Below are positions 1-36,878 of a DNA stretch of 36,878 nt, in pieces. Numbering within the stretch: position 1 is the stretch's first letter; each line of letters opens with the position of its first letter. A program made the position numbers and the translations under genes. This DNA is from a bacterium (lineage in GTDB: Bacteria > RUG730 > JBDRED01 > JBHPKP01), in assembly GCA_042566505.1 (NCBI GenBank), contig JBHPKP010000010.1, positions 1-36,878 of the forward strand. The letters are read 5' to 3'. The notes under the pieces are model-generated. The model saw nothing but the letters and a program-made list of their open reading frames with translations, was not told where the DNA came from and made no database searches.

Positions 1-360
1 TTCGTTAAAAAAGATACAATGATAGTCAATATGCAGGCTGATAGAGTAGATATTGATGATAAAAATAGGCTCATTGAAGCAAATGGGAATGTTAAAGTTT
101 TAAAAGATAAAGGTGAATATGAAGTTGTTGGAGAGAAGGGGATTTATTCTGAAGAGGATAATTATCTTATTTTTACTGATACTCCAGTTGTAACCCAGGT
201 GCACGATAAAGGAAAAGCATATTATAAAGGCGAACGAATAATATTTTACCCAATGACTAATAAAATAATCATTAAGGATAGAGTGGAAATAGAATTTCAT
301 CCAAATGAAAAAATCTTAGAGGCTAGTGAAGGTGAGGAAAATGAAACTAAAAGTGAATGA
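1..360 (+). CDS. lptA: LptA/OstA-family periplasmic LPS transport protein, C-terminal part (5' end lies outside the window)
   Basis: The reading frame is open from base 1. The translation is beta-rich and Lys/Asp/Gly-rich, consistent with the OstA-like fold. It lies immediately upstream of, and slightly overlaps, an unmistakable lptB. Confidence 0.55.
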   Translation, partial: FVKKDTMIVNMQADRVDIDDKNRLIEANGNVKVLKDKGEYEVVGEKGIYSEEDNYLIFTDTPVVTQVHDKGKAYYKGERIIFYPMTNKIIIKDRVEIEFHPNEKILEASEGEENETKSE

Positions 361-1060
361 ACTATATAAAAGTTATGGAAAAAGATATGTTGTTGATGGT
401 ATAAACCTTGAAGTAAATCAGGGTGAGATTGTGGGTTTGTTAGGCCCAAATGGGGCAGGCAAAACAACAACATTTTATTCCACAATTGGATTAATTCAGC
501 ATGAAAAGGGCAATGTATATCTCGATGATGTCGAAATTACGTCAATGCCAATGTATAAGCGCGCACAATTAGGTATCAGTTATTTATCACAGGAGCCATC
601 GATTTTTCGTAGGCTTTCGGTCGAAGAAAACGTAATGGCAATACTTGAGTTTCAGGATATAACGCATGATGAGCGTAAGGAAAAGTTGGATTCGCTTTTA
701 AATGAATTAGGAATTGAATGGCTCCGAAAAAGAAAGGCATATTCGCTTTCCGGTGGTGAAAAACGTCGTTTGGAAATTTGTCGTGCACTTGCAAATACAC
801 CAAAGTTTATTTTGCTGGACGAACCTTTTGTTGGGATTGATCCTATTGCAGTTGACGATATACAAAAAATAATTTTCAACCTAAAGGAAAAAGGATTTGG
901 TGTCTTAATAACAGATCATAATGTACGTGAGACATTAGAGGTTATTGATAGAGCTTATATAATTTATGAGGGTAAAATTCTTTTGGAAGGAACTGCAGCA
1001 GAACTTATTAATAGCGAGGAAGCTAGGAAATTATATTTAGGTGATTCTTTTAAAATGTAG
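341..1060 (+). CDS. lptB: LPS export ABC transporter ATP-binding protein LptB
   Basis: Walker A GPNGAGKTTTFY, ABC signature LSGGEKRRLEI and Walker B ILLDEPFVGID. The N-terminus MKLKVNELYKSYGKR is typical of LptB. The track ORF starts at a GTG at 326. The ATG at 341 is preferred because it is preceded by GGTGAGGAAA as a ribosome-binding site. Confidence 0.85.
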   Translation: MKLKVNELYKSYGKRYVVDGINLEVNQGEIVGLLGPNGAGKTTTFYSTIGLIQHEKGNVYLDDVEITSMPMYKRAQLGISYLSQEPSIFRRLSVEENVMAILEFQDITHDERKEKLDSLLNELGIEWLRKRKAYSLSGGEKRRLEICRALANTPKFILLDEPFVGIDPIAVDDIQKIIFNLKEKGFGVLITDHNVRETLEVIDRAYIIYEGKILLEGTAAELINSEEARKLYLGDSFKM

Positions 1061-1068
1061 AGGATTAA

Positions 1069-2049
1069 ATGGACAAAAATATTAAATTAATAGAGGAACT
1101 TTTAGATTCAAAAAACAAACTTCTTACGGAAATACACAAGGTTATTGTGGGGCAAGATGAAGTTATAAATTTGCTGTTGATTTCATTACTTTCAAAAGGA
1201 CATTGTTTGATTGTTGGGGTACCTGGACTTGCTAAAACAATGCTTATCTCGAGTTTTTCAAAGCTTATAAAACTTGATTTTAATCGAATACAGTTTACGC
1301 CAGATCTTTTACCGTCTGATATTATTGGCACAGAGGTTCTTGAAGAAGTTAAAAGTACCGGCAAGCGAATGTTTAGATTTATAAAAGGACCTGTTTTTTC
1401 GAATGTAATTCTAGCAGATGAAATAAATCGCACACCGCCAAAAACACAATCAGCATTATTACAGGCTATGCAGGAATATAAAGTTACAACAAGTGGTGAG
1501 ACATTTGATTTGGAGTTGCCATTTTTTGTTTTGGCTACCCAGAATCCTATAGAGCAAGAGGGTACATATCCCTTGCCGGAGGCACAACTTGATAGATTCT
1601 TTTTTAAAATTTTAATTGGATACCCAACTGAATCTGAAGAAAAAGAAATAGTTAAATCAATAGATACCCGTGATGAAGTAAAACTAAACGCAATTTTAGA
1701 TGGGGATGCAATAAAAAAATTACAGCATATCGTTACACAAGTGCCGGTATCAGATGCTGTGGTTGATTTTACTGTTAGACTTGTTTCAAGCACACGACCC
1801 GAATCAATAAATGCGCCTGACTTTATTAAAAATTGGGTCAGATGGGGTGCCGGTCCAAGAGCAACCCAAAATTTGATACTTGGAGCAAAAGCAAAGGCGA
1901 TTCTTGAAGCGCGATATATGGTGTCTATTCAGGATATAAAACATCTGGCTTTTCCTGTTTTAAGACATAGAATCATTCCAAATTTTAATGCAGAAGCTGA
2001 AGGCGTAACTGTAGAAAATATAATAGAGGAGTTAGTCAAATATGTTTAA
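1069..2049 (+). CDS. MoxR-family AAA+ ATPase
   Basis: N-terminal VIVGQDEVINLLLISLLSKGHCLIVGVPGLAKT (Walker A), ILADEINRTPPKTQSALLQAM (Walker B and sensor region), about 325 aa. These are typical of the MoxR/RavA subfamily. Confidence 0.85.
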   Translation: MDKNIKLIEELLDSKNKLLTEIHKVIVGQDEVINLLLISLLSKGHCLIVGVPGLAKTMLISSFSKLIKLDFNRIQFTPDLLPSDIIGTEVLEEVKSTGKRMFRFIKGPVFSNVILADEINRTPPKTQSALLQAMQEYKVTTSGETFDLELPFFVLATQNPIEQEGTYPLPEAQLDRFFFKILIGYPTESEEKEIVKSIDTRDEVKLNAILDGDAIKKLQHIVTQVPVSDAVVDFTVRLVSSTRPESINAPDFIKNWVRWGAGPRATQNLILGAKAKAILEARYMVSIQDIKHLAFPVLRHRIIPNFNAEAEGVTVENIIEELVKYV

Positions 2050-2845
2050 CAAAATTTTAAAAATATTCTTATTTGCTGTTATAGCTTTTGGTTTAGGGGC
2101 TTGTTATTCCAGAACGATTTCAATATCAAATGAAGAGCTTAACAAAATAGGGAAAAAAATATTTATGAATGAATGTGGAGGAAAGATTAAATATCTTACT
2201 TCATGGAACAAAGGAGAAGAGTTTGCTTCATTAGGAGTTGGCCATTGTATATGGTATACAAAAGATAAACGAATGCATTTCAAAGAATCTTTCCCCGAAT
2301 TATTAGTGTTTATTAAAAGTAAAAATATTCAACTGCCAGAATGGCTGGATAAGGCGCCTAATGTATACTGTCCATGGAATACCCGTCAGGAATTTATACA
2401 GGATTTACAAAGCGAAAAAATGCAAGAGCTTAGAAAATTTTTAATAGATACAATTCCTTTACAAGTTCTATTTATGGCAAATCGTTTAGAAAAAGCATTG
2501 CCAAAGATTTTGAACACAGTTCCTCACGAAAGGAGAGATTTTATAGAAAAACAGTTTTATCGTATTGCTAATAGCCCCTATGGAATGTATCCATTGATAG
2601 ATTATGTGAATTTCAAAGGAGAAGGTATATTAGAAAGTGAAAGGTATAAAGGAAAAGGCTGGGGATTATTGCAGATATTAGAAAGAATGAAAGGAACTAA
2701 GACAGGAATTAATGCTATTAAAGAATTTTCAGAAATAGCTCAGCAGTTGTTAATAGAAAGAGTGAAGAATTCTCCTAAAGAACGTAATGAACAAAGATGG
2801 CTGCCTATCTGGAAAAGGCGTATTCAAACTTATGTGGAGAATTAA
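2042..2845 (+). CDS. Hypothetical lipoprotein, translationally coupled to the MoxR ATPase
   Basis: Signal peptide with lipobox (FGLGAC-YS). Overlaps the moxR stop by 8 nt. No vWA/DUF58 motifs were recognised. Function is unknown. Confidence 0.5.
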   Translation: MFNKILKIFLFAVIAFGLGACYSRTISISNEELNKIGKKIFMNECGGKIKYLTSWNKGEEFASLGVGHCIWYTKDKRMHFKESFPELLVFIKSKNIQLPEWLDKAPNVYCPWNTRQEFIQDLQSEKMQELRKFLIDTIPLQVLFMANRLEKALPKILNTVPHERRDFIEKQFYRIANSPYGMYPLIDYVNFKGEGILESERYKGKGWGLLQILERMKGTKTGINAIKEFSEIAQQLLIERVKNSPKERNEQRWLPIWKRRIQTYVEN

Positions 2846-2874
2846 GAATAAAAAAATCAAAACGGGAGTAAAAA

Positions 2875-5800
2875 ATGTATTTTAAAAGGCAGTGTTTTTT
2901 TATATTGATTAGTGTGTTTATTTTTAGTGTTTTATGTTTTAGTGAAACACCAAAACTTGATATTGTATATCCTCCTGAAGGAACAACTATTGTTCGAAGT
3001 TCAACCTTTATTTATGGTAATATTTATCCTCTTGAAGCAGAATTGTCAATTAATGGACAAGAGGTTGCTGTTCATTCGGGCGGAGGTTTTCTTGCATATC
3101 TAAAAATAGATGCCCAGGATACAGATAAAAAATATGTTTTTAAATGTAAAGCAATCAATAACGGTGATATTCTTACGCATGAACAAAAGGTAATTTTATA
3201 TCCTTTGCCTTTTTCGTATCCTGAAACAGGTTTAAATCTTAGTCAAAAATCTGATTTTAAAGATAATGTAATATTATTAAATAAAGGCAGTACTTATAAG
3301 TTATCTGCTGCTTTCAAAAAAAATTTACAGGTTTCCTACAGTCTTTTAGATGAATATAATGATTTTATTTATGAAGACATCCAAATGAATGAACTTGAAA
3401 AGGGAATATATTCTTCAGATTTATTAATCGGAACAAATGATAAATTTAAGAAAGCTAATATAAGATTTAAAATAAAGGAAGGAGCAGGAGAGATTATAGA
3501 AAAGGAGTTAAATAGTGTTACTATAAAGCCAAAGAATCAAGTGCGTTTTAAAGAAGTATTATTCTCTATATCGAACAATGAAATTATATGTGAGAATAGT
3601 TCGGATTTTTTAGATGCGGAAATATTCTTTAAGAAAGGGAGGTATTTTAAATTTTTGTTTCAAAAAGTAAATGTTAATGAAGTGTCTTATAGTTTTATTA
3701 ATGAAGATGGTGAAGCTTATTATAATGATAAGCTAATGGTGCCGCATGAGTTAGTAGACGGATTATTTTTTTCAGAGTTTTATATAAGCGCAAAAGATGA
3801 ATTTCAAAATTCAAAGATAAAGTTTCAATATAAAGATTTAAAGGGAAATCTTTATGAAAAAATAGTAACAAGTATTAGTGTTCATGCTGATACTGAAATA
3901 AGTCATTTTATGGACAGTAATAGGTATAGAATTAGTTTTAAATTATCGGATAAGTATGCATATTTCGAGAATAATAAATATTTTCCCGATGGAAATATTC
4001 TTTTAAATAAAGAAGAGGCTCTTGGTATAGTGATTAAGTCAACGGAAAATTGCCAAGTTAGGTATAGTCTTTTAGATGATAAAGGCAATTATTATTATAA
4101 GAATTTGGTTATGCAGGAGGATGGATTAATAGCAGGATTATATAGAGCAGAATTGTTTATTGGTTCGAGAGATACATTTCAAGAAGCTAATCTGGAATTT
4201 GAGTTTATTTACCCAGATGGCAGAATAATTCATAAAAAAGCAAAAGGAATAAAAATTAGTTGTGAGCCTAAAGCTCCTTTTAAAAAATTACTGTTTAATG
4301 TTATTGAAGATAAAATTAAGATGAAAAATAAAACAGATTATAATGATGGAAAAATTATTCTAAACAAAGGTTCAGTTTATAGGATAGAGTTATTTAAAGA
4401 AGGTATACAAAACGTAAATTACACTATTTTGAATTCTACTAGTGATATATATTATGATAAAATTCCTATGAAAGAAAGTAGCGTAATAAAAGGTCTGTTT
4501 AATTCCGATTTATCTATAGGACTAGAAGATAATTTTCAAGAAGCAAGAATAAAATTCGAGTATAAAGATTCAGATAAAGAATTAAATGAAGAGGTAGTAA
4601 AAGATATCAGGTTTAGATGTTTTGAGGATATTAGCGAGAATTCTGGATATATTGCAAAGAAAATTATATGTCAGGAAGGAATTATTATAGATAATAGATC
4701 AATGCATCCCAAAAAAGATATGGTTGTGCAGGTAGGTGATATTATTGATTTTCAAGTTAAAGGTTCTTCAAATTGTCATGTAACATATAGTATATATGAT
4801 GATAATGATAATATTTTATATAAAGACTTGCCTATGTTTGATGCAAATAAGGATATAGATAATAAGACAAAAGGAATATATACATCAGCATTTGTAGTGA
4901 GTAATAAAGATTGTTTTAAGGATGCTAAAATAAAATTTAAGTTTAAAAATAGACAGGGAAATATTCTTGAAAAAGAGTTAAAAGCAAGAATAAGCGTATA
5001 TGATAGTCCAATACCGCAGGTAGTGGAATTAACAGAAGAAATAAATAGAGCGCGTCCAGAAGTTAAATTAGCTTATTTATTATTTTTGCCCAAAGGGGTT
5101 CGCTCGTTAGTAACAGGTAAAAAAAAAGATTATGTGCGATTGAAATTGTCCAAGAATCAAGATGTATGGATTCCGGAGAGCAATGTTAAATATTTGCCCA
5201 AAGGTATACCTAATCCCAAAAGTATCATACCATATATAAGTCATAAGAAAAAAGATAACAAAAGTATAATTTCTATAGGAATATCAGAAAAATTACCATA
5301 CAAAATAGAACATATCCCTGAATCAAAAGAATTTAGAATAAAAATTTATAATGCATTCAGTCATGCAGATTGGGTCATCATGGATACAGAGGATGAAAAT
5401 ATCCGTACAATTCGTTGGGATCAGCCGGAGCCCGGAGTTTTTCAACTAAGTATTAAATTAACAAACGAACAGTTATGGGGGTATGATATTAGATATGAGG
5501 AAAAGATAGGAAGAAAATGGAAATATCATATTAGAAAAAATCTTGTTATAGAATTAACGCATAAGAAAAAAAATATTAAATTAAAAGATTTAAAAATATG
5601 TGTTGATCCGGGACATTCATTAGCAGATGGAGTAGTTGGTCCTACAAGATTTGCAGAAAAAGAAGCAAATCTGTTAATAGCCTTGGAATTAAAAAAGATG
5701 CTGGAAAAAGCGAAAGCAGAAGTAATAATGACTAGAATGGACAGTAATACTAATGTAGGTTTAATGGAGCGACGAGAAATTGCCATAAATAATAATTGTG

Positions 5801-6132
5801 ATCTATTCATCAGTATCCATAATAATGGATTGCCTGATGGAGTAAATCCTTTTCTAAATACAGGAACAAGCGATTTGTATTATCATCCTCAAAGTAAAAT
5901 ATTAGCAGATACAATATTAGAATCAATGGTTAGAAATACAAAATATCCTCCTTATTGCATGTATCGCGCTGATATTTGTGTGTGTCGTATGCATCAGATG
6001 CCGTCTGTTCTTGTGGAATGTATATTTCAGATAATTCCTGAACAGGAAGCTTTATTAAAAACAAAAGGCTTTCAACGTAAGTGTGCAAAAGGAATATTGG
6101 AAGGTCTTAAAAAATTTGTAGAGTCAAAATAG
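2875..6132 (+). CDS. Large secreted N-acetylmuramoyl-L-alanine amidase (Amidase_3 catalytic domain at the C-terminus) with four internal ~95-aa tandem repeat domains
   Basis: Signal peptide. The C-terminal block KICVDPGHSLADGVVGP...EANLLIALELKKML...CDLFISIHNNG matches the AmiA/AmiC-type amidase core. Four repeats share (I/V)LLNKG...Y(S/T)(L/I)LD...Y(Y/E)D...(F/Y)QEA(N/R)I(K/E)FE(F/Y)K. Confidence 0.8.
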   Translation: MYFKRQCFFILISVFIFSVLCFSETPKLDIVYPPEGTTIVRSSTFIYGNIYPLEAELSINGQEVAVHSGGGFLAYLKIDAQDTDKKYVFKCKAINNGDILTHEQKVILYPLPFSYPETGLNLSQKSDFKDNVILLNKGSTYKLSAAFKKNLQVSYSLLDEYNDFIYEDIQMNELEKGIYSSDLLIGTNDKFKKANIRFKIKEGAGEIIEKELNSVTIKPKNQVRFKEVLFSISNNEIICENSSDFLDAEIFFKKGRYFKFLFQKVNVNEVSYSFINEDGEAYYNDKLMVPHELVDGLFFSEFYISAKDEFQNSKIKFQYKDLKGNLYEKIVTSISVHADTEISHFMDSNRYRISFKLSDKYAYFENNKYFPDGNILLNKEEALGIVIKSTENCQVRYSLLDDKGNYYYKNLVMQEDGLIAGLYRAELFIGSRDTFQEANLEFEFIYPDGRIIHKKAKGIKISCEPKAPFKKLLFNVIEDKIKMKNKTDYNDGKIILNKGSVYRIELFKEGIQNVNYTILNSTSDIYYDKIPMKESSVIKGLFNSDLSIGLEDNFQEARIKFEYKDSDKELNEEVVKDIRFRCFEDISENSGYIAKKIICQEGIIIDNRSMHPKKDMVVQVGDIIDFQVKGSSNCHVTYSIYDDNDNILYKDLPMFDANKDIDNKTKGIYTSAFVVSNKDCFKDAKIKFKFKNRQGNILEKELKARISVYDSPIPQVVELTEEINRARPEVKLAYLLFLPKGVRSLVTGKKKDYVRLKLSKNQDVWIPESNVKYLPKGIPNPKSIIPYISHKKKDNKSIISIGISEKLPYKIEHIPESKEFRIKIYNAFSHADWVIMDTEDENIRTIRWDQPEPGVFQLSIKLTNEQLWGYDIRYEEKIGRKWKYHIRKNLVIELTHKKKNIKLKDLKICVDPGHSLADGVVGPTRFAEKEANLLIALELKKMLEKAKAEVIMTRMDSNTNVGLMERREIAINNNCDLFISIHNNGLPDGVNPFLNTGTSDLYYHPQSKILADTILESMVRNTKYPPYCMYRADICVCRMHQMPSVLVECIFQIIPEQEALLKTKGFQRKCAKGILEGLKKFVESK

Positions 6133-6251
6133 AGATATTTTAATTTATAATATTCTCTTACTATGACGTTCAGTTCTATCAAGTTTGTGGAGTGTTGACG
6201 ATAGATCAACAAATATATGGTTTAGATAAATAATTTAAATGGAGAATTCTT

Positions 6252-7436
6252 ATGCCGTATCGAAAAAAGGAAAATAAATTTATGTTAAATGTTTATAAAC
6301 GTTATCCAATTTGTATTACTAGAGCTAAAGGTATGTATATGTGGGATATTAATAACAAGAAGTATCTTGATTTTATATCGGGTATTGCTGTTAATGCATT
6401 TGGACATTGTCATCCCAAAATCACTCAAATAATTAAAAAGCAGGCTGAAAAATTAGTTCATGTTTCAAATTTATTTTATACAAATGAACAAATTAGTCTT
6501 GCAGAAAAATTAATCGAGCTATATGGTGCAGCCGGCAAAGTTTTCTTATCAAATAGTGGAACCGAGGCAAATGAATGTGCAATTAAGCTTGCTCGCAAAT
6601 GGGGGCAAATGCAGAATAAAAATAAATTTGAGATTATTAGTTTTAAACAATCTTTTCATGGACGAACCATTGCATCGTTGTCAGCAACCGGGCAAGATAA
6701 GCTGCAAAAGGATTTTAAGCCTTTATTGAAAGGTTTTAAATATGCAGCGTTTAATGATATAGAGTCAGTTAAGAAAATCATAAATAGCAAATCATGTGCT
6801 GTTATAGTTGAATCCATTCAAGGCGAAGGTGGAGTGAATATCGCTGAAAAAAGCTTTTTAAAATCCCTGGCATCCTTATGTAAGAAAAACAAAACATTAC
6901 TAATACTTGATGAAATTCAAATGGGTTTGGGAAGGACCGGAAAAATGTTTGGTTATGAACACTTTGGCATAAAGCCGGACATGGTTACACTTGCAAAAGC
7001 TTTGGGTAATGGACTTCCAATTGGCGCAACAATTGTATCAAACAAAATATCTGGCACTTTTTCATATGGTAGTCATGGCTCTACATTTGGTGGTAATCTG
7101 GTGGCATGCGCATGTGCAAAGACTATTTTAGCCATGCTAACTGATAAGCAATTGAAGCATAATGAAAATATGGGTAAATATTTAAATGAAAAACTAAATA
7201 AATTAAATGAAAAATATAAATTTATTACAGAAATAAGAGGAAAAGGTCTTGTTTGGGGAATGGATTTAAAAAAAATAGATGTAAATGAAATTGTTGATAA
7301 GTGTAGGGAACAAGGTTTGTGTATTAGTGCTGTTCAGGGGAAGAGCTTACGATTTTTACCTGCATATATAGTAACAAAAAAAGAGATAAATAAACTATTC
7401 GATATTCTTGATGGAGTTTTTAAAACAATAAAGTGA
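6252..7436 (+). CDS. argD: Class-III PLP aminotransferase, most likely acetylornithine aminotransferase
   Basis: SNSGTEANECAIKLARKWG, LILDEIQMGLGRTGKMFGYEHFGIKPDMVTLAKALGNGLPIGA (PLP-lysine region) and length match ArgD/AstC. GGAG sits 7 nt upstream of the ATG at 6252. The alternative start is 6282. Confidence 0.8.
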   Translation: MPYRKKENKFMLNVYKRYPICITRAKGMYMWDINNKKYLDFISGIAVNAFGHCHPKITQIIKKQAEKLVHVSNLFYTNEQISLAEKLIELYGAAGKVFLSNSGTEANECAIKLARKWGQMQNKNKFEIISFKQSFHGRTIASLSATGQDKLQKDFKPLLKGFKYAAFNDIESVKKIINSKSCAVIVESIQGEGGVNIAEKSFLKSLASLCKKNKTLLILDEIQMGLGRTGKMFGYEHFGIKPDMVTLAKALGNGLPIGATIVSNKISGTFSYGSHGSTFGGNLVACACAKTILAMLTDKQLKHNENMGKYLNEKLNKLNEKYKFITEIRGKGLVWGMDLKKIDVNEIVDKCREQGLCISAVQGKSLRFLPAYIVTKKEINKLFDILDGVFKTIK

Positions 7437-9070
7437 TTTTAGCATTTATATTTTTAATTAGTTTATGTTTGCTTTATATAGGTTATAAGTATTTTGGAAA
7501 CTTTTTATCAAAATACTTAAACATAGATGATAACAACCCGACCCCAGCTCATATCCTTAAAGATAATATTGATTATGTGCCAACACATGTTGCAGTTGTT
7601 TTTGGTCATCATTTCTCTTCAATAGCAGGTGCAGGACCAATTGTAGGCCCAATAATTGCATGTTTATATTTTGGTTGGCTACCGACTATTCTGTGGATTA
7701 TAATAGGATCGATATTTATCGGTGGATTGCATGATTATGCTGCATTGGTTGCTTCTATGCGTAATGGGGGAAAATCCATTGCTCAAATTGCAAAAGGCAC
7801 ATTTGGCAAAGAAGCTTATTACACATTGCTAATTTTTGTTTTATTGTGTTTGGAATATGTTTTGGTAGTTTTCTTAGATATAACAAGTGTAACATTTGTC
7901 CAAAATGGAAGTGTTGCAACTTCTGCTTCCGGTTATATTTTAATCGCACTAATTTTTGGATTTATTCTATACAAATTTAAATCAAACTTAATTATTACTT
8001 CAATCCCTTTTGTTATATTAATTTTTATTATCTTATACTTTGGTTACAAATTTCCATTAGCTCAAATATCATTTTTTGGACTATCATCAAAGCAAACATG
8101 GCAGATATTACTGTTATTATATTGTTTTATAGCTTCGGTTTTGCCTGTGTGGGTACTATTGCAGCCGAGAGATTATTTATCCTCATATCTTCTATATTTT
8201 GCAATTTTTGTTGGATTTTTTGGAGTGATTTTTACCAATAATAATTTAAACTTTCCTTTTTATTTATCGAATCAAAATGCACATGGCATGAAACTTTTTC
8301 CTGCATTATTTATTATGGTTGCATGTGGAGCAGTCTCTGGTTTTCATTCACTTGTATCTTCGGGAACAAGTTCAAAGCAAATAGCAAAGGAATCCGATGC
8401 AAAGATTGTTGGTTATGGTGGAATGATAGTTGAAGGGGTAGTTGCAGTTATTGCAGTTATGACAATTATGATTCTAACAAAAGCTGAAGCTAAAGAATTA
8501 GCCAATCCTTTAATGATTTTTTCAAAAGGAATGAGCAATTTCTTGTCAATTTTTGGTATCGGTCAATCTTTCGGAGAAGTTGCAGGTCTTTTGATCATAT
8601 CAACATTTGTTTTAACAACACTTGATTCTGCTACAAGGATTTCACGCTATATTTTTCAAGAACTTTTTGGTGCAACATCACTAAAGAGCAGATATTTTGC
8701 GACTTTTATAGTATTAATAATGCCATTTATTTTTATATTTATCGAGGTAAAAGATAAAATTACCGGCAAGTTAATTCCAGCATGGAAAGTGATTTGGCCT
8801 GTATTTGGGAGTACAAATCAGCTTTTGGCAGCAGTGTCTCTACTAATACTTTCTACATGGATTACTAGACAAAACAATAACAAAAGTGGTATGATTAACA
8901 TCCTGTTCATTAAACTGCCTACGGTTTTTATGTACATAACAACTTGGTACGCATTAATTTTGCATATATTTTTTACACCAATCATGATTGTAAAACTTAC
9001 GTCAGCAATTTTAATTGTTCTTTCTTTTAGATTAACTTACAAATACTTAAAAAGTATTTCACAAATATGA
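7433..9070 (+). CDS. cstA: CstA-family (carbon starvation protein A-like) membrane transporter
   Basis: HHFSSIAGAGPIVGPIIACLYFGWLPTILWIIIGSIFIGGLHDY is the conserved CstA N-terminal signature. The protein is polytopic and hydrophobic throughout. The start overlaps the argD stop. Confidence 0.75.
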   Translation: MILAFIFLISLCLLYIGYKYFGNFLSKYLNIDDNNPTPAHILKDNIDYVPTHVAVVFGHHFSSIAGAGPIVGPIIACLYFGWLPTILWIIIGSIFIGGLHDYAALVASMRNGGKSIAQIAKGTFGKEAYYTLLIFVLLCLEYVLVVFLDITSVTFVQNGSVATSASGYILIALIFGFILYKFKSNLIITSIPFVILIFIILYFGYKFPLAQISFFGLSSKQTWQILLLLYCFIASVLPVWVLLQPRDYLSSYLLYFAIFVGFFGVIFTNNNLNFPFYLSNQNAHGMKLFPALFIMVACGAVSGFHSLVSSGTSSKQIAKESDAKIVGYGGMIVEGVVAVIAVMTIMILTKAEAKELANPLMIFSKGMSNFLSIFGIGQSFGEVAGLLIISTFVLTTLDSATRISRYIFQELFGATSLKSRYFATFIVLIMPFIFIFIEVKDKITGKLIPAWKVIWPVFGSTNQLLAAVSLLILSTWITRQNNNKSGMINILFIKLPTVFMYITTWYALILHIFFTPIMIVKLTSAILIVLSFRLTYKYLKSISQI

Positions 9071-9254
9071 GCAAGTAATTGCTTATATATAAAATGATCC
9101 CTTAAAATAAAATTAATATAAGGGACAGGGAGAGTAAGTGTTTTTGAAATTAGTAATAAAAGAATGTATCTTTTCGCGAGCGATCTGTGCTTCCTTTTCT
9201 TATCTACGTAAAAAACAATTTTGCTCATTTCCCCCAAAAAAAGGAGGCATGTAA

Positions 9255-9554
9255 ATGCAAAAAAACAAATTGTTCATTGGAAACTTGAGCTACAGTATTA
9301 CTGAGGATGAGTTGAAAGAAGAAATTCAGAAGACTGCATCCCCTACAAGTGTCAAAATCATTGAAGGAAAAGGATTCGGTTTTGTTGAATTCGAAAGTGA
9401 TGAAGATGCTGACAAAGTAAGAGAAGCTCTTAATAACCAAGACTTCAAAGGTAGAACAATGAGAATTGATTTCGCAAGACCAAAGAAACCTGGTATGGGT
9501 GGCGGCGGAAACTTTTCAAAAAGAAATGATTTTGGAAGAATTAAAAGATATTAA
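9255..9554 (+). CDS. RRM-type RNA-binding protein (glycine-rich C-terminus)
   Basis: RNP2 motif LFIGNLSY, RNP1 motif KGFGFVEF, and a GMGGGGNF tail. AGGAGG lies 6 nt upstream of the start. Confidence 0.85.
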   Translation: MQKNKLFIGNLSYSITEDELKEEIQKTASPTSVKIIEGKGFGFVEFESDEDADKVREALNNQDFKGRTMRIDFARPKKPGMGGGGNFSKRNDFGRIKRY

Positions 9555-9578
9555 TTGCTTTTTAAATCAATAGATTTG

Positions 9579-9617
9579 GAGGATATGTAATTTATTTTAC
9601 ATATCCTCTTTTTTTTT
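9579..9617 (+). terminator. Rho-independent terminator after the RRM gene
   Basis: Perfect 12-bp stem GAGGATATGTAA / TTACATATCCTC with a 6-nt loop followed by a 9-T run. Confidence 0.75.
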
Positions 9618-9662
9618 GGTTTTTTTAGTATAATATTATCTTTAAAATACTTTCAAGGGGTT

Positions 9663-19053: not shown

Positions 19054-19515
19054 ATGAAGATAATCATTGCTCAATTAGCTGAAAAAAAAGAAGCCTTATA
19101 TGAAGAAAAAATTAGTACAAAAGGCTTATTTGCTGAAAATGACGGAGTAAAGGGACTTTTTGTAAAACTAAAAGCTCTTTATATTTCTAAAATGCTCATT
19201 GTAAACGGCAATATTACAGGTAAAGTTGAATCAAAATGCAATAGGTGTTTAGAATTTTTTGCAGCTGAATATGAAGCTCCATTTGAGCAAAGCTATGAAA
19301 TTACAAATCAGGATGATGAAATTTTATTAGATGAAGATATAAGACAAGCATTTTTGCTTGGATTGCCAATAAAATTTCTTTGCAATGAACAATGTAAAGG
19401 TCTCTGCGATGCATGTGGAATAAATCTTAATACTGGCAAATGTGAATGTCAGAAAAAAGAAAAAATTACTCCATTTTCGCAATTGAAAAATTTAATTAAC
19501 AAAAAAAAGAATTGA
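19054..19515 (+). CDS. yceD: YceD/DUF177 family protein (large-subunit rRNA accumulation protein)
   Basis: The C-terminal Cys cluster CNRCLEFF...CNEQCKGLCDACGINLNTGKCEC is typical of DUF177. It is immediately upstream of rpmF, as in many bacteria. Confidence 0.8.
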   Translation: MKIIIAQLAEKKEALYEEKISTKGLFAENDGVKGLFVKLKALYISKMLIVNGNITGKVESKCNRCLEFFAAEYEAPFEQSYEITNQDDEILLDEDIRQAFLLGLPIKFLCNEQCKGLCDACGINLNTGKCECQKKEKITPFSQLKNLINKKKN

Positions 19516-19530
19516 TAGCGAGGTAAAATT

Positions 19531-19737
19531 ATGCCAAATCCAAAAAGAAGACATTCTAAATCAAGAAGAGATAAAAGACGAGCAAACTGGAAATTAGAAG
19601 ACGTCCAATCAGTAAAATGTCCACAATGTGGAGACAATGTTCTTCCTCACAAAGTTTGTGCAAGTTGTGGTTATTACAAAGACGAAACAGTAATAATTGT
19701 TAAACAAACTAAGAAAAAAGAAAATAACGAAGAATAA
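19531..19737 (+). CDS. rpmF: 50S ribosomal protein L32
   Basis: MPNPKRRHSKSRRDKRRANWKL plus the CPQCG...CASCGYY zinc ribbon. Confidence 0.9.
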   Translation: MPNPKRRHSKSRRDKRRANWKLEDVQSVKCPQCGDNVLPHKVCASCGYYKDETVIIVKQTKKKENNEE

Positions 19738-19745
19738 TTTAATAA

Positions 19746-20771
19746 TTGGAGAAAAACATGAAAATTGCTGTTGATGCAATGGGTGGTGATAATGCTCCAG
19801 AAATCAATGTTTTGGGTGCTATACACGCATTAAAAGCAAAAATAGCTGACGAAATTGTTTTGGTTGGCGATGAAAATAAAATAAAAGCAAAACTTCCTAA
19901 ATTCTTTTCAAAAGATATTCCTATCTCTATAATAAATACTGATCAAATGATAGATATGCATGAGTCTCCTGCACAAGCTTGCAGACAAAAAAAAGATGCC
20001 TCAATAATGATTTGTGCGCGTTTAGTGAAAGAAGGGAAAGTGGATGCATATGTAACTGCAGGTAATTCAGGTGCTGCAATGGCTGCTGCACTTATTAACT
20101 TGCGTAGAATCAAAGGGATACATAGACCTGCAATTGCAACCATGATGCCTGACAAAGAATCTAAGTGTCTGTTACTTGATGTTGGTGCAAATGTTGATTC
20201 CAAGGCTAAGCATCTTTTGCAGTTTGCAATTATGGGTAGCGTATATATGGAACATATTTGTAATGTTAAAAATCCAAAAGTGGGATTGTTAAGTATTGGT
20301 GAAGAAGACTCGAAAGGAAATGAACTAAGTCTTGAAGCATTTGAACTTCTGAAGCAGACTCCATTGAATTTTGTTGGGAATATCGAAGGAAGGGATATTC
20401 CGCAAGGTTTAGTTGATGTTGTTGTTTGTGACGGATTTGTTGGAAATGTCGTTTTAAAGTTAGCAGAGGGGCTTGCTCTAACTGTTCTTGGTCTTTTAAA
20501 ACAAGAGATAAAGAAAAACATTGTTAGAATATTTGGTTATGGGTTATTACGAGGTGCTTTTAAAACAATTAAGAAAAAAATAGATTCCAATGAATATGGG
20601 GGTGCTCCACTTCTTGGAATTGATGGGACAGTGATAATTTCACATGGTTCATCTGATGCAAATGGAATAAAAAATGCAATTAGGGTTGCTGTTGAAAGTG
20701 TTAAACATAATCTTCCTGTAGAAATTGACAGGAAAATAAAAGAATATCATGCAGAGGATACAAATGAATAA
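19746..20771 (+). CDS. plsX: Phosphate acyltransferase PlsX
   Basis: MKIAVDAMGGDNAPE... is the canonical PlsX N-terminus. The true start is probably the internal ATG about 12 nt downstream of the track start. The gene overlaps fabH. Confidence 0.9.
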   Translation: MEKNMKIAVDAMGGDNAPEINVLGAIHALKAKIADEIVLVGDENKIKAKLPKFFSKDIPISIINTDQMIDMHESPAQACRQKKDASIMICARLVKEGKVDAYVTAGNSGAAMAAALINLRRIKGIHRPAIATMMPDKESKCLLLDVGANVDSKAKHLLQFAIMGSVYMEHICNVKNPKVGLLSIGEEDSKGNELSLEAFELLKQTPLNFVGNIEGRDIPQGLVDVVVCDGFVGNVVLKLAEGLALTVLGLLKQEIKKNIVRIFGYGLLRGAFKTIKKKIDSNEYGGAPLLGIDGTVIISHGSSDANGIKNAIRVAVESVKHNLPVEIDRKIKEYHAEDTNE

Positions 20772-21759
20772 AAAAAAGAGTGCTTGCATTATAGGGTTAG
20801 GATATTATTTGCCGGAGAAGATTTTGACAAACCAAGATTTGGAAAAAATAGTTGATACGAGTGATGAATGGATCACTACTCGAACTGGTATAAAAGAACG
20901 TAGGATAGCTGCTGAAAATGAAGCAACCTCTGACTTGGGTTATAATGCAGCAAAGAGTGCATTGGAAGCTGCAAATGTAAATCCCGAGGAAGTTGAGCTT
21001 ATTATAGTCGCAACCATCACACCTGATATGTTTTTTCCCGCAACTTCATGTCTTATCCAGCAAAAATTAGGTGCAAAAAATGCAGCAGCATTTGATATGT
21101 CAGCTGCTTGTACAGGCTATATTTATGCATTGTCAGTTGGTAAACAATTTATTGAGAATGGAACATATAAAAAAGTACTTGTAATCGCAAGTGATACAAT
21201 GTCTAGAATAACTAATTGGGAAGATCGCAACACATGTGTATTATTTGGTGATGGGGCAGGTGCTGCACTTTTGTCAGCAGAAGATTCAGACTGTGGGATA
21301 CTATCAACATATTTAGCAGCAGATGGCACGCATTCTGACCTACTATTCATGCTGGGTTGTGGATCAAGGCATCCTGCTGATCAAGATGTCATCGATAAAA
21401 AAATGCAATTTCTTCAAATGTCTGGTAATGAAGTATTTAAACTGGCAGTCGGAAGTATGCTAAAAAGTTCTGAAAATGCTTTAAATTTGGCAGGACTGGG
21501 AAAAGATGATGTATCGCTCGTTATTCCGCATCAAGCAAATCTTAGAATTATTAATGCAATTGCTAAAAGGTTAAAAATTGGATCTGAAAGATTGTATATA
21601 AACATAGAAAAATATGGAAACATGTCAGGTGCAACAGTTGCAGTTGCACTTGCTGAAGCTGCAGAACAAGATCGATTAAAAAAAGGCGATATAATATGCC
21701 TTACTGCATTTGGTGCAGGTTTAACTTCGGGAGCAGGAGTGATAAAATGGGGAAAATAG
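20749..21759 (+). CDS. fabH: 3-oxoacyl-ACP synthase III
   Basis: IIGLGYYLPEKILTNQDLEKIVDTSDEWITTRTGIKERRIA, the active-site region AACTGYIYAL, and C-terminal GAGLTSGAGVIKW. Confidence 0.9.
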   Translation: MQRIQMNKKKSACIIGLGYYLPEKILTNQDLEKIVDTSDEWITTRTGIKERRIAAENEATSDLGYNAAKSALEAANVNPEEVELIIVATITPDMFFPATSCLIQQKLGAKNAAAFDMSAACTGYIYALSVGKQFIENGTYKKVLVIASDTMSRITNWEDRNTCVLFGDGAGAALLSAEDSDCGILSTYLAADGTHSDLLFMLGCGSRHPADQDVIDKKMQFLQMSGNEVFKLAVGSMLKSSENALNLAGLGKDDVSLVIPHQANLRIINAIAKRLKIGSERLYINIEKYGNMSGATVAVALAEAAEQDRLKKGDIICLTAFGAGLTSGAGVIKWGK

Positions 21760-22694
21760 CATTTGTCTTTCCAGGGCAGGGTGCGCAATTCATTGGGATG
21801 GGAAAGGATTTTTATGATACTTTCACGTCTTCAAAAAACATCTTTGAACAAGGAAATGAAATTCTAGGTAGGAATCTTACAGAAATCATTTTTTCAGGCA
21901 ATGAACATGAATTAAAGCAAACTCAAAATGCGCAGGCAGGAATATTTTTAATGAGCATAGCGATTTATTCGGTAATAAAGGATAGACTTGTTCCTGATTA
22001 TGCAGCAGGCCACAGTCTTGGTGAGTATACTGCACTTTGCGCATCTGAAGTTTTTGACCTCAAAACGTGTACTAATCTTGTCAAAAAAAGAGGTGAATTC
22101 ATAAATCAGGATGTTTGTGAAAATGTTGGCGGCATGATAGCAGTCATTGGGATGGAAGAAGATTCTATAAATGAAGTTATTGAAGGGATCAAAAAAGATA
22201 GTGATAACTATGTTGGTGTTGCAAATTATAACTCTATTGGACAAATTGTAATAAGTTACGAAGGCGATGAAACATTTAGAAATCAAGTTGTTGAACAATT
22301 TACAAAAAATGGTGCCAAGAGAGCACTTCCACTCAATGTTGCAGGTGCATTTCATTCACCACTTGTTGATGGAGCTGCATATAGAATGCAAGATGAGCTC
22401 AAAGAAACTGAAGTCAAGCATCCTCAAATACCGGTTATTTTTAATTACAATGCAGATATTGTAAATGATATTGAAGATATCAAAACTATGATGGTCAATC
22501 AAATTAAGTCTCCTGTTCAGTGGATAAATACAATCAATCATCTTGGATCAGCTGATGTTGATACAATTATTGAAATTGGGCCGGGAAAAGTTTTGACAGG
22601 ACTTAATAAACGAATAAACAAGAATTTCAATTTAATGAATATAGAAAAAATTAGTGATCTAGAAAAAATAGAAGCTGTTTTAGTAAATAAATAG
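21747..22694 (+). CDS. fabD: Malonyl-CoA:ACP transacylase
   Basis: MGKIAFVFPGQGAQFIGMG and GHSLGEYTALCASEV (active-site Ser). AGGAG lies upstream of the ATG at 21747, which overlaps the fabH stop. The track ORF starts earlier at 21696. Confidence 0.9.
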   Translation: MGKIAFVFPGQGAQFIGMGKDFYDTFTSSKNIFEQGNEILGRNLTEIIFSGNEHELKQTQNAQAGIFLMSIAIYSVIKDRLVPDYAAGHSLGEYTALCASEVFDLKTCTNLVKKRGEFINQDVCENVGGMIAVIGMEEDSINEVIEGIKKDSDNYVGVANYNSIGQIVISYEGDETFRNQVVEQFTKNGAKRALPLNVAGAFHSPLVDGAAYRMQDELKETEVKHPQIPVIFNYNADIVNDIEDIKTMMVNQIKSPVQWINTINHLGSADVDTIIEIGPGKVLTGLNKRINKNFNLMNIEKISDLEKIEAVLVNK

Positions 22695-22719
22695 AAGCTA
22701 AGTCTCGCCTAATAATATG

Positions 22720-22756
22720 AAAACCTTCGGTTGTAATAGCCGGAGGTTTTTTTTTG
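22720..22756. terminator. Bidirectional terminator between fabD (+) and polX (-)
   Basis: AAAACCTTCGG-ttgtaatag-CCGGAGGTTTTTTTTT is an imperfect stem flanked by an A-run and a T-run. Confidence 0.6.
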
Positions 22757-22763
22757 TGCAATA

Positions 22764-24479
22764 TTATTTTCTAAGTTTATAAATGAGTTCTTCATATTCC
22801 AAACAATTCAGCACATCTTTTTTTTCAAGATATCCTCTTCGAGCTGTCATCAGTCCAAATTTTATATTATCCATCTGATCAATTGAGTGTGCATCAGATC
22901 CAAAAGTCATAATTACACCATTTTCTTTTGCCTTCTTACAGTTTAAATCATTCAAATCAAGTCTATCAGGATAACAATTGATTTCTAAGGCTGTATTTGT
23001 CTCTTTGGCAGCTTTAATCACTGCATCAATATCAACTGCATAAGGTTCACGTGTTCCTATTAGCCTACCTGTTGGATGTGCAAATATATTAACAAAGGGA
23101 TTTCCCATAGCTTTCAAAATACGATTAGTCATAGTTTTTTCGTCCTGCTTAAAGTTTGTATGAATTGCTGCGATTACAATATCGAACATTTTGAGTATTT
23201 CATTCGGATAATCAAGTGATCCATCATTTGTAACATCAACTTCAGCACCTGCAAGAATCTTTATGTTTTTATATTTCATATTTACTTGTTTAATTTCTTC
23301 GAGTTTTTGCATGACTTTAGATTCAGATAAACCATTTGCAATCTTTAAAGTTTGAGAATGATCTACAATTGCAGCATATTCATATCCTTTAGAAATAGCT
23401 TTTTTTGCAATATCCTCGATGGAGTTATAACCATCACTATAGTTTGAATGAACATGCAGATCACCTTTAACATCAGATAATTCAACAAGCTTCGGAATTT
23501 TGTTTTCACGACTTAATTGAATCTCACCTTGATCTTCTCTGAGTTCTGGTGGAATGTATTGTAGTCCCAATGTTTTATAAACTTCGTTCTCATTTTTTCC
23601 AGCCAGCATTTTATTGCTTTTTTCATCGAAAAGTCCATATTCATTGATTTTCTGATTTTTTTTCATAGCTATCCTTCTCAATTCAATATTATGCTGTTTT
23701 GATCCTGTAAAATACACTAAAGCAGCACCCCAAGATGAATCATCTATTACACGCAGATCAACTTGAATATTTGTGTTTGTTATAATACTCGATTTTGTCT
23801 GACCGTGAGCAGTGACTTGTTTTACAATAGGCATGGAAGTAAATGCATCCATAGTTTCTTCAGCTTTTTTTGAACTGACCAAAATATCAATATCGCGAAT
23901 ACTTTCTTTTCCTCGCCGCAAACTGCCTGCATAACTTATGTTTTTAATAGACTGAAGTTTTTTTAAGTTATTAATAATTTGTTCAGCAGTAAACAAAGCA
24001 GTCTGTAAGTTCATAAATTGCGACGATTCATTTAAAAGTCTAATACCTTTTAAAATATTTTCTTCTGTTTTTTGTTTAATACCAGGCAAACCGCTGATCT
24101 CATGGTGGAGTGCTTTTTTTTCGAGATCACGAAGACTTTTTAGTTCCAACTTGTCATACAAAAGTTTTGCGGTTTTTGGTCCAACACCTTGAATTAGTGT
24201 CATCTTCATGAGAATTTCCGGTGTATTATGTTTCAAGGTCTCATATGATTCAATGTTCCCGGTTTCTAAATATTCTTTGATTTTTGACTCGAGATCTTTA
24301 CCAACACCCGAGATGGATGATAGGGAATCATCTTTATAAAATTCTTCTATACTTTTTACCAGTGATTCAATATTATTTGCAGCTCGTCGATATGCTTTGA
24401 TTTTAAATGGATTTTCATCACGAAGTTCAAGTATGTCTGCAATTTCATTAAATATGTGTGCTATTTCTTTGTTTTTCAT
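22764..24479 (-). CDS. polX: DNA polymerase X family protein with C-terminal PHP phosphoesterase domain
   Basis: An N-terminal HhH/pol-beta-like region (GVGPKTA, nucleotidyltransferase GSLRRGKESIRDIDIL) and a PHP domain (DLHVHSNYSDG...HPTGRL...GSDAHS). Confidence 0.85.
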   Translation of the reverse strand: MKNKEIAHIFNEIADILELRDENPFKIKAYRRAANNIESLVKSIEEFYKDDSLSSISGVGKDLESKIKEYLETGNIESYETLKHNTPEILMKMTLIQGVGPKTAKLLYDKLELKSLRDLEKKALHHEISGLPGIKQKTEENILKGIRLLNESSQFMNLQTALFTAEQIINNLKKLQSIKNISYAGSLRRGKESIRDIDILVSSKKAEETMDAFTSMPIVKQVTAHGQTKSSIITNTNIQVDLRVIDDSSWGAALVYFTGSKQHNIELRRIAMKKNQKINEYGLFDEKSNKMLAGKNENEVYKTLGLQYIPPELREDQGEIQLSRENKIPKLVELSDVKGDLHVHSNYSDGYNSIEDIAKKAISKGYEYAAIVDHSQTLKIANGLSESKVMQKLEEIKQVNMKYKNIKILAGAEVDVTNDGSLDYPNEILKMFDIVIAAIHTNFKQDEKTMTNRILKAMGNPFVNIFAHPTGRLIGTREPYAVDIDAVIKAAKETNTALEINCYPDRLDLNDLNCKKAKENGVIMTFGSDAHSIDQMDNIKFGLMTARRGYLEKKDVLNCLEYEELIYKLRK

Positions 24480-24554
24480 TGTGAAAACCTCTATAATTTA
24501 TTAAATTGATTAATTATTATATAAAATTAAATTTAATAAATTTAGGAGAAACTC

Positions 24555-25571
24555 ATGATAAATCACATAATTTGGAAAAACAATAAACTGATTTGTTTAG
24601 ATCAGACAAAACTTCCACTTAAAAAAGAATTCTTTCAATGCAAAAATTATTCAGATGCCTGTAAGTCGATAAAAGATATGATTGTAAGAGGTGCGCCACT
24701 AATTGGAATAACTGCTGCATATGGAATTGCGCAAGCTGTTTATCAAAAACCTACTCTAACGAAAATATATTTTGCGAAAGTGTGTAATGACTTTACAAAA
24801 ACCAGACCAACAGCAGTAAATTTATTTTGGGCAATAGATAGAATGAAAAAAGTATTTTATAAAAACTATAATAAAAAGAATCTTTCACAAATACTTATTT
24901 CAGAAGCTAAAAGAATTCATAAAGATGATATTGAAATCAACAAGAAAATAGGTTTGAATGGTCAAAAACTCATCAAAAAGAAGATTAACATTTTAACGCA
25001 TTGCAATGCTGGAGCTTTGGCAACTGCAGGGTATGGCACAGCGCTTGGTGTTATTCGGGCTTTGCACGAAAAAGGTAGAGTAAATATGGTTTATGTGGAT
25101 GAGACCAGACCGTATTTGCAAGGCGCACGTCTTACTGCTTGGGAACTTATGGAAGATAAAATTCCATGTAAGTTAAATTGCGATAATATGGCAGGCTATC
25201 TTATGTCCAAGGGTTTGATTGATCTGGTTGTAGTTGGTGCTGATAGAGTTGCTGCAAATGGTGATGCTGCAAACAAAATTGGTAGTTATTCATTATCGAT
25301 ACTTGCAAAATATCACAGAATCCCATTTTGGGTTGCAGCGCCTGTTTCTACGTTCGACATGAAAACAAAAAATGGTAATGATATCATTATCGAAGAACGT
25401 CCTATCGAAGAAGTGACTCATTGTAATGGCAAACTTATAACTCTCAAAAAAATGAAAGCTGTTAATCCGTCATTTGATGTTGTTCCATTTAAAAATATTT
25501 CTGCGATTATTACGGAAATGGGAGTAATAACTAAATTACAAGATATAAAAAATATTACCCAACGTAAATAA
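24555..25571 (+). CDS. mtnA: Methylthioribose-1-phosphate isomerase (eIF-2B alpha/beta/delta-like family)
   Basis: RGAPLIGITAAYG, TRPTAVNLFWA, ILTHCNAGALATAGYGTALGVIRA and GADRVAANGDAANKIGSY are the MtnA/eIF2B signatures. Confidence 0.8.
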   Translation: MINHIIWKNNKLICLDQTKLPLKKEFFQCKNYSDACKSIKDMIVRGAPLIGITAAYGIAQAVYQKPTLTKIYFAKVCNDFTKTRPTAVNLFWAIDRMKKVFYKNYNKKNLSQILISEAKRIHKDDIEINKKIGLNGQKLIKKKINILTHCNAGALATAGYGTALGVIRALHEKGRVNMVYVDETRPYLQGARLTAWELMEDKIPCKLNCDNMAGYLMSKGLIDLVVVGADRVAANGDAANKIGSYSLSILAKYHRIPFWVAAPVSTFDMKTKNGNDIIIEERPIEEVTHCNGKLITLKKMKAVNPSFDVVPFKNISAIITEMGVITKLQDIKNITQRK

Positions 25572-25652
25572 TGTATTGAATACCATTTTGTTTTCTACTA
25601 TAATTATTAACTTAAAATCGTCGAAAAAAAAATATTTAAGTAAGGATATCAA

Positions 25653-26335
25653 ATGCACGATTCAAAAAAAATTAATTTACCAAAAACATCTTTTTCCATG
25701 AAAGCAAATTTGGCAAACAAAGAACCAATGATGCAAAAAGACTGGGAAAAGAATAAAATATATTCAAAGATTCTCGATAAAAATAAATCCAATAAACATT
25801 ATATTCTGCATGATGGTCCTCCATATGCAAATGGCAATATTCATATTGGGCATGCCTTAAATAAAATCTTAAAAGACATAATCATTAAGTTTGAAATGAT
25901 GAAAGGAAATTATGCGCCATATGTTCCGGGTTGGGATTGTCATGGTCTTCCGATAGAGTTTCAGCTTTTAAAAGAAATGAATACTGACAAAAATAAAGTT
26001 GATCAGCTTGACTTTCGAAAAAAAGCAGCAAAATTTGCAAAGAAATGGATCAAAATTCAAAAAGAGGAATTTAAAAGACTTGGAATTTTTGGTGATTGGG
26101 AAAATTCATATCTTACACTTGATCCAAAATATGAAGCAGTTATTATTAGATCGTTTAAAGAAATTGCAAAAAAAGGTTATATTTATCGAGGACAAAAGCC
26201 TGTATATTGGTGTAAGTCATGTGAAACAGCATTAGCAGAAGCCGAAGTAGAATACGCTGACCACAAGTCACCATCTGTATTTGTGAAATTTCCGTTAAGA
26301 CAAATAGACTTAAAAATTATAGATGACATAAAAAA
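25653..26335 (+). pseudogene. ileS: 5' fragment of isoleucyl-tRNA synthetase, about 225 codons of an expected ~1000 or more
   Basis: HIGH motif region [38 protein letters not shown] and [32 protein letters not shown]. Homology stops near 26335. The rest of the ORF, to 26546, is the antisense of the mutS fragment. Confidence 0.7.
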
Positions 26336-27520
26336 TACTTTTATTATTTCATTTGAACTTTGCAGGCTTTCACAAATTTTAGGTAAAATTTCAAGCGACA
26401 TTTTTAGTCCAACAATATCACGAGGAGTATTTGCATTACATGAAATCCTACTAATTAACCTATCAATATCACGTATATTTTTTAGATTTTCCCTAATAGA
26501 TTCCCGAATACTATTATTTTCAACGAAGAATTTTACAATTTTTTGACGTATTTTAATTTTTTTACTATCTAATAAAGGCTTTAATAACCAATCTTTAATT
26601 TTCCTTGAACCCATTGGAGTAAGTGTAGTGTCAATGCAGTCTAAAAGACTGTGCTTCCTTTTTCTAGTGTAATAATTTTCTACAAGTTCTAGATGCCTTA
26701 TTGTATTTTCATTCATAAGCATGAAGTGATTTGGATTATATATTTTAATTTGTTTAAGATGTTCAGATGCAGACTTATAATTTCTCGTTACATAATTGAG
26801 CATGTTAATACTGGCATTGAATAATGTTTTAGATGTTATGTTTTTTTTGACAACTTTATTAACCAAATTTTCATTAAGTAGGTTTGCATCTGAATAATTG
26901 TTATCAAGACTTGTTGAAATTGCAGAAATATTTTTTTTAATTGTGTTTATTAAAGGTAAATTATCAAATTCTGCAGGTAAAATTATTTCAGTTGGTGAGT
27001 ATTTTTTGATTTCTGAAATTATAGAATCAATATCATTTAAATTATCAAATAATGCTCCTAGAAAATCACCTGTTGAAATATCAATAATTGTTAGACCAAG
27101 TTCATTTGTGTCAAGATCGGGAAATAAACCTAAGATGTAATTATTATTTTTTTCATCGAGCATATTCTCCTCAACTACAGTGCCGGGGGACATAACTCTT
27201 ACTACTCCGCGCTTTACAATTTTTGTTCCTTTTGAAGGTTCCTCTAATTGTTCACATACACCTATTTTATTCCCGGATTTTAAAAGTTTCGACATGTAAT
27301 TGCCTGCACTATGATGAGGTACACCGCACATTGGTATACCATTTCTTTTGGTGAGCGTAATACTTAAAATTTGTGATGCTTTTTTTGCATCATCTTCAAA
27401 CATTTCATAAAAATCACCCAAACGAAAAAAAACAATAATATCAGGATATTTATTTTTTACCTCATAATACTGTTTCATGAGAGGTGTAACATTTGTGTTT
27501 GGAGCAGCTTTTTGGGTCAT
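26336..27520 (-). pseudogene. mutS: 5' fragment of DNA mismatch repair protein MutS (mismatch-binding, connector and part of the core domain only; no ATPase domain)
   Basis: TPLMKQYYEVKNKYPDIIVFFRLGDFYEMFEDDA...PMCGVPHHS...IGVCEQ (domain I) and LDCIDTTLTPMGSRKIKDWLLKP (domain III start). Homology ends at about aa 393. The ORF tail, to 26183, is the antisense of ileS. Confidence 0.7.
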
Positions 27521-27529
27521 TTATTTTTC

Positions 27530-27811
27530 CTACTGCATCCAATTACCAAGACACTCAATGACTTTTAGAGCTTGTTCCTTATTCGAAATGTTAAATTTGG
27601 ATTTTTGGCTATACATATCATTTTGTTTTCTATATCTTCTTATTGAGTATTTATCAGCACTATATTTATTATTTTTAGGTTCCCACTGTTGATATTTAAA
27701 AATAATTGTAGTCCATGCTCCTCTGGTTAAAACATGTTTATCCAGTTCTTTTACCAGAACAACCCCATCTTCTTCATAAGTAATCGTAATATCATCTATT
27801 GTTGCAAACAT
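27530..27811 (-). CDS. Hypothetical 93-aa protein between the AlbA_2 gene fragment and mutS
   Basis: An ORF tightly packed on the same strand, with 9-nt gaps to both neighbours. No family was recognised. Confidence 0.35.
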   Translation of the reverse strand: MFATIDDITITYEEDGVVLVKELDKHVLTRGAWTTIIFKYQQWEPKNNKYSADKYSIRRYRKQNDMYSQKSKFNISNKEQALKVIECLGNWMQ

Positions 27812-27819
27812 ACGCCCTC

Positions 27820-28359
27820 CTATTTATTTTTTATAGTTATGGTGTAGTATCCACCAGCTTTTCTACTGCCTTTACGCTCAATTAGATTTAACTCTATTAA
27901 TGCATTTATTTGTCGTTCTATCGTCGCAAGTGACCTATCATTGAACTTTGTTGATAAGTCTTTCGCTTTTATTCCGGGATTATCAGATATAGTTTTATAC
28001 AATGTTTTTAATCCCTCATTTAATCCCTCAGAAGTAGACGCTTTCGTTTTATATAAAGTAACTACAAAATTAGAACCGATTTCTTCATATGCTGGTTCCG
28101 GTAGTTCAGCATCTTTTATTAAAGTATTTATTTTTTGTATTCCGGATCCCCAACGTTCTACATATCCCGTAAAATACAGCATTTCAGCAATAGCCGGATT
28201 ACGCAGTACAGATTTATGTTTTTTATTTAAATCTTTAAGTCTAATACCGTCAGGAAGTCTTCCAGGTGACCATATTTCAACACGATCATCGAAGACAGCT
28301 ATGTCTATATGCCCAGAAATCATATAATCTCTATGAATAACAGCATTGACGATTGGTAT
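27820..28359 (-). pseudogene. C-terminal half (HATPase_c_4-like plus wHTH) of an AlbA_2-domain Schlafen-like putative regulator, separated from its N-terminal half by a mobile element
   Basis: Begins ...IVNAVIHRDY, the conserved motif joining the AlbA_2 and HATPase_c_4 domains. Continues ...VEIWSPGRLP..., WGSGIQKI, and a C-terminal wHTH. The track ORF starts at a TTG at 28377, which lies inside the element. Confidence 0.7.
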
Positions 28360-29968
28360 ACAATTGGTAATTTTCAATATTTTGCTCCTTGTAACTATTA
28401 GTAATAGGTATACAATGTTTAATAGTAATTCCTTCTGGAGATACGAGCACTTCCTTCACAATAAGACGCAATATTTTTTGACGTTCTTCTAAATTCAAAT
28501 TATTTGCTGATTGACCTAAATTCTTTAAAAATCCTTCAAGATTATCAGCAAAATCTAATTGTTGCTGCTGATTTAAAAATTTCATCTCCAAAGACTCCAA
28601 CTCTACTTTTAATGTTGTTTCTCTTTTCCTTAAATCCGGCATCCTCTCACGCAACTCAGACAATGGAAGCAAATCTTCTTGATATGCATCAAGCAATTTG
28701 TCCATGCCTTTCTTAATTCGAATTTGTTCTTTGATAAGCTTATCTTTGCGAATTTGAATTGGCGCTGTCTCCTGTGCTCTTTTAGCTTTTTTATTAATTT
28801 CTGCTCGAACTATTTCAGGATTCTCTAAAAGCTTCATCACTTCACTCCATACTAATTCATCCAAATAATCTTGCCGAATAGGACGATTTGAGCAAACCTT
28901 CTCTACACCCATCCTCCAACGTTCTGAACGCGAACAACGATAATAATGTAGCTTCTCTCCTTTCCTATTATACTTAGGTCCTGACACACGGTATATTGCA
29001 TAACCACATGACTCACAAACCAAAAGACCCTGCAATAGTGTATTAATTTTTGTATTACGTGTAGAAAAATGCTTATTCTTTGATAAGCGTTCTCGAGCTA
29101 ATTCAAATGTTTCTTTAGAAATGATTGGCAATACAGGCACAGATATCCACTCACTTTCAGGTCTTTCACGAGTCAAGTATCCTTTTGCAGGTTTTCCTCT
29201 CCAACGATTCCTTTTAGACTTAACATCCCTTATGCTTTCATGTCTTCCAAATGCTGCTTGGCCTTTATACGCGGGATTTTTTAATAGCTGGGCAACTGTC
29301 CGTGGCAACCATTTCCCTTTTCCTGTACTTGTACTAACTCCCTCTTGATTTAGCCATCTCGCAATACCTAATATTGATTTTCCTTCCTCACTATATGCTT
29401 CGAATACTCGACGTACCACTTCTGCTTGTTCTTCTACTATTTCATATGATGCATTATTATATTCCGTCTTTTTGTTATAACGATATCCATATGGAGCACG
29501 ACTAAGAACATTCACATTCCCCATTTTTGCCTGATGTTTCTTCCCTCTTCGGCTTCGTTCTACTATTTGCGCTCGTTCATATTCTGCTATCATACCTTGA
29601 AACTGCAGCAATAATTCCTCTTCAGGCGTATTTGCCTTTGGCGATTTTATAAATATTATTTCTGCTCCTGCTCGATTAAATTCTTCTATTAATAATACTT
29701 GATATGCATATTTCCGACTTAATCTATCTGGAGAATATATCAATACTTTCTCTATTTGACCTTCACTTGTTAAATCTCTCAATCTTTCTAGTCCTGGTCG
29801 GTTTAAATATGCTCCACTATATCCATCATCTTTAAAATACCATTCATCAGGAATTTTGTAACCTTGCTCAGATGCATATTCTTTTAATGCGTTTACTTGA
29901 CTATCTATTGTATGATCTTCCTTTTGACGATCAGATGATACCCGCGTATATATCGCTGCTAATTTCAA
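28331..29968 (-). CDS. Large serine recombinase (resolvase/invertase catalytic domain, recombinase domain, zinc ribbon and coiled coil)
   Basis: N-terminal AAIYTRVSSDRQ (catalytic Ser), the zinc ribbon CESCGYAIYRVSGP...YYRCS, and a C-terminal coiled-coil region. The 545-aa length is typical of phage-integrase and transposon-type serine recombinases. Confidence 0.9.
   Translation of the reverse strand: MKLAAIYTRVSSDRQKEDHTIDSQVNALKEYASEQGYKIPDEWYFKDDGYSGAYLNRPGLERLRDLTSEGQIEKVLIYSPDRLSRKYAYQVLLIEEFNRAGAEIIFIKSPKANTPEEELLLQFQGMIAEYERAQIVERSRRGKKHQAKMGNVNVLSRAPYGYRYNKKTEYNNASYEIVEEQAEVVRRVFEAYSEEGKSILGIARWLNQEGVSTSTGKGKWLPRTVAQLLKNPAYKGQAAFGRHESIRDVKSKRNRWRGKPAKGYLTRERPESEWISVPVLPIISKETFELARERLSKNKHFSTRNTKINTLLQGLLVCESCGYAIYRVSGPKYNRKGEKLHYYRCSRSERWRMGVEKVCSNRPIRQDYLDELVWSEVMKLLENPEIVRAEINKKAKRAQETAPIQIRKDKLIKEQIRIKKGMDKLLDAYQEDLLPLSELRERMPDLRKRETTLKVELESLEMKFLNQQQQLDFADNLEGFLKNLGQSANNLNLEERQKILRLIVKEVLVSPEGITIKHCIPITNSYKEQNIENYQLYTNRQCCYS

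Positions 29969-36878: not shown

Follow-up and report, generated by a model that had tools for sequence, protein, structure and literature searches.

The locus examined here raises a simple question: have two conserved genes been cut and joined in a living chromosome, or did the join arise on the way from the cell to the contig? Within the 36,878-nt stretch of DNA that was analysed (the window), a complete contig of an environmental genome, the 5' fragments of ileS, encoding isoleucyl-tRNA synthetase (IleRS), and of mutS converge and abut directly. A sequence-only reading of the window had described this arrangement and offered an inversion or an assembly chimera as its cause. Pfam, NCBIfam, PDB and position-specific profile scoring all confirm the arrangement, and both causes stay formally possible. 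The features around the junction are the following.

24555–25571, + strand: MtnA-like gene of the IF-2B family, the immediate upstream neighbour of ileS (Pfam; synteny with the relative L002)
25653–26348, + strand: ileS 5' fragment, IleRS residues 1–232 (Pfam, PDB, TIGR00392, alignment and profile fit to nt 26348)
26183–26347, - strand: the last 54 codons and the stop of the MutS ORF, lying antisense to the ileS coding region
26345–26350, no strand: junction; IleS codon 232 (att, 26346–26348) and MutS codon 391 (gaa, 26350–26348, - strand) both use nt 26348
26348–27520, - strand: mutS 5' fragment, MutS residues 1–391 (Pfam, E. coli MutS, alignment, PRK05399 and profile fit)
26349–26546, + strand: the last 65 codons and the stop of the IleS ORF, without IleS homology, lying antisense to the mutS coding region
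27530–27811, - strand: 93-aa ORF preceding mutS by 9 nt, the native neighbour of the fragment on this side

On the left of the junction, the + strand ORF at 25653–26546 (297 aa) was recognised from the ORF listing and homology as the N-terminus of IleRS. Pfam tRNA-synt_1 covers its aa 27–209 (profile positions 2–188 of 414), the structure of Staphylococcus aureus IleRS (1ffy) aligns with aa 4–224, and TIGR00392 (ileS) matches at positions 2–212 of 861 with 277.9 bits, against a cut-off of 621.4. Of the Rossmann fold, the fragment comprises the first half, where the HIGH motif lies (aa 64–67), and it is cut mid-fold, breaking off one residue short of [I/V]-WTTTPWT, the start of the CP1 editing domain. 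WTTTPWT is invariant in 89 of 89 IleS relatives and absent from the ORF; profile and domain matching also found no KMSKS, Anticodon_1 or CP1 editing domain in it. The part that is present keeps 71 of the 71 columns invariant among aligned relatives and contains no frameshift and no stop. Judged by these matches, the ORF falls short of a functional isoleucyl-tRNA synthetase as represented by TIGR00392. The nearest IleS N-terminus in the protein database (5.8 billion proteins) is 67% identical. As the accessions of PolX (MFC1566630) and of the MutS fragment (MFC1566632) leave a single number, for the gene between PolX and ileS, none is left for the ileS fragment, which is apparently without a protein record and therefore presumably annotated as a pseudogene.

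Regarding mutS, the - strand ORF at 27520–26183 (445 aa) was assigned to the N-terminus of MutS on the same grounds. E. coli MutS aligns with its aa 12–388, and PRK05399 matches at positions 2–379 of 793 with 362 bits (cut-off, 480). The fragment holds domains I (with the mismatch-binding motif GDFYE, aa 35–39) and II, and the beginning of domain III. The earlier statement that the homology is limited to domains I to III is thus borne out by the Pfam matches MutS_I, MutS_II and MutS_III, the last covering just positions 1–122 of 194 (about 60%). The ORF lacks what remains of domain III, as well as the clamp (IV) and the ATPase (V). Here too, every column invariant among aligned relatives is kept (66 of 66), with no frameshift and no stop, and by the measure of TIGR01070 and PRK05399 the ORF is not a functional MutS. 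It is deposited as MFC1566632.1, a hypothetical protein with the locus tag ACFL4A_02200 from the organism ‘bacterium’, and its nearest MutS in the protein database is 41–42% identical.

The ends of the two homologies were located with position-specific profiles made from 89 IleS relatives (anchored on WTTTPWT) and 76 MutS relatives (anchored on DIER), and p values were obtained by ranking window peptides against all stop-free peptides from the six frames of the window. By this scoring, both homologies stop at nt 26348, within about 3 nt. The shared endpoint proposed from the sequence alone therefore stands, and its position, given as about 26335, moves 13 nt further right. On the IleS side, ‘KNTFII’ (up to nt 26348) fits the six positions that precede [I/V]-WTTTPWT (p = 0.002). 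On the MutS side, ‘SSNE’ (26359–26348, - strand) fits the profile (p = 0.009), and the eight residues after it in the MutS frame show no fit (p = 0.31). The sequence reads …GACATAAAAAATACTTTTATTATT up to the break and TCATTTGAAC… after it. According to the profile fits, the two parents have at most a few nucleotides (tatt) in common at the junction, a limit that is soft because MutS is variable here in its closest relatives. The two ORFs overlap by 364 nt, and each tail is, as had been pointed out before, the antisense of the other conserved gene.

Two alternative readings of the junction sequence were tried and rejected. One was a k-mer of 15–21 nt shared by both parents at the join, given that ‘KNTFII’ (+) and ‘NEIIKVFF’ (-) both looked family-like; the profile test backs the IleS reading (p = 0.002, as above) and not MutS beyond aa 391 (p = 0.31). 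The other was a continuation of MutS homology past the junction. In the frame of the MutS ORF, ‘TNTDGDLWS’ (26258–26284) is read from the strand opposite the conserved IleS ‘HKSPSV’ codons, and its ‘T.TDGD’ resembles the MutS ‘T-x-K-D-G-G-I-I-K’ in register (p about 5e-4; the p values for the ORF tail range from about 5e-4 to 2e-3). This strongest stretch sits on DNA that is unambiguously ileS, and we judged the resemblance to be a coincidence.

Inverted repeats, IS copies or recombinase sites, by which an inversion would be recognised at its breakpoint, were not found at the junction: the best local inverted repeat nearby is a 10-mer (26279 and 26368), at about chance level. Nor does any repeat of at least 14 nt from the junction region occur elsewhere within the window. 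This agrees with the earlier observation that the junction has no repeat, which had also been used as an argument against misassembly. The observation holds within the window but the argument does not, because the misjoining repeat occurs only once in a chimeric contig.

One could argue that nothing is broken at all, and that the two ORFs are true genes that are naturally short or split, i.e. a stand-alone N-terminal piece of IleRS and a MutS I–III piece, each with its remainder elsewhere. Many database matches are indeed of similar short length. However, the short homologues that were examined (L001, L002, P0075 and P0046) are not split genes, and most of the other short matches are labelled ‘partial’, which is consistent with truncation at contig ends. 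In L001 and L002, relatives from Omnitrophota and ENA, ileS is frameshifted at 7-nt tandem repeats and its remainder lies directly downstream. The truncated MutS P0075 (440 aa; L094:6001–8623 and L095:1821–4443) has a 294-aa MutS_V ORF about 415 nt downstream, and P0046 (396 aa; L097:6001–8609) is followed by an overlapping 474-aa ORF, with the rest of mutS in cis; the carriers of both may be natural mismatch-repair-defective lineages. The idea, raised with the first description of the locus, that the two ORFs might be full-length members of unusually short families thus meets with homologues that are broken genes with their remainder in cis, and neither a conserved C-terminus nor conserved partner ORFs, the marks of a naturally split or short family, were found. 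Furthermore, both homologies stop at the same nucleotide, each C-terminal tail is mere antisense, and IleS is cut within a fold, one residue ahead of an invariant motif. We regard the short-gene explanation as effectively refuted and leave it hardly any probability.

The repeats in these two distant relatives (GTCTCAG in three copies and CTTACCA-like; L001:6600–6760 and L002:6640–6720), beyond which the remaining ileS is in another frame, lie in the variable loop just before WTTTPWT, the same loop in which the ileS of the window ends. The frameshifts could be real mutations or assembly errors, and the loop appears prone to indels.

On both sides, the contig is ordinary chromosome right up to the break. 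The left arm, of about 25 kb, carries mostly + strand housekeeping genes (lptA/lptB, MoxR, amidase, cstA, metH, plsX-fabH-fabD, PolX and the IF-2B/MtnA-like gene), and the right arm carries 10.5 kb of - strand genes, including asd, an ECF T component, truA and an SPFH protein. The relative L002 has the gene order IF-2B, small ORF, ileS, lspA, and the window has IF-2B, ileS(1–232), antisense mutS; the 93-aa ORF next to mutS gave no family match in Pfam or NCBIfam. Proximity of ileS and mutS in relatives would have favoured a small local deletion or inversion; the two genes lie within 10 kb of each other in 0 of the 93 loci of relatives, a weak result given how distant these relatives are. The arms correlate at 0.99 in their tetranucleotide profiles and have GC contents of 31.9% and 32.1%, so that both arms come from the same genome or from an indistinguishable one. 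With such similar composition, a chimera between species was rejected. The sign of the GC skew flips at the junction; a replication terminus was considered here and also rejected, the switch not being independent evidence, since skew follows gene orientation and PolX, a - strand gene of the left arm, likewise has a negative GC skew.

The junction rests on one assembly of a very isolated organism. No other assembly of the source organism was found in the protein database, the GTDB species representatives or the JGI metagenomes, and a scan of the latter with the MutS fragment returned only relatives of at most 38% identity. The protein database holds no protein with about 100% N-terminal identity to either fragment. 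It also yielded no second IleS with a matching N-terminus, a search that covers N-terminally similar copies only. A DNA pattern for ileS running on into WTTTPWT, made of the final 14 nt of the ileS fragment followed by degenerate WTTTPWT codons, had 0 matches in the GTDB species-representative genomes, a collection without the source genome.

Could the junction be a real chromosomal rearrangement of the sequenced organism? It would then be the product of illegitimate, microhomology-mediated recombination, in one of two forms: an inversion that broke each of two co-oriented genes once, or a deletion of everything between a convergently oriented ileS and mutS. The inversion does produce exactly this junction, as first proposed, but it is not the sole rearrangement to do so, the outcome of the deletion being identical. 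The same sequence also results from any chimeric joining of a locus with another in reverse complement. In both forms mutS would be inactivated, resulting in a mutator, and the charging of isoleucyl-tRNA would rely on a second ileS elsewhere. In favor of such an event, the junction is clean and lies inside a long contig, with native gene context on both sides and identical composition of the arms, and a long k-mer common to both sides, which would account for a graph misjoin, is not evident. Natural mutS pseudogenes exist, such as P0075, a truncated MutS found on 23 contigs. Some bacteria also have two IleRS genes, as in the mupirocin-resistant MupA/MupB models.

On the other hand, ileS is an essential gene, and no second copy was detected among N-terminally similar ones. 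Both fragments are fully undecayed, and the genome decay that had been predicted from the loss of mutS is not seen: the ORFs of the window are long and have ordinary domain matches, except for one gene split by a mobile element, invariant residues are kept, and there is no excess of broken genes of the kind that a mutator would accumulate. A real event must therefore be extremely recent and yet dominant in the sample. It would also have left no repeat, IS or recombinase site at its breakpoint, and it is known from one assembly only. Overall, we consider a real rearrangement unlikely. Its fullest version, in which a very recent inversion or deletion in an uncultured, deep-branching bacterium cut mutS together with the canonical ileS and a mismatch-repair-deficient lineage lives on a second, unlinked IleRS, we hold to be decidedly improbable.

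If real, the locus would represent a natural mutator lineage with an implied second isoleucyl-tRNA synthetase, a case of moderate interest and not new in kind. It resembles the natural mutS/mutL mutators with frameshift pseudogenes (P0075, for example) in that mutS is truncated after domain III and the copy is non-functional. In those, however, the remainder is present in cis or across a mobile element, whereas here there is none and the fragment abuts a truncated essential gene. In Streptococcus pyogenes, prophage-like islands are integrated in the mismatch-repair operon.

A mobile element is found 2 kb from the junction. A gene of ~452 aa with AlbA_2 (Schlafen-like) and HATPase_c_4 domains (27820–31466, - strand) is split by an insert of ~2.29 kb (about 28348–30635), whose cargo is limited to a 545-aa large serine recombinase (28331–29968) and one or two small ORFs (29931–30478). 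The best NCBIfam matches of the recombinase are CcrB and XisF, both below cut-off. CAATC and TGTATAC (28356–28362 and 30623–30629) are present at both ends of the insert, the recombinase ORF ends within the resumed host gene, and PDB 3lmm aligns unbroken over the artificially rejoined host gene (‘…LAIRETISN’ followed by ‘NAVIHRDY…’). From these features, the insert looks like a minimal gene-interrupting integrative element, similar to those of SpoIVCA/skin, XisF/fdxN and Ccr/SCC, which large serine recombinases excise. Given an integrated element, an active site-specific recombinase exists or existed in the source genome.

Hence, the junction could be attributed to this recombinase, for instance through inversion between pseudo-attachment sites in ileS and mutS, and the enzyme is intact and sits on an element truly integrated in a neighbouring gene. 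But large serine recombinases are highly site-specific, the junction is unlike the ends of the element (…CAATC[A/G]T…TGTATAC…), and no junction 12-mer or longer recurs near it. The element of the window splits a gene, as do those of the known systems, but it is not at the ileS/mutS junction and has no sequence in common with it. The problem of ileS essentiality persists as well, and we find an origin of the junction from this recombinase very hard to credit.

In our assessment, the junction at nt 26348 is probably an intragenomic chimeric join that arose in library preparation, amplification or assembly, and we infer that it is not biological. The two flanks come from loci that are not adjacent, or from opposite orientations of the source genome, and two unrelated genes are cut at one nucleotide, as in a chimera. 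An artefact is favoured because the essential IleRS is truncated before its editing domain, KMSKS and anticodon-binding domain; because the junction has been seen in a single, once-assembled environmental contig; because neither an IS, nor an inverted repeat above chance level, nor any resemblance to the recombinase element was seen at the breakpoint; and because both arms have the same composition, with normal synteny up to the break on each side. The lack of decay in the fragments points to an event without evolutionary age, as expected of an artefact.

According to this explanation, the left arm (1–26348) would end inside ileS, and the right arm (26349–36878) would be a distant segment of the same genome, in opposite orientation, ending inside mutS. 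The join could have been made in a chimeric DNA molecule formed during whole-genome amplification or library construction, or by an assembler taking a wrong path through a thinly covered region. The living organism would have both ileS and mutS intact, and their 3' parts would be on other contigs or unassembled.

Published base rates are in line with an artefact. In simulated data, about 65% of misassembly breakpoints are inside coding sequences (PMC9661791), and an estimated 3–12% of real metagenome contigs are misassembled, inversions and relocations being two of the standard categories (PMC10174551). The contig is like the ‘inversion’ and ‘relocation’ misassemblies of QUAST/metaQUAST, which are the target of metaMIC and ResMiCo, in that non-adjacent segments of the same genome are found in one contig, the breakpoint is in a CDS, as most are (PMC9661791), and it bears no biological breakpoint signature. 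It differs from them in that the join has no demonstrable shared repeat or k-mer. A misjoin arising purely in the de Bruijn graph, through a k-mer of at least 21 nt present in both parents, is not supported and is less likely than a chimeric template molecule: with so few nucleotides apparently shared, an artefact needs either such a molecule or a coverage gap. Counting against an artefact is the behaviour of assemblers, which normally end contigs where the graph branches; a contig of 37 kb running through a minority chimeric path needs an explanation.

In multiple displacement amplification (MDA, phi29), >85% of the chimeras are joined in inverted orientation and over 70% show just 2–21 nt of microhomology, and in vitro chimeras need only 0–21 nt of it (PMC1855051). 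The blunt or near-blunt inverted join at 26348 is consistent with these statistics. As in the MDA chimeras of Lasken and Stockwell (2007, PMC1855051), the join is an inverted one within the same genome, with 0 to few nt of microhomology; unlike them, described as mostly intramolecular within one branched molecule, it connects points that must be >10 kb apart, since there is no overlap between the arms. The NCBI title of the MutS-fragment protein does not have the ‘MAG:’ prefix borne by the metagenome-assembled matches in the same tables, a weak hint that the genome is possibly a single-cell or otherwise amplified one.

If the join is an artefact, the consequence is practical: any inference on synteny, the replication terminus or gene loss should start from two pieces divided at nt 26348, and the apparent loss of mutS and ileS in the source genome should not be taken at face value.

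Other genes in the left arm also drew our attention. A 99-aa protein with an RRM domain (9255–9554, + strand) is followed by a 672-aa protein (9663–11681, + strand) in which Pfam finds a U-box domain of eukaryotic type (E = 1e-15). Both are atypical for bacteria and characteristic of lineages that interact with hosts. Further downstream, the only family match of a 1084-aa protein (11819–15073, + strand) is a weak one to an adenylate/guanylate cyclase domain at aa 794–916.
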